Source: an uncultured Planctomycetaceae bacterium | GTDB lineage: Bacteria > Planctomycetota > Phycisphaerae > Sedimentisphaerales > UBA12454 | Assembly (NCBI GenBank): GCA_964449435.1 | Contig: CAYUYR010000004.1 | Location: forward strand, 20,059 to 84,058 | DNA: 64,000 nt | Direction of reading: 5' to 3' | Shown here: piece after piece, positions 1 through 64,000 of the stretch | Numbering within the stretch: position 1 is the first letter of the stretch | Layout: every line of letters begins with the position of its first letter | Program-made: the position numbers and the translations under genes | The notes under the pieces: model-generated | What the model was told of the DNA's origin: nothing | Database searches by the model: none | What the model saw: the letters and a program-made list of their open reading frames with translations, nothing else

Positions 1-149
1 AGGGTTAGGATTGAACTGAATGGTTTTTCTCTTGATAGTCACCGACATTGAAAATCTCTTTCACAATATTGAATATCCCAGCAACCCATACTATCAGAAT
101 CCTGTTCATTTGTCACTGTTTACTTTCGTTCAAGTAAAACCGGAATAAG

Positions 150-182
150 AAAAAAGCTCCCCCGCTGGAGTAGAGGAGCTTT
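150..182 (-). terminator. Putative intrinsic terminator downstream of the DUF438 gene
   Basis: AAAGCTCC (153-160) / GGAGCTTT (175-182) stem; the plus-strand A-run at 150-155 gives a U-tract on the minus strand. Confidence 0.55.
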
Positions 183-279
183 ATCCGCCTTGGGCGGAAT
201 TAACTGAAATCTTCCCGGCTTTCCGGGAAAATACCCCATACAAAAAATCTTCTTCCTCCCGCGAGCCGGAATCCTTCGT

Positions 280-1035
280 TTACTTACAGGGCTGTGAATC
301 AAATCCGCAATAGCCCATTTCCTCGGCGAGCTGCTTTATGCGCCACCAGACCCTTTCATCCTTGAGAACATCCAGAGCGACAGGATAAAGAATATTGTCT
401 TCCTGAAAGATATGCTCCCGCATAATAGGAACGATAGCTGAAGAAAACGCATTAAGCTGAATTTTAAACTGTACCGGCTCAAAATTTTTGAAGTTGTTCA
501 CCGCCATTGTCAGGTTGCCTACCATATTTTTGATTCTCCAGTGCGCCTTTTCGAGAACCAGACAAATGCTCTTGCAGGGATAATTCGCCAGCACCGGAAA
601 AATCAAATCATCTTCCCTCTGATTATGAATATCGATTGCCTGTAAGTGTCCTGCGATATGTTCGAGCCTGCGGAATTCACTCGAAAGTTCCGTCAGTCCC
701 GTCGATTCCTGAATCAGCATATTTACCTCTTCGAGGTCGGCCAGGAAGCATTCGAACATTTCGTGCTCAGCTAAAATCCTGCGTACGGGATGGTCGGGGC
801 TGAGGTTTGCCCGCAAAAGCGCAAACTGGTCGCCCAAAATAGAAGCAAAAGCGTAAACGAGCGTGCGAAGCTGGTCGAAAGATACACCCGAACCTACGAG
901 GTACTTGTGAGCCCTGCTGATATCGCTTAATCTTAAAGTGGAAAGTAGCTGGCGGGCTTCCTGCCGGATTTTTGTCGGGTCCTCCCCACTGCGGACGCGT
1001 TCAAGAATATCTGCGAGTCTTCGTGCTTTTTCCAT
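280..1035 (-). CDS. DUF438 / hemerythrin-like cation-binding domain protein
   Basis: ATG at 1035 (MEKARRL) preceded by AAGGAGG; HxxxE/HxxxEE/D motifs (HEMFE, HNQREDDLIFP, HIFQEDNILYP). Confidence 0.8.
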   Translation of the reverse strand: MEKARRLADILERVRSGEDPTKIRQEARQLLSTLRLSDISRAHKYLVGSGVSFDQLRTLVYAFASILGDQFALLRANLSPDHPVRRILAEHEMFECFLADLEEVNMLIQESTGLTELSSEFRRLEHIAGHLQAIDIHNQREDDLIFPVLANYPCKSICLVLEKAHWRIKNMVGNLTMAVNNFKNFEPVQFKIQLNAFSSAIVPIMREHIFQEDNILYPVALDVLKDERVWWRIKQLAEEMGYCGFDSQPCK

Positions 1036-1517
1036 AGCCGTGCCTCCTTTCAACAAAGCGCCAACTGAACTAAAAAACCAGCCGCCTATGTCATAGTAAA
1101 CACGCACTCGAAATCTTCTATTTCCTATACGAATAAACTCGGCAAAGTTCCTAAAAAAAATAACAAAGCGCATAAAATTTTTAAAATCGTGCTAATAAAT
1201 GTTAAGGCAGGCAAGACAGGAAAACTGTGCCGCCTATAAAACATTTTATAGAAGATTATCTGCTTGAAAAACTCTTGACTGAGATGTGTCAAACTGGGAA
1301 TTTGTTGTTTTTTCTGCCATAAAAAAACGGGCCGGCAGGAGCCACGAACTTTACCAACAGTTTAGATGCTGCCGTGCATACTTCGCTGCCGATAATTGCT
1401 GTATCGTCCTGCCGGACCAATATATATACTGCCTCAAGCGAGACAGGATAACGTATCAATTTCCTGTTTTGGAATCCTTCCCCTGTGCAGACAATACTGC
1501 TGCTGATTGTTTTTTAA

Positions 1518-2552
1518 TTACAGATGGGTCTTGAGAACCGCCGCGGTGTGCATCGCCAGAACCATCAGATAATCCAAATCGCTCAGGCTGAAATGACTGT
1601 GCACCATAGAGTTATCCACATATATAACGCCGAAGCAGCCCTTTGCGGTCTTGATACTCGATATCATAGCTGAGCGGATTCTTTCACTCTGTTCGAGCTT
1701 TGCCGAGACCTGCGGCAGAACCAGCGACTGGCCCCTCTCGAACGTTTCCATAATCTTCGAGCCGAGCCTGATTTCCTCGATATGCACATCTTTGCCGTCG
1801 CGTCTCTTGCCCGCCTGATATGTAATCGGCCCTGTTTTTTGGCTGCGCAGTCCGCACCATACGCGGAAAGCCGTGAACTGCTGCATAGAAGTCTTTATAA
1901 GCGTCTGTACCAGCTCGTCGAGATTATTTGCTTCGCCCAGCGACTCAACCGCCTGCGCAAAATCCGTAAGTCTCCTTGCCGCAAGCCTCATCGCGGGCGC
2001 ATGCGCACCGTCGGGTTTTCTGACAATCACCTCATCGCGCGGCGTTGACAGCGATGCGGCTTCCGCCGAAGCCGTAGCTCTTATGGGCCTCGATGGTCTT
2101 TCTCTTACTGCCGGTACCACCGGCATTTTCGGCATTGCCGGCATTGCCGGCGCCGACGTCTCTTCCGCTTCCTCTGTTTCTTCTTCTCCTTCTTCTTCTG
2201 CCGCTGCCAGAGATACAGTATCATCGCTCGGAGAAACGGGAATGTTATCTTCCAAATCTTCGAAAGCAAGCTCTATGGAAAATTCCGTTATGCTGATTGT
2301 GTCGCCGTTCCTGATGGCGGCCTTGCGGATTGCCTGACCGTTCAGATACGTCTTATTGGCGGACTTCAAATCCTCAATCGTCCATTTGCCCTCTTTGGCC
2401 TCTATCATCGCATGCTCGCGCGAAACTGCTATATCGGGAAGAATTATCTGAAGGCCGGGCTTTCGGCCTATATATATCGGCGTGCTGTCGAACGTCTGCT
2501 CGCTGACAGTCTTGTCTTTCCTCTTTACAACTACGTGTAAAACTCTCGCCAT
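1518..2552 (-). CDS. FHA domain + GAF domain protein
   Basis: FHA motifs IGR...VSREHA...DLKSANKTYLNG; acidic/Pro linker; C-terminal GAF (GVIYVDN...FSLSDLDYL). Confidence 0.85.
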   Translation of the reverse strand: MARVLHVVVKRKDKTVSEQTFDSTPIYIGRKPGLQIILPDIAVSREHAMIEAKEGKWTIEDLKSANKTYLNGQAIRKAAIRNGDTISITEFSIELAFEDLEDNIPVSPSDDTVSLAAAEEEGEEETEEAEETSAPAMPAMPKMPVVPAVRERPSRPIRATASAEAASLSTPRDEVIVRKPDGAHAPAMRLAARRLTDFAQAVESLGEANNLDELVQTLIKTSMQQFTAFRVWCGLRSQKTGPITYQAGKRRDGKDVHIEEIRLGSKIMETFERGQSLVLPQVSAKLEQSERIRSAMISSIKTAKGCFGVIYVDNSMVHSHFSLSDLDYLMVLAMHTAAVLKTHL

Positions 2553-2833
2553 ATCTGGCCCCAACTAAAAAGGTTAAAGATTAGCAATTTTAGCCGACCC
2601 TACAAATTATCACAATTCGGCCCACAATGCAACCTTTTATAAAATCAAGTTTTTTAACCCTTTTTCTGTTAAGTGTTTAGAAAACTTCCCAAAAAATTGT
2701 TGGATTTTATGAATTTTTCCCTTGATTTTTTAATTACAAATGTTAAAATATGCGTATATTTGATAATCATATAACTTATAAGCCTTTAAAAGACAAGGCT
2801 TTTTTAACATCTTAAGGTACGGTGAATTTAGTT

Positions 2834-3205
2834 ATGTCCGCACAAAAAATCAGTAAGAACGAGCTTTTGCTTATTTTTGAAAAACATCCGGCAAGGGTGG
2901 CTCTGCTTCCTGCCGCCCAGAGGGCGCTGGTGGCGCTGTTCCTCAGCAGCCGAAGTTTCAGAATACTTGCGAAAGCCGCAGATGCAAACGAGGCCGCCGT
3001 CGCAAGAAAACTGAGAAGCATCGCCGGCAGAATAATCAACGCTCATTTTCTAACCGCCCTGTCGCAGGAAAAGTTGTCCGGAAAAAAAATAGAGGTAATC
3101 AGGGACCATTTCGTAAAAGGGCTGAGCATAAAAACAATCGCACAAAAAACCGGACTATCCCGTTACAGAATAACAAAAATTATTAAGCAAATGAGGACAT
3201 TATGA
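2834..3205 (+). CDS. Small helix-turn-helix protein (sigma70 region-4-like C-terminus)
   Basis: GLSIKTIAQKTGLSRYRITKII HTH; ATGA overlap with the next gene. Confidence 0.65.
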   Translation: MSAQKISKNELLLIFEKHPARVALLPAAQRALVALFLSSRSFRILAKAADANEAAVARKLRSIAGRIINAHFLTALSQEKLSGKKIEVIRDHFVKGLSIKTIAQKTGLSRYRITKIIKQMRTL

Positions 3206-3858
3206 TTACTACATTAACCGCAGAAAAAAAATTCGATTGGAATCTGCCCCTGACCGACAAGGCCGCCGATGTGCTGAGAGCCTTCGGCATAACGGTACAG
3301 AGACTCAAAAGCGGCGCGATAACGCATAGCTGCGAAATAAAATTATCCGCAGGCCAAATTGCTTATATCACAGGCCCGTCTGGAAGCGGAAAAAGCGTAC
3401 TGCTGAGAGAGTTTTTCAGCACCTTTGACAACGATAAAAAAATCAACATCGACGATATACCCCTGCCCGACGACAAAACCACCGTCGATTGCATAGAGGG
3501 AAGTTTTCTCGAGACTCTCAGAACATTAAGCAGCGCAGGCCTTACGGATGTTTTCTGCGTCCTTAATTCACCGGCAACTTTGAGCGAAGGACAGAAATAC
3601 CGATACCGAATAGCAAAGGCAATCAGCAGTGATAAGCAGTTTATCTTTGCAGATGAGTTCTGCTCGAATCTCGACAGGGTAACCGCAGCGGTAATCAGCC
3701 ATAACCTGCGTAAATTCGCGTCAAAGACCGGAAAGGCATTTATCCTTGCAAGCTCACACGACGATTTACTGAGCGATTTGCTGCCTGAAGTCATCGTCAT
3801 CAAACATTTAGCAGGCGATGCGGAACTGATTTATAAAACTCTAAGCACTAAACCATAA
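3202..3858 (+). CDS. Stand-alone soluble ABC-type ATPase
   Basis: Walker A GPSGSGKS, signature LSEGQ, Walker B FIFADEF, H-loop SSH; no permease nearby. Confidence 0.85.
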   Translation: MITTLTAEKKFDWNLPLTDKAADVLRAFGITVQRLKSGAITHSCEIKLSAGQIAYITGPSGSGKSVLLREFFSTFDNDKKINIDDIPLPDDKTTVDCIEGSFLETLRTLSSAGLTDVFCVLNSPATLSEGQKYRYRIAKAISSDKQFIFADEFCSNLDRVTAAVISHNLRKFASKTGKAFILASSHDDLLSDLLPEVIVIKHLAGDAELIYKTLSTKP

Positions 3859-3970
3859 ATACTAAACAAATTCAAAATGCTAATTCTCAAATGCTCAAAA
3901 CGGTTTTGAAAATTGATATTTTGGTAATTCGGATTTGTTTAGGATTTAGAAATTAGAATTTAGGATTTTC
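3842..3970. repeat. Heptamer-periodic imperfect inverted repeat (long hairpin)
   Basis: Arms converge on TCAAAAC-G-GTTTTGA; same family as 23801-23940. Confidence 0.75.
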
Positions 3971-3972
3971 TT

Positions 3973-4833
3973 ATGAACTGCACGATAAAAAAATACTTAA
4001 AGATTGTTGAAGGAAATATTGGCGACTATAAGCCTTTAAGCAGATTTCATTACCGCGACTGCAAAACCGGCCCTGTATCAGCTATCTATAAAATTATAGA
4101 TACACATCCAGCTCGTGCCGCGTTATACGGTTGCGGTCGCGCGACTCGTATCGGCTGCGTAGAACGTAAATCGTCATCCAATACGCAGCCGACAGACGTA
4201 ATACGAAACGAGCAGCGCAACCTATCAACGAAAACCGATAATTGTGAACCGGTCGTTGGAATCATCGTTTATTCTATGCCTGCCTGCTCAGTACAGTTGC
4301 GGAACATCGCGACAAAGGGACTGTTCACAAAACTTGGCTCTGCAAACGCAAATATGCAGTTCGTGAACAATAATATCCGCACAATCGCCCGTGTCGTTAT
4401 TGAGCCGCGATACAGAGCTTTGGGCCTTGCTTACGAATTAGTGCAGAAAACAATGCCGATGCTGAATATGCCTTATATCGAGGCTTTAGCGGTAATGGGA
4501 AAGGTCAATCCGTTCTTTGAAAAGGCGGGTATGATGAGATACGAAGCCCGTCAGTCGCCGCGATGTATTCAGCTCACGCAAGCCCTAAGTGCAGTCGGCA
4601 TTGAGCAGTCCGACCTTGCCGATATAGAAAGAACGCACAATATCCTGCGAAGCCTGAATGGAAAACAAAAGGCGTTTATCGAAAAACAGATTACCAATTT
4701 TCTTACAGCTTACGGCAGGAGGGTAAAAAACCTGCCCGACTGTCTAAAGAGAACCGAATTTTTCATCAGCAGATTATCCGACAGACCCGTTTATTACATC
4801 TGGCGAAATGCTGATGTGAAATTGAAAGTATAA
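3973..4833 (+). CDS. GNAT-fold acyltransferase, Mom-like / ABC-ATPase-associated type
   Basis: LSRFHYR N-terminal motif; acyl-CoA-binding motif RTIARVVIEPRYRALGLA; VMGKVNPFFEKAG. Confidence 0.7.
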   Translation: MNCTIKKYLKIVEGNIGDYKPLSRFHYRDCKTGPVSAIYKIIDTHPARAALYGCGRATRIGCVERKSSSNTQPTDVIRNEQRNLSTKTDNCEPVVGIIVYSMPACSVQLRNIATKGLFTKLGSANANMQFVNNNIRTIARVVIEPRYRALGLAYELVQKTMPMLNMPYIEALAVMGKVNPFFEKAGMMRYEARQSPRCIQLTQALSAVGIEQSDLADIERTHNILRSLNGKQKAFIEKQITNFLTAYGRRVKNLPDCLKRTEFFISRLSDRPVYYIWRNADVKLKV

Positions 4834-4838
4834 AAAGA

Positions 4839-4905
4839 GCCACAAAAACACAAAGGCACGAAGAAAATATATATTAAAAACTTTGTGTCTTAGTACCTTA
4901 GTGGC
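4839..4905. repeat. Octamer-periodic inverted repeat directly after the GNAT gene
   Basis: GCCACAAAAACACAAAGGCACGAAG ... CTTTGTGTCTTAGTACCTTAGTGGC. Confidence 0.65.
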
Positions 4906-4947
4906 AATTAATTTTGCTTTTACAAGTTTATAGCGCAGAGAGACTGA

Positions 4948-4977
4948 TAAAAAAAAGGCCGGTTTTAAGACCGGCCT
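4948..4977 (-). terminator. Intrinsic terminator-like hairpin
   Basis: AGGCCGGT-TTTAAG-ACCGGCCT preceded by a plus-strand A-run. Confidence 0.55.
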
Positions 4978-5062
4978 GTCAGTACTCTTATTTTTTATAA
5001 ATTTCTTATCTAACCGCTTATGATTAAAGCAGTTAACGGGATAAAACTTGCAGATACTTAAA

Positions 5063-5127
5063 TATCAGCAAATTGATTTGTTGATACTGAAATGCCATTT
5101 TAATATCAACAAACTATTTTGTTGATA
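5063..5127. promoter_or_regulatory. Two palindromic boxes TATCA(A/G)CAAA-N4-TTTGTTGATA
   Basis: Copies at 5063-5086 and 5104-5127; the second extends to a perfect 13-bp inverted repeat 5101-5130. Confidence 0.55.
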
Positions 5128-5138
5128 TTATAGTATTT

Positions 5139-5274
5139 TCAAAAAACCTTCTTGCCTTCAGCCGTATTCATAAGCTCGGCAAAAACATATAAAGCAGGGC
5201 GACGGAACAAGTTTTGACCAGTCAATACTCTTGGGCGGGAACTTACCATAATGATATTTTACAGGTTTAGCCAT
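5139..5274 (-). pseudogene. Internally deleted Fic-family gene remnant
   Basis: MAKPVKYHYGKFPPKSIDWSKLVP joined out of frame to RRPALYVFAELMNTAEGKKVF*, resembling the two termini of Fic/DOC-family proteins. Confidence 0.65.
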
Positions 5275-5378
5275 ATTATCTTCTCACAATACCTAATGGA
5301 ATAACCGCCATTCAACTATGCCATAAATCTACCCCTTAACAAAATATAAATCAATCTTTTTTATAAGGAGAAATCCCT

Positions 5379-6020
5379 ATGCAAAATACAATTATCAGAA
5401 TACCGCTTGACAGCCTTTTGCCGCATCCGGAAAACCCCAACAAAATGAGCAAGGCAAACTTTGAAAAGCTCAAGAGGCATATAAAAAAATCTCACAATTA
5501 CGAGCCTTTAATCGTCCGCAAACATCCTGAAATCGAAAACCATTTTCAAATCATCAACGGCCATCACCGCGCAGAGGCCCTAAAGCAAATCGGCGAAACA
5601 TTTGCCGACTGTGTAGAATGGGACATCAACGACGATGCCGCAAGGCTGCTTCTTGCTACACTTAACAGGTTAGGCGGAAAAGATGAACTAAGCGCAAAGG
5701 CGGCTCTATACAAAAACCTGTCAGTCAAATTCAGCGTTCAGGAATTGACTAAGCTCCTGCCGGATGACAAACAGACGATTGAAAAGCTGAAAGACATCAC
5801 AAAACCGCCTGCGGACTTTGCCGAAGACCCAAAGGCGTTTTTAAATACATTGGTTTTCTTCCTCGATGACGGCCAGATTGAAACCGTCGAAAACGCACTT
5901 GAAAAGGCATCGCCGCAGAGCCGCGACCGTAAGGGAGCGGTAAGTAAATCCGAAAAAATGGCAAAAGCAATAACTATAATCGCAAACTCATATCTCAAAG
6001 GAGTGAAAAATGAAACGTAA
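5379..6020 (+). CDS. ParB/Srx-like N-terminal domain protein (phage type)
   Basis: LLPHPENPN...EPLIVR...QIINGHHR; AAGGAG RBS. Confidence 0.85.
   Translation: MQNTIIRIPLDSLLPHPENPNKMSKANFEKLKRHIKKSHNYEPLIVRKHPEIENHFQIINGHHRAEALKQIGETFADCVEWDINDDAARLLLATLNRLGGKDELSAKAALYKNLSVKFSVQELTKLLPDDKQTIEKLKDITKPPADFAEDPKAFLNTLVFFLDDGQIETVENALEKASPQSRDRKGAVSKSEKMAKAITIIANSYLKGVKNET
5917..5941 (+). repeat. REP-like hairpin AGAGCCGCGACCGTAAGGGAGCGGT inside the ParB-like CDS
   Basis: 24/25 identical to 29103-29127. Confidence 0.75.
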
Positions 6021-6819
6021 AAAGATTCAATATGTCTCCCTCGAATCGGGAGCGTTCATCTCAGATTTGATTTTCCAAACGATGACAGCCGAGGAAAAAG
6101 GCGTTTACTGCACACTGATTTTCTATCTCTACGAAAACAACGGCAAACTGCCCTTTGACATCGAGGCATTAAAACATCTTTGCAACTGTCCGGATTTTCA
6201 AAAGGTCTGGGAGTTCGTCAAACAAAAATTCATAATCAAAAACGGCAGAATTTTTCACAAAAGAGTCAGCAAAGAATTAGACAGAGCTAAAAAAATGTCG
6301 CAACTCCAATCAGAAAGAGCGGTTAAGGCGGCAGCAAAACGCTGGCAAAACGATGCTCCAAGCATACCCGCAAGCAATGCTCCAAGCATAGCCAAGCGAA
6401 GTAACGTTCAGCGAAGCGAAGTTCAGGTAAGAGAAAATATCGATACGAGGGATGTCTCATCAATAGCCAAAGACTTACTGCCGCCGCTGCCAACTCCGCA
6501 AAGGCCCAGTATCGCTTCGCAGATTCAATGTCTTAAATCTTCGCTTCGTCCCGCCAACGAAACTGACCCGACGAGTATGGTTGTTTTCTATGACAAATTA
6601 GCAGGCACTTTCGGCGGCAGAACGCCTGCCGATTCTGCCGCCCTGAGAAACCTTGTCCGCTGGCTCAAGGACTCCGTCACAGCAGGGATTTTCACCAAGG
6701 ACATTTATCAGAGGGTTCTCGATATGGCCGCGGACTCCAAAAACGGAAACAGCAGAAAACCGATTGCCGTCTTCTTCGCGCAGGTCAAAAAAGATTTAGG
6801 ATACAAAAAGAACGAGTAA
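6010..6819 (+). CDS. DUF1376/YdaU-like phage replication protein
   Basis: TMTAEEKGVYCTLIFYLYENNGKLP...HKRVSKELDRA...AAAKRW; overlaps the ParB stop; internal direct repeats. Confidence 0.65.
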   Translation: MKRKKIQYVSLESGAFISDLIFQTMTAEEKGVYCTLIFYLYENNGKLPFDIEALKHLCNCPDFQKVWEFVKQKFIIKNGRIFHKRVSKELDRAKKMSQLQSERAVKAAAKRWQNDAPSIPASNAPSIAKRSNVQRSEVQVRENIDTRDVSSIAKDLLPPLPTPQRPSIASQIQCLKSSLRPANETDPTSMVVFYDKLAGTFGGRTPADSAALRNLVRWLKDSVTAGIFTKDIYQRVLDMAADSKNGNSRKPIAVFFAQVKKDLGYKKNE

Positions 6820-6828
6820 TATAAAAAC

Positions 6829-6857
6829 TTGAATTATCAGGACAGGTTTGGTACTCT
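6829..6857 (+). promoter_or_regulatory. sigma70-like promoter of greA
   Basis: TTGAAT-17 nt-TACTCT. Confidence 0.45.
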
Positions 6858-6923
6858 ATCGAAAATCAGGCCCAGCGGCGCCGCTGGGATAAAATGTAAA
6901 GTGTTTAATGGAGATATATCAGG

Positions 6924-7406
6924 ATGTCTGACCTTGTGCCAATATCACTAACGGGCTTTGAAAAGCTCAAGGAGGAACTGACCCGGCTCGAGAAAGAAGC
7001 GGCTGAAACGAGAAAAAGAGTTGCTGAAGCTCGTGAACAGGGCGACCTGAGGGAAAACGGCGAATATACTTACGGCCGTCAGCAACTTGGCTTTATCGAA
7101 GGACGGCTCGGTGAATTGAGAGGGCAAATAAACCTGTCAGACAAAGTTGATTGCACGAAAGTTCAATGCGACCGCGCCGTGTTTGGCACCGTAGTAACTT
7201 TGCTGAATCTGAATACTCAGGAGAAGGCAACCTATCAATTGCTGGGCCCTTATGACGCCGATATCGATACAGGAAGTATTTCTATTCACTCGCCTGTAGG
7301 AGACGCTATCCACGGCCTGGCAATCGGAGACAAGGGGGTAATAAACAAACCCAGCGGCGAGTTCCATTTTGAAGTAATTGACATCGCCAAGCCGCAATTT
7401 GAGTAG
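6924..7406 (+). CDS. greA: Transcription elongation factor GreA
   Basis: AREQGDLRENGEY; FGTVVTL; ISIHSPVG. Confidence 0.92.
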   Translation: MSDLVPISLTGFEKLKEELTRLEKEAAETRKRVAEAREQGDLRENGEYTYGRQQLGFIEGRLGELRGQINLSDKVDCTKVQCDRAVFGTVVTLLNLNTQEKATYQLLGPYDADIDTGSISIHSPVGDAIHGLAIGDKGVINKPSGEFHFEVIDIAKPQFE

Positions 7407-7535
7407 GTCATAAGCGGTTTTTTCTTGATTTTTCCTGAAATTCTGATACAATACTTTTTGTATCTGTAACGGATGACGGAGATTCAGCGGGCAGGACACA
7501 ACGGCTTACTTTTTAAATTTAAGCAGGTATAGGTT

Positions 7536-7901
7536 ATGAAGAAGACTTTGCTATTTTCTATGATGTTTGCCGTTCCGGCAGTTGTCAGTTTTTACGCATT
7601 TGCGGCAGCGCCGGCACAAAAACCGAAACTGCTCGAAATTAAAATCGTCGGCCCTGATTCTGTTCCCGAAAACACGCAAAATATTTTCTGCGTCGTCGCT
7701 GTCTATGACGACGGCTCAGAGGTGGAAGTTACCGCAGATGCGGATGTTAAAGTCGTTTCAGATGAATGTAAAGTTTTGAACATCGGCGGAATTGTCGAGA
7801 CATTCGAGCTTAAAAAAGCGGAAAAGCACTTTACCATTTCCGCAAACTACCGCAGCTTTGAGGTTCAAAAGCCGGTCGTCATTTTCGCCAACAAGAAATA
7901 A
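7536..7901 (+). CDS. Secreted protein with a probable Ig-like beta domain
   Basis: Signal peptide MKKTLLF...AFA; beta-rich IVGPDSVPEN...AVYDDGSEVEVT. Confidence 0.65.
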   Translation: MKKTLLFSMMFAVPAVVSFYAFAAAPAQKPKLLEIKIVGPDSVPENTQNIFCVVAVYDDGSEVEVTADADVKVVSDECKVLNIGGIVETFELKKAEKHFTISANYRSFEVQKPVVIFANKK

Positions 7902-7940
7902 ATAATCCGGCTGAAAAATATTCAGCCGCAGACGGTTCTG

Positions 7941-7977
7941 CAAATCTTCAATATTAAATTTCCAATCTTCAATTCTA
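7941..7977 (+). repeat. Degenerate heptamer tandem repeat upstream of an RBS
   Basis: CAAATCT TCAATAT TAAATTT CCAATCT TCAATTC. Confidence 0.5.
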
Positions 7978-7990
7978 AAGGAGACAAACT

Positions 7991-8383
7991 ATGTCATTAA
8001 CCAAAAAGCAATTAGAGATTATCGATGAATTATTTGAATCCGGCGGCGATGAGACTGCCGTCCTTTCAAGGCACGGAATTACTTTCAGCGACTGGCAAAA
8101 GCAGCTCGCCGAAAAGGATTTTGCCGATGAATTGGCCGCAAGAATGGAATCCTCGAAGCGGCAGGGTCGGATTATTTTGTCCAAGTACGCCCCTTACGCC
8201 GCTACGAAGCTGATTCAGTTATGTGAGAGTGAAAATCAGGAGACGGCCCGCAAGGCCGCTTTGGACATCTTGAATTTGCAGACCGGCTCTCCTGTCGCTG
8301 TCGCTCCAGGCTCCGGCGAACCATTGCCGAGCCTCGACCCCGAAACCGCCTCAAAACTATTAGCCGCTTTAGCTGAAAGCTGA
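7991..8383 (+). CDS. Terminase small subunit-like HTH protein
   Basis: N-terminal HTH (LTKKQLEII...SRHGITFSDW), helical ETARKAALDIL segment, 130 aa; AAGGAG RBS. Confidence 0.55.
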   Translation: MSLTKKQLEIIDELFESGGDETAVLSRHGITFSDWQKQLAEKDFADELAARMESSKRQGRIILSKYAPYAATKLIQLCESENQETARKAALDILNLQTGSPVAVAPGSGEPLPSLDPETASKLLAALAES

Positions 8384-8419
8384 TTTTTAGCCTAAAAACG
8401 GCCATTTTCTTAAATTACA

Positions 8420-8443
8420 CATATTTCCTATATAGGAAATATG
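8420..8443. promoter_or_regulatory. Perfect 24-bp palindrome
   Basis: CATATTTCCTATATAGGAAATATG. Confidence 0.6.
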
Positions 8444-8635
8444 CCAAAAATAAGAAAAAAATTCTACAGCAACTAAGCAGAAAACCAAATTTAATTATGA
8501 CCAGTCTGATAAAAAAACGGTTTTGGCATAAACGGCTCCAAAATACGTAAAAATGCTTAATTTCTGTCTTGATTTATACGATAAATAATGTATAATATTT
8601 TCTCCAAATCGTGGTGTTTGTTTGTAAAGTCAGGT

Positions 8636-9373
8636 ATGAGCTTTGTTATGATCCAATCGCCAATCTATATCCATTATCGCATTCAGTGGCAATTTGTTTG
8701 TTCAGGTACACCTGAAAACCTATTTCAAGGGAAAATTTTTCGTCAATTAATGGATAAAATTAACGATGGGACCTCCTTTAATTTTAAAGATTTCTCTGAC
8801 AGAACACCCTCACGCTGCGAAATGGCTAATGCAAGACGTCTTCCAGATGGCATGGATGCTTTCAGTAAATTAGTTTATAACAATGATAAGCTCGCATATA
8901 TAGAAGAATGGGCGGAAATAACCCCTGACGATTTTGAGAAAAATTGCAATAAATTATTGGAAGCATGGTTTAATCTTTTTCCACAAACAGCAATTATAGC
9001 ACAAAGTTCTTGTATCAGGGCATTGGTGCAACCTAACAAGTCCAAAGATTCGAGACAGTTTCTCGGAGACAAAATACTCCATGTGGGAAAAAGTATTAAC
9101 AGTACTTTTAAAAATATGCCTTTTAAAATAGGTTTTGCTTTTGCGTGTGAAAGAAAACAAACGGAGTCTCCGCCGCCGATACCAATTATATTTGACACAA
9201 GTATTAATTCTTGGGCAGATAATAAAAGAGTCTGGATTCAGGTAAGTAGCAATTCACCGCTTTTACCGCCAGTTAATGCAGCTACTTCAGATAGAGGCGC
9301 AAAACCTATTGTCGATATTAAGCAGTTTTTGGAAGAAGAAGTATTAAATCTACTGACCCAATACGATAATTAG
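8636..9373 (+). CDS. Hypothetical protein, first gene of an AT-rich three-gene island
   Basis: Long ORF; start moved to ATG 8636 because TTGATT(8569)..TATAAT(8591) overlaps the earlier ATG. Confidence 0.65.
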   Translation: MSFVMIQSPIYIHYRIQWQFVCSGTPENLFQGKIFRQLMDKINDGTSFNFKDFSDRTPSRCEMANARRLPDGMDAFSKLVYNNDKLAYIEEWAEITPDDFEKNCNKLLEAWFNLFPQTAIIAQSSCIRALVQPNKSKDSRQFLGDKILHVGKSINSTFKNMPFKIGFAFACERKQTESPPPIPIIFDTSINSWADNKRVWIQVSSNSPLLPPVNAATSDRGAKPIVDIKQFLEEEVLNLLTQYDN

Positions 9374-9401
9374 TTAATAAATCTATAACACGGAGAACTA
9401 A

Positions 9402-9770
9402 ATGAATTTAACATATCTTGACAGTCGCACAAATTTAGGGACAGACCTTATCAGTTTACTAGGATTATCGTGCTGGTCTGATACACTAAAAGAATTCGTA
9501 GCCATCTATCCCTCTAATAAACATATTCGCGTAATTATTGGAAATTTGGGTTCTACAATAAGAATGTCGGCACCCAGTTTAAATATAACCGTAGATGGTA
9601 CAACCCAACAAGAAGTTTGGGAGAAATTCCTTAACGTCATTAAAAATCGTGATGACAGCGCCTGGTTGACTTTTGATGTAGGCCCTACAAGAGCAGAGGA
9701 AATTCAGGAAGGATTAGATGCGCCGGAAGATGAAGAATGGTCGGATATGTCTGAAAACTCAGAGGAGTAG
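9402..9770 (+). CDS. Hypothetical protein with a HicB-like segment and acidic tail (putative antitoxin)
   Basis: APSLNITVDGTTQQEVWEKFLNVI; GGAG RBS; directly upstream of a PemK-like gene. Confidence 0.5.
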   Translation: MNLTYLDSRTNLGTDLISLLGLSCWSDTLKEFVAIYPSNKHIRVIIGNLGSTIRMSAPSLNITVDGTTQQEVWEKFLNVIKNRDDSAWLTFDVGPTRAEEIQEGLDAPEDEEWSDMSENSEE

Positions 9771-9772
9771 CA

Positions 9773-10144
9773 ATGCAACCATCTGAATGGATTCCCTTGC
9801 CTGGACATATTATCCGCACAAGTGTGCCTTATACCGACAATCAAGATAGTTCAGATAGATATCCAGTAGTCGTTTCCAGTAAATCCTATAATGAAAAATA
9901 TCCTTATGTCATCGTAGCTTTTACAACTCGTAGTCTAAATATCAAGCACCCCTTCAATTGTGATGTTGAAATATCCGATAAACGCAAAGATTTTAATTTG
10001 ACAGGATTAAGGGAAAGTACCACTGTTCGTTGTTGCAGGTTGCATACAATAAACAAAAATAAAATTTATGCTCATATCGGTTGTGTTCCCGATGATTTGC
10101 TAACGGATATACAACGTTTGGTAGTCCTTAATTTTAAGGATTAA
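9773..10144 (+). CDS. PemK/MazF-family toxin
   Basis: DRYPVVVSSKSYN...VIVAFTT...GLRESTTVRC. Confidence 0.8.
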   Translation: MQPSEWIPLPGHIIRTSVPYTDNQDSSDRYPVVVSSKSYNEKYPYVIVAFTTRSLNIKHPFNCDVEISDKRKDFNLTGLRESTTVRCCRLHTINKNKIYAHIGCVPDDLLTDIQRLVVLNFKD

Positions 10145-10253
10145 ACCAAGCAAAAAAAGGGAATTGGGGCACTCTTAACCTCTCATTACAAGTTCTCTAA
10201 ACCGCCTCGAAAATCCTCGCCGTTTTGGCAGAAAACGGGCAATGTGTGTCCTG

Positions 10254-10274
10254 AATTGTACAAAATGTACAATT
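10254..10274. promoter_or_regulatory. Palindromic TA operator candidate
   Basis: AATTGTACA-AAA-TGTACAATT; TGTACA cores as in yefM-yoeB operators; upstream of a Phd/YefM gene. Confidence 0.55.
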
Positions 10275-10355
10275 TGTAAAAATTGTAATATTTTACTTGA
10301 ACACACCCTGTTTTTATGCGATATTATACATAGTCGGTAATTAAAGGGAAAAACT

Positions 10356-10601
10356 ATGGAAATGGTAAATATAACTGATTTTCGTCAGCACATATCGGAC
10401 ATAACAAACAGGGTAATCTTCGGGGGCGAGAAAATCTGCATCGAACGCAACGGAAAACCCGCCTGCGTCCTCGTAAGCCTTCAGGACAATCAACTGCTCG
10501 AAGCTATAGAAGACAGAATTGACGTCGATGAAGCCCTCAAGGCTCTGAAAAGCAAAAAGTTCGTTTCCTGGTCAAGGGCAAAAAAGAATTTAGGTTTGTG
10601 A
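10356..10601 (+). CDS. Phd/YefM-family antitoxin
   Basis: VNITDFRQHISDITNRV...ICIERNGKPACVLVS. Confidence 0.85.
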   Translation: MEMVNITDFRQHISDITNRVIFGGEKICIERNGKPACVLVSLQDNQLLEAIEDRIDVDEALKALKSKKFVSWSRAKKNLGL

Positions 10602-10605
10602 GCCG

Positions 10606-10875
10606 ATGAAATACCAGATTGTCATCGAACAAAAGGCTCTTGATTTTCTGCAGACCCTGCCGGGCAAGTTCCGGCGTCAGATAGCCTCAAAAATCGACGC
10701 ATTGGCGGTTAATCCTTTCCCCCCAGCTTCTAAAAAGCTCCTGAACACAAATTTTTATCGCATCCGCAGCGGCAATTATAGGATTATTTACTCGGTCAGC
10801 AGGCAGAAAATCACTGTCTTTATTCTTCGCATTGGCGACAGAAAAGATATCTACAAAAAACTGCCTAAGGGCTAA
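10606..10875 (+). CDS. RelE/ParE-family toxin
   Basis: NPFPPASKKL...YRIRSGNYRIIY...RIGDRKDIY. Confidence 0.88.
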   Translation: MKYQIVIEQKALDFLQTLPGKFRRQIASKIDALAVNPFPPASKKLLNTNFYRIRSGNYRIIYSVSRQKITVFILRIGDRKDIYKKLPKG

Positions 10876-11102
10876 TTCATTTCAGAAACGAATATTTCAT
10901 AAAAGCAGGCAATTGGGGCGGACTTTGCCGACAGAAAAACCCAAAAAATCCCATTTTTCTGCAATAAACCGTCGGGTAAAACCGTCTTATGGGGGTGGAA
11001 AGGTATTGCCGGATAAATTAACTAAAAGGTTGTTAAATCCTTATAAGAACAGCGGGCCTTAACAGCTTGACGTTTCAAACATCAGGCGTTAAACTCGGCA
11101 GG

Positions 11103-11705
11103 ATGAAAACATATAGTCTTATTATAATTTTTATTTTGCCGATGGTTCTATTTATGTCTTCCTGTAAAAAAACTGATAACTCTTCTCTTTCAGCAATCGT
11201 CAAACAGGAAATTAACCGATACCCCGCTCAAAGGCTCGTCGATATCTATAAAACTTTCTTTCAGGGCCATCTGGGCCCTGCCCATTTAATCGCCGATTCA
11301 ACCTCCGCCGCCCAACACATCGAAGCAGAGCTTGCCCAGTCAGCCGATTTTGAAGATTACGATTATCAGCCTTTGCCGCCGGACGGAAAATTCGTCCGCG
11401 CAAATCTGAAACTCATAAAAGACGGCAAAGTATCGCTCGAAGATTTCACAGCCGCCTTTGTCAACAGCGCAAAGCCAGTCAGCGGCACCGATATTGAAAA
11501 CTGGAAGGCTCAATGGCCCAAAATCCTCGCTGAAATTGAAAGACAAAAACCCGCTCTGCCTGATTTCCAAAAGGACAGGGATTTCATCGAATCGCTGCTT
11601 GAAAAAAACGAGTATGTCGTCCACCACAGCGATGAATTTATCGAAAAATACAACCCCCATTACCGCGTTATGTCCGCCGAGCAGGTAAAAATCCTAAGCC
11701 GCTAA
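11103..11705 (+). CDS. Hypothetical lipoprotein
   Basis: Signal peptide with lipobox-like MSSC; DIYKTFFQGHLGPAHLI. Confidence 0.7.
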   Translation: MKTYSLIIIFILPMVLFMSSCKKTDNSSLSAIVKQEINRYPAQRLVDIYKTFFQGHLGPAHLIADSTSAAQHIEAELAQSADFEDYDYQPLPPDGKFVRANLKLIKDGKVSLEDFTAAFVNSAKPVSGTDIENWKAQWPKILAEIERQKPALPDFQKDRDFIESLLEKNEYVVHHSDEFIEKYNPHYRVMSAEQVKILSR

Positions 11706-11890
11706 TAATCACCACGTCAGATAGAGAGTATATCCGGCAAAGACGGCGGGGGCGTTTTTATCATCGTTGTAAAAAGTTCCCATCTGACGGCAATTCGCTG
11801 AATATCCTTTCTTGGAATCCATAATTGTTCTGTGAAGATTGATTATCTTTAGGAGGACAACGGAAATGAAAAAGACTTCTCGCTTTTATA

Positions 11891-13372
11891 TCAGTATTTC
11901 CTGCTTCTTGCCGAACTTGAACTGTTGTAATTAACGAAGAAATATCTCAGTGCATCTATCGGGTGGTCGTAAATCCCGTCTTTCAACGGCAATTCCTCAC
12001 AGCCTGCCTGTGGATAATGATAGCACTGCATCGCCTCAATCAATCTGCCGCATCGCGGACTGATAAACAAACTGCTTTGCCCGTCGCCCGAACGCAAAAA
12101 CCTTCTGACAAGCTCAATTCCTTCGAGAATAGAGCTTCTTTTATACCGCAGCTTGACTCCGGCCTGTCTTAACTGGAAAACAGGACTTGTGCCCGTAACG
12201 TCATTAACGCCCGCACCGGCAGGGTCGCAGAAAGTCGCTATTACATTGTCCTCGATAAAAGGCTCTCTGTTCTTAATCTCCTGTGCGTGGCCGTCAATCG
12301 TGATTCTGCTCTTGACATATTCGTCAATAACGCGGACAGTGCCTTTTTCATCGACCTGAATCCAAAGACACACAAACGGATTGACGAATCCGAAATCAAT
12401 CGCCCGATACAAAGGCAGCGACGGATTATACTCAACCTCTTTTATATGAACATCAGGGGCAAACTCCGCAAAGACGACATTTTCGAGCGACGGCCTAAGA
12501 CAAAGCATTTCAGATTCAAACGCCGCCCTGCTGCTTCGCCTCATCTGCGCCAGAACGTCATCAATCTTTAAATACCCGTTCGCTTTTTTTGCCCTGCCGC
12601 GACAATCGTTATTCAAAGGACAACGGCTGCACGAGCGGTCTTTGCAGTTTTCAATCACTTCCCAGACACACCATTTGAACATCGGCACGCCTGCAGACTG
12701 CGCCTTGCCGACAATATCGTGCATTAACCCGAAAGGCTGATGCATTGTACTTAATGTTTCCATCGCGCCGACGATTTCGTCCGTGCTTTTGGTTATGAAC
12801 TTTGCCGCCTCGAAGACCTGCCTGTCGAACAGTTCGACCTCATCGCATCTCAATTTGTGGATATGACTGCCCCGCACGCTCGCCGCAGATTGCGTTAATA
12901 CCTCGACATCGGAGCCGTTCAGAAACCGGCATTTATCCTTGCGGACAGGCCCTGCAAGAAAATCTTCGAAACCGTTGTTCACAAACCCAAGCATATAATC
13001 GTACATTCTTTGCGCCTGTGTTTCGCTGCCCGCAAGAATTCTCGTTTTACAGCCGGGCTTGAAAACACTGTCTAAAAGTGTCGCCGCCGCAGCCAGAAGC
13101 GTTTTGCCGCCGCCGCGGCCCGCCCAGACAACACAATCGCCGCTTTTGCTTTCTCCTGTCGCTTTCGCTCCAGGCTCTGCATAACAGTGCCAAAGATAAT
13201 CGAGCGGACTGTTATGTTCCGGACAGATATTTACATCGCCGATGTCGATGCCGAGAAAAACTTTGAGATAGTTTTTCAAATCGGCTCTCGTCTGCGGCCC
13301 TGTCCTTCTCAGCGTTTCATAAAAATCATTTGCCTTAACGATACGCTCTGTGGATAGACTGGTACTGTTCAT
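11891..13372 (-). CDS. Phage terminase large subunit
   Basis: Walker A GRGGGKT, Walker B LRCDEVE, RNase H-like nuclease RAIDFG...DHPIDALRY. Confidence 0.9.
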   Translation of the reverse strand: MNSTSLSTERIVKANDFYETLRRTGPQTRADLKNYLKVFLGIDIGDVNICPEHNSPLDYLWHCYAEPGAKATGESKSGDCVVWAGRGGGKTLLAAAATLLDSVFKPGCKTRILAGSETQAQRMYDYMLGFVNNGFEDFLAGPVRKDKCRFLNGSDVEVLTQSAASVRGSHIHKLRCDEVELFDRQVFEAAKFITKSTDEIVGAMETLSTMHQPFGLMHDIVGKAQSAGVPMFKWCVWEVIENCKDRSCSRCPLNNDCRGRAKKANGYLKIDDVLAQMRRSSRAAFESEMLCLRPSLENVVFAEFAPDVHIKEVEYNPSLPLYRAIDFGFVNPFVCLWIQVDEKGTVRVIDEYVKSRITIDGHAQEIKNREPFIEDNVIATFCDPAGAGVNDVTGTSPVFQLRQAGVKLRYKRSSILEGIELVRRFLRSGDGQSSLFISPRCGRLIEAMQCYHYPQAGCEELPLKDGIYDHPIDALRYFFVNYNSSSSARSRKY

Positions 13373-13489
13373 TATGAAATCCTCTAAAAAAATTGTAGAA
13401 ATAAAATGTGTAAATTATGGTGAACGGCAGTTCCGAATCAGTCGGAACTCCTCGGTTTTTAAGTCTTAAAAAACCCTTATTTTGTGCGT

Positions 13490-13518
13490 ATTATACCATA
13501 AAACCGTCTAAAAATCAA
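13490..13518 (-). promoter_or_regulatory. sigma70 promoter of the terminase gene
   Basis: Minus strand TTGATT-17 nt-TATAAT with TGn extended -10. Confidence 0.65.
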
Positions 13519-13640
13519 GGTTTTTTTCGTCTCTAATGCTTTTTTATTGCGCAACTTGCATAAAAACGCCCTTTGGCGTATAATTCGGATATTGTTTGAG
13601 ATAAAATCGTTCATTTTTAAGTTTATATTTTGAGTTTTTT

Positions 13641-14172
13641 TGTCCGGCGGGTCGGGCGGCCGCCCAGCACCTACTTTATTCAGTTTCGGATTTTGGGGAT
13701 TATGTGAATATAATTCTGTGTCTCTTTGGGGACGTATCTTTATGGACTGGTTAAAGTAGGTGCTGGGAGGAAAGTCCGGGCAGGACAGGGCGCGGTGATG
13801 GCTAACTGCCACCGTATTTGAGATTTCAGATAAAGGGAAAGTGCCACAGAAAATACACAGCCCCGCACCTACTTTGTTCAGTAACAAAGGTTTATAAAAA
13901 TCAAATAATTGGAATTGCTGATACAGCTCGATTTAACGTCTCGGACTGGGCAAAGTAGGTGTGGGGTAAAGGTGAAAAGGTGCGGTAAGAGCGCACCGCG
14001 ATTTTGGCGACAGAATCGGCAAGGCAAACCCCACCGCCTGCAAGACCAAGTATGCCGGCATGCTCTGCCCGAGCGCTAATCCGGCGGGTAGGTCGCTTGA
14101 GCCTGTCAGTAATGGCAGGCCTTAGAGAAATGGTCGCTTATTACAGAACCCGGCTTATAGACCCGGCGGACA
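13641..14172 (+). ncRNA. rnpB: RNase P RNA, type A, with extended P3 and P12
   Basis: GAGGAAAGTCC (13767-13777), AGTGCCACAGAAA, GGTGAAAAGGTGCGGTAAGAGCGCACC, ACAGAACCCGGCTTA; P1 TGTCCGGCGGGTC / GACCCGGCGGACA. Confidence 0.96.
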
Positions 14173-14227
14173 AAAAAATTGATTACTTCCTCTTATCTGC
14201 TTTTGTATATAATGGTTTGTCGCCGAG

Positions 14228-15766
14228 CTAATATTCGTTAATATGCACTGAGGTTGCGGCAAGTTTTTTCATTTGGGCGTGAATGGTTTTCAGCATTTTA
14301 CGAAAGTGAAATCCGAATATCGAATAACGTACAGCCAGCGGCACTCTGCGAAAATCCCTAAATGACCACAGTATCAGCATCCAATAGTGCAATTTGCCTT
14401 TTTCTACCATACCTATACGCCACATTGCCCTGAAAAAAGCCTTGATGTCGCGAAATCCCAGTTTATATTTTGTCTTATGGCTGAAATTATAGTTTTCCAG
14501 AAAGGTTTTGATGCGTTTACAAAAGTATTTCTGTGAATAGATAGTATTCAGCACTTTCAGATATCCGCCCTGAAGTTCGTGAATATCCATCTTCGGAATA
14601 AAATTGATAGTACAGTCCATATTGTCGCCGGTCGGCTGCTCCGCCAATCGGTTTTCATTCTTCATCTTCTGATACAGTTTCGTTCCGGGAGGAGCGTTAA
14701 GCATTCCGACCATCGCGGTTACTATGCCGCTGTCCTGAATCAAATTTATTAATTTATCGAACACATTTGGTTTGTCGTTGTCAAAACCGACAATAAAGCC
14801 GGCCTGTACCTGCATACCGAACTGTTGTATCTTTTTAACAGCTTCAACAATGTTGCGGCCGATATTTTGTGTTTTATTGCACTCAGCCAGACTCGAATCG
14901 TTCGGAGACTCCAGGCCGATAAATACGCCGTCGAAACCCGCTTTGGCCATCAGAGTCATAAGTTCCTCGTCGTCCACAAGGTCGATAGAAGCCTGCGTAT
15001 TGAAAGAGAATGGGCGGTTTCTTCTGTCCATCCACTCGTTCATTGCCGGAAGCAGTTCATTTTTAAGCTGTTGGTGTTTGCCTATAAAATTGTCGTCAAC
15101 AAAAAATACATCGCCGCGCCATTTATTAATGTAAAAACTTTCAAGTTCATCTATTATTTGGCCGGTGGTCTTTGTGCGTACCTTACGGCCGAAAAGATTC
15201 GTAACATCGCAAAAATCACAATTAAACGGACAGCCCCGCGAATACTGAAGTCCCATCATACCGTACTTTTTCATATCAATAAGCTGCGATAGCGGAACGG
15301 GACTGCCTGACATCTCGGCTTTTTGGCCTGTTCTATAAACCGGTTTTGCGCAATCATCCGCAAGGTCTTTTAGGAAAATCGGCAGCGTAATTTCCGCTTC
15401 ATTAAGGACAAGATAATCAACATTAGGAATCAGTTCGGGAAACGAGGTAAACAGCGGGCCGCCGGCAACCACTTTGACGTTGAGTTTATTGCATCTTTCT
15501 ACTACTTTCCCGGCGGAGTTCTTTTGGATAAACATTGCAGAAATAAATACATAGTCAGCCCATTTGATATCCCTGTCTTTTAACGGGGTTACGTTCATAT
15601 CGATTAATTTTTTCTCGAAAGATTCCGGCAGCATCGCCGCGACAGTGAGCAGCCCCAAAGGCGGGAGAAGCGCTTTTTTGGAAACGAACTTTAATGCGCT
15701 TTTCAGACTCCAGAATGTATTTGGAACTTCAGGATTTACAAGCAGGATTTTTAATTTATCATTCAT
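14228..15766 (-). CDS. B12-binding radical SAM protein (DUF4070-type C-terminus)
   Basis: PPLGLLTVAAML; SRGCPFNCDFC; FFVDDNF. Confidence 0.9.
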   Translation of the reverse strand: MNDKLKILLVNPEVPNTFWSLKSALKFVSKKALLPPLGLLTVAAMLPESFEKKLIDMNVTPLKDRDIKWADYVFISAMFIQKNSAGKVVERCNKLNVKVVAGGPLFTSFPELIPNVDYLVLNEAEITLPIFLKDLADDCAKPVYRTGQKAEMSGSPVPLSQLIDMKKYGMMGLQYSRGCPFNCDFCDVTNLFGRKVRTKTTGQIIDELESFYINKWRGDVFFVDDNFIGKHQQLKNELLPAMNEWMDRRNRPFSFNTQASIDLVDDEELMTLMAKAGFDGVFIGLESPNDSSLAECNKTQNIGRNIVEAVKKIQQFGMQVQAGFIVGFDNDKPNVFDKLINLIQDSGIVTAMVGMLNAPPGTKLYQKMKNENRLAEQPTGDNMDCTINFIPKMDIHELQGGYLKVLNTIYSQKYFCKRIKTFLENYNFSHKTKYKLGFRDIKAFFRAMWRIGMVEKGKLHYWMLILWSFRDFRRVPLAVRYSIFGFHFRKMLKTIHAQMKKLAATSVHINEY

Positions 15767-15901
15767 ACTTATTTTATCGCCGCTATTCTGTTTGCCTTTG
15801 TCAAGACAGATATATATTTAAACCCTGGCATCCTATAAAAACAAGTTAAAAAATCAAACTTGGCAGATTTCTTTAACTTTTTGTAAATGAAGGGGTTACA
15901 T

Positions 15902-17344
15902 CTATCCTGCCTCTGTTTCAACCGTCGGCACAGCGGGCATAGCGGCGGGCAGTGCAGGCGCTTTTTCGATAACCCGCATCGATTTCCATTTGCCCGCGGC
16001 AAAGCGCAGGAAAAACAGTATCGCCAAGGCGCAGACATAAGCGGTCAGCGCCGACCAGGCGACATATAAAGAAGCCCTGCCGCTCAGAAAAGTTATCGCC
16101 AGCCAGCTCGGAATTACCATAATCAGCCAGTTGAGAATGAGAGAAACCCACATCACAAATCTCGTATCGCCTGCGCCTTTCAGCGCCGCGGAGAAAATGA
16201 TATTGCCGGTATCGAAAATGCAGTAAAAAGCGACAAAGTACAGCAGCGTTCTCGCCAGCGGTTTCATCGCTTCCATCTGCTCGGCTGATGCCCCGGCCTC
16301 GAACGGGAGCATAAACACATTTGGAAAGAGCCAGTATCCGGCGGCAATAGTAAGCATATAGCCGAAAGTGAGTTTAGCCGCTGTGATAGTGGTCTTCTGC
16401 GCGATGTGCGGCTTATCGGCGCCGAGCGCCCTGCCGACAAGTATCGTCGTTGCAATTCCGAAACCAATCATCGGCATAAACGAAAGGGTATTAATCTGAA
16501 GAACCATCGACGATGCCGCAAAGGACACAGCGTCGATTCTGCCGATGAAAACAACAAAAAGAGTAAAGCCCAGTATATCGAGCATAAACTGAACGCCGCT
16601 CGGTATGCCGAATTTCATCAGTCTGCCGAATAAATCCCTGTCGAAAGCATAATTCGATGTGCAGAAATTCCTGCGGCAGCTCGGCCATAAAAAGATTACA
16701 AAATAAATCACACACGCCGCAGCGTTGGCAATTATCGTCGCTGCCGCGGCTCCGGCAATGCCCCATTTCGGAAAACCGAAGTGTCCGAAAATAAGCGCAT
16801 AATCCAGTACGACATTGACGGACGTTTTGAAAACATTGACCCACATCACCGTCCACGTTTTGCCTCTGCCTGTCAGAAAACAGCAAACCGCGGCGTCCAC
16901 AATCCCCGGCATCGCTCCGAGCATCATAATCCTGAAATATACGAGTTCATAACGCGCAATTTCCGGTTCGTGCCCGACAAGAGTAATAAGAGGCCTGCCG
17001 AACAAACTGAACGCCGCCATGAACAGTCCGGCAGCAACGGCAAAATAAATGCTCTGCCAGACAGCCGGGCCTATTCTGTCTTTTCGCTTGGCGCCGTCGT
17101 ACTGCGAAACAAAAGTATTGGCATAGCTTGCCGTACCCAGAAAGAAGCTGAAGAATACAAAACCGAGTATCCCGCCCAGCAGCGCTGCGCTCATCGCATC
17201 GCGGTCGAGCCACATCAGAAAGACCCTGTCCACGAACATCTGCAGCGTCATCGCAGAAGTGCTCAAAATCAGCGGAAACGCAATCTTGAGAACCTCTTTT
17301 GCGCCGCCTTCGTTTATATTGATTTTTTCAGGATTTTCTTTCAT
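15902..17344 (-). CDS. MATE-family efflux transporter
   Basis: IAFPLILS...FVDRVFL; two MatE halves; ATG at 17344. Confidence 0.9.
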   Translation of the reverse strand: MKENPEKININEGGAKEVLKIAFPLILSTSAMTLQMFVDRVFLMWLDRDAMSAALLGGILGFVFFSFFLGTASYANTFVSQYDGAKRKDRIGPAVWQSIYFAVAAGLFMAAFSLFGRPLITLVGHEPEIARYELVYFRIMMLGAMPGIVDAAVCCFLTGRGKTWTVMWVNVFKTSVNVVLDYALIFGHFGFPKWGIAGAAAATIIANAAACVIYFVIFLWPSCRRNFCTSNYAFDRDLFGRLMKFGIPSGVQFMLDILGFTLFVVFIGRIDAVSFAASSMVLQINTLSFMPMIGFGIATTILVGRALGADKPHIAQKTTITAAKLTFGYMLTIAAGYWLFPNVFMLPFEAGASAEQMEAMKPLARTLLYFVAFYCIFDTGNIIFSAALKGAGDTRFVMWVSLILNWLIMVIPSWLAITFLSGRASLYVAWSALTAYVCALAILFFLRFAAGKWKSMRVIEKAPALPAAMPAVPTVETEAG

Positions 17345-17353
17345 TATTTTTAT

Positions 17354-17454
17354 GAAGTAAGGAGGTAAAGAGATAAGGAAGTAAGGAAAAACAGGCAAAC
17401 TCACTCCTTACTTCCTTACATCCTTACTTCCTTATTTCCTTACTTCTTTACTTA
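17354..17454. repeat. Octamer tandem repeats arranged as an inverted pair
   Basis: GAAGTAAG-like units facing CTTCCTTA-like units, ending about 10 nt upstream of the MATE start. Confidence 0.75.
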
Positions 17455-17494
17455 TGTTAAACTCAAGCCTGATTTTTTTCAAAATAATAATAAT

Positions 17495-18736
17495 ATGCTC
17501 GAAACAGATATATGTATAATTGGCGCCGGCCCTGCCGGTATGATGGCGGCCATTACCGCGGCAGCGGACTCAAAAAAGGTAATTATTCTTGAGTCTAACA
17601 CAACCGCAGGCAGAAAGCTCCTGCTCACAGGACGCGGCAGATGCAACCTTACGCATACAGGCGCCCCCGACGAACTCATCAAGGCGTACAAGCCTTTCGA
17701 CAGATTCGTCCGCCACTGCATACACGAATTTGGCCCCCAAAAAGTGATGGATTTTTTTCACCGCCGAGGCGTCAAAACCGTCGTCGAACCGTCCGGCTGC
17801 GTATTCCCGAAAAGTCAGCGTTCAAGCGATGTAAAGGAAGCTCTGCTCGAAGAGCTTAAAAAACTGAACGTAAAAATTCTCTACGGCTCAAAGGTAAATT
17901 CGATAAAATTGTTTAGCCCCGACCCCTGCGGTCGGGGTTCGTTTTCTATTGATTCGCAAAGATTTAATATCATCGCAAAGTCGCTGATTATCGCCACCGG
18001 CGGAGTAAGCTGGCCGCAGACAGGCTCAACCGGCGACGGCTATAAATTCGCTCAATCGCTCGGCCACAAAATCATAAAACAGACAGCCGTCGTTGTGCCG
18101 CTGATTACTGCCGAAAAATTCTGCTCGACGCTGGCAGGTATAGGAATACCGATTGTTTCGATTAGCTGTAAAATCGCAGGCAAAAAAGTATCCTCGTCAG
18201 GCGCGATGATTTTCACTCACAGCGGCATCGGCGGGCCCGCTGTCTTCGATTTGAGCAGAGACATTGCCGAAAAAATCGGAGCAGGCCTGAAAATCTCCAT
18301 TGACCTGATACCGCTGATGAAACCAGACGAGCTTGCTCAAAAAATCATAGAGGCCAATCCGAGACAAAATATATCTTCTATACTCTCACAATTTCTGCCC
18401 AAGGCCATTGTCAAGACAATCTTAGCTGAAAACAATATCCCTGAAATTACCGCCGCTCAATTGAACAAAAAATTGCGGAAAAACCTTATCGAAACACTCA
18501 AGCATTTTCCGCTAACCGTGCTGGACGCCGAATCCGTTGAAAAAGCGACTGCGACAAGAGGCGGCGTCGATATAAATGAGATTGACGGCAAAACTATGCA
18601 GTCGAAACTCCATAAAGGACTGTTTTTCGCCGGAGAAGTGATTAACGTTGACGGCCCCTGCGGAGGATACAATCTGCAATTCGCCTTTTCGAGCGGTTTT
18701 CTTGCTGGAAAATCCGCCTCGCAGCGATTAGAATAG
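17495..18736 (+). CDS. HI0933/YhiN/BaiN-family flavoprotein
   Basis: [46 protein letters not shown]. Confidence 0.92.
   Translation: MLETDICIIGAGPAGMMAAITAAADSKKVIILESNTTAGRKLLLTGRGRCNLTHTGAPDELIKAYKPFDRFVRHCIHEFGPQKVMDFFHRRGVKTVVEPSGCVFPKSQRSSDVKEALLEELKKLNVKILYGSKVNSIKLFSPDPCGRGSFSIDSQRFNIIAKSLIIATGGVSWPQTGSTGDGYKFAQSLGHKIIKQTAVVVPLITAEKFCSTLAGIGIPIVSISCKIAGKKVSSSGAMIFTHSGIGGPAVFDLSRDIAEKIGAGLKISIDLIPLMKPDELAQKIIEANPRQNISSILSQFLPKAIVKTILAENNIPEITAAQLNKKLRKNLIETLKHFPLTVLDAESVEKATATRGGVDINEIDGKTMQSKLHKGLFFAGEVINVDGPCGGYNLQFAFSSGFLAGKSASQRLE
17915..17937. repeat. REP-like hairpin inside the HI0933 CDS
   Basis: AGCCCCGACC-CCTGC-GGTCGGGG, encodes SPDPCGRG. Confidence 0.55.
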
Positions 18737-18751
18737 CCGCGGGTTTTAAAA

Positions 18752-19210
18752 ATGACAGATAAAAAAGAAAAATTGAACATCCTGTTTTTGTGTACCGGAA
18801 ATTCCTGCCGGAGCCAGATGGCCGAGGGCTGGGCAAAAAAGCTCAAAGCCGACTGTATCGAGGCTTTCAGTGCCGGCGTCTATCCGAGCGGCGTAAACGC
18901 ACGCACCATACAAATAATGGCCGAGGCGGGCGTCGATATCTCAGGCCATCGTTCAAAACATCTGGACGAATTTAGCGGAATCGAATTTGACTATGTAATT
19001 ACGCTTTGCGATAACGCCAAGGAAATGTGTCCGACATATCACGGAAAGACAAAACTGCTGCACAAGCCTTTTTCCGACCCGTCCGTTCTGTTCGGCTCGG
19101 AGGAAGTGATAATAGATGCGTATCGCAAAGTTCGCGGCCAAATCAGGGATTTTATTTCGACTTTGCCCGAAAGTCTGCTCCAGAAAGAAAACGGCGGAAA
19201 GAAACAATGA
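18752..19210 (+). CDS. arsC: Arsenate reductase, LMW-PTP family
   Basis: CTGNSCRSQMAEG; ITLCD...CP. Confidence 0.85.
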   Translation: MTDKKEKLNILFLCTGNSCRSQMAEGWAKKLKADCIEAFSAGVYPSGVNARTIQIMAEAGVDISGHRSKHLDEFSGIEFDYVITLCDNAKEMCPTYHGKTKLLHKPFSDPSVLFGSEEVIIDAYRKVRGQIRDFISTLPESLLQKENGGKKQ

Positions 19211-20553
19211 TGCGAAGTGAATATTTCAGACAACGCGGACTTGACAAAGCGGCGTTTTTAATACTGCTTATGCTCGGCCTGCTCACGGCACAGCTTATAA
19301 TTTCTTTCAGGTCGGGATTTAAGCTTTCCGAACCAATCCGGCTCAAAGGCACAGGACTTGAGATTTCTATTCCTGCCGGCGTTCACTGGAAACGCATCTC
19401 GAACGATTTCAAATACGAGAATAATGAATTCAGATTCGCCTGCCTTATGCACATAAGCAGCGATTCCGCTATTACGATGCAATGGCGGTATTCCCTGCTG
19501 CCGACGGAAAAAACGGCTTTGGAAAGATTTCAGGACGAAGCCGAAACTATAGATGGTAATATGGTCTCTTCAGACTCGGCCAAATTCGGCGACTTTAACT
19601 ACGATTACGCGAAAATCCATTCGGAAAAAATCACTATTTTCTGCGGCACAACCTCTCTGCCGGACGGAAGAATTCTCACTCTTGAAGTCGGACACAAAGG
19701 TTTGGGAATCGAGCTTGCCGAGAAAGTCTTCAAAGCCCTGCTTGCCTCGGCAAAGTATTACGAGGGCAGCCCGCTGGCCGAAGGCGCGGAATTCCTGAAA
19801 AACTTTAAAAAATCATACACCGATTTTCTGCCGCCGGACAGTTCTCAAAATTACTACCGCGTAAAGGATATTCGCGGCAACAATATCGGCTTTACGGCAA
19901 ACGCCGCAAAACGCCCGGCAAATCTGAACAAAAATTCCTCATTTTCTTCTGCAGGTGTGCAGTTCGTCAGTACAAGGCTCAATTCTTACGCTGAAATATC
20001 GCTTTTCCATTCCGATATTTCGATGACAAAATTCGACTGGCTTGTCAAACAAAGCAATTTACTGACCAACAGGGAGATGCCCGTTTTTATTCAGCTCAGC
20101 GATGGCAGTTTGACTGTAAACAAACAGGGCAAGACCGAAAATTTCGCTTTTACCGATACTATGCTGCCGGAAACTTTTTTCGATACAGCCGTCACGGCGT
20201 TTCTAAGAGGCAATTCGGACACTATAATGCTCGACTTCATAATTTCCGACGGCAGAATCGCACCGGCAATTATCTCGAAAATCAATATTCCGCCCGCTTT
20301 GAAATCGACCGCTAAATTCGCCGCCGGCATCGAACTGCTCAGCGCAAATACGATATACCAGAAAGTCTACTTCGACGGAGAAGCAAGACCGATTTTCGCC
20401 GAAGTCCAGAGCAGCTTCTCGTACAAAATCGAACGCGCCTCGAAGGCCGACATCCTCGCAGACTTTCCGCAGTGGACCGAAAAAATTCAGCTCATGGAAC
20501 AGTACAAACCGTCCAAGGAGCCCGGCCGGAAAACAGAACCCGATAACGAGTAA
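19207..20553 (+). CDS. Hypothetical membrane-anchored protein
   Basis: ATG 19207 overlaps the arsC stop; N-terminal TM helix. Confidence 0.7.
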   Translation: MMRSEYFRQRGLDKAAFLILLMLGLLTAQLIISFRSGFKLSEPIRLKGTGLEISIPAGVHWKRISNDFKYENNEFRFACLMHISSDSAITMQWRYSLLPTEKTALERFQDEAETIDGNMVSSDSAKFGDFNYDYAKIHSEKITIFCGTTSLPDGRILTLEVGHKGLGIELAEKVFKALLASAKYYEGSPLAEGAEFLKNFKKSYTDFLPPDSSQNYYRVKDIRGNNIGFTANAAKRPANLNKNSSFSSAGVQFVSTRLNSYAEISLFHSDISMTKFDWLVKQSNLLTNREMPVFIQLSDGSLTVNKQGKTENFAFTDTMLPETFFDTAVTAFLRGNSDTIMLDFIISDGRIAPAIISKINIPPALKSTAKFAAGIELLSANTIYQKVYFDGEARPIFAEVQSSFSYKIERASKADILADFPQWTEKIQLMEQYKPSKEPGRKTEPDNE

Positions 20554-20583
20554 GAATTATCGCTTTATATAAAGGAACGTAAA

Positions 20584-21582
20584 ATGACGGACATTATTTA
20601 CGACAGCATTATCATCGGCGCAGGCCCTGCCGGTCTTGCGGCGGCAATTTACAACGCACGCGACAGACTGCAAACTCTGGTACTCGAAAAATTCTATCCC
20701 GGCGGCCAGATTATGAATACCGACCGCATCGAAAACTATCCCGGCTTCGAGAATATCTCCGGTGCGGATTTGATTGAAAGAATGAAAAAACAGTCCGAAA
20801 CTTTCGGCGCACAATTCAAGACAGGCGCAGAAGTCATTAATATGCAAAGACTTAACAATGGCAACATACAGGTAAATTGCAGCAAAGAAAACTTTACCGC
20901 CCGTTCTGTTATTCTGGCCTGCGGAAGTGATTACAGAAAATTAGGCGTGCCCGGAGAAGCGGAATTTAGAAACGCCGGCGCAGGCGTAAGCTATTGCGGA
21001 ACCTGTGACGCTCCGTTTTTCAAAGGCAAAAAAGTAGTCGCTGTCGGCGGCGGAAACACCGCCGTCGAAGAGGCCCTGCACGTCGCAAAGTTCGCCGCCG
21101 AGCTTAACCTCGTCCACAGACGTCAGGAATTCCGCGCCACGAAAGTGCTCGTCGAAGAGCTTATGCAAAAAGTCAACGCCCCAAACGCAAATGTCAAATT
21201 AAAGCTCGATTCGGTCGTTACCGCAATCGAAGGAGACAAAAAGGTCGAAAAAGTCCGCATTAAAAATGTAAAAACAAACTACGAGGAAACTCTTGGCTGC
21301 GATGGCGTTTTCATATTTGTCGGCACTGTTCCAAATACCGCTTTTCTAAAAGGTTTTGTCGATTTGACCGATGCGGGCTTTATAAAATGCGATGTCGGCT
21401 TTCTGCGGACGAAAGTACCCGGCGTTTTCGTAGCGGGCGACTGCAGAACCGCCGCCGCTATGCAACTTGCAACAGCCGTAGGCGACGGCGTAAACGCCGC
21501 GATGATGACAAAACAATACCTAAGAGACCCCGATTGGTGGAATAAACCGATTTCAGATGCGCTTATGCCGGGAGAATGGTAG
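20584..21582 (+). CDS. trxB: Thioredoxin-disulfide reductase
   Basis: [18 protein letters not shown] (CxxC), [11 protein letters not shown]. Confidence 0.93.
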
Positions 21583-21683
21583 GCAAACTCGTTAAACGGT
21601 TGCGGCTACGCTGCCCGTTACGGTTTACGTCTGACGTTTTACGAAACGAGATGCGCAACCGATTGACGAAAAACGAAACTTAT

Positions 21684-23084
21684 TTATCTCTTTGCCATCG
21701 GTGTATATTCCCGTTTTTCAGCGATGCTCTTGTAAGCCGGCCTGATAATCCGTCCGCCGCTGATAGTTTCCTCGATAATATGAGCGCACCAGCCGGCGAT
21801 TCGGGACATAGCAAACAGCGGAGTATAAAGCTCGGTCGGTATATCAAGCATTCTATAGACGAAACCGGAATAGAAATCCACGTTCGGACAAATCTTTTTG
21901 TCGGATTTCTTGACTCTCTGGAAGATTTCCGGTGCGAGCCTTTCGACCATTTCATAAAGCTCGAATTCCCATTCGATGTCTTTTTCTTTGGCGAGTTTGG
22001 CGGCCTGTTTCCTGATCAGTCCGGTTCGCGGGTCTGAAATCGTATAAACCGCGTGTCCCAGTCCGTAAATCAGGCCTGTGCCGTCGAACGCCTCTTTTTT
22101 GACGATTTTTTCGAGATAATCGGCAACCTGACTTTCACTTTCATAATTCTTCACGTGCCTCTTTATATCTTCCATCATAGCAATTACCTGAATATTCGCG
22201 CCGCCGTGCTTTAAGCCCTTGAGCGAGCCGACAGCCGCGGCAATAGCGGAATAAACATCCGTATCGGAAGAAGTAACCACATGGGTGGTGAAAGTCGAGT
22301 TGTTTCCGCCGCCGTGCTCAGCATGAAGAACCAGGCATAAATCGAGCAGTGCCGCCTCCGTTTTTGTGAATTTTTTATCTGCGCGTATTAGCCTAAGGAA
22401 ATTTTCCGCCGTCGAGAGCTTCTCGTCGGGCGTATGTATATAAAGACTTCGACGGTCGTGGTAATGTCTTTTGGCCTGATAGCCGTAAGCGGCAAAAATA
22501 GGAAATCTGGCAATCAATCCGATGCATTGACGCAGAATATTTCTCATCGAGCGGTCTTCCGGCGTCTTGTCATACGAATACAGCGCAAGAACGCTCCTTG
22601 CCAGCTTGTTCATCACGTTGCTGCTGGGCGATTTGAGAATCATATTCTCGGTAAAGCCTTCCGGCAGATTTCTTTTCCTGCCGAGCATCCGGCAGAATTC
22701 CGTCAAATCCTTTTTCTTCGGCAGTTCGCCGAACAGCAGCAGATACGCCGTCTCTTCGAAGCCGTGTCTTTTTTCCTTCTGAAAACCTGCGACAAGGTCC
22801 TCGATTTCCATACCGCGATACCGCAATCTGCCCTCAATCGGCACTTTTTCGCCTTCGCTCACGATATAGCCGTGCACATCTCCAATTTCAGTCAGGCCGG
22901 CCAATACGCCGGTTCCGTCAGCGTTTCGCAGCCCGCGCTTGACGGCAAATTGCTCGTAAAACTCCGCAGGTATCCGGTTATTATGACGCGCAAATCTGGA
23001 GAGCTTAACCAAAAAAGGGTCTTTCGGGGTTCTTTCGGGTATTATTCCTTCGATGTCCGGCTTTACAATATCTGCCATTTTCAC
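21684..23084 (-). CDS. Citrate synthase (citrate/2-methylcitrate family)
   Basis: LHAEHGGGNNSTF, GLKHGGAN, YGLGHAVY, PNVDFYSG. Confidence 0.93.
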   Translation of the reverse strand: MKMADIVKPDIEGIIPERTPKDPFLVKLSRFARHNNRIPAEFYEQFAVKRGLRNADGTGVLAGLTEIGDVHGYIVSEGEKVPIEGRLRYRGMEIEDLVAGFQKEKRHGFEETAYLLLFGELPKKKDLTEFCRMLGRKRNLPEGFTENMILKSPSSNVMNKLARSVLALYSYDKTPEDRSMRNILRQCIGLIARFPIFAAYGYQAKRHYHDRRSLYIHTPDEKLSTAENFLRLIRADKKFTKTEAALLDLCLVLHAEHGGGNNSTFTTHVVTSSDTDVYSAIAAAVGSLKGLKHGGANIQVIAMMEDIKRHVKNYESESQVADYLEKIVKKEAFDGTGLIYGLGHAVYTISDPRTGLIRKQAAKLAKEKDIEWEFELYEMVERLAPEIFQRVKKSDKKICPNVDFYSGFVYRMLDIPTELYTPLFAMSRIAGWCAHIIEETISGGRIIRPAYKSIAEKREYTPMAKR

Positions 23085-23238
23085 ACCTGCAAATTTAAAA
23101 ATAACGGTTAATTTTTCCGCCCCGCGGAAAGTTCAAATAGTATAACCGCTCAAATTCTTCCGTACAAGAGTCTTCCTTGACTTATTGCTTCTTTTCTGCG
23201 ATACTATCGGTTTAAATTTTTTTGGAGATAATCGACGT

Positions 23239-23793
23239 ATGAAAGCGGCAGAGATGAAAAAGGGGCAAACCGTTCTGATGGACGGCAGGCTTTATACAAT
23301 TATAGACTTCGAGCACGTCAAGTGCGGCAAAGGCGGCGCTATTTATCAGACAAAGCTCAAAAGCGTTACCGACGGCCTGATAAATAACGCAAGAATCCGA
23401 GCGGAGGAAAACATCGAGGAGGCTGAGCTCGACAAACGCAAATACGAGTATCTTTATTCCGATTCGAGCGGTCATATTCTTATGGACCTTGAAAATTACG
23501 ACCAGCTCACGCTTGACGATGACGCTTTCGGCGACGGTAAAAAATATCTAAAGCCCAATACCGCTCTGGCCGTCAGCAGCTATCAGGGCAAAATCGTCTC
23601 GCTCGACCTGCCCAACTCCGTTGACCTTGCCGTGGTCGAGACCCCGCCGGAGATAAAAGGCGCAACAGCAACCGGCCAGCGAAAATCGGCAAAGCTCGAA
23701 ACGGGCGCCATCGTCAATGTGCCGGCGTTTATAAAGGTCGGCGACGTCGTCCGCGTCGATACAAGAACCGGCGAATACGTTACGAGAGCATAA
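23239..23793 (+). CDS. efp: Elongation factor P
   Basis: HVKCGKGGA; PPEIKGATATG..K.AKLETG...VRVDTRTGEY. Confidence 0.93.
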   Translation: MKAAEMKKGQTVLMDGRLYTIIDFEHVKCGKGGAIYQTKLKSVTDGLINNARIRAEENIEEAELDKRKYEYLYSDSSGHILMDLENYDQLTLDDDAFGDGKKYLKPNTALAVSSYQGKIVSLDLPNSVDLAVVETPPEIKGATATGQRKSAKLETGAIVNVPAFIKVGDVVRVDTRTGEYVTRA

Positions 23794-23800
23794 AAATGAT

Positions 23801-23940
23801 AAAATCCGAAGTACGAAATTCTAAATTCGAAACAATATCAAATTACTAAAATTAAAATTATCAAAACTACTTTGTTTTGAGCATTTCAAAATTTGAATTT
23901 TGAATTTGTTTCGGATTTAGGATTTCTAATTTCGAATTTT
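23801..23940. repeat. Heptamer-periodic long inverted repeat
   Basis: AAAATCCGAAGTACGAAATTCTAAATTCGAAAC...TCAAAAC-TACTTT-GTTTTGA...GTTTCGGATTTAGGATTT. Confidence 0.8.
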
Positions 23941-23950
23941 CAGGTTAATT

Positions 23951-24040
23951 ATGGCTCAAAGCGCAATTAGCAAGTTTCTCGTAGAAATCTTCGGTTTGTA
24001 CGTCTTGTTTTACGGGTACTCGGCGATGAAACGATTTTAA
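23951..24040 (+). pseudogene. Orphan duplicate of the secA 5' end
   Basis: MAQSAISKFLVEIFG vs Sec[15 protein letters not shown]; 28/37 nt identical over the AGC...TTCGGTT block. Confidence 0.65.
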
Positions 24041-24128
24041 GTTGTTTTGTAACAGGAAATATCTATAATCAACAGAAAGAAAATAAATGGCTATCTGCAA
24101 AGCCACTAAAACAAGGACAAGTTAGCAA

Positions 24129-25316
24129 ATGAATCAGATAATATTAGACGAAGTGATTAATGATACTGATTATAAAGAATTAGTCATTGGCATAGACCAT
24201 GAATTAAGCGTGAAAGACGAGTTATCGCTTAAAAATCTTTTTGCTAAATTCCCAGAGGAAGAATTTGCGTATGTCTTATCGGGGGACAATTTAACTGTTT
24301 TTGTTAATAGTATAGATCTGGAATTTCTTAAAAAAACAATAAATACTATTAAGGCTGACCAATCAACGCAAGGAATGTCAAACTTACTGGATTCAATTGT
24401 TGCAAATATAGAATCAATTAAAAGTTATGGCTTGAAAGGTAGCAAGAGAGTCTATATCGGTTATAATAAGGAACGCAAAGTACAAGATAGAAAAGCAAAG
24501 GAAATTAACAGGAATCAATACTACTATGCCAATAACAATAATTTTTCCACTATTAACAATACAATTCCAAATAATTTTGAAAACAAAATAATATGTGGTG
24601 ATAGCGCGGATATATTAAAGAAATTACCGGACAATTGTATCGACATGGTTTTTACTTCTCCGCCATATAATTTTGGTCTTGACTACGAATCTAATGAAGA
24701 TGCTCATCATTGGAATAATTATTTTGATAAACTCTTTTTAATTTTTGATGAATGTGTAAGAGTTTTAAAATACGGCGGAAGAATAGTCGTAAACGTCCAG
24801 CCGCTTTTTTCTGATTATATCCCAAGCCACCATATTATCAGCAATTATTTTATGTCAAAAAAAATGATATGGAAAGGGGAAGTGCTTTGGGAAAAAAATA
24901 ATTATAATTGCAAATACACTGCATGGGGCAGTTGGAAAAGTCCAAGTAATCCATATTTAAAATATACATGGGAATTTGTAGAAATATTCGCAAAGGGTGT
25001 ATTGAAGAAAGAAGGCGACAGACAGAATGCTGATATTTCTGCTGATGAATTCAAAAAATGGGTTGTCGGCAAATGGTCTATTGCGCCAGAAAGAAATATG
25101 AAAGACTATAAACACCCTGCTATGTTTCCGGAAGAATTGGCGTCAAGAGTATTAAAGTTATTTAGTTTTAAGAATGACATCGTATTAGACCCATTTAATG
25201 GAGTTGGAACAACGACCTTTGTCGCAAAAACAACTGGTCGCAAATATATTGGAATTGATATTTCCAAAGAGTATTGTGAAAAAGCGGAAATCCGTTTAGG
25301 TTCAACTTTGTGGTAG
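24129..25316 (+). CDS. Amino-DNA methyltransferase (beta class, probably N4-C) with long N-terminal extension
   Basis: DMVFTSPPY (motif IV) precedes VLDPFNGVGTT (motif I); HPAMFPEEL. Confidence 0.9.
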   Translation: MNQIILDEVINDTDYKELVIGIDHELSVKDELSLKNLFAKFPEEEFAYVLSGDNLTVFVNSIDLEFLKKTINTIKADQSTQGMSNLLDSIVANIESIKSYGLKGSKRVYIGYNKERKVQDRKAKEINRNQYYYANNNNFSTINNTIPNNFENKIICGDSADILKKLPDNCIDMVFTSPPYNFGLDYESNEDAHHWNNYFDKLFLIFDECVRVLKYGGRIVVNVQPLFSDYIPSHHIISNYFMSKKMIWKGEVLWEKNNYNCKYTAWGSWKSPSNPYLKYTWEFVEIFAKGVLKKEGDRQNADISADEFKKWVVGKWSIAPERNMKDYKHPAMFPEELASRVLKLFSFKNDIVLDPFNGVGTTTFVAKTTGRKYIGIDISKEYCEKAEIRLGSTLW

Positions 25317-25326
25317 GGAGAAAGTA

Positions 25327-26028
25327 ATGCCGTATAGTGTAGATGAAATCGTGAAAGCCTATGAAATTCTTGTTAAAGGCATTGAAGCGGATGCCACTGA
25401 TGACGAAGAGAGGGCTTTCGGCGGTATTATCCGCGCAGGAAAAGGAAAACTCGTTGAGAGTATGACTAAACACCTTGTTGAAATAGCGTGGAATAGGATT
25501 GGCGGAAATCCCAAACGAATATCTTTTGAAAAGCAAACGTTTAAAATTCCAATAAACAAACCATATATTAAAAAGATTAAGTACAAGGAAGTTAGGGATT
25601 ATATTCTTTCCCATATTACTGATTATTACTACGGCTTAAAAACAGATGTATTGATTTCAATTGATCGTAATGTCGCAATGGCCATTGAATGCAAGGCTTA
25701 TACAGAGAATGCAATGCTGAAACGTATTATGGTTGATTTTACTTTTCTGAAAACTGTTGTTCCTGATGTTGACTGTGTTCTATGTCAATTAGAGAGTCAA
25801 TTAACCGGAGACTATAGCAAGCCTCGCAATAAAACTATTTTTGGCAGTCCATCTACTCACACAATAATGTCGTATTTCGATGTGGATTTACACATCATCA
25901 CTTTGCTTGAAGGAGAGAGAAAAGTGGATGAACCAATCCACAATTTAAAACACTACAAAGATTTAGACAAAGGTGTATTAGAACTCGCCATAACCCCAAT
26001 AAGTGAAATACTAAAGAAACGTCTGTAA
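25327..26028 (+). CDS. Type II restriction endonuclease (PD-(D/E)xK)
   Basis: KTD...AIECK motif; cotranscribed with the MTase; AT-rich. Confidence 0.75.
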   Translation: MPYSVDEIVKAYEILVKGIEADATDDEERAFGGIIRAGKGKLVESMTKHLVEIAWNRIGGNPKRISFEKQTFKIPINKPYIKKIKYKEVRDYILSHITDYYYGLKTDVLISIDRNVAMAIECKAYTENAMLKRIMVDFTFLKTVVPDVDCVLCQLESQLTGDYSKPRNKTIFGSPSTHTIMSYFDVDLHIITLLEGERKVDEPIHNLKHYKDLDKGVLELAITPISEILKKRL

Positions 26029-26118
26029 ATTAGGCAAGTGCCTGCCCATATCCATTCTTGACTTTCAGCTTCTTATGGGCGACATTTGCGGTTTTATATT
26101 ATTTTTTGAAATTATTAT

Positions 26119-29100
26119 ATGACAAGCACAATTAACAAACTGCTCGTCAAACTTTTCGGTTCACGCAACGAAAGGCTCGTCAAGACTTATATGCGCACCG
26201 CGCTGGCGGCAGGAGCATTCGAAGAACAAATCAAATCGCTTGATAATGACGCCTTAAAGGCAAAGACAGCCGAGTTTAAAGCTCGTCTTGCACAGGGCGA
26301 AAATCCCAACCAGATTTTGCCCGAAGCCTTTGCCGTTGTCCGCGAGGCCGCCAGAAGAAACGTTAATATGCGCCATTTCGACGTCCAGCTCGTCGGCGGA
26401 AACGTCCTTTACGACGGCAGAATCGCCGAGATGATGACCGGCGAGGGAAAAACGCTCGTCGCAACACTGGCGGCGTATCTCGTCCATATTACCGGCAAAA
26501 AGGTGCACATCGTTACCGTCAATGATTATCTGGCAAAACGGGACTCCGAATGGATGGGCCCGATTTATAAAGCATTAGGCCTGACTGTCGGCGCGATTCA
26601 GGCCGATATGGAAACGAGCGGCGCCAACCGCAAGGCTCAATACGCCTGCGACATTACTTACGGCACAAATAACGAGTTCGGCTTCGACTATCTCCGCGAC
26701 AATATGAAAGTCTCCGCCGCCCAGCTTGCGCAGGGCCCGCTCGAATATGCGATTGTCGATGAGGTCGATTCGATTCTTATCGACGAGGCAAGAACGCCGC
26801 TGATTATTTCAGGCCCAGCTTTCGACGAGACAAGCAGATATAAAAAAGCAGACGCCGTCGCAAAGCAGATTATAAATATGCAGAGCAATTACGCTCGCAC
26901 AAAACAGCAGCTTGATTCTGCTCAAAGAACCCTCGCCAACGCTCAGGGCGAGCTTTCGGACGCAAGAAGGGCAAAAGACAACGTCCGTATTGAAAAAGCT
27001 CAATCAGTTATCGTTCAAACCGCCTCGGAAATCCAAACTCTCGAAACGTCTCTGGTCTCGGCAAAGCAGTTTTACGAGGTTGAGTATGACCGCAAGGCCG
27101 TCCATCTAAATCACGACGGCCTCGGCGCAGCGCAGGAGCTTGCGGGCGTAGGCTCGTTCTTTACAGGCTCGAATATGGAATGGCCTCATCTGCTTGAGCA
27201 GAGCCTGCGGGCACATATCGTCTTTGAAAAGGAAAAAGACTACGTTGTTATGGACGGCAAGGTTGTGATTGTCGATGAATTCACTGGCCGGCTTATGCAC
27301 GGCAGGCAGTGGAGCGACGGGCTTCATCAAGCTGTCGAGGCCAAGGAAAACGTCACGGTAAAAGAGGAAACCCAGACGCTTGCTACGATTACGCTTCAGA
27401 ATTTCTTCAGGCTTTACGAAAAAATCGCAGGTATGACCGGCACAGCCCTTACCGAAGCGGACGAGTTTATGCAGATATACAAGCTCGAAGTCGTCTCAAT
27501 TCCGACCAATGAGCCTTGCATCCGCGATGATAAAGATGATATGATTTATAAAAGTATTAAGGAAAAATTCAACGCTATCACGGAGGAAATTCACGATACA
27601 AGCGCCGCCGGCAAGCCTGTCCTTGTCGGCACAATCAGCGTCGAAAAAAGCGAGGCAATCTCCAACGCACTTACCAAAAAATACGGCATTGAACACGAAG
27701 TCTTGAACGCCAAGCAGCACGCAAGAGAGGCGTTAATTGTCGAAAAGGCCGGCCATCAATACACCGACCGCGCCGGCAATACCTGCGGCAACGTTACAAT
27801 CGCAACGAATATGGCAGGCCGCGGCACGGACATCAAGCTCGGCCCCGGCGTCGCAGACATCGGCGGACTGCACATCGTCGGCACTGAACGCCACGAGTCA
27901 AGAAGAATCGACAATCAGCTTCGAGGCAGAGCGGGCCGTCAGGGTGACGCAGGCTCAAGCCAGTTCTTTTTGAGCTTCGACGACGATTTAATGCAGCTTT
28001 TCGGCGGGGAAAGAATTCCGAAATTGCTCAGCCTTGTCGGATGGAAAGAAAACGAACCTATATTGCACCCGACAATCAGCAAACAAATCGAAAAGGTTCA
28101 GAAAAAAGTCGAGCAGCGAAACTTCGAGGCCAGAAAAAGCCTGCTCGAATTTGATGAGGTGATGGATTATCAGAGAAAAACCTTTTATTCCCGCAGAAGG
28201 CAGGTAATCGAAGGCATCGGCCTTAAGGAAACAATCACCGCAATGCTCGATTCGACAATCGACAAAACCTGCTCCGATATGCTCGACAAGGATTATCGTT
28301 TCAGATGTGTTGCGGAATGGGCGAAAACTACTTTCGGCGTCGATATCAGCCCGGCCAGAATCGCTGATTACAACGCAGAGCGGATTGAAGAGCTGATAAA
28401 GAAAAACACAAAAAACGAAGCGGCCAATAATATCTCCGTAGCATTGGGAGAATACCTCGAGGATTTCGAAGATAAAAATACCTGGAACATCGAATCGCTG
28501 GTAAAGTGGGCGATGACCGCGTTCAGCGTAAATCTGTCAGGCAGTAAAATCCGGCAAATGACCGCTGAGGAGATTCAGCAGAACCTTATCGAAGCGGCCG
28601 CAGAGCAAATCGACAAAAAAGACTGCTCGATGCTGACGACGTTTCTTGACGGCGATTTCGGAATCAAAACGCTTGTCAGCTGGGCGGACAATAAATTCGG
28701 CATAAAACTTAACATAAACCAGCTAAAGGACTTAAAGTCCCAGCAGATTTACGAAAAACTGTGTCAGGAAGTACAAGCCCTTTACGGGCGCCGCGAAATA
28801 GAGTATCCGGTCGAGTTTGCGCTCAGTATGACCTATCGCGCCGACGGGGTAAATGTCTATTCGTTCGAAAAGCTTGCCGGCTGGGTCAACGACAGGTTCG
28901 ACTCGCAAATTTCCGTCTCTCATCTGCAAAACACGCCTCCCGCCACCATTCATAAAGAGCTTTTGAAAATCAGCGAAGATTATCATTCCATCGGCCTTGA
29001 AAAGGAAATTGACGAAAAACTCGCATCGTCTTCTGCGGAGCAAGTTGCTGAATGGGCAAATAAAAGATTTAAAACAAATTTGCAGTGCGATGATTTCGCA

Positions 29101-29631
29101 TCAGAGCCGCGACCGTCAGGGAGCGGTATATCGACATTGAAAGAAAAATTACTCGAAGTCGGCAGAGACTTTTTGAGAACCGAGCTGACCGAGCTTGAAA
29201 AATATGTCCTTTTGCAGCTTTACGATTCAGCGTGGAAAGACCATTTGTATTCGATGGACCATTTGAAGGAAAGCATCTTTATGCGGGCCTACGCCGAAAA
29301 AGACCCGAAAATCGAATACAAGCAGGAAGGCTTCCGGATGTTCAACGAGATGCTCGATTTGATTGAGGAAAAGGTTACCGATACGATATTCAAGGTTCGT
29401 CTCGAAGCGGGCGCAAGAACACGGAGCGTCTGGCAGGCCGGACAGACAAAACACGAAGAAGTAAGTCAGTTCGAAATGGCCGAGCGTCAAAGAGCCGCCG
29501 CACAAGCCCCGCAGGGCGAAGCAGCCAGAGTCAAACAAATCAAGCTCGACCAGCCCAAAGTCGGAAGAAACGACCCCTGCCCCTGCGGAAGCGGAAAAAA
29601 ATACAAAAAATGTTGCGGCAAAAACGCCTGA
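26119..29631 (+). CDS. secA: Preprotein translocase ATPase SecA, enlarged
   Basis: [40 protein letters not shown] motif [18 protein letters not shown]. Confidence 0.97.
29103..29127 (+). repeat. REP-like hairpin AGAGCCGCGACCGTCAGGGAGCGGT inside secA
   Basis: 24/25 identical to 5917-5941. Confidence 0.75.
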
Positions 29632-29847
29632 CTATGATTTCTTAATCCACTTGTGACGAAAAATATCGCGGATTTTATCCGTGAAACTAACCCCCATCTT
29701 TTGAGTAGATGCCGAAAACTCCATCTTCTTCAAATCATCATTCTTCACTTTAGATTTGAATAATGAACAAATCGATACTATCAGTCCAAATAAAAACAGT
29801 CCCCTTCCACAATTTTGATTTTTGATTTTTGATTTTTGATTTTCCAT
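29632..29847 (-). CDS. Small hypothetical protein (one hydrophobic segment, basic tail)
   Basis: TAATG coupling to the upstream gene; starts within (TCAAAAA)x4. Confidence 0.5.
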   Translation of the reverse strand: MENQKSKIKNQNCGRGLFLFGLIVSICSLFKSKVKNDDLKKMEFSASTQKMGVSFTDKIRDIFRHKWIKKS

Positions 29848-30428
29848 TATCTTACGACCGCCATTTTTGTCGCCGCTAAAAGTTTTGCCCCTGCGAGGCT
29901 CTCATTTTGCTGCCGGTCGAATAACTGGTGTCTTTCTAAAATTTCCGGCTTATCGGCATAATATTTTTTAACCGCTTTGATTCCTCCTTCAGCGGCGCCT
30001 TGTGTCTTATAATCAAGAGCCAAAAGCCATCTGCTTATTTGCTCGTCCTTTTCTGCCGGATAGATAATAGCGAGAACAAATTTTTCATCGCTGTATTTTG
30101 CCAGATGAACTTTCGCCTTTGCCGGTGCAGCAGTTTTCACAGCAGAGCCCGTCAGTTTTTTATAATCGCTTCGTGCAGCAGTTTCATCTGATTCATAAAA
30201 GAACATTCCCGCTTCGAGCTGAAATATCTCGCTCGGCACACCTTTCAGCTCCATTCTGCCGTCGGGATATGCTTTGTATATTCTGTAAACTTTTACATCT
30301 TTGAATTTTTCGCTTTCGAGCAGCTCTGCGACCTCGTCAGCGGTAAATCCGACGCCGCTATGGCCGCCGAAATCGACAATATAAAGGTCGATATATTTAT
30401 CCGGATTTTTTATCTCTGGCAATCTCAT
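29847..30428 (-). CDS. Hypothetical protein
   Basis: 193-aa ORF in an operon-like arrangement. Confidence 0.75.
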   Translation of the reverse strand: MRLPEIKNPDKYIDLYIVDFGGHSGVGFTADEVAELLESEKFKDVKVYRIYKAYPDGRMELKGVPSEIFQLEAGMFFYESDETAARSDYKKLTGSAVKTAAPAKAKVHLAKYSDEKFVLAIIYPAEKDEQISRWLLALDYKTQGAAEGGIKAVKKYYADKPEILERHQLFDRQQNESLAGAKLLAATKMAVVR

Positions 30429-30767
30429 TCAATTAACCTTTATAATAGATTTTATCTGCCTTTTAAGTTTAGGCAGTTCCTTTTTTACAATGTCCCAGAC
30501 TACGTCAAGTAGAATGCCGAAATAATGATGAACGATTATATTCCGCATACCTATAATCTCATCCCACGGAATTTGAGGATTATCGGTACGGAATGTTTTA
30601 GGTATGCCTCTGGCCGCTTCTCCTATAATCTCGATATTTCTGACTATCGCATCCTGGGTTTTTCGGTCAGTCAAAAAATTATTATAGCGCATACCTTTCG
30701 CGTAGCTAAAAATCCTTTCGATAGCGTCAAGTATATCGAGCAGCCGCAGTTCAGTATGTCGAGACAT
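30429..30767 (-). CDS. HepT-like (DUF86) RNase toxin
   Basis: DAIVRNIEIIGEAA; MRNIIVHHYF (RX4-6H). Confidence 0.9.
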   Translation of the reverse strand: MSRHTELRLLDILDAIERIFSYAKGMRYNNFLTDRKTQDAIVRNIEIIGEAARGIPKTFRTDNPQIPWDEIIGMRNIIVHHYFGILLDVVWDIVKKELPKLKRQIKSIIKVN

Positions 30768-31089
30768 TTATATAATCCTTCATAACCTGCTCTTTGAGTC
30801 TTCCCCGAACAGACGGCATAGTCAAAAGGTCCACATCTCTGCCGAGTATATCTTCGAGCAGTGTTTTCAAACCTAAATATCTCCTGTAAGTCGTTTTGTC
30901 AAATTTGACTACCACGTCCACATCGCTGTTTTTTCTCATATTCCCCCTTGCGGCAGAACCGAAAAGCCCGAGCTGTTTGACACCGAGTTTTTTTATCTGC
31001 CTGCGGTGTAATTGCAGTTTCCGTATAATCGGTTCAGCTTTCATATCTTTTTGAGTTTTACTAACCATATCTTTTCTTATATTGCTCAT
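30751..31089 (-). CDS. MntA-like minimal nucleotidyltransferase antitoxin
   Basis: LFGSAARG...SDVDVVV; GRDVDL. Confidence 0.9.
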   Translation of the reverse strand: MSNIRKDMVSKTQKDMKAEPIIRKLQLHRRQIKKLGVKQLGLFGSAARGNMRKNSDVDVVVKFDKTTYRRYLGLKTLLEDILGRDVDLLTMPSVRGRLKEQVMKDYINVSTY

Positions 31090-31101
31090 AATTTCGCTTC
31101 C

Positions 31102-32307
31102 TTAAATCACTGAAAGCTTCGCGAATTTAAGTTTTCCCGCGCGGACAATCATTCCGTTTTTCGGCGTTATAGATTTATTCGGGTCGGTAATTTTTTCGCC
31201 GTCAATCGTCATTCCGCCCCCTGCTATAAGTCTTTTCGCTTCGCCGCCGCTTGCGACAAGATTGCATACAGCCAGCAGTTTCGCCGCCGTTACAGCCTCG
31301 CTTGATATTTTGACTGCCGGTATATCCTGCGGTATCTGTTTTTGAGCGAATACCTTCTCGAATTCCGCAGCGGCATTTTCGGCGGCGGCTTCATCGTAAA
31401 ACTGCTTTATAATCGTCTTGCCCAAAAGCACCTTCGCCTCTTTCGGGTGCGTCTTTTGCGGCTCGACAAGCTCTTTTATTTTTTCCGCCGGCACATCCGT
31501 CAGCAGCGTATAATAATTTTCCATCATCTCATCGCTTATGCTCATCACTTTGCCGAACATATCTTTAGGCGAATCCGTAACACCGATGTAATTGCCTTTC
31601 GATTTGCTCATCTTTTCCACGCCGTCAAGACCCACGAGTATCGGCATAGTAATCACAATCTGCGGCTTTTGCCCGTTAATTCTCTGCAAATCCCTTCCGA
31701 CAAGATTATTAAACGTCTGGTCTGTCCCGCCGAGCTCGACATCGGCCTTTACCATAACTGAATCGTATCCCTGCATCAGCGGATACAGAAATTCGTGCAT
31801 ACTGATTGCGTCCCCCGCCTTGTATCGGATTTCAAAAGTATCCCGTTCGAGCATTCTCGCTACAGTTGTTGAGCTGGTGAGTTTTATAATATCGGCAAGT
31901 CTCAAATCCGCCAGCCATTCGCTGTTAGGCCGAACTTCGAATTTATCTTTCGACATATCGAGGACTTTGCCTGCCTGTTCGATATATGTCTTCGCGTTTT
32001 TATCGATTTGTTCTCCGGACAGCATCGGCCTTGTTGTGTTTTGTCCCGTCGGGTCGCCGATTCGCGCGGTATAATCGCCGATAATTAAAACAGCTTTATG
32101 CCCCATATCCTGAAATTGTCTCATCTTCCGCATAACGACTGTATGGCCGAGATGAATATCCGGCGCCGTCGGGTCCATACCGAGTTTGATTCGGAGCTGT
32201 CGTTTCTCTTTTGCCGCCTCCGTCAGCCGTTCGGCAAGCTCATTTTCATTGAAAATCTCGACCGTGCCCCGTTTAAGCTGTTCAATTTGCGCTTTTATAT
32301 CCGTCAT
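31102..32307 (-). CDS. tyrS: Tyrosine--tRNA ligase
   Basis: HLGH, GGTDQ, KMSKS, C-terminal S4 domain. Confidence 0.97.
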
Positions 32308-32391
32308 AAATGCCCTTTATGGTTAAACATCAAGATGTGATATTATACCAAAAGCCGCTCTGAATCAACACTGATTTGAATGCGTTTCAGC

Positions 32392-32661
32392 TTACATTTC
32401 GATGCAGGAGCCTTGCTCGTCCTGAACCAGTTTGTAAAACCCGCACGTTATGCATTTGAGTATCTTCTCGGTTTTATTGTTTTTCGTGGAAATATCGCAA
32501 AGTGTGTCCTTGATTTTCCAGCAGTACCGTCCTGCGTTTAGTCCCCCGTTTTTGCCGTTATGTTCTTTACTTATCGCCGCCGGACAAACGCCCAATTTTT
32601 CAGCCTCTGTCCCGCCCGGCTGTCTTCCGCACTTGCGAAACTCCCAGCAGTTAATATTCAT
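32392..32661 (-). CDS. Two-CW domain protein
   Basis: NCWEFRKC...CPA...GRYCW...C..C..C.FY. Confidence 0.75.
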   Translation of the reverse strand: MNINCWEFRKCGRQPGGTEAEKLGVCPAAISKEHNGKNGGLNAGRYCWKIKDTLCDISTKNNKTEKILKCITCGFYKLVQDEQGSCIEM

Positions 32662-32791
32662 TCGTCACCAGATACCTTAGTTGAAATTCGTAAGCTAAAT
32701 CAATAGTGCCTATTAAACGTTTTCGGCTGAAAAACTGTTAAAGCGTTAATTTTTATATCGCGTTCTCAGGCCGGCCTGTCCGCAACGGCGC

Positions 32792-32842
32792 AAAAAAAAT
32801 CCCGCATTCTTGTCCGCCTCATACGGACAAACGCAATGCGGG
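32792..32842 (-). terminator. Terminator-like hairpin in the leader upstream of the two-CW gene
   Basis: CCCGCATT/AATGCGGG stem with inner TTGTCCG/CGGACAA, followed on the minus strand by U8. Confidence 0.55.
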
Positions 32843-33140
32843 AAAAGGCAAAAGGGAACTTAAAAAGCTCGCATTGTCTAATTTCTCGGATGAACCCCTT
32901 GTCAATATTTATTATACCATAAAAAACAAACTTTTTCCAGCCGTTTCGCGCAAACAATACCTTTTCGCAAGACAAACAAACGCCGTATATAACAGACAAA
33001 CACTTTATAGGACTTGTTCGAAAAAATTTCGATTCGTCATTTTTTGAAACGACTAATAATATTATTGGGTTTTTGATAATATCACCGCCGTTTTGTGCCG
33101 ATATTAAGAACGACTTGGATTAGCCGAAAAGAGATTTGTT

Positions 33141-33572
33141 ATGCAAAAAGCTATATCTGTTCTTGTAATTGACGACGATGCGACGATAAGGACGCTGCTC
33201 GAAACCTCTATGAGCAAAAAAGGGTTCAAGGTCTTTTGTGCTTCTAACGGCCGCGACGGCCTCGACATCGCCCGCTCAGAGGAAATCGATGTCGTCCTGC
33301 TCGACTGGATGATGCCCGAAATGGATGGTATAGAAGTCCTCACAGAGCTCAAACGCGACAGCAATACTATGTACATACCCGTATTTATGCTTACATCCAA
33401 GGAAGACGCCCAGGACATCGACCTGGCTACTAACAAAGGCGCCATCGACTATATCGTAAAGCCTTTTAACGCTTTTCTCATTCCCGAAATGGTGCAAAAA
33501 CACCTTGAAACTCTCCATCACGGCTCCGCCGGCCATAAAGGCGGCTTCTTCGGCAAACTCTTTTCGCACTAA
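33141..33572 (+). CDS. Single-domain response regulator (CheY-like)
   Basis: VIDDD, LLDWMMPEMDG, MLTS, YIVKPF. Confidence 0.92.
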   Translation: MQKAISVLVIDDDATIRTLLETSMSKKGFKVFCASNGRDGLDIARSEEIDVVLLDWMMPEMDGIEVLTELKRDSNTMYIPVFMLTSKEDAQDIDLATNKGAIDYIVKPFNAFLIPEMVQKHLETLHHGSAGHKGGFFGKLFSH

Positions 33573-33707
33573 TCGCCTGTTTTTCAACTAACCGCAATTT
33601 ACTGATTCAGCCCTCCTACGCAAAATTATCGGCCTTTGCCGCATTTCTTTGAAATACCGAACATTTTTGCGGTCGCAAAAAAATCTTCAATTAACCGAAT
33701 TTTTCTC

Positions 33708-33762
33708 TTGCATTCATACCGCTGTTGTGATATAATTAGTTAAGAATTGGGGTGGAGAAAAC
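33708..33762 (+). promoter_or_regulatory. sigma70 promoter plus leader motif upstream of a PEP-CTERM gene
   Basis: TTGCAT-17-TATAAT then TGGGGTGGAGAAAAC; parallels 50256-50314. Confidence 0.55.
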
Positions 33763-33899
33763 ATACGTACAGAATTATCTAACAGCTTGATTTGAGTTTT
33801 CGTTTTTCTTGTTTTCCCTTGGGATGGAGCTTTTTGGCTGTTGGTTTGCGCGCTTTTTAAAGCGAAAATATAAACCTCGTACAAGAAAGTGAGGTAGGT

Positions 33900-34595
33900 A
33901 TGACAAAAAGTTTTTTATTCACCTTTGCTGTTGCTCTCTTTTTAACGGCCGGTTTGGCCTCTGCCGCAACTATTACACAAAATCAGTTTTATAGCGGCAT
34001 ACCCAATCTTACCGGTTCTTTGACTTTCGACCAGTTTGACGAATCTCTCGGCGACCTTACATCTATCCAGATTATACTATCCCTGCAGTCGAGCGGCGGA
34101 CAGTTAATACTTGACAATGATAGTGAAGAACCGGCTTCCGGAACATTTGAATTCGGTGCCACCGGAAGTATAACTTCTGGTGATGTAGGTCTGGTAAATT
34201 CTTCCTTTATCGCTATTCCGGGCACAGTAGGTGCTTATCACAGCGAGGCGTTCAGCCTTTCAGGCAACCTCGACGACGGCCCGGGCGACTATGACCCAAC
34301 TTCTCCTGATGGCTTGCAATATGATGGCGGAACAGAAACAGATAGCAAATCAGACCTCGTCGGCAGTGCCGCTTGGGATGGTTATACGGGAACCGGAACT
34401 TACGATATTGACTACGCTGTATCACAGCACCAGAATTACGGCAGCATTGGCGGTATCGAATACGCCGTTTCGCCGGTAACGGCCAGCGGATATGTTGAAG
34501 TGGTTTACACCTACGACCCTATCCCAGAACCGGCTACGATTACCCTCCTGACGCTCGGCGCTTTGACTTTATTAAAGAGAAAAAACAGCAAATAA
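33900..34595 (+). CDS. PEP-CTERM sorting domain protein (choice-of-anchor E-like)
   Basis: Signal peptide; IPEPATITLLTLGALTLLKRK. Confidence 0.88.
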   Translation: MTKSFLFTFAVALFLTAGLASAATITQNQFYSGIPNLTGSLTFDQFDESLGDLTSIQIILSLQSSGGQLILDNDSEEPASGTFEFGATGSITSGDVGLVNSSFIAIPGTVGAYHSEAFSLSGNLDDGPGDYDPTSPDGLQYDGGTETDSKSDLVGSAAWDGYTGTGTYDIDYAVSQHQNYGSIGGIEYAVSPVTASGYVEVVYTYDPIPEPATITLLTLGALTLLKRKNSK

Positions 34596-34630
34596 TTATT
34601 GCGGAGAAGCATTCTATATAAACACCTATC

Positions 34631-34661
34631 GAGCCCTGGATTTATCGGGGCTCTTTTTTTT
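34631..34661 (+). terminator. Intrinsic terminator
   Basis: GAGCCC...GGGCTC followed by a T-run. Confidence 0.7.
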
Positions 34662-34865
34662 GCGCCTGCTTTTAACATACCCTAAAAAATCCTCCATTTT
34701 TTGGCATCTCGCGTTTTATTTGTTATGGTTTCTGCGAAAGGTCCGATTGCAGCCGAACTGCACTATAAGTGCGGCAAGGAGGGCTTGTAGTCTAACAGTT
34801 TATAGGGCGTCGCTGTAAGCGGCGGCCGAACAGGGGAGAACTATATACTTTTTTGGGGGATTTGT

Positions 34866-35543
34866 ATGACAAAGGCGAAGATTTTCACCTTAGCGCTCAT
34901 TATCCTGGCATTTTCATCGGTAAAGGCAAATATTTTATGGAGCAATCCGAGCGGAACCGCAGGCTTTTTCGACTGGCAAAACGGCCAGAGCCTTAACGGC
35001 CTGTTCGGCGACCCAACGCTTATCGGCGGAAATACCCTTGCGTTCTTTCCCTCTAATTTCAGGGCTGAAAGCCTTGACGGCCTGACAGATTCGGTCTACG
35101 ACAGGCTTGAATTCGAGCTGAACGCCCATTCAGGCTTTAGCTTTCAGAATATCGCTATTTCCGAATTCGGCGATTACGGCATCTTCGACAGCGGCTGCGT
35201 ACAGGTCTCCGGAAGCCTGACCGTTACCAATCTCGACACTTCCGAATCTCTGACCGCTTCACTCAGCAGCGACCTTCTAATGCCCCAGACGGGCAATATT
35301 CTGACCTGGCAGGCATGGTCGGGCGTCAACATCAGCGAACAGAACTGGACGCACATTAAAATCACACTCGAAAACTGCTTATACGCCCTCAGTGATGAAG
35401 AATCCGTCGCGTTTATAGAAAAGAAAGTCCTCGGCAATGCCGTCACGCTTCAGATTATACCTGAGCCGACAACTGTCGCGATGCTGAGCCTTGGCTTTGT
35501 TCTCATTTTCGGCAATAAACACGGCAGAAAGCACGTTGCTTAA
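34866..35543 (+). CDS. PEP-CTERM sorting domain protein
   Basis: Signal peptide; IPEPTTVAMLSLG...; paralog of 50636-51415. Confidence 0.88.
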   Translation: MTKAKIFTLALIILAFSSVKANILWSNPSGTAGFFDWQNGQSLNGLFGDPTLIGGNTLAFFPSNFRAESLDGLTDSVYDRLEFELNAHSGFSFQNIAISEFGDYGIFDSGCVQVSGSLTVTNLDTSESLTASLSSDLLMPQTGNILTWQAWSGVNISEQNWTHIKITLENCLYALSDEESVAFIEKKVLGNAVTLQIIPEPTTVAMLSLGFVLIFGNKHGRKHVA

Positions 35544-35572
35544 AACATCTTAAAAACTGTTTTTCCGATTAG

Positions 35573-35603
35573 AAGCCTTTAAGTATTTACTTAAAGGCTT
35601 TTT
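35573..35603 (+). terminator. Intrinsic terminator
   Basis: AAGCCTTTAAGTA-TT-TACTTAAAGGCTT then T's. Confidence 0.65.
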
Positions 35604-35707
35604 CTGTTTTCAAAAATCCTGCTTGCTAATGAAAAGCCTTATGGTATACTTACCGTCTCGTATTTATGTTTTAAACGTTTATTTTATGTCTATTTGGAGA
35701 CAATCCT

Positions 35708-35872
35708 GTGAGAGATTTCAATCAAGGCGGCCCAAGAAGAAACTTCGGACCACGTGAAATGCACAAGGCCACCTGCGCAGAGTGCGGACAAGAATGCGAA
35801 GTTCCGTTTAAGCCGAAAGAAGACAGACCGGTTTTCTGCAAAGCCTGCTACACAAAGAAGAGAAACGCTTAA
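35708..35872 (+). CDS. CxxC-x17-CxxC domain small protein (absent from the ORF track)
   Basis: GTG start after GGAGA; 54 aa; ...EMHKATCAECGQECEVPFKPKEDRPVFCKACY. Confidence 0.88.
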   Translation: MRDFNQGGPRRNFGPREMHKATCAECGQECEVPFKPKEDRPVFCKACYTKKRNA

Positions 35873-35882
35873 TCGCCCGCCA

Positions 35883-35949
35883 GCCCCGTTAGAGACGAGT
35901 TGTCTGCCGTGCGCAACGGCCATTCCTGACGGCCTGTCTCTAACGGGGC
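35883..35949. repeat. Palindromic element with perfect 14-bp terminal inverted repeats
   Basis: GCCCCGTTAGAGAC ... GTCTCTAACGGGGC. Confidence 0.7.
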
Positions 35950-36077
35950 CAGTAACGGATTGACAGCGTATCCTCACAAACGGCATCTCAGACATCCAGA
36001 TTCCGACTGTTAGATACCCTAAAATCGCTTGAAATCCGATGGTTTTGCGGTTTTTTACGAAACAGCGACAGATTAAC

Positions 36078-36263
36078 TTATTTTCTCCACGCCGCCTTGC
36101 GAACCATTAAAGGAGGTACTTGGGCGGTCTTGCCGCTGTTTGGGCTGGATTCTCCTATAATTCCTCTGCTGCTCGGATACCAGTGAAACTCCGGTCTGGA
36201 TACCACCGAGCCTAATAATCGGCTCAAAAAACCCCGGGGGGGTGTCGTATTTTCCGTAAGCAT
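36078..36263 (-). CDS. Small hypothetical protein
   Basis: 61-aa ORF with a purine-rich upstream sequence, in the operon divergent from the repressor; no motif recognised. Confidence 0.3.
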   Translation of the reverse strand: MLTENTTPPRGFLSRLLGSVVSRPEFHWYPSSRGIIGESSPNSGKTAQVPPLMVRKAAWRK

Positions 36264-36339
36264 AATAGCACTCTTTTCTCTGCCTTTTTATATCGGCCGA
36301 ATTTTAGACCCGCTTAACAGACAAGAACCTAAAAAGAGC

Positions 36340-36510
36340 TTATTTGTCGCCTTTTTCGAACTCTTGCTGGAGATTGCGAAGAATTATCTCCTGCATAGAA
36401 ACTAAAGTAATTAGATATTTTATGTGCTCCATTACTTTCGCTTTTTTCTCTTTTTGTGTGCTGGTTCTGTTATGTGCGGTTCGGCGTCTTTTAAAACTCT
36501 TTTCTCTCAT
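36340..36510 (-). CDS. Small basic protein divergent from the repressor (absent from the ORF track)
   Basis: GGAG RBS; 56 aa MREKSFKRRRTAHNR...LQQEFEKGDK. Confidence 0.5.
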   Translation of the reverse strand: MREKSFKRRRTAHNRTSTQKEKKAKVMEHIKYLITLVSMQEIILRNLQQEFEKGDK

Positions 36511-36524
36511 TTGCAATCACTCCA

Positions 36525-36630
36525 TTGACTAATCCAAATATTCTGCTATTGTTTCAAAAGTTATGAAATTTTAGGATATAATATTCGCATTTGCGAAATA
36601 GTCAAGCCTAAAAATTCATAATTGTGAAAT
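36525..36630. promoter_or_regulatory. Divergent promoters with palindromic operators
   Basis: TTGACT on both strands (36525 +, 36605 -); ATTCGCATTTGCGAAAT 36583-36599 and ATTCATAATTGTGAAAT 36614-36630. Confidence 0.6.
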
Positions 36631-36633
36631 TTT

Positions 36634-37605
36634 ATGATAGACCACAGTGAAAAAAAGGTGATAGAGCGGATAATTGCCCTTCGTGAGGATTTTTCAGGTA
36701 AACGCGGCAGGAAGAAATTCGCTGCTTTGCTTGGTATAAGTCCTTCTACATACAGCTATTACGAAAAAGACAGGGTTCCGCCAATTCCGATACTGCTCAA
36801 GATATGCGAAATATGCAATGTCGGTATCGGTTGGCTTTTGACCGGCAAAAATGACGAAAAAGGCGGGAAAAACGACCAGATTTCCCTAAAAATCCGGAAA
36901 CTTATCGAAAAACAATCTGCTTCTTTACAGGCAATATTGGCGTTTTTAGACCTTCTCGAACAGGAAACCTCTCTTGCTCTTGCGGCAAGCCAGGGCAAGC
37001 CTAAAACCTCGCAGCAGGATTCGGCGGGCTGGATACCAGTTCTGGGCAGGACGGCTGCCGGGGTTGCGGGCCTTTGGGAAGAGGTTATCGGCACCGATTC
37101 CAACGTTCTCGAAACGCATCTCGAAGAGCTGGTTCAAAAGCATATTAACGCTTCGATTGTTAATTCTATGGCGACCGTTCTTCTAATCGATTCGCACGCC
37201 AGACCTATTATACAGGCTTTAAGCGATATTCAGGCAAATCTCGTTCAAACCGCCGGCGGAGACGACCAAATTGTTCAATTTGTGGACTGCCCGCAAATAC
37301 GGGAATTATTGCCGGACTGTTTTGCGCTGCAAATTGACGGCGACAGTATGGCTCCGAGGATTAACGACGGCGATATAGTTATAGTAAGCCCTTCGATACC
37401 GGCCGGTTCTACCCTGCCTGCCATTGTCAGAATATCGGGGGCGATAGGCGTAACCTGCAAACTCGTGAGAATAGAAGGCCAGACGGTACATCTTGTTCCG
37501 ATAAATGAAAAATACGATACGAAAATTGTGGAAAGAAAAGACCTTTTATGGGCACTTGCCGTATTATGCCATATAAGGCTGAAAAACGTAGATTCTTTCT
37601 GCTGA
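36634..37605 (+). CDS. XRE-HTH + S24 peptidase repressor (cI/LexA-like)
   Basis: FAALLGISPSTYSYYEKD HTH; IPVLGRTAAG; FALQIDGDSMAP (Ser) and VTCK (Lys). Confidence 0.9.
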   Translation: MIDHSEKKVIERIIALREDFSGKRGRKKFAALLGISPSTYSYYEKDRVPPIPILLKICEICNVGIGWLLTGKNDEKGGKNDQISLKIRKLIEKQSASLQAILAFLDLLEQETSLALAASQGKPKTSQQDSAGWIPVLGRTAAGVAGLWEEVIGTDSNVLETHLEELVQKHINASIVNSMATVLLIDSHARPIIQALSDIQANLVQTAGGDDQIVQFVDCPQIRELLPDCFALQIDGDSMAPRINDGDIVIVSPSIPAGSTLPAIVRISGAIGVTCKLVRIEGQTVHLVPINEKYDTKIVERKDLLWALAVLCHIRLKNVDSFC

Positions 37606-37673
37606 CCTGCCGATATTATAAGTATATCAAGTAAATAAACCGATCGAACATATTTATTTTTTGGAGCACTTAT

Positions 37674-38771
37674 ATGTTACTGCATTTTATCAGAGGAATT
37701 TTTGTCATAGTTATTTTCGCCGCCCTTTTTGTTACTATTACGTCAGAAATTGAAAACCCGACCGACACTGAAAAACTCACACAAACCCAGATATGGATAG
37801 CTTTCGTCGGCGGACTTTCACTGGCGGTAGTAGTCCTGTTCGTTGACTGGCTGCTGCCGAAAAAATCCCTCAGCGCACTGGCGGGAATATTTTTCGGACT
37901 TATAGTCGGTATATTCTTTAGCTGGGCATTGTCGCTGGTTTTGGATATGGTCAACGATGTATTCAAAATGGGTCTCGTAGGCAACAATCTGAAACTTGCA
38001 AAATGGATTATGGGTATATGTATCTGCTATTTCGTAATCAGCTTTGTTATGCGAACCAAGGACGATGTGCGTTTTATCATTCCTTATGTCGAGTTTTCAC
38101 GGCAGACGAAAGGCATAAGGCCGCTTGTGCTCGACACATCTGTTATAATCGACGGACGAATAGCGGATATCTGCCAGACCAAACTTTTCGATGCGCCGAT
38201 GGTCGTACCAAGATTCGTTTTAAACGAATTGCAGCTGATTGCCGATTCGGCCGACAAACTGAAACGTGTCCGCGGCAGAAGAGGTCTTGATATCCTTCAC
38301 AAACTGCAGGATAACCCTGTCATCGAAGTGCAATTAGACGACACTCCCCCGCCGGGCATCGACGACCATTCGCCGGTGGACCAGAAACTGGTAGCCTTTA
38401 CGAAAAACTGCAACGGCAAACTTATAACCAACGATTACAATCTCAGTAAAGTCGCTCAGGTACGGCAGGTCGATGTAATAAATATAAACGACCTCACGAA
38501 CGCACTGAAAACGGTTGTACTGCCGGGCGAAACGATGCAGGTTCGGATAATCAAGCCGGGCGAAGAATCGCAGCAGGGAATCGGCTACCTTGACGACGGT
38601 ACAATGGTAGTCGTCGAGGAAGGCAGAAATAAAATCGGCGAAAAAGTCCTAATCACCGTTACAAGCGCACTGCAAACATCGGCAGGACGAATGATATTCG
38701 GCAAATACGAGCGTCCGGTGCGAGAAAATAATATCGAAAATAACGGCAATAATAACAGAAACAAAAAATAG
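37674..38771 (+). CDS. PIN/TRAM domain membrane protein (YacL-like)
   Basis: VLDTSVIIDGRI; RGRRGLDIL; GIGYLDDGTMVVV. Confidence 0.92.
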   Translation: MLLHFIRGIFVIVIFAALFVTITSEIENPTDTEKLTQTQIWIAFVGGLSLAVVVLFVDWLLPKKSLSALAGIFFGLIVGIFFSWALSLVLDMVNDVFKMGLVGNNLKLAKWIMGICICYFVISFVMRTKDDVRFIIPYVEFSRQTKGIRPLVLDTSVIIDGRIADICQTKLFDAPMVVPRFVLNELQLIADSADKLKRVRGRRGLDILHKLQDNPVIEVQLDDTPPPGIDDHSPVDQKLVAFTKNCNGKLITNDYNLSKVAQVRQVDVININDLTNALKTVVLPGETMQVRIIKPGEESQQGIGYLDDGTMVVVEEGRNKIGEKVLITVTSALQTSAGRMIFGKYERPVRENNIENNGNNNRNKK

Positions 38772-38773
38772 CA

Positions 38774-40270
38774 CTACGGTTTGTTCGGTTCTGCGATATC
38801 ATACATTTCCGCAAGCTCAGCGGGATTGTGTTTCATATGTCTTGCCGCCTGTTCGAGTCTCTGCTGTCTTGTCGGCATATAGTCCGCAAGAAACGATAAA
38901 GACATCCACGATATAAGACAGGAAACTGTGCCGACAATTAGGCCGACTTTAAGCCATTCGAAGAATTTTATGGAACTGTGATACCGTTTCTCAGTCATAC
39001 CAAGCGCTACGATATTTGCCGTCGAGCCTATCATTGTAATATTACCGCCAAGACAGGCGCCCTGAAGCAAAGCCCAGACAAGAGGAGTATAAACAAGTTT
39101 ATTCACGACGGGCATAAAAGCGGCTACGAATACGATGTTATCCACAAAAGCCGAACCAACGGCGGTGGTACTGATAACCGCGGGAATAAGAACCGAGATG
39201 CGATTGCCGAATACCTGCTGAAAATAATCGGCAACTCTTTCGGTAACCTGTGTTTCCTGCAAAGTGCCGGCCTTGGCAAAGAGCATCATAAAAAACAAAA
39301 GCGTCCACCAGTCGACATTAGATTCGATATAATACCGAGCCCGCTGATGCCGCCAGAGCATAAGAAAACCCGCTATTACCAGCGGAGCAACAATCAGAAC
39401 CGTATTAGGCGCAAGTCCGAGCTTCCTTTCGAGCCAATGATGCAAAGCGATGAATGATATCATACCAATCATTATCGCCAGACTTCTTTTGTAAGGTATG
39501 TTAACCAGCGGGCCCAAACCCAATCCCATTTCCCGGCGGGCAGCGAGCTTTTCCGAAAGCAGGTTAATGTCTTTGCGATACCACCACAAAAGCACTAACA
39601 TCGTGCTTATAAGAGTTATAAGCATAATCGGGAATGACCAGATGATAAAATCCATAAAACTAAGAGGCGGTATGGCGTTTTGCCCTATCAGGATTCCGAC
39701 AGGATTGCCGAGCATCGTACCGCTCGAACCGATATTCGTCGCCATTACAGCGATAATTATGAAAGGCATCGGCCGAATTTTCAAAGTATCGCAGACCTGA
39801 AATATCAGCGTGGCAATAAATACAATAGAGGTAACCTCATCAATAGTACAAGCCATACCGGCACTGAGAAATATGATGACTATAACGAACTTTCGGCCGG
39901 TCATTCTCGGCGTTTTTATTACACCCTGTATAATCCATGTGAAAAGACCAAGGTCTCTGAGCACGCCGACGATAACCATCATACCGGCCAGAAAGAGGAT
40001 TACATCCAGCTTACATTCACGGAGAAATACAGGCAGCGTCAGAACATTCGTCCCCATAAGTACGCCGATACCGATGAAAGCGATGGCCAGCCGGAACTGC
40101 CAGAAAACGAGAGTCGCAATTACTATCATAACGAACATCGAAGAGGAAATCATCTGACGATTGTCCATCCCGAGACGATGAGTGAGCAGGCCGACCGCGA
40201 AACTGACGGCGAGCATAAAAACCGTTCTGATAAATGTCTGTGTTCCTTCAGTTTTTCCGGCGGTATCCAT
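38774..40270 (-). CDS. ArsB/NhaD/SLC13-family permease
   Basis: TNIGSSGTMLGNPVGILI; SAFVDNI; GGNITMIGSTANIV. Confidence 0.88.
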   Translation of the reverse strand: MDTAGKTEGTQTFIRTVFMLAVSFAVGLLTHRLGMDNRQMISSSMFVMIVIATLVFWQFRLAIAFIGIGVLMGTNVLTLPVFLRECKLDVILFLAGMMVIVGVLRDLGLFTWIIQGVIKTPRMTGRKFVIVIIFLSAGMACTIDEVTSIVFIATLIFQVCDTLKIRPMPFIIIAVMATNIGSSGTMLGNPVGILIGQNAIPPLSFMDFIIWSFPIMLITLISTMLVLLWWYRKDINLLSEKLAARREMGLGLGPLVNIPYKRSLAIMIGMISFIALHHWLERKLGLAPNTVLIVAPLVIAGFLMLWRHQRARYYIESNVDWWTLLFFMMLFAKAGTLQETQVTERVADYFQQVFGNRISVLIPAVISTTAVGSAFVDNIVFVAAFMPVVNKLVYTPLVWALLQGACLGGNITMIGSTANIVALGMTEKRYHSSIKFFEWLKVGLIVGTVSCLISWMSLSFLADYMPTRQQRLEQAARHMKHNPAELAEMYDIAEPNKP

Positions 40271-40276
40271 AATCTT

Positions 40277-41206
40277 CTATTCTCTCAGGATTTTGTTCAG
40301 GAAGATAGCCAAAGATACAACCCCGATAAGCGTTTTGCCCCGCAAAACATAAGCGTGGTCAACCCGCCTGCGGGCAAATTCCTTTGCCACCTGAGCGGCA
40401 GGCGCATCTTCAGAAACAGTCGCATAATCGAACGTCATTATCTCGGTGAGCCAGGTTTTGCTTTCTTTTCGCAGAATTTCCTCGAAAGGCTGAAAATTGA
40501 TTATCGGCGTAAGGTCCTCGACCCAAAGGATATAGTCCGGCAGGCAAACCCGCAGCAATTCCTGCGTTGAAACGACGCCTATAAGGTCGCCGTCTTTGTC
40601 TATAACCGGAACATCTCTAACCTGATGACGGACGAACAGGTCGATTGCGCGTTCAAGGGTGTCGTATTCATAAAGCTTTACCGTAACCGGATTCATAATA
40701 TCGCAGGCCTGCAAATGCTCGGTAAGGATTACGCCGCCTTTGTCGAAAAAGTCCCAGATTTTTTCCGGCGCGGCAAGCTCGGCAACCTTATCGGCAGTAT
40801 CCGGCTCGTGACATATTTTCGCGAGCGAACTCATCGCCTGAAGATAAGCACCGGGAGCAGACTTCGGCGCAAGGGTTAAAATAATAAGCTTAACAGGCAT
40901 ACCGGTACTGCCCGCGTATTGGATACCGTCTTTCGATGTCGCAATGCCGACGATAATATGGTCTATCGCCGTCAAACGAACATGAGGCATCGCGATACCG
41001 GGGCCGACAACCGTGGGAACCTGATTCTCCCTTTCAAGCAGCTCCTTATAAGCCTGCTCGACATTGCCGATACCCTGTACCATCGCCAGCTTATGAAGCA
41101 TCTCCATTAAAAGCTGATTGCGGTCAGTCGTATCTGTATGACAAATTACGTGCTCCGGCGTAAAAAGAGAAGAAAACCGAACATTATGATTATTCGTTGT
41201 CGTCAT
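40277..41206 (-). CDS. PTS EIIA-type domain + CBS pair protein
   Basis: ERENQVPTVVGPGIAMPH; two CBS domains. Confidence 0.85.
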   Translation of the reverse strand: MTTTNNHNVRFSSLFTPEHVICHTDTTDRNQLLMEMLHKLAMVQGIGNVEQAYKELLERENQVPTVVGPGIAMPHVRLTAIDHIIVGIATSKDGIQYAGSTGMPVKLIILTLAPKSAPGAYLQAMSSLAKICHEPDTADKVAELAAPEKIWDFFDKGGVILTEHLQACDIMNPVTVKLYEYDTLERAIDLFVRHQVRDVPVIDKDGDLIGVVSTQELLRVCLPDYILWVEDLTPIINFQPFEEILRKESKTWLTEIMTFDYATVSEDAPAAQVAKEFARRRVDHAYVLRGKTLIGVVSLAIFLNKILRE

Positions 41207-41370
41207 CAGTTTTCAGAGTATAAAACTGTTCCTTCAAGAATTTTATAAATTGCATAGTATAGCGTTGTAAGCGAATTATTACAACAAAGTATATTTGCTT
41301 TTTCTTTCGGGGCCGCGAAACCACTGGCCTTATAAGCCCTTTATTGCCAAAGACTTAACGCCTGCGATAT

Positions 41371-42435
41371 TTACCCGTTATTGAAGCTTCGAATTTCCTT
41401 TTCTAAGGCAGTGAAAAGGTTTGCCTGTCGGACGGTCGCGATTTTTTTACCTTTTTTGTAGATAAAGCCTTTATCGGCGGCGGCGCAGACGGCAAGAGCG
41501 GCATCGGCGGCCTCGCCGGGGCCGTTGACTACGCAGCCCATAACCGCGACCCTTATAGGCCTTTTAACTTCCTTAAGGAGCTTTTTAACCTTTTGCGCAA
41601 ATGCGATTAAATCCCACTGACATCTGCCGCAGGTCGGACAAACGATAAGTTCGGGCTCCCTGCTTTTATAAAGGCCGACAGCCGCGAGAATTTTTTGGGC
41701 GATTTCGACTTCCTGCACGGGACCGCCTGCGATACTGATCCGAATCGTATCGCCAATACCCTGCCAGAGCAAAGTGCCCAAAGCAACCGAAGCCGGAACA
41801 ACGGCATCTTCGGCAAGGCCTGCGTGGGTTAAGCCGAGATGGAGCGGATAAGGAAATCTTTCAGCAACGGCAATGTTCGATTCAATCGTTCTTGCGACGT
41901 CCGAACTTTTGACGCTTAAAACTATATTATCGAAACCTCTTTTCTCGAACAGTCTGACATAGCCTGCCATTTCCTTGAGCATAAGGTTTGTTCGTTTTTT
42001 TTGCGGGGTGTCTTTAAGAAGATTTCGGATACTGGCTTCGTTTATGCCGATACGGATTGCGATTTTGTGAGCCTTTGCGCAATCGATAATTCTATAAATA
42101 TCGTTTTTGTCTTTTATATTGCCGGGATTAAGGCGTATTTTTGCGGCGCCGGCTTCAATAGCCTCGAGCGCCCTTTCAGGTGAAAAATGGATATCGGCTA
42201 TCAGCGGGACTTTTACTTTTTTAACAATTTTGGCAAATGCGATGCTGTCCTGCCTTGTGGGGATAGCGATTCTGACGAGCTTTGCCCCTGCCGCCGATAG
42301 AGCGTTTATCTGTTTTACGCAGCCGGCGATGTCCGTCGTGGCCAGCTTGACCATAGATTGAATTACAATAGGATATTTCGAGCCGATTTTGACCTTGCCG
42401 GCGGAAACTGTGCGTGTTTTTCGTCTTTTTATCAT
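41371..42435 (-). CDS. ispG: (E)-4-hydroxy-3-methylbut-2-enyl-diphosphate synthase
   Basis: PLIADIHF, IRLNPGN, CPTCGR, MGCVVNGPGE. Confidence 0.95.
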   Translation of the reverse strand: MIKRRKTRTVSAGKVKIGSKYPIVIQSMVKLATTDIAGCVKQINALSAAGAKLVRIAIPTRQDSIAFAKIVKKVKVPLIADIHFSPERALEAIEAGAAKIRLNPGNIKDKNDIYRIIDCAKAHKIAIRIGINEASIRNLLKDTPQKKRTNLMLKEMAGYVRLFEKRGFDNIVLSVKSSDVARTIESNIAVAERFPYPLHLGLTHAGLAEDAVVPASVALGTLLWQGIGDTIRISIAGGPVQEVEIAQKILAAVGLYKSREPELIVCPTCGRCQWDLIAFAQKVKKLLKEVKRPIRVAVMGCVVNGPGEAADAALAVCAAADKGFIYKKGKKIATVRQANLFTALEKEIRSFNNG

Positions 42436-42489
42436 AGGCGTAAATTCTATCTTGTTTTATCGCTGCGGGCAAATTAAAATACGGCGGTT

Positions 42490-43386
42490 TTGAAGGCTTT
42501 TAATATCCATTTAAATTATCGCGGGGTTCGTCGAATGCTATTATCGATACTTAGAATCGCATTGGCTGTTTATCTGGGGCTTGGACTGATACTGTATTTA
42601 ATGCAGTCGAAATTTACTTTCCAGCCGACCCGCCAACTGCTTTACAATCCCGGCGATATCGGACTGGAATACGAAAAAGTACAATTAAAAACGCCCGACA
42701 ATTTGCTCCTTTCGGCATGGTATATTCCGGCTAAAAATGCCGAATTTACCATACTTTTCTGTCACGGCAACGCCGGAAATATGATGCACCGGCTCGATAC
42801 ACTAAATATTTTTTACGAGATGGGGGTTAACTGTCTTATTTTCGATTATCGCGGCTACGGCAATAGTCAGGGTAAACCAACCGAAGAAGGCGTTTATACC
42901 GATGCGCAAACGGCTTATGACTGGCTGATTAACGAAAAGAAAATATCGCCTGAAAATATAATATTGTTCGGACGTTCAATCGGCGGAAGCGTCGCGGCAC
43001 ATCTGGCAAACAATGTAAAAGTAAAAGGGCTGATTTTAGAAAGCTGTTTTACATCTTACGCCGATATCGGCCGGAAATTTTATCCGTATATGCCTGTTAA
43101 ATTGGTTGCAAAGTACAGTTTTAATACTTTCGAATACGTAAAAAAACTGGAATGTCCCATACTCGTCATTCACAGCAGAGGCGATGAAATCATACCATTC
43201 GAATTAGGCCTTCGGCTTTACGAACAGGCGGCAAACGAGCCGAAAGAATTTCTCGAAATTTTCGGCAATCATAACGAGGGCTTTCTGCATACAGGGCAGG
43301 CTTACCGCGACGGATTAAAGAAATGGCTCGAATCGGTCAAAAACTACCAGCAGCAGATGTCCGCAAAAATAAAACTTATTTCCTGA
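42490..43386 (+). CDS. Alpha/beta hydrolase
   Basis: HGNAGN, DYRGYG, GRSIGG nucleophile motif. Confidence 0.88.
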   Translation: MKAFNIHLNYRGVRRMLLSILRIALAVYLGLGLILYLMQSKFTFQPTRQLLYNPGDIGLEYEKVQLKTPDNLLLSAWYIPAKNAEFTILFCHGNAGNMMHRLDTLNIFYEMGVNCLIFDYRGYGNSQGKPTEEGVYTDAQTAYDWLINEKKISPENIILFGRSIGGSVAAHLANNVKVKGLILESCFTSYADIGRKFYPYMPVKLVAKYSFNTFEYVKKLECPILVIHSRGDEIIPFELGLRLYEQAANEPKEFLEIFGNHNEGFLHTGQAYRDGLKKWLESVKNYQQQMSAKIKLIS

Positions 43387-43396
43387 TATGAAAAAA

Positions 43397-43424
43397 TGAA
43401 GATTTAAGATTGAAGATTGAAGAT
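43397..43424 (+). repeat. Heptamer tandem repeat T(G/T)AAGAT x4 over the start codon
   Basis: TGAAGAT TTAAGAT TGAAGAT TGAAGAT. Confidence 0.7.
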
Positions 43425-44351
43425 TTACAGAAAAAAATATTTATTCTTCCGCTAATAATCCTGACGGTCATCTGCCTGTTAGTATTTTTCGCAGTAAAAA
43501 AAGACAAATCTTTCTCCGATAACGTTAATCAGGAACCAAACCATATCAACAAAATTATTTCTCTTGCGCCGAGCACGACTGAGATACTGTTTGCTTTGGG
43601 ACTTGGCGATAAAGTTATAGGCGTATCGGAATTCTGCGACTGGCCGCCGGAGGCTAAAAATATACCGAAAGTCGGCGGACTGCTTAATCCGAATTATGAG
43701 GTAATTGTCGCGGCAAAGTCCGACCTCGTGATTGCCTTCGATGATATGCTGCAAATCAAGGGGAAACTGGCGGCATTGAAAATCGAAACACTCGCGGTAA
43801 AACACGACAGCCTCGAAGAAATACTTGACTCGATTCTGATAATAGGCCGATATTGCGGCAGGGAACAGGAAGCTGAAAAGATAGTCGGCGAAATTCAAAA
43901 TAAAATTCTCGAAATCCAAAGCCGGATTCCGGATACAAACAGACCAAAGGTGCTTATAAGCCTCGGACACGAGTATTCGCAGGACCCGGAGGCAAAACCG
44001 CGTAATATCTATATCGCCGGAAATGACGGTTTTTACAGCGAGATGATTAAATTCGCGGGCGGGCAAAACGCTTATAGCGGAAAACTGCCGTTTCCGAATA
44101 TCGGAGCCGAATCGGTAATTTCGATGAACCCGCAGATAATTATAGATATAGCTCCGGCAGCGGCAAAGCAGACAGACAGTCAAATAACAATACAGCAGTG
44201 GAAAAAGTTCACTCAAATCGACGCCGCCAAAAACGACAGGATATATGTTTTTACCGAAGACTACACGGCAATACCGGGCCCGAGATTTATACTGACACTT
44301 GAAAAAATCGCCCGTATAATAAATCAGGAAAATGAGCCAAACAGTAATTGA
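43410..44351 (+). CDS. ABC transporter substrate-binding protein (BtuF/iron-siderophore class)
   Basis: IISLAPSTTEILFALG; PGPR. Confidence 0.9.
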   Translation: MKIEDLQKKIFILPLIILTVICLLVFFAVKKDKSFSDNVNQEPNHINKIISLAPSTTEILFALGLGDKVIGVSEFCDWPPEAKNIPKVGGLLNPNYEVIVAAKSDLVIAFDDMLQIKGKLAALKIETLAVKHDSLEEILDSILIIGRYCGREQEAEKIVGEIQNKILEIQSRIPDTNRPKVLISLGHEYSQDPEAKPRNIYIAGNDGFYSEMIKFAGGQNAYSGKLPFPNIGAESVISMNPQIIIDIAPAAAKQTDSQITIQQWKKFTQIDAAKNDRIYVFTEDYTAIPGPRFILTLEKIARIINQENEPNSN

Positions 44352-45120
44352 AATCGAAGATTTAAGTTTTTCCATCTCCGGCAAACGGATACTTGAGCAG
44401 GTTTGCTTCTGCGCATCTACCGGCCAGAGGCTTTTTATAGTCGGCCCCAACGGCGCAGGAAAAACGACGCTGCTGCGGTGTTTGAGCCGGATTGTCAGCG
44501 ATTGGCAAGGCTCGATAAAAGTAAAAGGCAAAAATATAAGGGCGTATCCGCAAAAGCAACTGGCGAAAATACTGACTTACGTCCCGCAGGTTCTGCCCGC
44601 AGATATTCCTTTTACGACCCATCAATTTATTTTAATGGCGAGGTATCCGCATTTAAGCCCGTTTTCGGTTATAAGTCCGCAGGACGAAAAAATCGTCTCC
44701 GACGCTATGGATATGACTCAAACTGCCTGTTTTGCCGAGCGGGTAATAGCAACTTTGAGCGGCGGTGAAAGGCAGCAGGTAAGTATCGCCGCGGCTGTCG
44801 CACAGCAGGCTGAAATCTTCCTGCTCGACGAACCTGCGACATATCTGGATTATAAACATCAGCGCGACATACATTCGCTTTTGGCGAAAATCAATAAGAC
44901 CTGCGGCACGACGATGATTTGCGTAACACACGATTTGAATTCCGCCGTACTGAGCGCAGATAAGATTATCGCACTGAAGGAAGGAAAAATCGTATTCAAA
45001 GGTTCATCCGAAGAGATTATGAATGAAAAAACTCTCGAAAAGATATACTCCAAAAAATTCGAGTTTGCGCAGCATCCTGCAACAGGACAGAAAATTATCG
45101 TTCCAGACGTGTTCGAATGA
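44332..45120 (+). CDS. ABC transporter ATP-binding protein (BtuD/FecE class)
   Basis: GPNGAGKT, LSGGE, LLDEP. Confidence 0.92.
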   Translation: MSQTVIEIEDLSFSISGKRILEQVCFCASTGQRLFIVGPNGAGKTTLLRCLSRIVSDWQGSIKVKGKNIRAYPQKQLAKILTYVPQVLPADIPFTTHQFILMARYPHLSPFSVISPQDEKIVSDAMDMTQTACFAERVIATLSGGERQQVSIAAAVAQQAEIFLLDEPATYLDYKHQRDIHSLLAKINKTCGTTMICVTHDLNSAVLSADKIIALKEGKIVFKGSSEEIMNEKTLEKIYSKKFEFAQHPATGQKIIVPDVFE

Positions 45121-46097
45121 AAAAAATTGCTTTTATATCTATAATCATTTTCGCGATGCTGGTCATCGTGTTCACGCCTTTTATAGGTTCGGTAAAAATA
45201 CCGTTTTCGGCGCTGAAAGATTTCGAGCTTATAACGAGCGAGGCTCAAATTTTCTATTCTTTACGGCTGCCGAGGGTATTTACGGCGTTTTTGGCCGGTG
45301 CCGCCCTTGCCTGCTGCGGAGTTGCTCTGCAGGCAATGTTCAAAAACCCGCTGGCTACGCCTTTTACGCTGGGAATATCAGGCGGAGCGGCTTTCGGAGC
45401 GGCTGTTTATGTAATATTCGCATCCGCGATAATTTCCTACGGCGGAATAGCTTTTTCGTTCGCCGGTTCGCTCGGAGCGGTGATTCTGGTTTACGGCCTG
45501 ACGAGAATTAAAAAAGGATTTTCGGTCGGCACAATGCTGCTCGCAGGAGTAGCGGTAAATTTCTTCTTCTCGAGCCTGATAATGTTCCTGCAATACATAA
45601 GCGATTTTACACAGTCTTTCAGAATCATTCACTGGCTTATGGGAAGCATAGATGTTACCGGTTTTCGTACGCCAAATGTCCTGTTTGTAATCACAGCGGT
45701 TGGCATCATAGTTATCGCGGCTCAGAGTTTGAATCTTAACCTGATGAGTATCAGCGACGAAATTGCCTCCGCCAGAGGCGTAAATGTAAAAAGGACAAGG
45801 AAAATCATCTTTCTGGCGACATCGATTATGGTTGCCGGCGTCGTATCTTTTTGCGGGCCGCTCGGATTTGTCGGCTTAATGGCGCCGCATATTTGCAGAT
45901 TATTGGTCGGCTGCGACCATAAGATTCTAACGCCGGCGGCGATACTGTTCGGCGGAGCGTTTCTGACACTTTGCGATTGCGCAGCAAGGACAATAATCGC
46001 GCCGGCGGAAATGCCGGTCGGAGTTATAACCGCTCTTTTAGGCGGGCCGTTCTTCGTCTGGCTGCTGCTAAAAGACACCGACAAATCAGGCATTTAA
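45117..46097 (+). CDS. FecCD/BtuC-family ABC permease
   Basis: LRLPRV; LQAMFKNPLATPFTLGISGGA; EMPVGVIT. Confidence 0.92.
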   Translation: MKKIAFISIIIFAMLVIVFTPFIGSVKIPFSALKDFELITSEAQIFYSLRLPRVFTAFLAGAALACCGVALQAMFKNPLATPFTLGISGGAAFGAAVYVIFASAIISYGGIAFSFAGSLGAVILVYGLTRIKKGFSVGTMLLAGVAVNFFFSSLIMFLQYISDFTQSFRIIHWLMGSIDVTGFRTPNVLFVITAVGIIVIAAQSLNLNLMSISDEIASARGVNVKRTRKIIFLATSIMVAGVVSFCGPLGFVGLMAPHICRLLVGCDHKILTPAAILFGGAFLTLCDCAARTIIAPAEMPVGVITALLGGPFFVWLLLKDTDKSGI

Positions 46098-46154
46098 ACT
46101 CTCCGGCAATAAATCCTTTGCAATACACGGGTTAAGATGTTAAAATAATCGATT

Positions 46155-47198
46155 ATGGAACTTACAGATAATCTAAATATTGTTCAGTTCAGGCCGCTGA
46201 TAACACCCCAGCAGCTAAAGGAAAAATATCCTGAAGACGAGCAGGTCGCTCATCTTATAGCTCAGTCGCGAGGGAGCATTAATGCAATCCTTACGAATGA
46301 AGACAAAAGACGAATTGTCATTACAGGCCCTTGCTCGCTGCACGACAAAAAAGCGACGTATGATTACGCCGAGAGGCTCAAAAAACTTCAGGACAAGGTC
46401 GCCGACAAGCTGCTGCTCGTGATGAGGGCCTATTTCGAAAAGCCGCGAACGACCCTCGGCTGGAAAGGAATGCTGTACGACCCGGAGCTCGACGGCTCGG
46501 ATAATATCGAAGAAGGTTTTAACAGGTCTCGTGAAATTCTGCTCGAGCTCGGCAAAATCGGCCTGCCATGCGCAACGGAATTTCTCGACCCGATTGTACC
46601 GCAGTATATCGCGGATTTGATTTCGTGGGCGGCAATCGGAGCAAGAACGGCTGAATCGCAAATCCACCGCCAAATGGCAAGCGGCTTGTCTATGCCGATA
46701 GGATTTAAAAACGCTACCGACGGCAATCTCACCTCCGCTGTCGATGCCGTCAAGGCGGCGGCAAGTCCCCATTCTTTCCTCGGTATCAGCCGAAACGGAG
46801 AGGTCATAATCGCCGAGACTCGCGGCAATAAATTCGGACATATCGTTATGCGGGGCGGCTCAAGCGAGCCGAATTACTCGGCTGAATATGTAGCTTTTGC
46901 GGGCATACTGCTGAAAAAAGCGGAAATTCCGAACGGCGTTATTATAGATTGCAGCCACGCCAACTCGAACAAGGATTACAGGCTCCAGCAAAACGCCCTT
47001 TCGGATGTCGTCCGGCAGGTCAATGGCGGCACAAAACTAATCGCCGGCGTAATGCTCGAAAGCTTCATAACCGCAGGCAATCAAAAACCCGCTAAATTAG
47101 AGACCCTCGCTTATGGCCAATCTTTAACCGACGGCTGTATCGGATGGGAAGAAACAGAGGAACTTATCGGCATTTTTGCCGATGCGGTAAGATTATAA
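46155..47198 (+). CDS. 3-deoxy-7-phosphoheptulonate (DAHP) synthase, class I
   Basis: GPCSLHD, YFEKPRT, GFKN, DCSHANS. Confidence 0.95.
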   Translation: MELTDNLNIVQFRPLITPQQLKEKYPEDEQVAHLIAQSRGSINAILTNEDKRRIVITGPCSLHDKKATYDYAERLKKLQDKVADKLLLVMRAYFEKPRTTLGWKGMLYDPELDGSDNIEEGFNRSREILLELGKIGLPCATEFLDPIVPQYIADLISWAAIGARTAESQIHRQMASGLSMPIGFKNATDGNLTSAVDAVKAAASPHSFLGISRNGEVIIAETRGNKFGHIVMRGGSSEPNYSAEYVAFAGILLKKAEIPNGVIIDCSHANSNKDYRLQQNALSDVVRQVNGGTKLIAGVMLESFITAGNQKPAKLETLAYGQSLTDGCIGWEETEELIGIFADAVRL

Positions 47199-47233
47199 GA
47201 GCAACAAGTCGAAGCCTATTTTGCCATTCAGGA

Positions 47234-48898
47234 TTATTTGACTATATAAACATAGTATATGTCAGGGTCAACTGTGCCGACAACATAAGGCAGCGGCCCG
47301 TACATATCCGTATAAAATCCTGCCCCCAACCGGTGATTCATAACTCCCAGTCTGCGAAATGGCGTAAAATGAAAAACTTCACCGATATATGCCGTTTCTT
47401 CCGATACAAACCTGATATTGCTATTATTCAAAGGTACAATAATTATATCCGCCTGTGCAATTTGGGAATGTTTAAAGTCTAACGCCTTGCCGCCTGCGGC
47501 CTCCATATAATACTGAAATCCCCAGTGCCCCTGAAACCAGACCGTTTGGCCGCTGTTTGCCGGCGGTTTACAAATGCTTTCTGCCGCAGAACGCATAGAA
47601 CCTGCCCAACTGTAATCTGCCCAGCAAACAAGCAGCGCAACAATAGCCGCCGGAATCAGCGGCCAATATAATTTCCGTGTATCCGCGCGTTTGGCTGTTT
47701 TTCTGCCGGTTCGGTCAAGCTGACGAATCATCAGAATACCGACAGCAGGAATCATCGGAAGGATACTGCGGGCGTTGCCTGACCAGTTTATGAAAGCGGC
47801 AAAAATAAAAGTGCCGATTACCCAACAAAGCAGAAGTATAGATTCAGCATTTCTGGTTTTCCAGAAATCCGCACCCGTGAGCCAGAGGATACTAACTCCT
47901 GCCGCAGCCATTAAACCGGCCTGAATAAGAAAACCCCATTTGTCATCGCCGATATTTGTTATGGAAAATTTATCTACTTTTCCCATAAAATTAAGGATAA
48001 GCATAAATAAAAATATAATAACAGCCGCTCTGATTAGAACCCTTTTCGACCAAAGAATCGGAGCATAGAACATCGCAGATATTATGCATCCTCCGGCGAA
48101 GAACAAACCGGTTAAACTTCTGTACAGCCATTGCACATCCTGTCTCGGATTATAGTTGGCAGCGTACTCGGCCGCATCTGAAAGCAAACCTCGGCCGTAA
48201 AGATTATAAGTCAGCCATTGGTACCCTGCCAAAATCGCTGCCGGTATCAGTAAGAACAACACCCAGTTTCCCAGACCTCGTTTTTTGAAAATTGAGTAGA
48301 CAAACAGCAACGGTAATAAGGCCATACCGAAATATTTTGTTAAGGAACAAACCGCAATTAATACCGCGGCAAAGAATAGATTTAAAAAATTACTCTTTTC
48401 TATCCCCTGCATCCAGAGAAATATCGCCCAGAGCCAAAACGCCAACATCATCGTATCACACATTATATTAGTGCCGGAGACGAGAAAGCCCGGCGTTAAT
48501 ACGGCCGCTAATGTCGCCAATACAGGTCTCGAACAAAGTTTTTCCGCCAGATAATAAGTCCCCAAGGCCGCTGCCGCAGCGGGTATAAGAAAGGCTAAGT
48601 GTAAAGCGATTTCACTCCAGCCGAATAACCACGCTGCTAAAGCAATATAATAACCGGCAATCGGCGGATTTTTGGTAACCACCGACATCGGGGTCTCCGT
48701 GCCATACCAATTAACAGTAAAACCATAGAAATCGACAGGATTTGCTTGAATCTGTTTCGCCGCCCAGAGAAACAAAGTGTCGTCTATATGAAATGCCTTA
48801 TTTATAAACGGAGCCAAACACAAAACTGTGACAGCCGCTGCAAATATCGGCGCTTTATGAGCGTATATTCCAGCAATAACTTTTTTATCTTTCAGCAT
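47234..48898 (-). CDS. GT39/ArnT-like membrane glycosyltransferase
   Basis: FHIDD, KNPP, multiple TM helices. Confidence 0.8.
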   Translation of the reverse strand: MLKDKKVIAGIYAHKAPIFAAAVTVLCLAPFINKAFHIDDTLFLWAAKQIQANPVDFYGFTVNWYGTETPMSVVTKNPPIAGYYIALAAWLFGWSEIALHLAFLIPAAAAALGTYYLAEKLCSRPVLATLAAVLTPGFLVSGTNIMCDTMMLAFWLWAIFLWMQGIEKSNFLNLFFAAVLIAVCSLTKYFGMALLPLLFVYSIFKKRGLGNWVLFLLIPAAILAGYQWLTYNLYGRGLLSDAAEYAANYNPRQDVQWLYRSLTGLFFAGGCIISAMFYAPILWSKRVLIRAAVIIFLFMLILNFMGKVDKFSITNIGDDKWGFLIQAGLMAAAGVSILWLTGADFWKTRNAESILLLCWVIGTFIFAAFINWSGNARSILPMIPAVGILMIRQLDRTGRKTAKRADTRKLYWPLIPAAIVALLVCWADYSWAGSMRSAAESICKPPANSGQTVWFQGHWGFQYYMEAAGGKALDFKHSQIAQADIIIVPLNNSNIRFVSEETAYIGEVFHFTPFRRLGVMNHRLGAGFYTDMYGPLPYVVGTVDPDIYYVYIVK

Positions 48899-48916
48899 AA
48901 CGCTGTATCCGAATAA

Positions 48917-49804
48917 TTATAATAATGCCGTACTGAAATATCTCTCGGCTCTGTCGGGCAGAACAGTCGCTATATTACCTTTATATTTTTTCGCAAGCTG
49001 CCGGGCCGCCCATATATTCGCTCCGGAAGAAATCCCCACAAGCAGACCGTAATTAGTGCCTAACTGTTTCGTTGTATCAATCGCATCGTCGTCCGTAACT
49101 TCGAGCACTTCGTCCACAAGCGAGACGTCCAGCACAGCAGGGATAAAACCGTCGCCTATGCCCTGAATCTGGTGAAGGCCTGGCTCGTGCCCCAAAAGCG
49201 CACTGACGTTTTTTGGCTCAACGGCTACGATTCTAATGTCTTTTTTGTGCTCCTTCAGAAATTTGCCAACGCCCTGCAATGTCCCGCCGCTGCCGACACC
49301 CGCTACAAAACAAGTTATATCTCCGCCCATTTGCCGCCATAGTTCGACCGCCGTCTGCTCATAATGAACACGAGGATTGTCAGGATTTTCGAATTGCTGC
49401 GGAACAAAGACTCGCTTGTCTCCTGCGGCCATCTGCTCTACTTTTTCGACTGAACCTGTGATACCGCCTTGGGCAGAAGTCAAAATCAATTCGGCACCGA
49501 GGGCCTTTATAAGTTTCTTTCTTTCCTCGCTCATATTTTCAGGCATAACGATTTTGACCTTATAGCCTTTTATTCTGCCGACAAGAGCAATTCCGATACC
49601 CGTATTTCCACTCGTTGGTTCGACAATTACAGAATCGGGTTTTAGTCTTCCATCTCGCTCTGCGCCTTCGAGCATCGAAAGAGCGACTCTGTCCTTTATG
49701 CTGCCGCCCGGATTGAGAAATTCAGCCTTGGCGTAAACGTTTTCATTTTTTAGCCTTATCAGAGGCGTGCTGCCTATTAAATCGAGTATGTTGTCGGTAA
49801 GCAT
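48917..49804 (-). CDS. cysK: Cysteine synthase
   Basis: NPGGSIKDR, EPTSGNTG, GVGSGGT, HQIQGIG. Confidence 0.93.
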   Translation of the reverse strand: MLTDNILDLIGSTPLIRLKNENVYAKAEFLNPGGSIKDRVALSMLEGAERDGRLKPDSVIVEPTSGNTGIGIALVGRIKGYKVKIVMPENMSEERKKLIKALGAELILTSAQGGITGSVEKVEQMAAGDKRVFVPQQFENPDNPRVHYEQTAVELWRQMGGDITCFVAGVGSGGTLQGVGKFLKEHKKDIRIVAVEPKNVSALLGHEPGLHQIQGIGDGFIPAVLDVSLVDEVLEVTDDDAIDTTKQLGTNYGLLVGISSGANIWAARQLAKKYKGNIATVLPDRAERYFSTALL

Positions 49805-50140
49805 ATTATTGGTGTTGCCTGAATTTTAAGGCAACACAATATCGTCTTTTTAAAGAGGCGTCAAATACTTTTATACCGGCAAATATAAATTTACATCCCC
49901 GCCGAGGAATGCTGGCAATAGAAAAGACTTAGGTAAATTAAAAGCCAACCATTGCGAACAGTTCCACATTTGACACAGCGCCAGCTTGAAGACAGAAGAC
50001 AGAGCCAGATAAAAACTTTATTGGCCGGTTCTTGACTTATTGCCTTTTACACTCAAAGGACAAATAAACCAGTACCTCTTACCACTAAAATTGCATTGTG
50101 TTGTTGTCAAAGCCACTTTGTAATCGTAGTCTGTCTTATT

Positions 50141-50205
50141 GCTGTATCGGCTGGGAAGAAAAAGAGGAGCTTATCGGCATTTTTGCCGATGCTGTAAAAC
50201 TATAA
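50141..50205 (+). repeat. Orphan duplicate of the DAHP synthase 3' end
   Basis: 59/65 nt identical to 47134-47198, including the stop codon. Confidence 0.9.
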
Positions 50206-50255
50206 AAGTGCGGTGATGAGACATCCAACCAACCCAAAAATATCTTATTTTCTTC

Positions 50256-50314
50256 TTGACATACCGCTTATTTATGGTATAATCTATCACATAATGGGGT
50301 GGGAGAAGAAAACA
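50256..50314 (+). promoter_or_regulatory. sigma70 promoter plus leader motif of a PEP-CTERM cluster
   Basis: TTGACA-16-TATAAT then TGGGGTGGGAGAAGAAAAC. Confidence 0.55.
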
Positions 50315-50635
50315 CATTAGGGAAGCAGGAAGAAAACGCGTACCGGAGGCAGTCGGTTTTTGCGCGTTTTTCTGCATTTACCGCTGATTTGGAGAAAACA
50401 CCAGGGTTTTTTTGGCGCTGATTCTGTGCGCTTTGCGAGCCTTGTGCTGTTTGAAAACCTGATTATTGGCTCATCTGATTTTCATCCGGCTTAATCTGAA
50501 TTTATTGGGCAGGTTTCTATATAAAGTTGGGCTCATTTTGGAGAAGGAAAACAGGGGGTAGGCGAAGACGGCGTTGCCGAAAAGGACTTTTGGAGAAGTC
50601 CTCGGAGGTTTGAAAAGGAAAGAAGTTAATAAGTT

Positions 50636-51415
50636 TTGAGGTATGAGAAGATGTTGACTGTACAGGGAGTATGTAGAAGAAATTGTACAGACATTCCCCG
50701 TCTTTATTTCCGCACTCTCATTTTGCTCGCGATGACGTTGTTTTTTATCCAGTTGGCCCAGCCTGTATTTAATTCGGGTGATGCGCAGGCTACTGTTTAC
50801 TGGACCAACAGCAGCGGCACTGCCGACGGCTTTAGCTGGGCAAACGGCGGAAGCGACAAAGGCCTTTTCGGCGACCCCACTCTTGTCGGCGGAAACACGC
50901 TCGTATTCTCACCGTCGAACTTCAGAGCCGAATCTTCGGACGGAGATTCTGCTTTTCTATCGGACAGGCTCGAAATCGAACTAATCGCACATTCAGGCTA
51001 TTACTTCCAGAGCATCACTGTCCTCGAAAACGGCGATTATGAAATTCTCGGCACCGGCTCTGTCGATGTTTTGGGCAGTTTATCCGTCGAAAACCTTTAT
51101 ACTTCGAGCGTCTTAAACAACAGCCTGCAAGTTACTCCTTTAATGCCCGTAATCGGAGAAGAAGACTATATATATGATATATGGTCTGCATCAACTCAGG
51201 TTGGTACTAATTCGACGGACTGGACATATCTGAAAATCGTTCTGCAAAACGATTTTATCACAATCACCTGTCCAGACGGCTCAATCGCATGGATACAAAA
51301 AAAAGATGTCGGCAACACCATTTCTATCCAGATGATTCCCGAACCGGCAACAAATCGGATTGTTGGCTTTAGGTTCGTTAGTTTTCATAGGAAAGAAAAA
51401 ATAACAAAACTTTAG
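50636..51415 (+). CDS. PEP-CTERM-family protein with a frameshifted membrane anchor
   Basis: Paralog of 34866; IPEPAT followed by a non-hydrophobic tail; the canonical anchor is in the +1 frame; start codon uncertain. Confidence 0.8.
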   Translation: MRYEKMLTVQGVCRRNCTDIPRLYFRTLILLAMTLFFIQLAQPVFNSGDAQATVYWTNSSGTADGFSWANGGSDKGLFGDPTLVGGNTLVFSPSNFRAESSDGDSAFLSDRLEIELIAHSGYYFQSITVLENGDYEILGTGSVDVLGSLSVENLYTSSVLNNSLQVTPLMPVIGEEDYIYDIWSASTQVGTNSTDWTYLKIVLQNDFITITCPDGSIAWIQKKDVGNTISIQMIPEPATNRIVGFRFVSFHRKEKITKL

Positions 51416-51430
51416 AAAGGAGAACGGATT

Positions 51431-52231
51431 ATGAAAAAACTAATTTTAACGAGCTTGTGTATGATGTTCATCGCCTGCACCGTGCAGGCAGCCCTCGACA
51501 TTGATGCGATAGTCATCACTTCCTGCAAGAGTTATCACAACGGTACAGCAGATTCCAACCCCTGGCTTCTCGAGATATGGGTGGATTTTGTTGATGAATC
51601 CGGCCTTGAACACATTGACGTAACCCGGCCCGGGGATTCGACGCCGTTTACGTCCATTTACTACCAAGAAGACGAGGGCTGGTCTTACGACTCGCCGACA
51701 GATTATATCTCCCTTTCGGCTTTACAGGCCGACTATGCAACCGGCAACTATACTTTCGATTTTATCGACGCCGGCGACACACTGCTCAACTCCGTAACGC
51801 TGGACTACAGCGGAATTACAGAGCCGTTAAACCCGGTCAATTTCACATATCCCGCTCATGGCGCAACGGATGTCCCTCTCGATCCAACGTTAACCTGGAC
51901 TATAGACCCCAACGACGGAGACGCCTTGGCTATGTGGCTGGACAGTGATGATGATTGGTACGAGAATGTTCCTGCCTCAATGGATGAAGATTCGTGGCAG
52001 CCCGGCCATCTGAAGCCTAATCATACCTACGGATTTGAGCTCTCGGTCATCAACGCCAAGGACATCCAATACGGACCTGCTCTTCCTACTATGACTGTCG
52101 GCAGCGATGAGTTCAAATACGGCCTTTGGATTGAATATCTCAACGAGATGGAGTTTACCACAATCCCCGAACCGGCAACAATTTGCCTCTTCGGACTCGG
52201 CGCTTTGGGGCTTATTCGCAGAAAAAAATAA
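51431..52231 (+). CDS. PEP-CTERM sorting domain protein
   Basis: Signal peptide; IPEPATICLFGLGALGLIRRKK. Confidence 0.9.
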   Translation: MKKLILTSLCMMFIACTVQAALDIDAIVITSCKSYHNGTADSNPWLLEIWVDFVDESGLEHIDVTRPGDSTPFTSIYYQEDEGWSYDSPTDYISLSALQADYATGNYTFDFIDAGDTLLNSVTLDYSGITEPLNPVNFTYPAHGATDVPLDPTLTWTIDPNDGDALAMWLDSDDDWYENVPASMDEDSWQPGHLKPNHTYGFELSVINAKDIQYGPALPTMTVGSDEFKYGLWIEYLNEMEFTTIPEPATICLFGLGALGLIRRKK

Positions 52232-52295
52232 AGGAGTCTAACCATAACCCGGCAGGGTCATAATTATAACCCCGCCGAATTGTGGAGAAGAAAAA

Positions 52296-53003
52296 ATGAT
52301 GAGAAGAAGATTAAAAGAATACGTTTTGGTTTTATCGATGGTTTGTGCGTTTAATGCTATGGCTTGTGCTGAAATGATATACAATTTTGATATTTTTAAC
52401 AACCCGGCATACGAAAACGATTCAAGGCTCAGCTTCACTATGACCGTCAGCGACGAAGGTCTGAACTATGACGGCAGACAAAAAGCAGGCTTTACGTTTA
52501 ACAACAACAGCACGGCATCCTCGTCAATCACCGACATCTATTTTGACTCACGCCCCGGCGACAGCGCCCTGAATTTCCACTACGTTTCGAGCATCGAGGG
52601 CCCGGGCGTCAATTTCAGTAAAAACGCAAGCCCTAAATCTCTGCCCGGAGGCCAGGAACTCTTCCCGACATTCGACAAAACCCCGGAATACAGCGTAGAT
52701 TCCGATCGGCCCGTCTCTCACAACGGCATAAACCCGAACGAATGGCTGAAGCTCGTTTTCACACTCAATTATAATAAAACTATTGATGATATTATTCTCG
52801 AAATCTCAAACGGCTCAAGTTCCAGCCTGCAAAGTCTTCGGGTAGGTATTCGTATTCAGTCTCTGCCCGGCCCCTGCGACGACAGCGCTTCGGCTATCAA
52901 TTGCACAGAGCCGATTCCAGAACCCGCCTCCGCAGCAGTCCTCGCATTAGGATTAGTAATAATGTTAAGAAAAAACAATAAAGCGGCGGCATTTATCGCC
53001 TAA
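52296..53003 (+). CDS. PEP-CTERM sorting domain protein
   Basis: Signal peptide; IPEPASAAVLALGLVIMLRK. Confidence 0.88.
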   Translation: MMRRRLKEYVLVLSMVCAFNAMACAEMIYNFDIFNNPAYENDSRLSFTMTVSDEGLNYDGRQKAGFTFNNNSTASSSITDIYFDSRPGDSALNFHYVSSIEGPGVNFSKNASPKSLPGGQELFPTFDKTPEYSVDSDRPVSHNGINPNEWLKLVFTLNYNKTIDDIILEISNGSSSSLQSLRVGIRIQSLPGPCDDSASAINCTEPIPEPASAAVLALGLVIMLRKNNKAAAFIA

Positions 53004-53173
53004 CCGCTTTGTTTTAAAGGTGTTATAAACGTTAAATCACACCGTTCGGCAGGGTCGCACCTTTCAAAAGATGCAGCCTTTTTCGCTTATTCATAACCTC
53101 TGCATCAATTCATACTTACAGCCGTTAAATCTTCTGGATTTTAGGCGCGTTTAACAATAAAATTAGTCCTGAT

Positions 53174-54910
53174 ATGGATATCGTTTACAAAAATAAAAAG
53201 CTCGAACGGCTGCTGATTTTTACGAACCTTGCCGTTACCGTCGTCGTTATAGCGGCGACACTGTTAAAATTGGGGTTTTACAAGCGGCTCCTTTCCGACA
53301 ATCAGTTGTATTCGCTCCTTATCGCTGCGGCCTTTTTCTTTATAGCGGAAAAACTCGTAAGGTTTCTCAACGCACGTTCCAAAAAAGACTATCTGATTTT
53401 CTGCTGGTTCGAGTTTATCTTCATAATCCTGTTCGTACTGCTCTGCTTCTCAGCGGGCCCTGTATGGGCGCTGGGCATTTATCTGATTTTGCAGATTATT
53501 ACAAAAGTATGCAGGACAATGGTAAATCTCGCCGCTTCAGGCAAAAGCCCCGCTCTAACATTTGTCGGCTCTTTCATAGTTATCATTCTCACCGGCTCAG
53601 TCCTCCTGATGCTGCCGAGAAGCTATAAAACCGAACAGATGACTTTCACAGACGCCCTGTTCACCGCCACAAGCGCAACCTGCGTAACAGGACTTACCGT
53701 AAAGGATACCGGCACAGATTTTACCGTTCTCGGCCAGACTGTAATTCTTGCGCTCATCCAGCTTGGCGGCTTGGGCATCGTTATTTTCGGCGCGGTTTTC
53801 AGCCTGCTCTTCGGCCAGGCCCTAAATGTCAGACAGTCCGTCGCTATGCAGGACCTTTTAAGCGCACAAACCGTCAATAAAATAGCTCATATTATCGCCT
53901 TTATCTTTATAACCGTCGTCGTAATCGAAGGGTTAGGCGCTTTAATCCTGTATAATATGTGGGATTCCTACGCCCCGCTGCCCGGCCATATCCACAGCAA
54001 ATGGTTCTGCTCGATTTTCCATTCTGTCAGCACTTTTTGCAATGCGGGACTTAGCCTGTTTTCCGACAGTTACACGGGCTTTAAAACAAATTGGCGTATT
54101 TACTCGGTTATCTGTCCTATGATTATCATTGGCGGCCTCGGTTTCGGAGTGCTTTTTAATCTCGTAAATGTTCTTGTCGATAAAATCAGATTTCTTACAA
54201 ACAGATTTCGGCCTTATGAAAAACGTCATTTTAAAACCCCTGTCCGAATCAGTCTCCAGACAAAAATAGTCCTTACCATAACTTTGGTGCTTGTTGTCTG
54301 CGGCACAGCAGGCATACTCACAATCCAGAACAATACCGGAAATCATAAAATAGATCTCGGCGACGCTTTCTTCCAGTCCGTTGCCGCCAGAACGGCAGGT
54401 TTTAACACTATTGAAATTAAATCGCTTTCTACACCTGCGAAAATGGTCTTGATGCTCCTTATGTTCATCGGCGGCTCGCCGGGCGGAACCGCAGGCGGCA
54501 TCAAAACCGTTACTTTCGTCGTGATTGTTATGGCAGTCTATGCCACTATACGAAAAAGAAACGAAGTCGAAATCTTCAAACGATGTGTGCCTTTGGTAAT
54601 GGTCGGAAAGGCTCTCACCGTCATATTGCTTTTCGCGGTTTTGTTTTTCACCTCCGCCTTTTTGCTGACCATAACCGAAAGGCACAGCAATTTCGGAACT
54701 TCAGCGATAGCTTTCGAGACCGCTTCTGCCCTCGGCACTGTCGGGCTGAGCTGCTCAATTACATCGTCTTTGACAACCGCAGGAAAAATAATTATCATTA
54801 TTACTATGTTCATCGGCAGGCTCGGAGCGCTGTCCCTGCTGGCCGCTTTGACTTTTAATATAACGCCGGCCCGTTTCAATTATCCGACTGAATCGCTGGC
54901 CGTAGGATAA
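53174..54910 (+). CDS. trkH: Trk/Ktr K+ uptake membrane subunit
   Basis: SATCVTGL, FCNAG, RTAGF, GTVGL pore loops. Confidence 0.9.
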   Translation: MDIVYKNKKLERLLIFTNLAVTVVVIAATLLKLGFYKRLLSDNQLYSLLIAAAFFFIAEKLVRFLNARSKKDYLIFCWFEFIFIILFVLLCFSAGPVWALGIYLILQIITKVCRTMVNLAASGKSPALTFVGSFIVIILTGSVLLMLPRSYKTEQMTFTDALFTATSATCVTGLTVKDTGTDFTVLGQTVILALIQLGGLGIVIFGAVFSLLFGQALNVRQSVAMQDLLSAQTVNKIAHIIAFIFITVVVIEGLGALILYNMWDSYAPLPGHIHSKWFCSIFHSVSTFCNAGLSLFSDSYTGFKTNWRIYSVICPMIIIGGLGFGVLFNLVNVLVDKIRFLTNRFRPYEKRHFKTPVRISLQTKIVLTITLVLVVCGTAGILTIQNNTGNHKIDLGDAFFQSVAARTAGFNTIEIKSLSTPAKMVLMLLMFIGGSPGGTAGGIKTVTFVVIVMAVYATIRKRNEVEIFKRCVPLVMVGKALTVILLFAVLFFTSAFLLTITERHSNFGTSAIAFETASALGTVGLSCSITSSLTTAGKIIIIITMFIGRLGALSLLAALTFNITPARFNYPTESLAVG

Positions 54911-54983
54911 AAATCGAATATTTCACGTTCAGCGTAAAGACATTAAATTTGCGTTTTTTAAAATAGTTTTATAAAATATCACA

Positions 54984-56033
54984 ATGATGAATTCCTGGAA
55001 CGATGTCATTCCGCTCGTCTGGCTCTCGGTCATCGCGGTTATCGCGTGGCTCATCGGACATTTCCTTGTATTCAGATTGCTTATGAAAATCGCAACTCGT
55101 ACCAAAACCAGATTTGACGAGTCTTTTCTAAAGCACTGTTTCGCCCCTTCGCTATGGGCAGTCATCTTGCTGGCATATCGCTGGTTTCTGCCGTTAACTG
55201 CGCCTGAAAATTATGTCGAGGCAGTCGCCCGTATCATCAGCATCGCTTTTACCGTAACAATTTCATGGCTGTTTATAAAACTCACTTACATCCTTGACGA
55301 TTTTGTTTTCGATAAATTTGCCATAGACACGAAAGACAACTTAAAGGCGCGTAAAATCCGCACCCAGCTCGGCGTGCTCAAACGGATTGTCATAGCTGTC
55401 GTATTGATTGTGGCAATCGGGACTATGCTGATGTCTTTTGAAAAGGTTCGACAGCTCGGCGGCGCGATTTTGGCTTCCGCCGGAATCATCGGCATCGTCG
55501 TCGGAATTGCCGCTCAAAAAACCATCGGAACTTTCATAGCCGGCCTGCAGATTGCTTTCACCCAGCCCATTCGCCTCGACGACGTCGTAATTGTCGAAAA
55601 CGAATGGGGCAGAATCGAGGAGATAACCTTAACCTATGTTGTCGTTAAAATATGGGACTTAAGACGGCTGATTGTCCCCATAACTTATTTCATTGAAAAA
55701 CCGTTCCAGAACTGGACACGCGTAACCGCCGATATTCTCGGAACCGTCTTTATATATGTCGATTATACCGTACCCATCGAAGAAATCAGAAAGCATCTTC
55801 ATACCATTCTTCAGGACTCGAAGCTTTGGGACGAAAAGGTTTGCGTCCTTCAGGTAACGAATACTACGGAAAAAACCATTGAGCTCAGAGCGCTAATGAG
55901 TGCCGCGGACGCATCGACCGCCTGGAGTCTTCGATGTTATGTCAGGGAAAAACTTATCGAATTTATCAAGGACAATTATCCCCAAAGTCTTCCGAGATTT
56001 CGTGCTTCTGTTGAAAAACCCGAAAATCCGTAA
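54984..56033 (+). CDS. MscS-family mechanosensitive channel
   Basis: ASAGIIGIVVGIAAQ; GRIEEITLTY. Confidence 0.9.
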   Translation: MMNSWNDVIPLVWLSVIAVIAWLIGHFLVFRLLMKIATRTKTRFDESFLKHCFAPSLWAVILLAYRWFLPLTAPENYVEAVARIISIAFTVTISWLFIKLTYILDDFVFDKFAIDTKDNLKARKIRTQLGVLKRIVIAVVLIVAIGTMLMSFEKVRQLGGAILASAGIIGIVVGIAAQKTIGTFIAGLQIAFTQPIRLDDVVIVENEWGRIEEITLTYVVVKIWDLRRLIVPITYFIEKPFQNWTRVTADILGTVFIYVDYTVPIEEIRKHLHTILQDSKLWDEKVCVLQVTNTTEKTIELRALMSAADASTAWSLRCYVREKLIEFIKDNYPQSLPRFRASVEKPENP

Positions 56034-56054
56034 ATAATTTAAAAAAGGACTGAT

Positions 56055-56732
56055 ATGAAAAAATTCGCTGTAATAGGTCTTGGCAGATTCGGAAGAAAGC
56101 TCGCCGTCGCTCTTACTATGAGCGAGGCCGAGGTAATTGCAATCGACCAGAACAGGGATATAATCGACGAAATCCGAGACGAAGTAACCCACGCCGTCCG
56201 CATCGACAGTACCGACGAAGATGCGCTTCGGGCACAGGGCATCAATAAAGTCGATGTCGCAATCGTCGGCATAGGTCAGGGAGGCCGAAGTTTCGAATCT
56301 TCGATACTAACCGTCGTCAATTTAAAAACTCTCGGCGTACCGTTGGTTTACGCCCGCGCCGAAAGCACCACTCAGGGCCAGGTTCTCGAAAAAATCGGAG
56401 CTACTGAGGTGATTTATCCTGAAATAGAATCCGCGCAGAAATGGGCGTATAGGCTCATCGCACCGCAGATAACGGAAAAAATCGATTTCGCGCCCGGCTA
56501 TTCCATCGCCAGCGTTATCGCAACGGCAAGTTTCCACGAAAAAACTGTGCTTGATTTGCAGCTTCGCCAGAAATACCGTATTAACCTTGTTTCTATAAAA
56601 CGGGGTGAAAAAGCCGTCAGGGAAAAAGGCGAAATAATTAATGTTCCGCTTCCTGATACCGTGATTTATCAGGGCGATACCTTAATGGTCGCAGGTTCGG
56701 ACGTGGACTTGGCTAAATTACCTGCGGAATAA
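56055..56732 (+). CDS. trkA: TrkA/KtrA RCK subunit
   Basis: VIGLGRFG; TrkA_C domain. Confidence 0.9.
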   Translation: MKKFAVIGLGRFGRKLAVALTMSEAEVIAIDQNRDIIDEIRDEVTHAVRIDSTDEDALRAQGINKVDVAIVGIGQGGRSFESSILTVVNLKTLGVPLVYARAESTTQGQVLEKIGATEVIYPEIESAQKWAYRLIAPQITEKIDFAPGYSIASVIATASFHEKTVLDLQLRQKYRINLVSIKRGEKAVREKGEIINVPLPDTVIYQGDTLMVAGSDVDLAKLPAE

Positions 56733-56737
56733 AAACT

Positions 56738-57784
56738 TTAGTCGGGCATCTTCCTGAACTTCCGCAGCTCTTCAAGCATTTGCTGCATATCGTCGGCCAG
56801 CGGAGCCTCGAATTTCATCAAGTTCCCCGTTTGAGGATGCGTAATTTCGAGCTGCCAGGCGTGCAGTGCCGGTCTGGCGAACAGAGGCTCTTGCGGCATC
56901 GCCTCTTTGTCTTCAATCTGCCAGCGATAGACTAATCTTCCGCCGTACATCTCATCGCCGACTATTGGGTGCTTGATATACGACATATGGACGCGGATTT
57001 GATGTGTCCTGCCCGTCTTGATATTCACTTTCAGAAGCGTATAACCCCTGAATTTCTCGATGACTTCGTAGAAAGTTATGGCCTCTTTGCCAATCATCGG
57101 CAGAACCGCGAACTTTTCGCGTATTCTCGGATGAACCCCCAGCGGCTTATTTATACAATCGGCGTGAAGATCCGGCGTGCCGTGTACGAGCGCAAGATAA
57201 TATTTTTTGGTCTTTCGCGCCTCGAACTGTCTTGCCAGCCGCCAGTGCGCCGTCTCGTTTTTAGCAACTACAAGAACGCCCGTCGTATTGCGGTCGAGCC
57301 TGTGAACGATTCCCGGCCGGAAATCCTCGCTGCCTTTCGAGAGCTTTTTGGCGTGATACGCAAGAGCGTTTATCAGCGTCCCTGTTTTATAACCCCTCGC
57401 AGGATGAACAATCAAATCAGCTTGTTTATTGATAACAAGAATATCGTCGTCTTCGTAAATAATATTCAGCGGTATATCTTCGGGAATAAATTCTTTGCTT
57501 GGCGGCGGAGGCAAAATCACATCGACAACATCGCCCGGCGAAATCTTCGTGCTCGGCTTGGCGTATTTGCCGTTGATTTTCACCGCCTGCTCGATAATTA
57601 GTTTTTGAAGAACTGTCCTGCTGAAATTGCTCAATCTGCCGCCGAGATATTTATCGACTCTGCGATTTGTGATATTGCTGCCTACCCGAAGGCTGATATG
57701 TTCGGCCCCTTCGGTTTCATCCGCCGAATTTAGACCGTTTTCCTGGTTTAAATCTGTCGGCTCATTGAGTTTTTCGTCAGCCAT
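56738..57784 (-). CDS. RluA-family pseudouridine synthase (RluD-like)
   Basis: S4 domain; HRLDRNTTG; TGRTHQIRVH. Confidence 0.92.
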   Translation of the reverse strand: MADEKLNEPTDLNQENGLNSADETEGAEHISLRVGSNITNRRVDKYLGGRLSNFSRTVLQKLIIEQAVKINGKYAKPSTKISPGDVVDVILPPPPSKEFIPEDIPLNIIYEDDDILVINKQADLIVHPARGYKTGTLINALAYHAKKLSKGSEDFRPGIVHRLDRNTTGVLVVAKNETAHWRLARQFEARKTKKYYLALVHGTPDLHADCINKPLGVHPRIREKFAVLPMIGKEAITFYEVIEKFRGYTLLKVNIKTGRTHQIRVHMSYIKHPIVGDEMYGGRLVYRWQIEDKEAMPQEPLFARPALHAWQLEITHPQTGNLMKFEAPLADDMQQMLEELRKFRKMPD

Positions 57785-57790
57785 TGCGGG

Positions 57791-58579
57791 CTATTTAACC
57801 GAATTGAAATCCAATTCTTTACCGATTGCCCCTTCGACGTCAACCAGCGGCTCATCGATACTCAAAGGCTTTACTGCCTGCGGAGCATTCGGCTCTGCCG
57901 TTGCGGACTTGACTAAAACAACCGTCCCCTGATTATCGCTTAGTGTACTAAGCCGAAGCTGTGCCCTTGCCTGATATAATGTGCCTTTATATTCGTCAGC
58001 CTGTGCAATTTTTTCATAAGCGGCCTTTGCCTTCGCAAAATCGCCCATATCTTCGAGGCAAAGCGCTTTTCCATACTCGGCCATTGCCGCCGTCGTCGGC
58101 ACACCTTTTGCTTTTTCCAGTGCCTGTTCGTAAATCTTCATAGCCTGCTGAAGCTGATACTTGCGGACGTCCTGTTCAGCAGGTTTGGGCCTGTAATGAA
58201 GCTCGGTGCGAAGGGCCTCGGCGCGTTTAATCATCGCCAGAGCCGAAAGGGGCTGGTTCTGAGTATCTTCAGCGGCCAACTGATAACCGCTTGCCATATT
58301 AATAAAAATATCCGATGCTCCTACCCCTTTTTGTTTGCCCTCGAGCACTGTCCGTTTTTGCCAGCTTAGCTGATCCAACATCGATGCTATTTGTGCCTCT
58401 TTCTTGTCCCATACCCGGCTTTCCCTGCTGTAATAGAATATCGTGTAGGCGCTCAGGCCGACAACTACGACCACCCCGATAATTATCGTCGTTAGATTAT
58501 CGTTAAACCACTTTGGAAAATTCGCAATCCAGTCGGCCAATTCGTTCGTCGCCAATTCGTGCCGGCGTTCTGATTTCAT
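57791..58579 (-). CDS. Membrane-anchored TPR-like protein
   Basis: MKSERRHEL N-terminus, one TM helix, TPR-like helices. Confidence 0.7.
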   Translation of the reverse strand: MKSERRHELATNELADWIANFPKWFNDNLTTIIIGVVVVVGLSAYTIFYYSRESRVWDKKEAQIASMLDQLSWQKRTVLEGKQKGVGASDIFINMASGYQLAAEDTQNQPLSALAMIKRAEALRTELHYRPKPAEQDVRKYQLQQAMKIYEQALEKAKGVPTTAAMAEYGKALCLEDMGDFAKAKAAYEKIAQADEYKGTLYQARAQLRLSTLSDNQGTVVLVKSATAEPNAPQAVKPLSIDEPLVDVEGAIGKELDFNSVK

Positions 58580-58722
58580 CGTTTACCTCTCTATTTAGTC
58601 AACATTTACAATTACTAAAGGCATATATTATAACCATTTACCTTTATACTTGCAATATCTCTTTTACGGCACTAAAATTCAGCCTGTTTACGGGTTTATA
58701 TCAAAAAATACGGGAAAAACCG

Positions 58723-60510
58723 ATGTTCAAGAAAAGCCTATACTTATCCGCTTATTTCCTTATTTCTTTACTTGCCTTTACCTGTTTTGCCGAGCTTGAT
58801 AAAACGAAATATATCACCATTGACGAAATCGAACCCGGAATGGACGCCGTTTGCCTTACGGTCTATAAGGGTGTCGAGCCGGAAGAATTCCGTCTTAAGG
58901 TCGTGGACGTTATCAGAAACATACGCCCCGGCAAAAACGCGATTCTCGTTATGGGTATTGATGAGCGTTTCATCCACACAGGCCCGGTCGCAGGATGCAG
59001 CGGCTCGCCGGTCTATATAAATGGAAGGCTTGCAGGCGCTTTGGCTTTCGGCTGGACATTAAGCAAGGACCCGCTCTACGGCGTAACGCCTATCGAAGAA
59101 ATGCTTCGCACGGGCACTTACAGCGGCCAGCAGGAAACATCTGTCGTTTCGATTCTGGATTTTTCAAAACCAATCGACCTGAAAGACGCTTATAATCGCC
59201 TCATAAACTTCAGACCCTCTTCGTCTTCGCCCCTCGGCTCAATGACGTTCCTGCCCTGTCCGCTGGCGACGACTCTGCCGCAAAGTTCGTTTTCTACTTT
59301 TGCCGGAATTTTCGAATCCGCAGGCCTAATGCTCGTCTCAGCCACAAGCGGCGGAACTTTCCCGCAATATACCGATGTTAAAATGATTCCGGGCGGCACG
59401 ATTGCCCTGCCGCTGGCTTCCGGCGATATTGAACTGGCCGCAATTGGAACCGTTACCGAGGTCGTCGATGATAAGGTTTACGCCTTCGGCCACAGCTTTC
59501 TCGGCCAGGGCCCAATCGATGTGCCTATGGCAACGGGCTATATACATACCGTCGTCGCCAGCATCGCGCGGTCGTTCAAATTCGGCCAGTCAATCGACAT
59601 CAAAGGCGCTCTGTTCGCCGATGAGTCCACCGCCGTCGTCGGAAGCATCGGAAAACAGGCCGTTACTATCCCGATGAAAATTACCGTCGAGCGATTTAAC
59701 GATGAAAAAGCACGCACTTATAACTGCAAAATCGCTTCGCACCGCTATTACACGCCTCTTCTGGCCGGTGTGTGTCTTTCAGGAACGGCAACGATGTTAG
59801 GCTCTATTCCCACCGACCATACCATCAGGTACAAAACCAAAATCGGCATTGAGGGATACGCTCCTATCGAAATGGAAAACTTCTCGAGCTCCGCCGACCT
59901 TGCCGAATGTCTCGCCGACAATGTCGGTGCTGTAACTCTTGTTATGAATAATCCTTACGACAGACCGCGAATTTCTTCGCTCGATTTTGAAATTCAAATC
60001 CTGCCCAAAACTGCCGTCTCGCGTATATGGAGCTTCGAGGTTTCAAAGACAACTGTAAAGCCCGGCCAGACTATCGCCGCCGACATTACGCTCGAATCGT
60101 ATCTGGCCAGCAATAAAACATATAAAACTGAAATTACAATCCCGCAAAATATCGCTCCGGGCGAATATGCGCTCATCGCCTCCGGCAACGCCGATTACAG
60201 ACAGTTCAGCGCAGCCCTTGCCCCGCACCGCTACGAGCCGGAAAATATGCCCGACCTTATCAATATCATCAACGACATCGCGAATACGAAAAGAAATAAT
60301 CTTTATATAACTTTGACTCTGCCGGCAGGCGGAATAACTATTGAAAAATCCGAGCTGCCGCAATTGCCGCTCACTAAAACTTTGCTTTTGAACGACGAAA
60401 AACGCTCCGCTGCCGCAGCACCCGCGCAAGAATGGCTCGGCAAAACAATCGAAGTCGATTCCATCGTGCTCGACAGCAAAAGTTTTAAAATTACCGTTGA
60501 AAAACCTTAA
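58723..60510 (+). CDS. SpoIVB peptidase S55 domain protein
   Basis: Signal peptide; AGCSGSPVY; AFGHSF. Confidence 0.85.
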   Translation: MFKKSLYLSAYFLISLLAFTCFAELDKTKYITIDEIEPGMDAVCLTVYKGVEPEEFRLKVVDVIRNIRPGKNAILVMGIDERFIHTGPVAGCSGSPVYINGRLAGALAFGWTLSKDPLYGVTPIEEMLRTGTYSGQQETSVVSILDFSKPIDLKDAYNRLINFRPSSSSPLGSMTFLPCPLATTLPQSSFSTFAGIFESAGLMLVSATSGGTFPQYTDVKMIPGGTIALPLASGDIELAAIGTVTEVVDDKVYAFGHSFLGQGPIDVPMATGYIHTVVASIARSFKFGQSIDIKGALFADESTAVVGSIGKQAVTIPMKITVERFNDEKARTYNCKIASHRYYTPLLAGVCLSGTATMLGSIPTDHTIRYKTKIGIEGYAPIEMENFSSSADLAECLADNVGAVTLVMNNPYDRPRISSLDFEIQILPKTAVSRIWSFEVSKTTVKPGQTIAADITLESYLASNKTYKTEITIPQNIAPGEYALIASGNADYRQFSAALAPHRYEPENMPDLINIINDIANTKRNNLYITLTLPAGGITIEKSELPQLPLTKTLLLNDEKRSAAAAPAQEWLGKTIEVDSIVLDSKSFKITVEKP

Positions 60511-60538
60511 ACCCTTATTAAAAGGAGGTTTAAAACCA

Positions 60539-62743
60539 ATGTCCCGGAAAAACTTATTACTTCTTTGCTTCCTTATTTCCTTGCTTCCTTATAGCTGCTC
60601 CGCCGTTACGAGCAAAATTGCAAGGCACTTAACCTTTGACGACTTTTCGGCAGGAAAAACGGACAACACCGTTATTAGTTCACGCGGCACAATTACCCTT
60701 GCCGCAAGAACGCAGACTCTTGCCGACGATTTCGACAATGTATGGACGATTAACTCGATTGCCTGCAAAAACGACGGCACCGTATATATCGGCACAAGTC
60801 CCAACGGAAAAATCTTCGAATATAAAAACGGTAAAACCGTTTGTATTTATCCTCCTCATCAGCAGAAAAAAGACGGCCCTGCCAGAACGCACCTGACAAA
60901 CGAACACGTCTTTAGGCTGGCTCTTGATTCTAAAAACAATCTTATCGCCGGTATAAGCGGCGACAAGTGCCGTCTTATTCGATATGACGGCAAAAAATTT
61001 GAAACGGTTTTCGAGCCTGAACCAAATCAGGTTTTATATATTTTCGCTGTAACTCCAGACAAATCCGGCAATATTTTTCTCGGCACAGGCCCCAACGGAC
61101 AAATCTGGCAACTCGACAGCAACGCAAAAAAACCGCAGCTTGTTTATACCTGTCAGGACAAAAACGTATTATGCCTCGCATTTGACAAAGACGGCTCTCT
61201 TTTCGCAGGCACTGATACGAGAGGTCTGGTTTACAAAATCAATCCCGAAGCGAAAACCGCTTCCATCCTTTACGACAGCGAAGAAAACGAGATTACCGAC
61301 CTGCTTTTCGATAACAGCGGAAATCTTTACGCCGCCGCCACTTCATACCAATCCATAAAAGCTCAGCTAAAAGGCACACCAGAATTTAAAAAACCCTTTG
61401 CGCTCGGAAAACCTGAAGACGAGCAAGAACAGGCCGAATCAGCCGCCCCTGCCGAAACTAAAGGCGACTCGCTCGAAATCGCAAACGCACCGCAGGACGC
61501 CAAGACGACTGATATACCGCTTCCGCCGGAAATTGAAAGAAGACGTTCCGCAGGCTCCGCAAGCCGTATCTATAAAATAGACAAAGACGGTTTCGTCACT
61601 GAAGCCTTCCGCGAAACAGCCGCGTTTTTCGCGATGCACCTGCAAAACGGCAATATCCTGCTCGGCACGGGAAACAAGGCTCAGATGTTCAGCATAAATC
61701 CGAAAACCGAAATCGAGGCTATGATTTACGAGGACAAAAAGGCCTCGCAAATCACCGACATCAAAAAATTCGGAAGCGATGCAATATTTTCAACCGCAAA
61801 TCCCGCAAAGCTTATAACGCTCAAATCTGCTTTCGCCGAGCTCGGCTTTTATGAATCCGCTTTAATCGACGCCGGCCAGCCCGCGAACTGGGGAAAGCTC
61901 CAGATTGAAGCCGATGTTCCGGCCGATACGAAAATAATGCTCAGTGCAAGAAGCGGAAATGTCAGCGATGCGAACGACCCGACTTTTTCATCCTGGACAG
62001 AGCCGGTAAAAATAACCCAGCCGGTTGACCTTACCGTCCCACTCGGCAGATTTTGTCAGTACAAACTGATTTTAACCGGCACGGATACCGCCGCTCCCGA
62101 AATCAGACAGGTCGCCGCCGCTTATGTCATTCCGAATCTGGCCCCGAAAGTAACACAAATTACTATCGCCAAAGCCGATAAAAACGCAGGCTCGAGTGTG
62201 CGGAAAATCAGCTTCATTGCTGAGGACAAAAACGACGACCGGCTTATTTATCAAATCGACTTTAGGAAAAAAGGCCGCTCAGGCTGGATTAAACTCGTCG
62301 ATGAGCTTGACAAGCCGACTTTTGACTGGGACAGCAAAACCGTCGAGGACGGCATTTATGAAATCAGGGTTACCGCCTCCGACGAATTAAGTAATAATCA
62401 GAGTACGAAACTTACAGGTTCGAGAATAAGCGAACAGGCAGTCATCGACAACACCGCTCCGGCAATCGAAAGTCATCAGCTTGATATCAGCGGCGGCTCG
62501 GTGACTTTGACTATTAAAGCCGTTGACGAATTCAGCATTATTGACAGTTTCAGTTATACAATTAACAGTAATGAAAAATGGATTTCCGTTCTGCCTGATG
62601 ATAATGTCTTCGACACAAAAACGGAGAACTTCACGATAAAAGCGGAAAAACTCGAACCCGGCCCCCGCATCCTCGCCGTCAGAATATCCGATGCTGAGGG
62701 CAATACAATGTACAAAACTTTTGAGATAGATATTAAAAAATGA
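60539..62743 (+). CDS. Secreted beta-propeller protein with C-terminal beta-sandwich domains
   Basis: AGGAGG RBS; repeated YIGT.PNG.I / FAGT...G.VY motifs; DGIYEIRVTASD. Confidence 0.75.
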   Translation: MSRKNLLLLCFLISLLPYSCSAVTSKIARHLTFDDFSAGKTDNTVISSRGTITLAARTQTLADDFDNVWTINSIACKNDGTVYIGTSPNGKIFEYKNGKTVCIYPPHQQKKDGPARTHLTNEHVFRLALDSKNNLIAGISGDKCRLIRYDGKKFETVFEPEPNQVLYIFAVTPDKSGNIFLGTGPNGQIWQLDSNAKKPQLVYTCQDKNVLCLAFDKDGSLFAGTDTRGLVYKINPEAKTASILYDSEENEITDLLFDNSGNLYAAATSYQSIKAQLKGTPEFKKPFALGKPEDEQEQAESAAPAETKGDSLEIANAPQDAKTTDIPLPPEIERRRSAGSASRIYKIDKDGFVTEAFRETAAFFAMHLQNGNILLGTGNKAQMFSINPKTEIEAMIYEDKKASQITDIKKFGSDAIFSTANPAKLITLKSAFAELGFYESALIDAGQPANWGKLQIEADVPADTKIMLSARSGNVSDANDPTFSSWTEPVKITQPVDLTVPLGRFCQYKLILTGTDTAAPEIRQVAAAYVIPNLAPKVTQITIAKADKNAGSSVRKISFIAEDKNDDRLIYQIDFRKKGRSGWIKLVDELDKPTFDWDSKTVEDGIYEIRVTASDELSNNQSTKLTGSRISEQAVIDNTAPAIESHQLDISGGSVTLTIKAVDEFSIIDSFSYTINSNEKWISVLPDDNVFDTKTENFTIKAEKLEPGPRILAVRISDAEGNTMYKTFEIDIKK

Positions 62744-63591
62744 GAACTATATCGTTTGAAAAAATCGTTTCGGAAGTTGAAAAACTCTGCATAACTGCTG
62801 CTGTCGTTCTGCCGCAGGACGTCTTTGACGCATTACGGCAGGCCGAAAAAAAAGAGTCGAGCGATTCCGCAAAAAAAATCCTGAACCAGCTTATCGAAAA
62901 CGCGAAAATCGCAAAAGAAAAACAAATCCCTATTTGTCAGGACACCGGCCTTGCCGTCGTTTTCCTGCAAATCGGCTCACAAGTTGCTATCGAACCGGCT
63001 GGCAAAACCGTCATCGATGCCATAACTACAGGCGTATCAAGTGGTTATGAAAAAGGCTTTTTGCGTAAAAGCGTCGTCGCTCATCCTTTGAACAATCGCA
63101 AAAACACCGGCACAAACACCCCTGCCGTTATTCACACTGAAATTGTCTCCGGCGACAAAATCAAAATCACTTTGCTCGCTAAAGGCGGCGGCTGTGAGAA
63201 CAAAAGTCAGTTCAAAATGTTTTTGCCGACCGATGATGCGGAAAAAATTTCGGATTGGCTCATAAAAACTGTCGCTGATGCCGGCGCAGATGCCTGTCCG
63301 CCTTTTGTTGTCGGCGTAGGTCTCGGCGGCGATTTCGAACAGTGCTGCCTCTTGAGCAAAAAAGCACTCACAAGAAAATTAGGCTCGCAAAACTCCGAGC
63401 CGTTCTACGCTCAAATGGAAAAACAGCTTTTGCAAAAAATAAATTCTCTCGGCATAGGCCCTTCCGGCCTCGGCGGCGACACAACCGCTCTGGGAGTTTC
63501 GATTGAAACCGCTCCCTGCCACATTGCTTCGCTTCCTGTCGCGGTTAATATAGAATGTCACGCTCATCGTCATAGCTGCGTTGAAATATGA
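62740..63591 (+). CDS. Fe-S fumarate hydratase / tartrate dehydratase alpha subunit
   Basis: ICQDTG, KGGGCEN, ACPP..VGVG.GG, CHIA...CHA. Confidence 0.92.
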   Translation: MRTISFEKIVSEVEKLCITAAVVLPQDVFDALRQAEKKESSDSAKKILNQLIENAKIAKEKQIPICQDTGLAVVFLQIGSQVAIEPAGKTVIDAITTGVSSGYEKGFLRKSVVAHPLNNRKNTGTNTPAVIHTEIVSGDKIKITLLAKGGGCENKSQFKMFLPTDDAEKISDWLIKTVADAGADACPPFVVGVGLGGDFEQCCLLSKKALTRKLGSQNSEPFYAQMEKQLLQKINSLGIGPSGLGGDTTALGVSIETAPCHIASLPVAVNIECHAHRHSCVEI

Positions 63592-64000
63592 CCGGCAAAG
63601 AACGAATTTCGGCTTTACTCAAAGGCGAAAAGCCCGATAGAATCCCTCTCGCCTTTTTCACCGTCGATAGCGACATCGTTTCAGCCATCATCGGCAGAAA
63701 AACTTTCGTCCGCGACAAAACCGCTCAGCAAATTGCTCTCTGGCAGAACCGCCGAGACGAAATCGTCGATAGTCTCAAAAAAGACACTATTGATTTTTAC
63801 CGTAAAATCGATTTATGCGATATAATAACGCACAAAGATTCTATTATTCCTCCGAAAAACCTCCAATGGCCCAAAGCCGAACAAACGGACGACTCAACGT
63901 GGAAAGACGAGCTTGGCGGAATATACAAATTCTCCCCCGCCGGCAATGAACTCGTCTGCGTTTATAATCCGGATGCAAAAAAAACGTATCGGCCGGAAAA
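63588..64000 (+). CDS. Uroporphyrinogen decarboxylase-family-like protein, 5' partial (absent from the ORF track)
   Basis: ATGA overlap; MTGKERISALLKGEKPDRIPL; open to the window end. Confidence 0.65.
   Translation, partial: MTGKERISALLKGEKPDRIPLAFFTVDSDIVSAIIGRKTFVRDKTAQQIALWQNRRDEIVDSLKKDTIDFYRKIDLCDIITHKDSIIPPKNLQWPKAEQTDDSTWKDELGGIYKFSPAGNELVCVYNPDAKKTYRPE

Follow-up and report, generated by a model that had tools for sequence, protein, structure and literature searches.

The locus examined here carries phage-type DNA-packaging genes interleaved with host genes, and it raises the question of whether these are the remains of a prophage, a cellular DNA-processing system or one part of a domesticated GTA-like particle system. 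An initial annotation of the 64,000-nucleotide stretch of DNA that was analysed (the window), from an uncultured Planctomycetaceae bacterium, had inferred a vertically kept, fragmented phage-derived system with its structural genes elsewhere. Our analysis supports this inference: the region likely forms one half of a phage-derived particle system of the Phycisphaerae (Planctomycetota), the half for regulation, DNA modification and DNA packaging, and we hold with high confidence that the system as a whole is domesticated, vertically inherited and divided between two loci. True GTA function, in which random host DNA would be delivered to recipient cells, is still a functional hypothesis, and one that we are slightly more inclined to doubt than to accept; no particles, transcripts or packaged DNA have been seen, and particles and their DNA cargo remain untested. 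No description of such an element was found in the literature searched, and a search of read data found the sequence in only one DNA metagenome run. The features of the region, in window coordinates, are as follows.

2822..3205, plus strand: HTH protein, resembling sigma-70 region 4 or antiterminator Q (weak Pfam, PHROG and NCBIfam matches)
3202..3858, plus strand: soluble ABC-type ATPase (PF00005 1e-11, phrog_293 1e-27), with an ATGA overlap with the HTH stop
3973..4833, plus strand: acyltransferase-like protein with a GNAT fold, paired with the ABC ATPase (286 aa; AF2 model pLDDT 84)
5048..5142, no strand: large inverted repeat preceding the ParB-like gene, its 47-nt arms enclosing perfect arms of 13 nt
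5379..6020, plus strand: ParB N-terminal-domain protein (phrog_498 3e-17, phrog_723 4e-14, ParB_N 1e-5)
6010..6819, plus strand: DUF1376 protein (PF07120 3e-11; 'primosomal' in PHROGs)
6924..7406, plus strand: greA (GreA_GreB N and C domains), a host housekeeping gene and not part of the system
7536..7901, plus strand: 121-aa protein of no family, adjoining the TerS-like gene in some relatives
7991..8383, plus strand: TerS-like small terminase subunit (12/15 orthologues match phrog_2538 TerS)
8588..10875, plus strand: inserted cargo, not part of the system (unknown protein, 122-aa protein and MazF, then Phd/YefM-ParE)
11067..11705, plus strand: 212-aa protein of no family (the TerL loci of G002, G019 and G005 contain ORFs that share 60-65% identity with it)
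11891..13372, minus strand: TerL, combining an ATPase with an RNase H-like nuclease and bearing a Cys4 cluster (Terminase_6C 1e-5, phrog_2 4e-19)
13490..13518, minus strand: sigma-70-like promoter match upstream of TerL (TTGATT-17-TATAAT, extended -10 (TG), 10/12 matches)
13644..14173, plus strand: rnpB, the RNase P RNA (RF00010, 272 bits), a host gene divergent from TerL

All of the genes listed in the initial annotation (HTH, ABC, GNAT, ParB, DUF1376, TerS, TerL, greA and rnpB) lie where it had placed them, and its claim of an intact TerL also held. The Walker A (GRGGGKT) and Walker B (CDEVE) motifs, the nuclease residues D326, D383 and D468/D473, and the Cys4 cluster are invariant in 50 orthologues. 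TerL scores above the cut-off for Terminase_6C (26 bits, cut-off 22.6) and below that for Terminase_6N (16.8 bits, cut-off 22), and has a dN/dS of 0.05-0.10. The TerS-like protein alone gives a weak match (5e-4), the best of its orthologues reaching 7e-12; it has no match to solved TerS structures, and its dN/dS is 0.17. Other claims fared less well. The sigma70 promoter proposed for TerL held in part: it is the top scorer of the region, but it is a consensus match only, and promoter-like sites in the region are not above chance (26 observed versus 20.4 +/- 4.9 expected). The promoter proposed for greA is a weak match only and did not stand, while the decayed Fic gene said to lie nearby was not found within the window's first 20 kb; an intact RhuM-Fic is present just upstream of the window.

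The expected structural genes were located on the same contig, just outside the window (G000:C4:83-9817) and approximately 22 kb from TerL. The two loci are separated by 12 kb of ordinary host genes, and the structural locus lies around 3.4 kb from dnaA. Its products are an SPP1-type portal (SPP1_portal, PF05133, 2e-17), a scaffold, an SU10-type capsid (PF17236, 1e-83; phrog_1328, 8e-73), connector-sized proteins, a gp27/VgrG-like tail hub whose fold has 46 PDB matches at E <= 1e-3, and a hypervariable 378-aa protein. The last is 62% identical to its G008 counterpart and about 30% identical to those of G003 and G004, compared with 66-88% for its neighbours; receptor-binding proteins engaged in arms races typically show such hypervariability. 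Families f1, f3 and f7 share the gene order of the 12-gene structural operon, and within f1 the genes on either side of the portal are in synteny as well. Portal and capsid have dN/dS values of 0.09 and 0.08. Sequence comparison revealed no tail tube, tape measure, endolysin or holin, no protease was detected with the head genes, and the majority of the proteins encoded after the capsid gene could not be assigned to a family. The gene-content criterion for a GTA, namely chromosomal genes for capsid, portal, terminase and part of a tail, is met, minus tail tube and lysis genes. The presence of capsid genes 22 kb from the packaging half is what makes this a candidate new GTA-like element.

The distribution and evolution of both loci indicate long residence in the chromosome. 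TerL is present in single copy in 58 of the 61 genomes of the order, the ABC ATPase in single copy in 54 and the capsid in 51; presence is near-universal rather than patchy. Across the class, TerL was found in 153/251 genomes. TerL identity declines as taxonomic distance grows, from 96% to 49%, and the TerL tree recovers all eight GTDB families with the minimum of 7 label changes, versus a mean of 28 for shuffled labels; the capsid tree requires 8 versus 23.5, and both trees agree with the host families. The system enzymes have dN/dS values of 0.08-0.23, far below 1 and comparable to those of the host genes MatE, rubrerythrin and UbiA (0.10-0.21), and GC3 of the system genes is 0.49-0.57 against 0.50 +/- 0.07 for the genome. 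Each core gene here is present as one intact copy, resembles the host in composition and is kept by purifying selection. These were checks on which the inference of the initial annotation could have failed, and it passed them. It is likely that the system became fixed in the chromosome early in the ancestry of the Phycisphaerae, with vertical descent from then on. A clade of phage-type TerL, with a portal directly after TerL, nests within the class-level TerL tree, and therefore some exchange with live phages is not excluded.

If the region were no more than an ordinary prophage, decaying or cryptic, or a PICI-like satellite borrowing the capsid of a helper, this would explain the phage-like gene content, the patchy or truncated parts (DUF1376 is found in just 13/61 genomes of the order and is truncated in some) and the toxin-antitoxin genes and low-GC cargo inside the region. 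Against this, the core is near-universal, single-copy and congruent with taxonomy at a dN/dS of about 0.1, the flanks are syntenic, the composition is host-like and the contig carries no integrase. The genome has three tyrosine recombinases, none of them on this contig (C4) or on C6; serine recombinases and att repeats were outside the search. The claim of no integrase thus held for this contig in a search for tyrosine recombinases, and with that same scope the GTA criterion of vertical inheritance, purifying selection and no integrase is met. True prophage genes in relatives are different, the HK97 portal occurring in 2/31 genomes and the HK97 capsid in 6/31, and phage-type terminases form the clade described above. 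This genome has neither the HK97-type capsid PF05065 nor the HK97-type portal PF04860, both of which have a patchy distribution among relatives. No contiguous prophage was found, and we regard this explanation as all but ruled out. Taken individually, an integrated prophage was rejected for want of a tyrosine recombinase on C4 or C6, with host genes between the modules and near-universal presence, and a phage satellite (PICI or P4-like) for want of an integrase, with its own capsid and portal encoded and a vertical pattern.

A second alternative is that the packaging operon alone is a cellular DNA-processing or modification system, its link to the capsid being merely historical. In its favor, about 10 genomes, such as G054 (97% completeness), retain this type of TerL without a detectable SU10 capsid, the distance between the two loci can be 0.3-1 Mb in complete f8 and f2 genomes and is of that size in the complete genomes G032, G038 and G039, and TerL here has its own promoter-like site. 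Against it, the two loci co-occur strongly across the class: of 251 Phycisphaerae genomes, 136 have both, 92 neither, 6 the capsid only and 17 TerL only (odds ratio 123, without correction for phylogeny), and at least 6 of the 17 hold a different, phage-type TerL. Lineages missing one locus mostly miss both, as in genus g31, and a terminase is not known to work without a portal. This reading is therefore very unlikely, and a single system in two loci remains the preferred one.

The ancestral unit of the packaging half is a single operon, HTH-ABC ATPase-GNAT-(ParB)-TerS-TerL, and the scrambled layout in this genome is derived from it. The fragmentation described in the initial annotation is real, but is a derived state. 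The compact form occurs in other families of the order and in seven families elsewhere in the class, with TerS upstream of TerL (about 130 bp in G051 and G061; in G038 rpiB lies between the two). In the window, the operon was broken up by insertion of greA, the accessory DUF1376 gene, two toxin-antitoxin modules and a low-GC island, and TerL is inverted beside rnpB. The adjacency of rnpB and TerL is kept across family f1 (0.3-9 kb apart in 15 f1 genomes including the window's own, by nhmmer); synteny with greA, which is single-copy in the genome, failed in all relatives examined (0/20 loci, G008 included). The cargo matches PemK (1.5e-12), PhdYeFM (2e-14) and ParE (2e-10); its first module has a GC3 of 0.28-0.34, well apart from the genome value, and only the Phd-ParE pair recurs in relatives, at 88-95% identity in G009 and 31-43% in G017. 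Neither small unknown protein has a family match in profile searches (Pfam, PHROG and NCBIfam for the 121-aa protein). Orthologues of the 121-aa protein lie beside the TerS-like gene in G008 and G014 and around 2.6 kb from it in G002, and those of the 212-aa protein lie 1.6-6.5 kb from TerL in three relatives.

The HTH gene is the first of the operon in G008, G027, G032, G038 and G061. Its matches are all weak (E ~1e-5) and it evolves fast (dN/dS 0.46); a role as activator of the packaging-side operon is possible and is inferred from sequence alone. The ABC-type ATPase (dN/dS 0.08) has no permease gene near it and is 36% identical to the terminase-adjacent ABC protein of Pseudomonas phage phiK7B1. 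Its GNAT-fold partner (dN/dS 0.08) has no Pfam match; the best PDB matches of its model (Foldseek) are the GNAT domains of NAT10 and TmcA, followed by many other GNATs, and it aligns to phiK7B1 gp009 with an hhalign probability of 98%. A general GNAT fold is therefore shown, with no evidence specific to Mom, to which the protein had initially been likened. Its 484 homologues have a typical length of 246 aa, and the gene here holds an in-frame insert of 40 aa (~4126-4245), a disordered repeat element with further copies elsewhere in the genome. An ABC ATPase without permease, next to a GNAT of this family and beside terminase genes, constitutes a split ABC-GNAT module whose activity and substrate are not shown. 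The pair may conceivably act as a DNA modifier, an inference without enzymatic data. The GNAT fold matches are weak (E 1e-3) and the closest are RNA acetyltransferases, an observation that speaks against the DNA-modifier idea.

The ParB protein falls slightly below the cut-off of PF02195 (25.8 bits, cut-off 26.3) and matches 16 PHROG ParB families, the best at 3e-17, so that the criterion for a ParB N-terminal domain is met. Its gene (dN/dS 0.12) is present in 39/61 genomes of the order, invariably between GNAT and TerS, and is missing from family f8. ParB is thus an accessory component, and DUF1376 (dN/dS 0.23) occupies a variable accessory slot after it; neither belongs to the core, a correction to the initial annotation. 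The inverted repeat upstream of ParB is a possible operator or ParB site; its function is unproven, since it is not conserved in G008, the closest relative with the region.

In the mechanism that we propose, the sigma-like HTH protein would turn the operon on in a subpopulation of cells, and TerS and TerL would cut DNA and pump it via the portal into capsids encoded by the second locus. The ABC ATPase and the TmcA/NAT10-like GNAT, with ParB where present, may mark the DNA or a packaging component using ATP and acyl-CoA. This marking would occur at the packaging step; in real phages, too, the ABC-GNAT-ParB block adjoins the terminase. DNA would then leave the cell inside particles with a short tail tip, in a GTA-like manner. 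Alternatively, a domesticated particle might serve a use other than transfer, as an anti-phage decoy or abortive device, a competitor-killing particle or a means of exporting DNA to the biofilm matrix. The same evidence of domestication applies to this reading, as do the hypervariable 378-aa gene in the structural operon and the toxin-antitoxin genes and MazF module gathered inside the locus. Killing particles (tailocins), however, lack capsid, portal and terminase, all three of which are conserved here, and the locus has no match to a known defence family (PADLOC was not among the searches). From the conserved TerS and TerL and the intact nuclease and ATPase motifs we infer that DNA really is packaged. 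A non-transfer use is unlikely, and we retain the GTA-like scheme as the working hypothesis.

Comparison with known systems places these components in context. TmcA and NAT10 (Kre33), ATP-dependent cytidine N4-acetyltransferases, likewise pair an NTPase with a GNAT domain, and the structural matches of the GNAT protein include NAT10 (7mq8, 9aym, 9j3c) and TmcA (2zpa). Those enzymes act on RNA and join a helicase-type NTPase to the GNAT in one polypeptide, whereas here the ATPase is separate, of ABC type and in a DNA-packaging context; as TM-scores are low and E is ~1e-3, the resemblance is at the level of fold only. A phage ParB activates the thymidine dioxygenase 5mYOX, and such DNA-modifying enzymes often co-occur with terminases (PMC13229309). 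By analogy, a ParB-fold gene here adjoins a putative DNA-modifying enzyme gene; 5mYOX is an Fe/2OG dioxygenase rather than an ABC-GNAT pair, and the ParB here is dispensable in many lineages.

The packaging block has the same genes in the same order in real phages, namely Pseudomonas phage phiK7B1/nickie (Nickievirus), SSU5-like phage-plasmids and Rhizobium RHEph10-like phages. In phiK7B1 the order is ParB-ParB-ABC-x-GNAT-x-x-TerL-portal; the ABC ATPases here share 34-36% identity with those of these phages and the TerL nuclease domains 27%. The whole block is likely of phage origin. The function of the ABC-GNAT packaging block has no test in phages either. In the phages, portal and head genes follow directly after the block and the genome is a mobile one of 100 kb, whereas here the block is chromosomal, headless and vertically inherited, with an HTH gene in front.

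The host phylum here, Planctomycetota, sets the system apart from described GTAs and viriforms (RcGTA of Rhodobacter capsulatus, BaGTA, VSH-1, Dd1 and VTA), and particles and transfer are not shown here. There is no homology to RcGTA (Rhodogtaviriformidae), which has HK97-type head genes as opposed to the SU10-type capsid, SPP1-type portal and scaffold found here, and to our knowledge no described GTA has an ABC ATPase-GNAT-(ParB) module in its packaging operon. The RcGTA activator GafA offers a possible parallel to the regulator proposed here, and a dedicated sigma-like or HTH activator is plausible. As in GTAs, phage-derived head, tail-part and terminase genes are chromosomal and vertically inherited over a large clade, are under purifying selection and lack an integrase and a complete replication module. 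Both also have their genes at two or more loci, interspersed with host genes, although the split in this system falls between TerL and the portal.

The gene set that the initial annotation described in the window, phage-derived packaging and modification genes dispersed among host genes, was reproduced by profile matches and gene coordinates. The source genome (G000) comprises 1.85 Mb in 35 contigs and is 94% complete; the window corresponds to G000:C4:20059-84058, and the names borne by homologues assign the genome to Sedimentisphaerales, class Phycisphaerae.

Features of the packaging region (window coordinates)
2822-3205, plus strand: HTH protein, sigma region 4 or Q-like (weak matches)
3202-3858, plus strand: ABC-type ATPase, without a permease nearby
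3973-4833, plus strand: GNAT-fold protein, 286 aa
5379-6020, plus strand: ParB_N-like protein
6010-6819, plus strand: DUF1376 protein
6924-7406, plus strand: greA
7536-7901, plus strand: 121-aa protein, no assignment
7991-8383, plus strand: TerS-like protein
8588-10144, plus strand: low-GC module of three genes, the last MazF
10356-10875, plus strand: Phd-ParE
11067-11705, plus strand: 212-aa protein, no assignment
11891-13372, minus strand: TerL
13644-14173, plus strand: rnpB, divergent from TerL

No tRNA genes are present in the window. The claim that a neighbouring Fic gene has decayed was not reproduced, as the first 20 kb, searched by tblastn with two Fic proteins, showed no match with an E value below 0.45. 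The proposed TerL promoter was borne out only in part; the site upstream of TerL scores highest among the promoter-like matches in the region, yet such sites are no more numerous than expected by chance. The identity of TerS is inferred from PHROG matches across orthologues and from gene position; its profile had no match to solved structures, nor to the protein upstream of TerL in the Pseudomonas phage phiK7B1 (Nickievirus). A 24-bp perfect palindrome (CATATTTCCTATATAGGAAATATG, 8419-8442) lies 36 nt past the stop codon of TerS and borders the low-GC island. An inverted repeat at 5048-5142, whose 47-nt arms enclose perfect 13-nt arms (TAATATCAACAAA / TTTGTTGATATTA), precedes the ParB-like gene by 240 nt and is missing from the congener G008; it may serve as an operator or ParB site. 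The rnpB gene spans 530 nt against the 367 positions of the Rfam model, implying sizeable insertions. A 323-aa HTH-S24 (CI/LexA-like) repressor is encoded at 36634-37605; it was left out of the system, being unlinked to the cluster in the examined loci of relatives, with the exception of one weak match.

The proposal that structural genes lie elsewhere also held, with a portal, scaffold, SU10-type capsid and hub found on the same contig (C4) outside the window. The single match to Pfam SU10_MCP (PF17236) in the genome, at C4:6451-7563, precedes the start of the window by 12.5 kb and is separated from TerL by about 24 kb; this gene is single-copy in 51 of the 61 genomes of the order Sedimentisphaerales and was found in none of 14 control genomes. 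It belongs to an operon on the minus strand, running from C4:9817 down to 83, which encodes an SPP1-type portal (2e-17), the scaffold and the capsid (phrog_1328, 8e-73), with nine more ORFs. As C4:1-107 and C6:1-107 overlap as reverse complements, the operon runs on into contig C6, where one further small membrane protein is encoded past the junction. Its end lies some 3.4 kb from dnaA (C6:3817-5118), so that the system is close to the likely origin of replication. The genes between the two loci are those of the host (rubrerythrin, UbiA, M48 peptidase, phosphoglucomutase, RlmN, HAD hydrolase and GH130). The N-terminal domain of the 601-aa product is confidently modelled as a gp27/VgrG/Mu gp44 hub fold, with 46 PDB matches at E <= 1e-3; the C-terminal half has a pLDDT below 50 and was left uninterpreted. 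The 378-aa gene at C4:2993-4129 shares 62% identity with G008 and about 30% with the relatives G003 and G004, against 66-88% for the flanking genes; by analogy, such hypervariability is the pattern typical of receptor-binding proteins. All 12 genes are syntenic in three of the eight families of the order (f1, f3 and f7), and the first four are syntenic in nearly all examined loci, with all eight families represented. In the capsid loci of family f6 the fourth gene of the capsid operon is followed, 1-2 kb further downstream, by an ORF with 31-33% identity to the GNAT protein, and it is possible that the modification module or a paralogue accompanies the head genes in this family.

GNAT-like ORFs of family f6
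L060:10358-11056
L061:7942-8652
L063:10182-10961

The association of the two loci was assessed in 251 Phycisphaerae genomes, each at least 90% complete. Capsid and TerL were both present in 136 and both absent from 92, with 6 genomes holding the capsid only and 17 TerL only, giving an odds ratio of 123, uncorrected for phylogeny. Of the 17 genomes with TerL only, at least 6 have a different TerL, of phage type, with a portal directly after it; this type clusters with IMG/VR viral contigs and serves as an internal control for the appearance of real prophages in Phycisphaerae hosts. Outside the class, strong TerL matches were confined to a few lineages. Scanning IMG/VR with the TerL sequence alone gave no match, and with the TerL alignment the best matches were 32-34% identical and fell in a separate, truly viral clade. 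Among cultured phages, the nearest TerL sequences share no more than 30% identity and were set aside as uninformative. We observed a fast-evolving separate TerL clade (loci L125 and L213-L219, from an IMG/VR contig and the Phycisphaerae genomes G457, G484, G544, G591, G619 and G645), in which a portal directly follows TerL; a scaffold and a different capsid come next in L125 and G484, ABC-GNAT genes lie upstream in G457 (with ParB) and G544, and L125 has a transposase. These loci look like live Mu-like Phycisphaerae phages or prophages, kin to the ancestor of the tamed system.

Checks of presence in relatives, tree congruence and selection upheld the initial annotation's claim of vertical descent. 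TerL is single-copy in 58 of the 61 genomes of the order, spanning 8 families and 34 genera, and its identity falls from 96% to 49% as taxonomic distance grows. The tree of 50 TerL sequences requires only 7 label changes, which is the lowest number possible, where shuffled labels average 28, and every multi-member GTDB family forms one group except f3, which encloses the sole f4 sequence; the capsid tree likewise follows taxonomy. The ATPase and nuclease motifs and the Cys4 cluster of TerL are invariant across 50 orthologues. The ABC ATPase is present in 54 of the 61 genomes, ParB in 39 (concentrated in f1, f3 and f7 and absent from f8) and DUF1376 in 13. Values of dN/dS against G008 are 0.08 for both ABC and GNAT, 0.12 for ParB, 0.17 for TerS, 0.23 for DUF1376, 0.095 for TerL (0.05 against G010) and 0.46 for HTH, with 0.15 for the host gene MatE; across the structural operon dN/dS is 0.08-0.22. 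The GC3 of the system's genes (0.49-0.57) may be compared with 0.50 +/- 0.07 for the genome. Three tyrosine recombinases are encoded in the genome, none of them on C4 or C6. The system is kept in well over half of the sampled Phycisphaerae genomes and survives in this 1.85-Mb genome.

The packaging genes form a compact same-strand operon, (HTH)-ABC-GNAT-(ParB)-(TerS)-TerL, in distant families of Sedimentisphaerales and in seven families found elsewhere in Phycisphaerae; the layout in the window is therefore derived. The genes that follow TerL in relatives, inspected for head genes, all proved to be those of the host (sulfatase, PBP4, GH67 and pentapeptide proteins). The proposed synteny with rnpB, beside which TerL is inverted, held within f1, where 15 genomes including G000 share the adjacency, while that with greA, the sole copy in G000, failed, as greA is at the cluster position in none of 20 relatives, G008 included. 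TerS and TerL are separated in the window by toxin-antitoxin genes and a low-GC island, in which a 261-aa and a 122-aa protein, neither matching any family, precede MazF/PemK; the GC3 of this module (0.28-0.34) marks it as a recent insertion between TerS and TerL. The scrambled locus of G000, set against its compact relatives, shows how dispersed such a system can become and yet be maintained.

The ABC ATPase-GNAT-ParB module adjoins the terminase in many phages. Its ATPase in G000 shares 34-36% identity with terminase-adjoining genes of Nickievirus, SSU5-like and other phages; in phiK7B1 the gene order is ParB-ParB-ABC-x-GNAT-x-x-TerL-portal, and its GNAT aligns to that of G000 with an hhalign probability of 98%. 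The ABC ATPase match is interrupted near residue 100 in five relatives, and in four of these the break lies within a single open frame. The 286-aa GNAT protein has 484 homologues, typically of 246 aa, and its AF2 model (pLDDT 84) adopts a GNAT fold that best matches the GNAT domains of NAT10 and TmcA; these two enzymes are ATP-dependent cytidine acetyltransferases. The 246-aa orthologues lack an in-frame, disordered 40-aa insert (4126-4245) that is present here. A portion of 96 nt or more recurs at C6:65376-65469 (89%) and C1:235802-235903 (84%), and smaller fragments occur on four further contigs and at other places on C4; the insert derives from a dispersed repeat, which looks MITE-like and tolerated in a disordered loop. 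A phage ParB activates a DNA-base-modifying enzyme, and such enzymes co-occur with terminases (2026; PMC13229309). Acylation of DNA by the ABC-GNAT pair during packaging is an inference, made without enzymatic data. As strong purifying selection persists without a viral arms race to explain retention, the module is suggested to be integral to DNA packaging, and the tamed system offers a clean setting in which to study this unstudied enzyme module.

Taken together, these results confirm the initial observation and support its inference: the cluster is very likely one half, for packaging and control, of a phage-derived particle system that is split over two loci and inherited vertically. It resembles a GTA in every feature testable from sequence alone; particle formation, cargo and transfer are unproven, and the particle may instead serve in defence, killing or DNA export. 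A bolder reading, which we regard as unlikely, is an independently evolved, class-wide Phycisphaerae GTA in which the ABC ATPase and the GNAT, loaded by ParB in lineages that have it, would use ATP to acylate DNA during packaging, a previously unknown reaction; exported DNA would then bear a chemical 'self' mark, such as N-acyl cytosine, that recipients would recognise or that would shield it from restriction. Sequence runs holding G000 sequence amount to one DNA metagenome, from a microbial mat, and no RNA runs. The literature searched yielded no description of the two-locus system, no paper tying Phycisphaerae to a GTA or a conserved terminase, and nothing relevant on a GTA in Planctomycetes or on COG2401. 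The system would be either a new GTA lineage, and with it an important channel for exchanging genes, or a tamed virus put to a novel purpose, within a bacterial class that is widespread but little studied. The independent GTA lineages known so far number no more than a handful, none of them from Planctomycetota. HK97-type portal (PF04860) and capsid (PF05065) genes were rejected as the head genes of the system; as they are absent from G000 and patchy in relatives, they mark ordinary prophages. Lacking this HK97-type capsid and portal, the system is not homologous to RcGTA, the gene transfer agent of Rhodobacter capsulatus.

Follow-up and report, generated by a model that had tools for sequence, protein, structure and literature searches.

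A vertically inherited large terminase with a four-cysteine segment, and a candidate GTA-like packaging system, in the Phycisphaerae

The window analysed here is a stretch of 64,000 nucleotides from the 131-kb contig C4 of an uncultured Planctomycetaceae bacterium. It holds a gene for a large terminase subunit (TerL), divergent from the RNase P RNA gene, together with the separated genes of what is, in relatives, a single packaging operon. The features needed for the argument are as follows (window coordinates unless stated otherwise):

2822-3205 (+), HTH gene, operon front
3202-3858 (+), ABC-type ATPase gene, operon front
3973-4833 (+), partner protein gene, operon front
5379-6020 (+), ParB-like gene, operon front
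2822-6020 (+), operon front as a whole, contiguous with the TerS-like gene and TerL in relatives
7991-8383 (+), TerS-like gene (130 aa), the one immediately before TerL in relatives
9773-10144, MazF/PemK; 10356-10601, Phd; 10606-10875, ParE
11891-13372 (-), TerL gene, 493 aa, from the ORF and its family, profile and fold matches
11954-12397 (-), nuclease active-site region, with D326, D383, D469, H470 and D473
12602-12646 (-), Cys4 motif C243-X4-C248-X2-C251-X5-C257, CKDRSCSRCPLNNDC, residues 243-257
12839-12856 (-), Walker B and catalytic Glu, residues 173-178, KLRCDE, from homologue alignments
13100-13120 (-), Walker A codons, residues 85-91, GRGGGKT, from homologue alignments
13380-13385 (-), ribosome-binding site AGAGGA, 7 nt before the ATG, conserved as AAGGA/AGAGGA
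13426-13475 (-), two leader hairpins, weak and lineage-specific, in a leader of about 110 nt
13490-13518 (-), sigma-70-type promoter TTGATT-17-TATAAT with a TG extended -10, 10/12 consensus matches
13644-14173 (+), rnpB (RNase P RNA; RF00010, 271.7 bits), divergent from TerL
C4:6439-9817 (contig coordinates), cluster encoding the portal, scaffold and SU10-type capsid proteins, beyond the window at a distance of 22 kb from TerL

Sequence comparison and structure prediction together confirm the ORF as a large terminase with intact ATPase and nuclease motifs, arranged as an N-terminal ASCE ATPase, a Cys4 lid/linker segment and a C-terminal RNase H-like nuclease. Pfam Terminase_6C is matched above its cut-off (1e-5; 26 bits against 22.6) and Terminase_6N below it (0.0055; 16.8 against 22 bits), PHROG_2 (terminase large subunit) is matched at 4e-19, and a profile of 42 TerL homologues recovers TerLs of known structure (Thermus phage D6E, P22, SPP1 and T4), including the nucleases of D6E, P22 and SPP1. 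An AlphaFold2 (AF2) model with a pLDDT of 91.5 has the full-length, two-domain TerL fold, Foldseek returning the D6E TerL as its best match (E 1.5e-18), followed by T4 gp17, HK97 and Sf6. Across the 42 diverse homologues R86 and K90 of Walker A, D177 and E178 of Walker B, S208/T209 and the nuclease residue D326 are all invariant, with D383, D469, H470 and D473 nearly so. The gene is single-copy, its product being the only Terminase_6C protein in the source genome. With the solved phage proteins (D6E/G20c TerL, 5oe8/5oea; T4 gp17; HK97 TerL; the P22 gp2 and SPP1 G2P nucleases) it shares the ATPase and RNase H-like folds, Walker A and B motifs and acidic nuclease residues; it differs from them in sequence (9-17% identity), in the Cys4 segment of some 20 residues within its lid/linker, and in being chromosomal, vertically inherited and, in the source genome, without a portal gene at its side.

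An earlier note on this DNA had placed a four-cysteine motif between the ATPase and the nuclease, and that is where we find it. All four cysteines are invariant across the 42 homologues, and the pattern C-X4/5-C-X2-C-X5-C recurs in 114 of 150 representatives of the family (clustered at 50% identity). This invariance, along with the inter-domain position, suggests that the lid/linker holds a putative structural site for a metal, either Zn or Fe-S. The [4Fe-4S] loop of endonuclease III/MutY (C-X6-C-X2-C-X5-C) likewise packs four cysteines into about 15-17 residues of a DNA-processing enzyme, with the same X2 and X5 spacings, whereas its first spacing (6 rather than 4-5 residues) and its fold context are different; given this resemblance both metals are possible, and a zinc ‘knuckle’ appears as plausible as an Fe-S cluster. 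Domestication is not the source of the segment: many viral-contig TerLs in IMG/VR carry the motif, and the TerL of Microcystis phage Mvi-JY20 has a four-cysteine variant of different spacing at the same position (a Rhizobium phage TerL aligns without the segment), so that the motif is better seen as ancestral to this TerL clade. Our literature search, of incomplete coverage, found no phage TerL described as having a Zn or Fe-S site.

Upstream of TerL, the sigma-70-type promoter and the divergent arrangement with rnpB are both as previously described. The -35 and extended -10 elements are kept in five of nine same-genus relatives, with a spacer that varies, such that within this genus the gene does have a conserved promoter of its own; adjacency to rnpB is likewise seen within the genus only. 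The promoter looks to be of a strong, constitutive sigma-70 type, which is found at around 11 stringent sites in the genome and represents its strongest consensus promoters; the number of promoter-like matches around TerL is not above chance for the region. Of the leader hairpins (13454-13475 and 13426-13451) it can be said that they exist, but they barely beat shuffled sequences (z -1.6 to -1.8) and have no conserved counterpart in relatives, and we have dropped them as evidence of regulation; they are also unique in the genome, and so do not constitute a repeat family. A further observation is that the promoters of TerL, of the HTH operon and of the ORF at 7536-7901 have in common a block, CTTGATTTTT, with a TGn extended -10 (at about 2735-2765, 7425-7455 and 13490-13520 of the window). 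As CTTGATTTT is found at 70 places in the genome, where 21 would be expected, this block is probably a general strong-promoter consensus.

Locally, the description of TerL as ‘solo’ stands: it lies 3.5 kb from the TerS-like gene and on the opposite strand, and there is no portal gene, or any conserved gene, downstream of it. Elsewhere the description does not stand, as in relatives (among them G138, G037 and G047) TerL closes a co-directional operon that runs HTH, ABC-type ATPase, partner, sometimes ParB-like, TerS-like, sometimes a 142-aa gene, and then TerL. The counterparts of these genes in the window span 2822-8383(+), with TerL inverted relative to them, and the TerS-like protein has a weak match to the small terminase family phrog_2538 (E 5e-4). 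Sitting between the TerS-like gene and TerL are a DUF1376 (primosome-like) gene, which is not conserved in the operons of relatives, greA, unknown genes, and MazF and Phd/ParE toxin-antitoxin modules; the unknown and toxin-antitoxin ORFs at 8588-10875 are likely the insert that broke the operon. TerL is also uncoupled in G011 and G169.

Beside the operon in G047, G096 and G082 there is a divergent gene for an HTH-S24 peptidase of the CI/LexA-like kind (L014:5422-6351(-), L015:12712-13650(+), L020:12640-13572(+)), whose position hints at SOS-type control. Compared with this operon-adjacent protein as a candidate for its displaced counterpart, the HTH-S24 repressor encoded in the window (36634-37605) shows no more than a generic S24-domain similarity (31% over 93 aa).

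The source genome also encodes an SPP1-type portal (PF05133, 1.9e-17) and an SU10-type capsid protein (MCP; PF17236, 2.4e-83), and has no match to the HK97-type capsid (PF05065) or Phage_portal (PF04860) models. TerL itself does not lie beside TerS and portal genes there, whereas it adjoins a TerS-like gene in G138, G037 and G047, and a portal gene in G116. In this last genome TerL, an SPP1-type portal and an SU10-type MCP follow one another contiguously in a module of 8 kb. Housekeeping genes border it on both sides (type II secretion, GH43 and adenylosuccinate lyase), and there is no integrase. Among genomes the spacing between TerL and the portal gene is as small as 0.2 kb, and the capsid gene lies anywhere between 2 kb and about 1 Mb from TerL. 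Across 150 near-complete genomes of the class, beyond the 41 sampled in the order, TerL and MCP occur together in 85, TerL alone in 8, MCP alone in 4 and neither in 53, these genomes being interrelated, so that the counts overstate independence. MCP, found in 89 of the 150 at 50-76% identity, is better conserved than TerL, and its pattern mirrors that of TerL family by family, with f11, f20 and f23 lacking both. The eight genomes with TerL alone comprise seven assemblies and the closed genome G047, which has the operon and an intact TerL, and in which no SU10 MCP, SPP1 portal or HK97 capsid was found. The conserved operon and this class-wide association with portal and capsid genes leave the picture of a solitary, repurposed ATPase-nuclease unsupported, and point to the lone enzyme being less fitting than a GTA-like system as an account of TerL.

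Nine co-directional ORFs follow the MCP gene (L022:83-6334(-), on contig C4 of G000) in a cluster that runs off the contig end. A 378-aa product resembles right-handed beta-helix proteins, and is in that sense ‘tailspike-like’, and a 601-aa product resembles clusters of viral tail proteins, both of them language-model look-alikes only. The 601-aa protein is detectable in 17 of 61 genomes and, where detected, lies 6-8 kb past the MCP gene in relatives from several families. No integrase was found on contig C4, the three tyrosine recombinases of the source genome all being encoded on other contigs.

Turning to ownership of the gene, a TerL orthologue is present in all 41 genomes sampled in the order, nearly always as one copy, with identities of 68-96% in the genus, 64-84% in the family and 50-64% in the order. 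A strong orthologue is found in 93 of the 150 further class genomes (36-64% identity), with some families lacking it in all genomes sampled, and outside the class in 3 of about 187 genomes of the phylum; identity thus declines with kinship, from 96% down to 36%. A wider search gave more than 2000 homologues, the best 120 of which are 64-94% identical and, where named, come from Planctomycetes, Phycisphaerae or Sedimentisphaerales MAGs. The nearest TerL of an isolated phage is 22-30% identical. Viral contigs gave no match when searched with the single TerL protein, and a profile search returned only distant TerLs without the rest of the module. These viral-contig TerLs and that of Mvi-JY20 belong to the same clade, have their four cysteines in the same position and are 26-45% identical; the nearest viral contigs reach at most 45% and have none of the module's other genes.

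In a tree that includes the viral-contig relatives, the host TerLs form one supported clade with an inner order that matches taxonomy, rather than being nested among the TerLs of temperate phages, an outcome that the earlier note had named as fatal to its reading. Two ‘viral’ rows inside the host clade have host-operon neighbours, and so look like host fragments; the G047 TerL has a long branch. With dN/dS values of 0.05-0.10 against close relatives, the sequence record is that of a gene under strong purifying selection and, taken with its single copy and vertical spread through the order and on into the class, that of an old, vertically inherited host gene, not a recent phage gene; in this part the interpretation in the earlier note is supported. 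An observation on the side concerns the f10 family, where the TerLs of eight genomes (G042, G065, G072, G085, G092, G099, G120 and G146) match in three pieces and are each encoded by one open frame of 553-707 aa, consistent with two lineage-specific insertions, near residues 228 and 343.

Synthesising these findings, we propose that TerL is the packaging motor of a domesticated, class-wide, GTA-like packaging-and-head system, known here from its genes; we consider this reasonably probable. An ancestor of most Phycisphaerae would have acquired TerL from a phage, with vertical descent ever since, as part of a module comprising the HTH regulator, ABC-type ATPase, partner, ParB-like, TerS-like and TerL genes, together with an SPP1-type portal, scaffold, SU10-type capsid and tail-like genes, which has presumably stayed contiguous in some lineages and become scattered over the chromosome in others. 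In the genus studied here, we suggest that TerL was inverted and cut from its operon by the insertion of greA, the DUF1376 gene and the toxin-antitoxin genes, and that the detached gene then gained its own sigma-70-type promoter beside rnpB. Guided by the TerS-like protein, TerL would cut DNA with its RNase H-like nuclease, dock onto the portal and use its ATPase to pump the DNA into procapsids; in other words, we infer both that particles are made and that host DNA is what they package. The Cys4 ‘knuckle’, inherited from the phage ancestor, would probably bind a metal ion and so stiffen the lid/linker between the two domains.

What marks a GTA particle is a cargo of essentially random host DNA, in an amount that could not encode the system itself, and the delivery of this DNA to recipients (PMC11841831). 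At the level of the genome, the Phycisphaerae show phage-derived head and packaging genes, vertical inheritance within a host clade, purifying selection, no integrase on contig C4 and dispersed loci. Saying this, several points count against the GTA-like reading. GTAs are said to lack replication genes (PMC11841831), and yet a conserved ParB-like gene and a DUF1376 gene lie in the region; known GTAs are tightly controlled, and the strong, constitutive-type promoter of TerL does not fit with this; in G047 the operon is retained and no capsid or portal gene was detected, and seven further assemblies have TerL only; and the tail assignments are mere leads.

It is G047, the weak tail leads, the promoter and the extra operon genes that keep two other explanations alive. 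In the first, which extends the idea of the earlier note to the operon, TerL and its operon might work without a capsid on DNA of the chromosome or of foreign origin, for example to defend the cell or to repair or modify DNA, with the capsid genes a separate relic. The uncoupling of TerL in this genus, under a conserved promoter of its own, and again in G011 and G169, would suit such a role, as would the closed genome of G047 and the full set of eight genomes with TerL and no MCP match. Set against these, 85 of the 97 genomes with either gene have both, three families (f11, f20 and f23) are without the two together, MCP is better conserved than the TerL it would be a relic beside, TerL, portal and MCP are contiguous in G116, every feature of a packaging terminase is retained in TerL, and G047 has its TerL on a long branch; we regard a capsid-free role as unlikely. 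Alternatively, capsid particles could be formed that transfer no genes, and which serve as a killer or decoy particle, as a satellite helper, or in the disposal or export of DNA. The same genomic evidence would be expected in this case as for a GTA, since sequence specifies neither cargo nor delivery, and the ABC-type ATPase, partner and ParB-like genes have no place in known GTAs. What counts against particles of this sort is that, among vertically inherited modules with terminase, portal, capsid and tail genes, all those studied to date are GTAs (PMC11841831); these too we think rather unlikely.

A decaying cryptic prophage, or an active temperate phage common to these genomes, might be suspected from the cluster of TerL, TerS-like, ParB-like and DUF1376 genes near toxin-antitoxin genes and beside an RNA gene. 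Either would be expected to be contiguous and to carry an integrase, with a patchy spread at strain level or pseudogenised copies, and in distribution, dN/dS and integrase content the locus is otherwise: catalytic residues are invariant across the class and dN/dS is low, identity tracks taxonomy, module genes can be as close as 0.2 kb (TerL and portal) or as distant as about 1 Mb (TerL and capsid) in different genomes, contig C4 has no integrase, and no close viral contig was found. We consider this explanation very improbable.

The nearest parallel to the GTA-like reading is RcGTA of Rhodobacter capsulatus (the g2 TerL and the head-tail cluster), which similarly has phage-derived TerS, TerL, portal and capsid genes that are vertically inherited throughout a large clade of hosts and under purifying selection, with no integrase, several loci and host-type control (PMC11841831, PMC5721377). 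The Phycisphaerae system, in a phylum other than that of the alphaproteobacterial RcGTA and seen here through its genes alone, would be of independent origin; it has an SU10-type capsid, an SPP1-type portal and a TerL of the Cys4 clade, with conserved genes for an ABC-type ATPase, a partner and a ParB-like protein added in front of TerS, and its TerL is detachable. That this is an undescribed and independently domesticated GTA-like system of the Phycisphaerae, with a Cys4 TerL as its motor and accessory genes without counterpart in known GTAs, whose packaging operon in some lineages persists after the capsid genes are gone and may there serve a second role that needs no capsid, is a fuller proposal that we put forward tentatively, and would stop just short of calling probable.

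Established GTA families include RcGTA, BaGTA, Dd1, VSH-1 and VTA, none of them from the Planctomycetota; a literature search, of incomplete coverage, for a GTA in Planctomycetes or Phycisphaerae found nothing relevant. If the GTA-like reading is true, an independent domestication of terminase, portal and capsid would be added in a phylum with unusual cell biology, and cultured Phycisphaerae would provide a test bed for it. There is, besides, a TerL clade with an invariant four-cysteine site, of which we found no description in the literature searched, and the case illustrates the breakup of a domesticated viral operon, with single genes rewired to host promoters.

Two observations from the viral side remain to be recorded. 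In a sister viral clade the ATPase and Cys4 part of TerL is encoded on its own by an ORF of about 300-320 aa ending near residue 310, and a homologue of the nuclease lies 0.5-4 kb upstream on the same strand, the two parts thus being in swapped order (L048:7292-9514 and 32 other viral-contig loci, for example L028, L033, L050, L057 and L077). The cultured, 116-kb Rhizobium phage RHph_N1_10 (L024:1-1687), the portal of which has no similarity to that of the source genome, has its TerL, portal and capsid genes immediately preceded by two genes annotated ‘ABC transporter ATP-binding’, so that the placing of an ABC-type ATPase before the terminase is itself of phage origin.

What the first reader, a model, noticed from the sequence alone, without database searches (positions are those of the whole stretch)
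13641..14172. RNase P RNA with twin, near-identical 22-bp helices forming P3 and P12
Seen: about 532 nt, longer than typical type A RNAs. P3 5' arm CCCAGCACCTACTTTATTCAGT (13663-13684) and P12 5' arm CCCCGCACCTACTTTGTTCAGT (13861-13882) are 20/22 identical; the 3' arms (13746-13767, 13945-13966) are equally similar with compensatory changes. Each caps an unrelated ~60-nt AT-rich loop. P3 is in the catalytic domain and P12 in the specificity domain. Inference: the same element inserted twice or was homogenised; the arms can cross-pair (P3 5' with P12 3'), allowing an alternative fold or intermolecular dimer, or recombination that deletes the core.
Basis: partly seen in the sequence, partly recalled or inferred. 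Interest (0 to 1): 0.75.

Follow-up and report, generated by a model that had tools for sequence, protein, structure and literature searches.

The report
Repeat hairpins forming RNase P RNA helices
This bacterium's only RNase P RNA gene is real and intact, and its two look-alike long helices are two copies of a roughly 105-base hairpin repeat that, in this group of planctomycetes, repeatedly takes the place of outer helices in RNase P RNA, 23S rRNA and riboswitches.

Summary
Window 13644-14173 (+) is a full-length type A RNase P RNA of 530 nt (271.7 bits). P3 and P12 are 105- and 106-nt hairpins with near-identical 22-nt arms and unrelated interiors.

The twins are two members of a dispersed palindromic repeat family. 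Its ends read R-Y-C-CCGCACCTAYTT ... AARTAGGTGCGG-G-R-Y.

In this genome other copies form the helix 25 insertion of 23S rRNA, the P3 stem of the thiC TPP riboswitch, and two intergenic hairpins. Relatives (Phycisphaerae, Sedimentisphaerales-type MAGs) hold 0-39 copies per genome. These fill P3, P9, P12, P15-17 or P19 of rnpB in different combinations.

Each twin has a closer relative in another genome than its partner, so separate acquisition fits better than duplication. Exchange between sites is nevertheless shown in another genus.

The stems are kept as RNA helices: 12 of 17 pairs covary, and G-U outnumbers A-C 36 to 8. Cross-pairing of the twins is about 17 kcal/mol worse than the native hairpins.

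How the element moves is unknown, and so is whether RNase III cuts it out. Precedents are Rickettsia palindromic elements in rnpB, rRNA intervening sequences, and the excised P12 expansion of T. indicus.

The parts
13644..14173 (+). rnpB: type A RNase P RNA, 530 nt. It is the only rnpB in the genome.
   Evidence: RF00010 at 271.7 bits over model 1-367. One match in G000. The rnpA gene is present.
13663..13767 (+). Hairpin repeat element (105 nt) that makes up helix P3.
   Evidence: Inverted repeat I1. Fold of -46 kcal/mol, z -7.5. Family membership. In short-P3 relatives the same flanks CCGC|...|GAGGAAAG enclose an ordinary P3.
13663..13684 (+). P3 5' arm, CCCAGCACCTACTTTATTCAGT.
13746..13767 (+). 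P3 3' arm, ACTGGTTAAAGTAGGTGCTGGG.
13861..13966 (+). Hairpin repeat element (106 nt) that makes up helix P12. Relatives have only GCC-UUCG-GGC at this place.
   Evidence: Inverted repeat I2. Fold of -44 kcal/mol, z -7.6. Minimal P12 in G004, G009, G011 and G020.
13861..13882 (+). P12 5' arm, CCCCGCACCTACTTTGTTCAGT.
   Evidence: Identical 22-mer in L074, and 31/33 in L123.
13945..13966 (+). P12 3' arm, ACTGGGCAAAGTAGGTGTGGGG. It makes three G-U pairs with the 5' arm.
13813..13836 (+). P9 built from a second dispersed repeat type, GAGATTTCA-like heptamers.
13635..13653 (+). 5' strand of P1, lengthened by a T7 run that pairs with the A7 run after the gene.
   Evidence: Inverted repeat I3, 19 nt, 95% complementary.
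14160..14178 (+). 3' strand of P1 with the A7 run.
   Evidence: Inverted repeat I3.

Best explanation
The locus is the organism's single, functional type A RNase P RNA gene. Helices P3 and P12 are each formed by one copy of a non-coding palindromic repeat of about 105 nt. The repeat has a conserved basal stem of 14-16 bp (R-Y-C-CCGCACCTAYTT / AARTAGGTGCGG-G-R-Y), a semi-conserved stem extension, and a fast-diverging, AT-rich interior of roughly constant length.

Shown here. The family is dispersed in Sedimentisphaerales-type Phycisphaerae (Planctomycetota). It avoids protein-coding sequence. It is strongly over-represented at the outer hairpins of structured RNAs: rnpB P3/P9/P12/P15-17/P19, three sites in 23S rRNA, and P3 of TPP riboswitches. 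At those sites its stem stands in for the host helix or continues it in register. In those hosts it is maintained as an RNA helix.

Inferred. The two copies in this gene belong to the same subfamily but entered separately, or were swapped in by exchange through the conserved arms. They are not an intragenic duplication. They persist because P3 and P12 point away from the catalytic core, so extra length there is tolerated. The element most likely spreads at the DNA level as a small non-autonomous hairpin unit. Once a site is occupied, recombination or template switching within the shared arms replaces one cassette by another. That explains why helices in one RNA look alike and why sister species carry different variants at the same site. 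The enzyme responsible for movement is unknown.
For: - **Gene identity and function.** RF00010 matches full length. There is one rnpB per genome, and rnpA is present.
- **Other copies in this genome.** There are six clear copies of 103-107 nt.
  - One lies in the helix 25 loop of 23S rRNA.
  - One forms P3 of a TPP riboswitch upstream of thiC: TPP match of 43 bits, CUGAGA and ACCUGA boxes present, ThiC at 412 bits.
- **Copy numbers in relatives.** There are 0-39 copies per genome, with reversed-pattern controls at 0-1. Outside the order, counts fall to the level of the controls.
- **Wider scan.** It returned 122 copies, almost all in Planctomycetota/Phycisphaerae/Sedimentisphaerales MAGs.
  - 15 lie in rnpB, about 10 in 23S rRNA and about 6 in TPP riboswitches; the rest are intergenic.
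  - With the exact pattern, 8 of 229 copies in the 41 relatives lie in rnpB, which is about 0.02% of the DNA.
- **A fixed-size unit.** Arms almost always come in pairs 60-130 nt apart (138 paired, 11 solo). No long version was found in about 0.9 Mb of flanks. Pairing stops 2-3 bp outside the core, and there is no target duplication.
- **RNA-level stem.** 95.4% of cells are paired and 12 of 17 pairs show double changes, with 0 of 500 shuffles as good. In the RNA sense there are 36 G-U against 8 A-C.
- **Turnover.** Within one genus, P3 is short, type D, a 69-nt variant or a 105-nt variant. The sister genome G010 (support 99/91) has both sites filled with a different subfamily.
- **Separate origins of the twins.**
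- **Exchange between sites.** In genus g23 the beta cassette sits at P12 in two species and at P19 in a third. In G212, P3 and P19 are 96% identical, while orthologues are 72-90%.
Against: - No transposase, no target-site duplication and no autonomous partner was found, so mobility is inferred only from distribution.
- Part of the enrichment in RNA genes could reflect better survival of copies whose stems are under selection, rather than targeting. In low-copy genomes the rnpB copies are the only ones left (G017 1 of 1, G029 2 of 2).
- Precise replacement of whole helices is not explained by any known insertion mechanism.
- All genomes are MAGs, and the window's own coverage is about 4.6x.
- No RNA data exist for an organism that carries the element, so expression and processing of the extended helices were not observed.
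- The pattern searches require perfect arms, which exaggerates how well the arms appear to be conserved.
Confidence: 0.75

Rival explanations
1. Intragenic duplication or arm-limited gene conversion. One hairpin of this rnpB was copied onto the other site, or the two arms were homogenised against each other. The interiors then diverged or were never converted.
For: The subterminal motif ACTTTRTTCAGT/ACTGG..AAAGT is shared by P3 and P12 but by no other copy in this genome. The sister genome G010 has P3 and P12 near-identical throughout, while G011 has the same P3 but a minimal P12. That is a clear intragenic copy event. In G212, P3 and P19 are 96% identical, above their orthologues.
Against: The interiors of the two copies here are at random-level identity, 47%. 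The exact P12 arm and the first 33 nt occur in unrelated loci of other genomes. The P3 interior is closer to an ITS copy in another genome than to P12. The subfamily therefore exists independently of this gene.
Confidence: 0.15
2. Selected functional module. The conserved stem is a recognition site kept by selection in many RNAs. The partner could be a lineage-specific double-strand RNA-binding protein or RNase III, acting in processing, folding or turnover. On this view it is not a selfish repeat.
For: A 14-16 bp stem sequence is conserved across contexts and genera while the interiors decay. Element lengths are constant: about 69, 90 or 105 nt by lineage. In genus g23 the apical TTCAAYC motif is shared by both cassette types. 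The genome encodes RNase III. About 22% of copies are followed by a T-run, like terminators.
Against: Many close relatives and all three single-contig genomes do without it: rnpB is 338-376 nt and copy number 0. Occupied sites differ between sister species. In RNA-gene copies the arm sequence itself drifts with compensatory changes, so pairing rather than sequence is what is kept there.
Confidence: 0.2
3. Regulatory alternative fold or dimer. The P3 5' arm pairs with the P12 3' arm, within one molecule or between two, to switch RNase P off or to dimerise it.
For: The cross-complementarity is real: 82% and 77% over 22 nt.
Against: The cross pairs are 17 kcal/mol weaker than the native pairs. 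The full-length minimum-energy and centroid folds keep both local hairpins. P3 can close during transcription, before P12 exists. Other species carry one, three or four copies, or none.
Confidence: 0.03
4. Assembly or binning artefact that put the same repeat twice into rnpB.
For: Low coverage (about 4.6x), a MAG, and a repeat-containing region.
Against: An independent assembler gives one 609-nt contig across both hairpins with no differences. The two copies have different interiors. The same design recurs in many unrelated MAGs from other projects.
Confidence: 0.01

Closest known systems
Rickettsia palindromic elements (RPE) inserted in the tmRNA and RNase P (M1) RNA genes (Ogata et al. 2002, as reviewed in PMC2229807)
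   Same: It is a short palindromic, non-autonomous repeat family of one lineage, found inside an essential structured RNA gene including rnpB, and tolerated there.
   Different: RPEs are best known for in-frame insertions in protein genes. Here no copy was convincingly inside an ORF. The sequence family and host phylum are different. Here there are multiple sites per RNA, repeated replacement of whole helices, and copies in 23S rRNA and riboswitches as well.
Intervening sequences (IVS) of bacterial 23S rRNA (helices 25 and 45; Salmonella, Campylobacter, Leptospira, Coxiella), removed by RNase III
   Same: A sibling copy of the element sits in the helix 25 loop of this genome's 23S rRNA, the classical IVS site. 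It has a long perfect stem with a variable interior. The genome has RNase III.
   Different: Excision could not be tested. Classical IVSs are not known to share their stem with RNase P RNA helices or riboswitch stems. That statement about the literature rests on my own knowledge and on searches that found nothing.
P12 expansion segment of Thermodesulfatator indicus RNase P RNA, excised in vivo to give a fragmented P RNA (PMC9945441)
   Same: It is a large extra hairpin in P12 of a type A RNA that is absent from close relatives.
   Different: That case is a single species-specific segment. It was not reported as a dispersed repeat and is not also present in P3. Processing is proven there and unknown here.
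STRR heptamer repeats inside the RNase P RNA gene of heterocyst-forming cyanobacteria (Vioque 1997, cited in PMC2858038)
   Same: A genome-wide repeat family builds a peripheral helix of rnpB (title). It is the best parallel for the GAGATTTCA heptamer arrays seen here in P9, P12 and P3.
   Different: STRRs are tandem heptamers, not a long palindromic unit with conserved ends. The paper itself could not be read here.
REPIN/RAYT systems and MITEs (Correia/NEMIS, ERIC)
   Same: Units of about 100 nt with inverted ends, tens of copies, intergenic, folding as RNA hairpins. Some such elements are RNase III substrates (PMC2229807).
   Different: There is no target duplication. No Y1 transposase gene is flanked by the repeat in this genome. 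Copy number does not follow Y1_Tnp genes: G003 has 13 copies and none, and G024 has 39 copies and one weak match.

Membership tests
Bacterial RNase P RNA class A (RF00010) | Covariance-model score above the curated threshold over the full model | tested here: met
   271.7 bits against a gathering score of 100, model 1-367, not truncated.
Bacterial RNase P RNA class A (RF00010) | Conserved core: P4 strands GAGGAAAGUCCGG / ACAGAACCCGGCUUA, P10-P11, the P13/P14 region, P15 with the GGU of CGGGUAGG, and P18 | tested here: met
   All are aligned at high posterior probability. The extra length is confined to P3, P9 and P12.
Bacterial RNase P RNA class A (RF00010) | Partner protein RnpA encoded in the genome | tested here: met
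   PF00825 at 69.8 bits at G000:C1:33062-33340.
Bacterial RNase P RNA class A (RF00010) | Catalytic activity on pre-tRNA | not testable with these tools
   Needs an in vitro or complementation assay.
MITE (miniature inverted-repeat transposable element) | Terminal inverted repeats, small size, many copies | tested here: met
MITE (miniature inverted-repeat transposable element) | Target-site duplication flanking the copies | tested here: not met
   The flanks pair as a stem for 2-3 bp and are otherwise unrelated. No direct repeat was seen.
MITE (miniature inverted-repeat transposable element) | A related autonomous element with the same ends and a transposase | tested here: not met
   No long-range arm pairs in the own genome or in about 0.9 Mb of flanks. 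Whole relatives' genomes were not scanned for this.
REPIN/RAYT | A Y1 (RAYT) transposase gene flanked by the repeat, co-occurring with it | tested here: not met
   The two Y1_Tnp genes of G000 have no flanking repeat. Copy number and Y1_Tnp presence are uncorrelated.
rRNA-type intervening sequence | Extra stem-loop replacing the tip of a conserved helix of a structured RNA | tested here: met
   23S helix 25, rnpB P3 and P12, and TPP riboswitch P3.
rRNA-type intervening sequence | Post-transcriptional excision (RNase III), leaving a fragmented mature RNA | not testable with these tools
   The RNA runs that hold similar sequence contain only relatives without the element. The element itself has depth 0 there, which is uninformative.
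Rickettsia palindromic elements | Membership in the RPE sequence families of Rickettsia | not tested
   The phylum is different, and no RPE sequence was fetched for comparison. The resemblance is in behaviour only.

The most novel reading that the evidence does not exclude
The CCGCACCT hairpins would be a cassette system for the outer helices of structured RNAs, made of two linked parts. (a) They would be true intervening sequences: RNase III would cut their perfect stems of 16 bp or more. Mature RNase P RNA in these planctomycetes would then be a non-covalent assembly of three or more pieces, and 23S rRNA would also be split. (b) They would spread and be swapped between helices of rnpB, rRNA and riboswitches by a hairpin-directed mechanism with no known enzyme, for example template switching or gene conversion through the shared arms. 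That would be a bacterial counterpart of eukaryotic expansion segments, but mobile.
Probability: 0.25. Interest if true: 0.8.

Novelty: new variant of a known kind. Interest (0 to 1): 0.62.

Why it matters
RNase P RNA is a textbook case of a conserved ribozyme whose outer helices vary, yet how that variation arises is rarely visible. Here the source can be seen. At least three genome-wide repeat types are used again and again as ready-made helices, in RNase P RNA, 23S rRNA and riboswitches of one bacterial order. Clear gain, loss and swapping occur between sister species.

This gives a natural experiment on which positions of a ribozyme tolerate 70-110 extra nucleotides. It also explains why covariance models miss or under-score riboswitches in these genomes. 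Finally, it offers a candidate second case of a naturally fragmented bacterial RNase P RNA.

It also warns annotators that repeats inside essential RNA genes of MAGs need not be assembly errors.

Tried and rejected
1. **Uniqueness of the 22-mer.** With 2 or fewer mismatches the 18-mer is found only in rnpB. That first suggested a gene-private duplication. A shorter core then revealed the other copies.
2. **REPIN/RAYT idea.** Y1_Tnp genes are common in the order, but they are not flanked by the repeat and not correlated with copy number. Rejected as the mobiliser on present data.
3. **Autonomous long element with the same ends.** None was found.
4. **Insertion into pre-existing hairpin tips as the general rule.** Flank pairing falls to chance beyond 3 bp, so intergenic copies are free-standing hairpins.
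5. **RNA evidence for excision.** Three searches for RNA runs and two layings found only relatives that lack the element. Contig ends near the arm bases are explained by branching between organisms, so no conclusion can be drawn.
6. **Known RNA family for the element.** No Rfam hit on any copy at E up to 0.01-0.05.
7. **Earlier notes of this scan.** Nothing on this element. The ORF-bearing heptamer-armed IVS cassettes described there are a different thing.
8. **Strand-bias test (G-U versus A-C) on intergenic copies.** Uninformative, because their orientation is unknown. It was therefore restricted to copies inside RNA genes.
9. **Literature.** Searches found no description of this element or of Phycisphaerae rnpB insertions. 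Butler and Fuerst 2004 on planctomycete RNase P RNA is not held, so it could not be checked.

Full report
**What is there.** Rfam finds one family in the 64-kb window. It is bacterial RNase P RNA class A at 13644-14173 (+), at 271.7 bits over the full model. The core is canonical. The extra length lies in P3 (85 nt beyond the loop), P12 (about 95 nt) and a slightly long P9. The genome (G000, 1.85 Mb, 35 contigs, 94% complete) has this one rnpB, an rnpA gene and an RNase III gene. The gene lies between two minus-strand ORFs.

**The observation.**
- The 5' arms are 20/22 identical, and the 3' arms 20/24.
- The differences are compensatory within each helix.
- Each arm pair encloses 61-62 nt of unrelated, AT-rich sequence.
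- An 18-mer from the arm hits four times in the window against 0.06 expected.
- Both hairpins fold with z about -7.5.
- An independent Logan contig of run X1, a microbial-mat metagenome that is probably the source sample, spans 13545-14153 without a single difference.

The feature is therefore real, within the limit of about 4.6x coverage.

**It is a dispersed repeat, not a private feature of rnpB.** The long 18-mer is confined to rnpB. The core CCGCACCTAYTT...AARTAGGTGCGG, however, occurs as hairpins of 103-107 nt at four more places in the genome.
- C23:24126-24228 lies in the loop of helix 25 of 23S rRNA, the classical intervening-sequence site.
- C6:28727-28830, read on the minus strand, is the P3 stem of a TPP riboswitch in front of thiC. 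The sequence reads caGGGGUG[element]CUGAGAAAAUACCC..ACCUGAAC..GCGUAGGAAG. Rfam gives TPP 43 bits, below threshold because of the insert, and ThiC scores 412 bits.
- C18:33527-33630 follows an S1-domain gene and is followed by TTTTTG, like a terminator.
- C12:32827-32933 is intergenic.

A seventh, degenerate member with a 172-nt body sits in another 23S helix. At least five of about seven copies in this genome are thus tips of structured RNAs.

**Anatomy of the element.** A position-defined set of 31 copies, taken from rnpB, 23S rRNA and riboswitches rather than chosen by arm sequence, gives a 17-bp basal stem.
- 95.4% of cells are paired and 12 of 17 pairs have double changes, with 0 of 500 shuffles as good.
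- In the sense of the host RNA, wobble pairs outnumber A-C mismatches 36 to 8. The stem is therefore kept as RNA.
- In 122 copies from the public genome collection, pairing extends two bases beyond the core (96% and 93% Watson-Crick, Y-C/G-R). It then drops to chance, and there is no target duplication.
- Arms come almost only as pairs 60-130 nt apart (138 paired, 11 solo). No long, gene-carrying version was seen.
- Lengths cluster by lineage at about 69, 90 and 101-107 nt.
- Interiors are AT-rich, at 39% G+C against 47% for the loci.
- No Rfam family matches the element.

**Who has it.** Record titles of the loci found by pattern are almost all Planctomycetota, Phycisphaerae or Sedimentisphaerales MAGs. 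Some are labelled Pirellulales or Planctomycetaceae, and there are a few odd bins. Contig lengths and coordinates identify G023 and G024, of the window's own family, with two of these records. Earlier notes of this scan gave the same placement. Copy number is 0-39 per genome in the family and order. In the rest of the class it is at the level of the reversed-pattern control.

**Over-representation in structured RNAs.** Of the 122 copies, 15 are in rnpB. About 10 are in 23S rRNA, at three sites: near model position 285, helix 25, and near the 3' end. About 6 form TPP riboswitch P3. The others are intergenic in all gene orientations, and none is convincingly inside a protein gene. In the 41 relatives, 8 of 229 exact-pattern copies are in rnpB, which makes up about 0.02% of the DNA. 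That is some 200-fold over the genome and roughly 20-fold over non-coding DNA.

Part of this enrichment may be survivorship. In low-copy genomes the rnpB copies are the only ones left (G017, G029).

**rnpB as a mosaic of repeat cassettes.** Across the family, P3, P9, P12, P15-17 and the P19 position are each minimal in some species; P12 can be just GCC-UUCG-GGC. In other species each of these positions is occupied by one of three dispersed modules:
- the CCGCACCT hairpin;
- a 33-nt hairpin, CCCCCTCTGCTTCTTGCGAAGCAAGAGAGGGGG;
- arrays of GAGATTTCA-like heptamers.

rnpB length ranges from 338 to 664 nt. At P3 and P9 the module replaces the whole helix between unchanged flanks. At P12 it continues the 3-bp base.

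In this genome the heptamer type builds P9 of rnpB, the variable stem of a second TPP riboswitch, and part of a cobalamin riboswitch.

**Inserted twice, duplicated, or homogenised?** The rnpB core tree puts the window's gene next to G010 (support 99/91).
- Both genes have P3 and P12 filled, but with different subfamilies. The window has 105-nt copies with ACTTTRTTCAGT. G010 has 69-nt copies with RCTTGGTATTCTT.
- In G010 the two copies are near-identical along their whole length. G011 has the identical P3 but a minimal P12, which is a clear intragenic copy event in that lineage.
- In the window's gene the interiors are unrelated (47%), and each copy has a closer relative elsewhere. The P12 arm is 22/22 identical to a copy 12 nt after the 16S 3' end in another MAG (L074), and 31/33 to a terminator-like copy (L123). 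The first 45 nt of the P3 copy resemble the L074 copy.
- Run X1 also holds a second contig with a P3-like arm and interior joined to different flanks.

The best reading is two separate acquisitions of one subfamily.

Exchange between sites is nevertheless a property of the family. In genus g23 of another family, rnpB carries three copies (P3, P12, P19) of two interior types. The beta type sits at P12 in two species and at P19 in a third. In G212, P3 and P19 are 96% identical, while orthologues are 72-90%.

**The cross-pairing idea.** The arms can cross-pair (82% and 77%). However, the native duplexes sum to -74.0 kcal/mol against -57.1 for the crossed ones. The full-length minimum-energy and centroid folds keep both local hairpins. 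The differences between the twins are the ones that disfavour crossing. No P3-to-P12 deletion form is seen in run X1, and such a deletion would remove P4-P11 of a single-copy essential gene.

**What could not be settled.**
- *Whether the hairpins are cut out like rRNA intervening sequences.* The stems are perfect duplexes of 16 bp or more, RNase III is encoded, and a sibling sits at the classical 23S site. A P12 expansion of T. indicus RNase P RNA is known to be excised in vivo (PMC9945441). But the RNA runs that share sequence with these genes contain only relatives without the element.
- *How the element moves.* Y1 transposase genes are common in the order, but they are neither flanked by the repeat nor correlated with its copy number.

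**Comparison with what is known.** Repeats inside rnpB have precedents:
- Rickettsia palindromic elements in the tmRNA and M1 RNA genes (PMC2229807);
- STRR heptamers in cyanobacterial rnpB (reference in PMC2858038).

Long stem-loops replacing helix tips are the hallmark of 23S intervening sequences.

New here are one family serving several RNA classes, up to three or four sites in one rnpB, whole-helix replacement, swapping between sites, and a marked bias towards structured RNAs. I found no description of it. I rate it a new variant of a known kind.

Noticed in passing
window 13813-13836; G000:C3:111373-111514; G000:C21:7069 and 13403: GAGATTTCA/GATTTGA heptamer arrays are a second dispersed repeat. 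They build P9 of this rnpB, the long variable stem of a second TPP riboswitch (L207 482-655, 34 bits), and lie inside a cobalamin riboswitch (L203 508-738, 59.8 bits). In relatives they fill P3, P9, P12 or P15-17 of rnpB.
   Followed up: partly
G000:C3:72311 and G000:C6:78150; rnpB of G008, G009, G014, G018, G022-G024, G030, G036: A 33-nt hairpin, CCCCCTCTGCTTCTTGCGAAGCAAGAGAGGGGG, is a third dispersed module. It forms P3, P9 or P12 of rnpB in many relatives. An RNA contig of run X24 shows it intact in the P12 of a relative.
   Followed up: partly
L045 3248-3420 (G000:C23, 23S rRNA near model position 285): A second insertion of about 172 nt in 23S rRNA. Its stem, CCCAGCCCTATTTTG...CAAAATAGGACTGGG, is a degenerate version of the same element arms. 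Its interior is AT-rich and folds at -63.5 kcal/mol (z -6.4).
   Followed up: partly
window 13635-13653 and 14160-14178: P1 of rnpB is lengthened by a T7 run before the gene that pairs with an A7 run after it (19 nt, 95% complementary). The T-run is conserved in several relatives. It may be a precursor-processing stem or simply a longer P1.
   Followed up: no
run X1, contig of 314 nt matching window 13667-13721: A second contig in the source metagenome carries the P3-type arm plus 37 nt of its interior (2 differences, 1 gap), joined to unrelated flanking sequence at similar depth (5.8). It is a sibling copy at another locus or in a close strain, which hints at recent copying.
   Followed up: no
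L034 and L035 (rnpB of G006 and G010), between GGUGAAAAGGUG and CACCGCG: An 80-81 nt insertion in the P13/P14 loop region that is not of the CCGCACCT family. It is present in RNA contigs of groundwater metatranscriptomes (X24 record 14, 163 nt aligned, 2 differences), so that expansion is retained in RNA.
   Followed up: no
G022 and G023, many loci: A high-copy subfamily, CCGCACCTTCTAAATATTCA..., has a 3' part that often contains AATAATATGAAAC.. followed by AAAGAAGGTGCGG. This looks as if the hairpin overlaps a start codon and the first codons of a gene family, so it could be a translational hairpin. Not examined.
   Followed up: no
G023:C39:70206-70395: A second, partial rnpB match (model 20-222, 179 bits) in one relative, in addition to its full-length gene. 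It may be a pseudogene or a contig end.
   Followed up: no

Follow-up and report, generated by a model that had tools for sequence, protein, structure and literature searches.

The start of secA occurs twice at one locus of the genome studied here, a 1.85 Mb metagenome-assembled genome (MAG) of 35 contigs, and a type II restriction-modification (R-M) pair stands between the two copies. Did the R-M pair create the second start when it arrived, or did it enter a locus where this start had already been duplicated? A sequence-only reading of the window (the whole 64,000 nt stretch of DNA that was analyzed) had favoured the former, proposing that an R-M cassette was inserted into the 5' end of secA, brought a secA 5' end of its own from a related lineage and left the resident start behind as an orphan.

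Anatomy of the efp-secA locus

The features of the locus are as follows:

23239-23793, plus strand: efp (elongation factor P), with matches to Pfam EFP_N, EFP and Elong-fact-P_C
23801-23940, no strand assigned: REP-like palindromic hairpin repeat in the gap between efp and the orphan start, with 67 nt arms that are 76% complementary
23951-23995, plus strand: orphan secA start of 15 codons (MAQSAISKFLVEIFG), located behind efp where the ancestral gene began; the ORF continues to 24040
23996-24035, plus strand: signal-peptide region of a chalcone-isomerase-like (Chalcone_3) gene, surviving as a frameshifted remnant joined to the orphan start
24036-24128, plus strand: leader of the R-M unit, AT-rich, containing the left edge of the foreign R-M DNA
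24129-25316, plus strand: predicted type II DNA methyltransferase (MTase), 395 aa, N4/N6 beta class (PF01555, E-value: 2.9e-40; PADLOC MTase_II, E-value: 5.5e-66)
25327-26028, plus strand: predicted type II restriction endonuclease (REase), 233 aa, DdeI family (PADLOC REase_II PDLC03499, E-value: 4e-80, full length)
26041-26118, plus strand: putative replacement secA promoter and leader module, with homology to secA upstream regions of related Phycisphaerae
26119-26160, plus strand: replacement secA start of 14 codons, of an "MT" type seen in the relatives L073, G014 and G023
26119-29631, plus strand: secA, 1170 aa, intact, with all SecA Pfam domains

Apart from opposite-strand ORFs that overlap the MTase and REase genes, the efp-secA interval contains no sizeable ORFs other than these two. 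GC content is 30-37% over positions 23750-26150 as compared to 45-54% in the flanks, so that the earlier description of an AT-rich MTase-REase pair followed by a full secA gene was accurate. The statement that no integrase is present also holds: no tyrosine recombinase (PF00589) match was found on the window's contig, and the three in the genome are all carried on other contigs. No att-like or attC-like ends were found at the R-M insert.

The gene efp is located 5' of secA in 16 of 20 relatives' loci, at a distance of at most approximately 170 nt in 15 of these and of 1.1 kb in G004, a congener. The REP-like hairpin (folding energy -45.1 kcal/mol, z -7.2) has 15 more matches in the genome. Both efp and this repeat are orthologous to their counterparts in the close relatives G010 and L074, where the repeat stands before the working secA start. 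Positions 23741-23918 are approximately 98% identical to L074, and this identity is lost near 23919.

Two secA starts and a remnant of a third gene

The ORF at 23951-24040 encodes MAQSAISKFLVEIFGLYVLFYGYSAMKRF. Its secA-like part forms a direct repeat with the start of the working gene (23959-23996 and 26124-26161; 38 nt, 76% identity, spacing 2165 nt), essentially the same count as the 28/37 nt first noticed by eye. The local alignment of the two starts has a score of 20, which was reached by none of 2000 dinucleotide shuffles (mean 8.9, maximum 17), as had been anticipated for a similarity above shuffled controls; the best score among 416 other tiles of the window was 14. A degenerate secA-start pattern has exactly two occurrences in the genome, both of them here. 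When compared by hand using a codon table, the orphan matches the secA starts in use in G001 and G007 at 39/45 nt, and those of the closest relatives at about 30/45 nt. The expectation that the SecA N-terminus of R-M-free relatives should resemble the orphan was borne out by G006, in which MAQSAISKFLVKIFG matches the orphan at 14/15 residues. These comparisons support the interpretation of the orphan as a genuine secA start kept in its ancestral position. Because it is typical of more distant congeners and not of the closest ones, the orphan may itself have been imported. A second secA start upstream of secA was found only in the window and in G004 among 24 loci.

Following the orphan, the sequence is related to neither secA nor the R-M genes. 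Positions 23987-24035 are collinear with nt 37-86 of an ORF in G004 (ORF206; 39/51, score 22, 0/1000 shuffles as high), and a longer alignment of the window with this ORF spans 80 columns. ORF206 encodes a 206-aa secreted protein that matches PF16036 (E-value: 2.3e-22). The 11-mer GGTACTCGGCG of the remnant was also identified by eye in a second homologue, L080, where it lies at the corresponding LVLGV codons. In G004, a copy of the secA promoter and start is fused to ORF206 and is followed by a promoter and secA, the fusion being intact; the promoter and start before ORF206 match those of secA at 95/122 positions. As the closest homologues of ORF206 have their own, non-SecA N-termini and are found in unrelated contexts, ORF206 is taken to be a fusion. 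The secA/cargo junctions differ: in G004 the secA-like part ends at approximately codon 12-13, and in the window it continues as far as codon 15. G004 has no R-M genes. The claim that the R-M cassette created the orphan is not supported by this arrangement, in which the secA start is fused to a chalcone-isomerase-like sequence both here and, intact, in a congener.

The working secA start has a different history from the gene body. Upstream of it, the promoter and leader module contains a putative -35 sequence (TTGACT, 26058-26063) and, after a 17-nt spacer, a -10-like sequence (GACATT, 26081-26086) that is weak and was not called by a consensus scan. The module is similar to the secA upstream regions of L073 (61/80, score 40, shuffle maximum 18) and G023 (50/71), and no similarity was found to the efp-secA spacer of G010 or to the window's own efp-orphan spacer; a multiple alignment of the module took in genus g4 and G004. 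"MT"-type SecA starts include MTGSTISKFLLKLFG in G014 and MTGGTISRFLVKLFG in G023. The secA body shows 92.1% nt identity to that of G010, the closest relative, which is the best match in each 120-nt window from column 61 onward. Columns 1-33 are rich in mismatches to G010, which then fall to an ordinary level, so that the body is G010-like from approximately codon 15-21 (about column 43-64), and the body tree is ((L074,(L079,(WIN,G010))),(G008,L073)). In the closest relatives (G010, L079 and L074), efp and secA have a simple arrangement with no insert. In L073, which has no orphan start, the same promoter module is preceded by HU and a 124-aa ORF. By alignment, secA is chimeric: its promoter, leader and first 14 codons have been replaced, and its body is native and of the G010 type. 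The replacement module is family-specific, and other lineages of the family carry modules of its type. The gene is translated from the replacement start and probably transcribed from the replacement promoter, possibly with read-through from the R-M genes. Of the proposal that the cassette carried its own secA 5' end, the part concerning a working start of related-lineage type therefore stands, while the R-M pair as its carrier is not supported.

The R-M pair and its limits

The MTase and REase have the homologies expected of a type II R-M system, and their cleavage and methylation activities are predicted on that basis. In the MTase translation, a TSPPY motif precedes DPFNGVGTT, and MTase homologues partnered with the same REase family are also 395 aa in length. 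The REase gene begins 10 nt past the MTase stop codon on the same strand. Its product has no Pfam match and no PDB relative but has 1422 homologues, some of which are named "Type-2 restriction enzyme DdeI" at 58% identity (best non-self match: 78%). The REase might thus recognize CTNAG, a word with an observed/expected ratio of 0.66 in this genome, the third lowest among 16 comparable words.

Its sequence and distribution mark the R-M pair as foreign. None of the 25 other genomes of the family has the REase, and the pair is absent from the efp-secA region in 20 of 20 relatives checked. Metagenomes contain a related MTase-REase unit (75% nt identity) in unrelated contexts and free of secA sequence, as a discrete 2173-bp block with at least five flank combinations. 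As the REase is missing from the family while the promoter and start are specific to it, the R-M genes and the secA piece differ in origin, which, together with the related unit lacking secA, argues against the proposal that the R-M pair brought the secA 5' end. The orphan-remnant fusion on its left is also intact in G004, and the R-M unit can therefore span at most approximately 24036-26040, its left edge being located to within ~90 nt and its right edge to within ~12 nt. Positions 24036-24128 have no significant similarity to ORF206, to relatives' spacers or to related R-M cassette ends.

The related unit is cassette-like and has an attC-like 3' end (ACACAAC ... GTTGTGT, hairpin -28 kcal/mol), recalling integron cassettes that carry R-M genes. 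Unlike this unit, the window unit has no such ends: its flanks have no significant similarity to the attC-like end (757/1000 and 473/1000 shuffles scored equally high), only 12 nt separate the REase stop codon from the secA promoter module, and there is no IntI or attI nearby. An integron gene cassette was rejected on these grounds.

History of the locus and alternative explanations

A probable explanation for these observations is that the locus is a recombination mosaic at the secA 5' end, formed in at least two steps, with the R-M pair having replaced the cargo of an existing slot. The duplicated start is most likely older than the R-M pair, given the R-M-free fusion in G004, the family-specific promoter and start and the different origin of the R-M genes. 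In an older step, or in assembly within another congener, a chalcone-isomerase-like secreted-protein gene would have been joined in frame to the original secA start, with secA keeping a second copy of its promoter, leader and first ~15 codons. The outcome would be a cargo slot between two diverged secA starts, an arrangement that is preserved in G004. In a recent step, a foreign low-GC DdeI-family R-M unit would have replaced nearly all of the cargo gene by illegitimate insertion and deletion, so that it is now flanked by the orphan and ~40 nt of remnant (left) and by the promoter/start module (right). The foreign-to-native switch on the right lies within a conserved FGSRNERLV-coding island (columns 34-64), where a homologous crossover may have occurred; on the left, where identity breaks near 23919 and the genes are fused at 23995/6, the join may have been illegitimate or dependent on short homology. 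We infer the order of events and the mechanism from this anatomy, the likely mechanism being homology-facilitated illegitimate recombination or import of the whole block by double crossover. The predicted state before R-M entry (efp, REP, a secA start joined to an intact chalcone-isomerase-like gene, then promoter and secA) was found in no genome. As the three closest relatives have simple efp-secA arrangements, a two-step history in situ requires several losses or a block import from an unsampled donor.

It is possible, though on balance unlikely, that a single import accounts for the locus: a block with the R-M pair, promoter and secA 5' end would have come from a related lineage and integrated at secA codon 15, stranding the old start, or, in a relaxed version, an unsampled congener would have been the place of assembly of a block that already contained the orphan and remnant. 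Both edges of the foreign-looking stretch fall at one and the same position in secA (TTCGGTT), a single import is a simpler history than three losses in the closest relatives, the orphan resembles the starts of distant congeners, and the L074 near-identity stops just 5' of the orphan, as fits a left crossover there. However, under the strict version the R-M cassette cannot be the source of the left junction between secA and the chalcone-isomerase-like remnant, which is shared with R-M-free G004, the ultimate origins of the REase and of the promoter/start differ, and no donor with the composite was found. Alternatively, an integrase-less family of mobile cassettes could target the secA 5' end, with circles of cargo, promoter and start mimic inserting at TTCGGT by site-specific or short-homology recombination and the recombinase encoded elsewhere, for instance by one of the three tyrosine recombinase genes on other contigs. 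The different cargos between two secA starts in the window and G004, the similar sequence past their left junctions and the other cargo before the same module in L073 are consistent with this; nevertheless we regard it as improbable. The common left-end sequence is the native signal peptide of the chalcone-isomerase-like family and not an element end, the fusion points lie ~6-15 nt apart, L073 lacks an orphan, and the promoter/start module of the window has only 61% identity to that of G004, the former being nearer to that of L073 and the latter to its own second copy. Furthermore, a junction scan of two large collections recovered only G004 and chance matches, and the identical core repeat never exceeds 7 nt.

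R-M units without mobility genes are known to enter genomes by "insertion with long target duplication" and by "substitution" (Nobusato et al. 2000; Furuta, Abe & Kobayashi 2010, PMC2853133). The window resembles these classes in its type II R and M pair without transposase or integrase in an insert of less than 20 kb, as considered by Furuta et al., in its target-derived direct repeats of more than 30 bp, in the absence of the insert from close relatives and in a GC content unlike that of the host. Duplication of 38-45 nt of the secA start in situ by the R-M unit, with later divergence of the copies, is nonetheless very improbable. Published target-duplication repeats are near-identical (e.g. 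44/46 or 47/47; PMC2853133), whereas the 38-nt repeats here are 76% identical although the GC content of the R-M DNA has hardly approached that of the host, are of different lineage origin and are not copies of a single empty-site target. The selected, working copy is aberrant while the free copy is canonical; the promoter module accompanies the right copy only, being missing from the left copy and from empty-site relatives; and the left copy runs into the remnant of an earlier cargo gene. Substitution of the cargo of an existing slot is thus a better fit to this case than target duplication by an R-M unit. An assembly chimera, conceivable in a MAG of 35 contigs, or a chance resemblance is hardly credible: the repeat similarity exceeded that of every shuffle, the orphan has counterparts in the real secA starts of congeners, the exact repeats at which assemblers make joins are missing from the junctions, and G004 has a sister structure in an independent assembly.

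Displacement of gene ends that leaves orphans has been described for Rhs, CDI and T6SS effector-immunity loci, and homology-facilitated illegitimate recombination was proposed as its mechanism (Kirchberger et al. 2017, PMC5361080; de Vries & Wackernagel 2002). There, as would apply here by analogy of mechanism, a conserved segment serves as the site of recombination for incoming DNA that has its own copy of it, the displaced resident copy persists as an orphan, the process does not require an integrase, and arrays or slots accumulate. Those loci concern orphan immunity genes and polymorphic toxin genes affected at their 3' ends, while the window involves the 5' end and promoter of an essential housekeeping gene. 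A further parallel is prophage e14 in icd of E. coli K-12, with its icdC pseudogene (Hill et al. 1989, as cited in PMC13626634). According to that account, the insert supplies a diverged copy of the interrupted end, which keeps the housekeeping gene intact, the displaced original end remains as a short pseudogene at the far side of the insert, and recombination between the two copies can remove the insert to give a chimeric gene. The e14 prophage, as described there, has its own integrase, a defined att core and a 3' target, in contrast to the contig without an integrase and the replaced 5' end and promoter seen here. Integrase-mediated gene-end integration of the e14/icd or CIME type was rejected, as the contig has no PF00589 match and the sole shared exact core is the 7-nt TTCGGTT.

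More speculatively, and with considerable doubt, the first ~15 codons of secA and the FGSRNERLV-coding island may constitute an integrase-free gene-capture slot in a Phycisphaerae clade, in which cargo is gained, swapped and lost by interspecies recombination. Its cargo would be the R-M pair in the window, the chalcone-isomerase-like protein in G004 and perhaps HU with the 124-aa ORF in L073, and GTA-like particles might deliver the DNA. If so, each cycle would rewrite the SecA N-terminus and promoter, which would explain the differing SecA starts among genomes with 83-92% identical secA bodies. The locus would document the entry of an R-M system via cargo substitution and not via target duplication of its own. 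With three cargos, two orphan starts and SecA N-termini that are hypervariable even between close relatives, it offers a concrete site at which to study integrase-free gene capture, where an essential single-copy gene has a promoter and N-terminal codons that appear to be exchangeable between species and to shelter foreign cargo without an integrase. If the slot is recurrent, it would be a 5'-end counterpart to the well-known 3'-end integration hot spots.

Layout of the efp-secA locus

In this Phycisphaerae MAG (G000; 1.85 Mb in 35 contigs, with the window corresponding to C4:20059-84058), a restriction-modification (R-M) pair lies between a short ORF behind efp, here called the orphan start, and the full-length secA gene.

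Features of the efp-secA locus (window positions)
21684-23084, minus strand: citrate synthase, left of efp
23239-23793, plus strand: efp
23801-23940: hairpin repeat, long, AT-rich and palindromic, between efp and the orphan start
23951-24040, plus strand: 29-codon ORF (orphan start), beginning MAQSAISKFLVEIFG
24129-25316, plus strand: methyltransferase (MTase), 395 aa
25327-26028, plus strand: restriction endonuclease (REase), 233 aa
26119-29631, plus strand: secA, separated from the 233-aa ORF by a 90-nt spacer

The sequence-only reading had described a stranded secA-type start after efp, and this start was found to be real. A repeat search identified a 38-nt direct repeat (76% identity) between 23959-23996 and 26124-26161, and the alignment of the two starts had a score of 20, which none of 2000 dinucleotide shuffles reached (maximum 17) and which exceeds that of the best other tile of the window (14). 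The same reading had described a low-GC insert with no integrase; GC content is indeed 30-37% across ~23750-26150 and 45-54% outside, and no recombinase is present on the contig. An Rfam scan of 23000-26400 returned nothing credible. Downstream of secA, the minus strand carries two small ORFs that overlap, both of 112 aa (30429-31089); by their sequences they look like a putative HEPN/DUF86 toxin and nucleotidyltransferase antitoxin pair.

Among 20 relatives' loci, efp was found upstream of secA in 16 (within ~170 nt in 15 and at 1.1 kb in the congener G004), and no R-M genes were identified in the region checked of any of the 20. If the orphan is an old secA start, the SecA N-termini of such relatives should resemble it, and this is the case: congener proteins begin MAQSAISKFLVKIFG (G006), MAQSAISKFLIKIFG (G004), MAQSAISKLLVKIFG (G001) and MAQNAISKFLVKIFG (G007), and by hand count on a codon table the orphan is identical to the secA starts of G001 and G007 at 39/45 nt. 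The hairpin repeat (~140 nt, 67-nt arms, -45 kcal/mol, z -7.2) has 15 further matches in the genome (e.g. G000:C4:23908-24027, C1:205871-205941 and C20:4447-4600). Because this hairpin and efp are orthologous to those ahead of the working secA start in G010 (the closest relative) and L074 (JGI contig Ga0378408_0026341), the orphan occupies the ancestral secA start position. Identity to L074 increases from ~88% in the efp body to ~98% over 23741-23918, a stretch that takes in the 3' end of efp and the greater part of the hairpin, and breaks near 23919, ~30 nt before the orphan; the pattern resembles a short tract of recent recombination that stops just 5' of the orphan.

Cargo at the site in relatives

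G004 (PLMU01000009, a Phycisphaerales MAG) carries ORF206 in its 1.1-kb efp-secA gap (contig L054/L077; L054:462-1082, minus strand). ORF206 is a 206-aa chalcone-isomerase-like protein (Chalcone_3, PF16036) that begins MVQNAMSKFLIRILCLHALF, and its gene has another copy of the secA promoter and leader ahead of it: the promoter and start of ORF206 match those of secA in the same genome at 95/122 positions (score 58, shuffle maximum 18). As its nearest homologues (67-72% identity) have N-termini of their own, such as MRNPIRIICFIMALLGL, and are found in unrelated contexts, ORF206 is a secA start fused to the native signal peptide of the Chalcone_3 family. A candidate third, degenerate secA-start relic between efp and ORF206 (GCACAAACAGCGCAATTAGTAA) was dropped, as 62/1000 shuffles scored as high.

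The orphan aligns with ORF206 over 80 columns, and the similarity does not stop at 'FG': 39/51 positions agree between 23987-24035 and ORF206 nt 37-86 (score 22, 0/1000 shuffles), and the 11-mer GGTACTCGGCG also occurs at the corresponding codons of L080, another member of the family. The sequence 3' of the orphan is thus what remains, frameshifted, of a chalcone-isomerase-like gene rather than R-M DNA, which confines the R-M unit to ~24036-26040 (boundaries approximate).

A survey of other cargo, as had been proposed for this site, identified ORF206 in G004 and different cargo in metagenomic contig L073, where an HU-like gene followed by a 124-aa ORF separates efp from the promoter module also seen in the window; L073 has no orphan start. 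Each of these two L073 genes (3737-4480) has a similar block of ~60 nt ahead of it (…ataggt…atatg[c/t]ag[a/g]gttatatgggaaa…), which suggests a duplicated regulatory module. Among 24 loci, the secA start was found again ≤2.6 kb upstream of itself in the window and in G004 only. When the 401 genomes of the order were searched with a secA-start pattern, only G000 had two matches at one locus; second matches in other genomes sit on other contigs and were rejected as further doubled starts. A degenerate junction pattern (ATHYTCKGYTTGYACGYCTTGTTT) searched in genome-contig and metagenome-contig collections returned only G004 itself, one Enterovibrio match and one Bacteroidetes-like chance match.

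Origins of the R-M pair and of the working secA start

The MTase matches PF01555 and PADLOC MTase_II, while the 233-aa protein matches PADLOC REase_II over its full length (E-value: 4e-80), has no match in Pfam or PDB and has 1422 homologues, some of them named DdeI. Based on these matches, the pair is predicted to be an intact type II system, probably with CTNAG specificity (from 58% identity to DdeI-named proteins). CTNAG occurs 5178 times in the genome (both strands counted). Its avoidance was discarded as a residence clock, the observed/expected ratio of 0.66 not being distinctive, and REase-driven 'homing' into CTCAG (secA codons 2-3 of close relatives) was set aside because, with thousands of CTNAG sites, cleavage would not be locus-specific.

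The R-M genes originate outside the family; the replacement promoter and start are specific to it. A donor lineage within the family was rejected: the REase is absent from 25/25 other species genomes, and its nearest homologue (78% aa and 75% nt identity, limited to coding sequence) belongs to a discrete 2173-bp MTase-REase block, none of whose metagenomic copies adjoins secA. This block recurs as an exact unit in metagenome contigs L059-L066 with at least five left/right flank combinations; it opens with GTTGTGT and closes with ACACAAC-N43-GTT, which contains a stem, and this hairpin end resembles an integron attC. In L061 it comes after another R-M pair (MTase and R.HinP1I-like). By analogy, terminal inverted repeats or an attC-like end were considered for the R-M unit of the window, but neither flank showed significant similarity.

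The 78 nt 5' of the present secA ATG (26041-26118) contain a putative promoter module (TTGACT-17-GACATT) similar to the secA upstream regions of L073 (61/80) and G023 (50/71); similarity to the G010 efp-secA spacer or to the window's own efp-orphan spacer was not found. Transcription of secA is predicted to start ~7-10 nt beyond 26086. Within secA, mismatches to G010 are dense in columns 1-33 and reach an ordinary level after ~column 43-64, no sequence is nearer than G010 in any later secA window, and the secA-body tree is ((L074,(L079,(WIN,G010))),(G008,L073)), where WIN is the window. With an L073/G023-like 5' module and a body nearest G010, secA is chimeric, its promoter, leader and ~14 codons being of one type and its body of another. 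The transition between the two lies where FGSRNERLV is encoded, which is the gene's first island of strong conservation. A promoter-like sequence of efp (23177-23205; TTGACT-17-GATACT, extended -10 TG) has a consensus identical to that of the conserved secA promoter module in relatives, so part of the module similarity reflects the organism's general promoter form.

History of the locus

The sequence-only reading held that the R-M cassette brought its own secA 5' end from a related lineage and, by inserting into secA, left the orphan behind. In this strict form the claim is not supported, as the left junction is common to G004, which has no R-M genes, and the orphan runs into the chalcone-isomerase-like remnant. 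Given R-M genes from outside the family, a promoter and start that are specific to the family and a left junction that also exists in an R-M-free genome, we consider it probable that the duplicated secA start is older than the R-M pair, to which most of an earlier cargo gene would have given way. In a relaxed version of the cassette model, an unsampled congener would have assembled the whole composite, which then arrived by a single import; this would fit the lack of any insert in the three closest relatives, the resemblance of the orphan to distant rather than close congeners and the end of the 98% L074 tract (23741-23918) ~30 nt before the orphan; we give it a low probability.

In-situ long target duplication by the R-M unit (Furuta et al. 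2010, PMC2853133) is contradicted both by the 26041-26118 module, which has no counterpart in the efp-orphan spacer or G010, and by the ORF206-like remnant behind the orphan. A dedicated site-specific cassette family at the secA 5' end is unlikely: the left-end sequence shared by the window and G004 is merely the cargo's signal peptide, their promoter modules are only 61% identical, their fusion points lie ~6-15 nt apart and the contig encodes no recombinase.

As to mechanism, the most economical route would be for incoming related DNA to cross over once within the conserved secA island and to be joined at its other end illegitimately or through short homology. One-sided-homology displacement leaving orphans has been proposed for T6SS and Rhs loci (PMC5361080). 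Recombination between the two secA starts would delete the cargo and yield a hybrid start. The locus is structurally like that of e14 in icd with its icdC relic (PMC13626634), but it has no integrase and it is the 5' end of the gene that is affected. Elsewhere in the window, the gene at 46155-47198 has its 3' end copied in a 68-nt direct repeat (90% identity; 47134-47201 and 50141-50208), which brackets ~3 kb with two opposite-strand genes and no integrase; this is a structural parallel to the secA locus.

In the tight clade of G000, G010, L074, L079, G008 and L073, secA bodies are 83-92% identical at the nucleotide level, while the first 12-15 codons differ, giving five different SecA N-termini (starts include MPQGRISRLLVRLFG; one start is found in two genomes) in addition to the orphan. 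The secA 5' end is hypervariable in this clade. In G004, the intact, secreted ORF206 protein takes both its expression signals and the start of its signal peptide from the duplicated copy of the secA promoter, leader and first ~10-12 codons, a clear case of a gene fusion that captures the start of a housekeeping gene.
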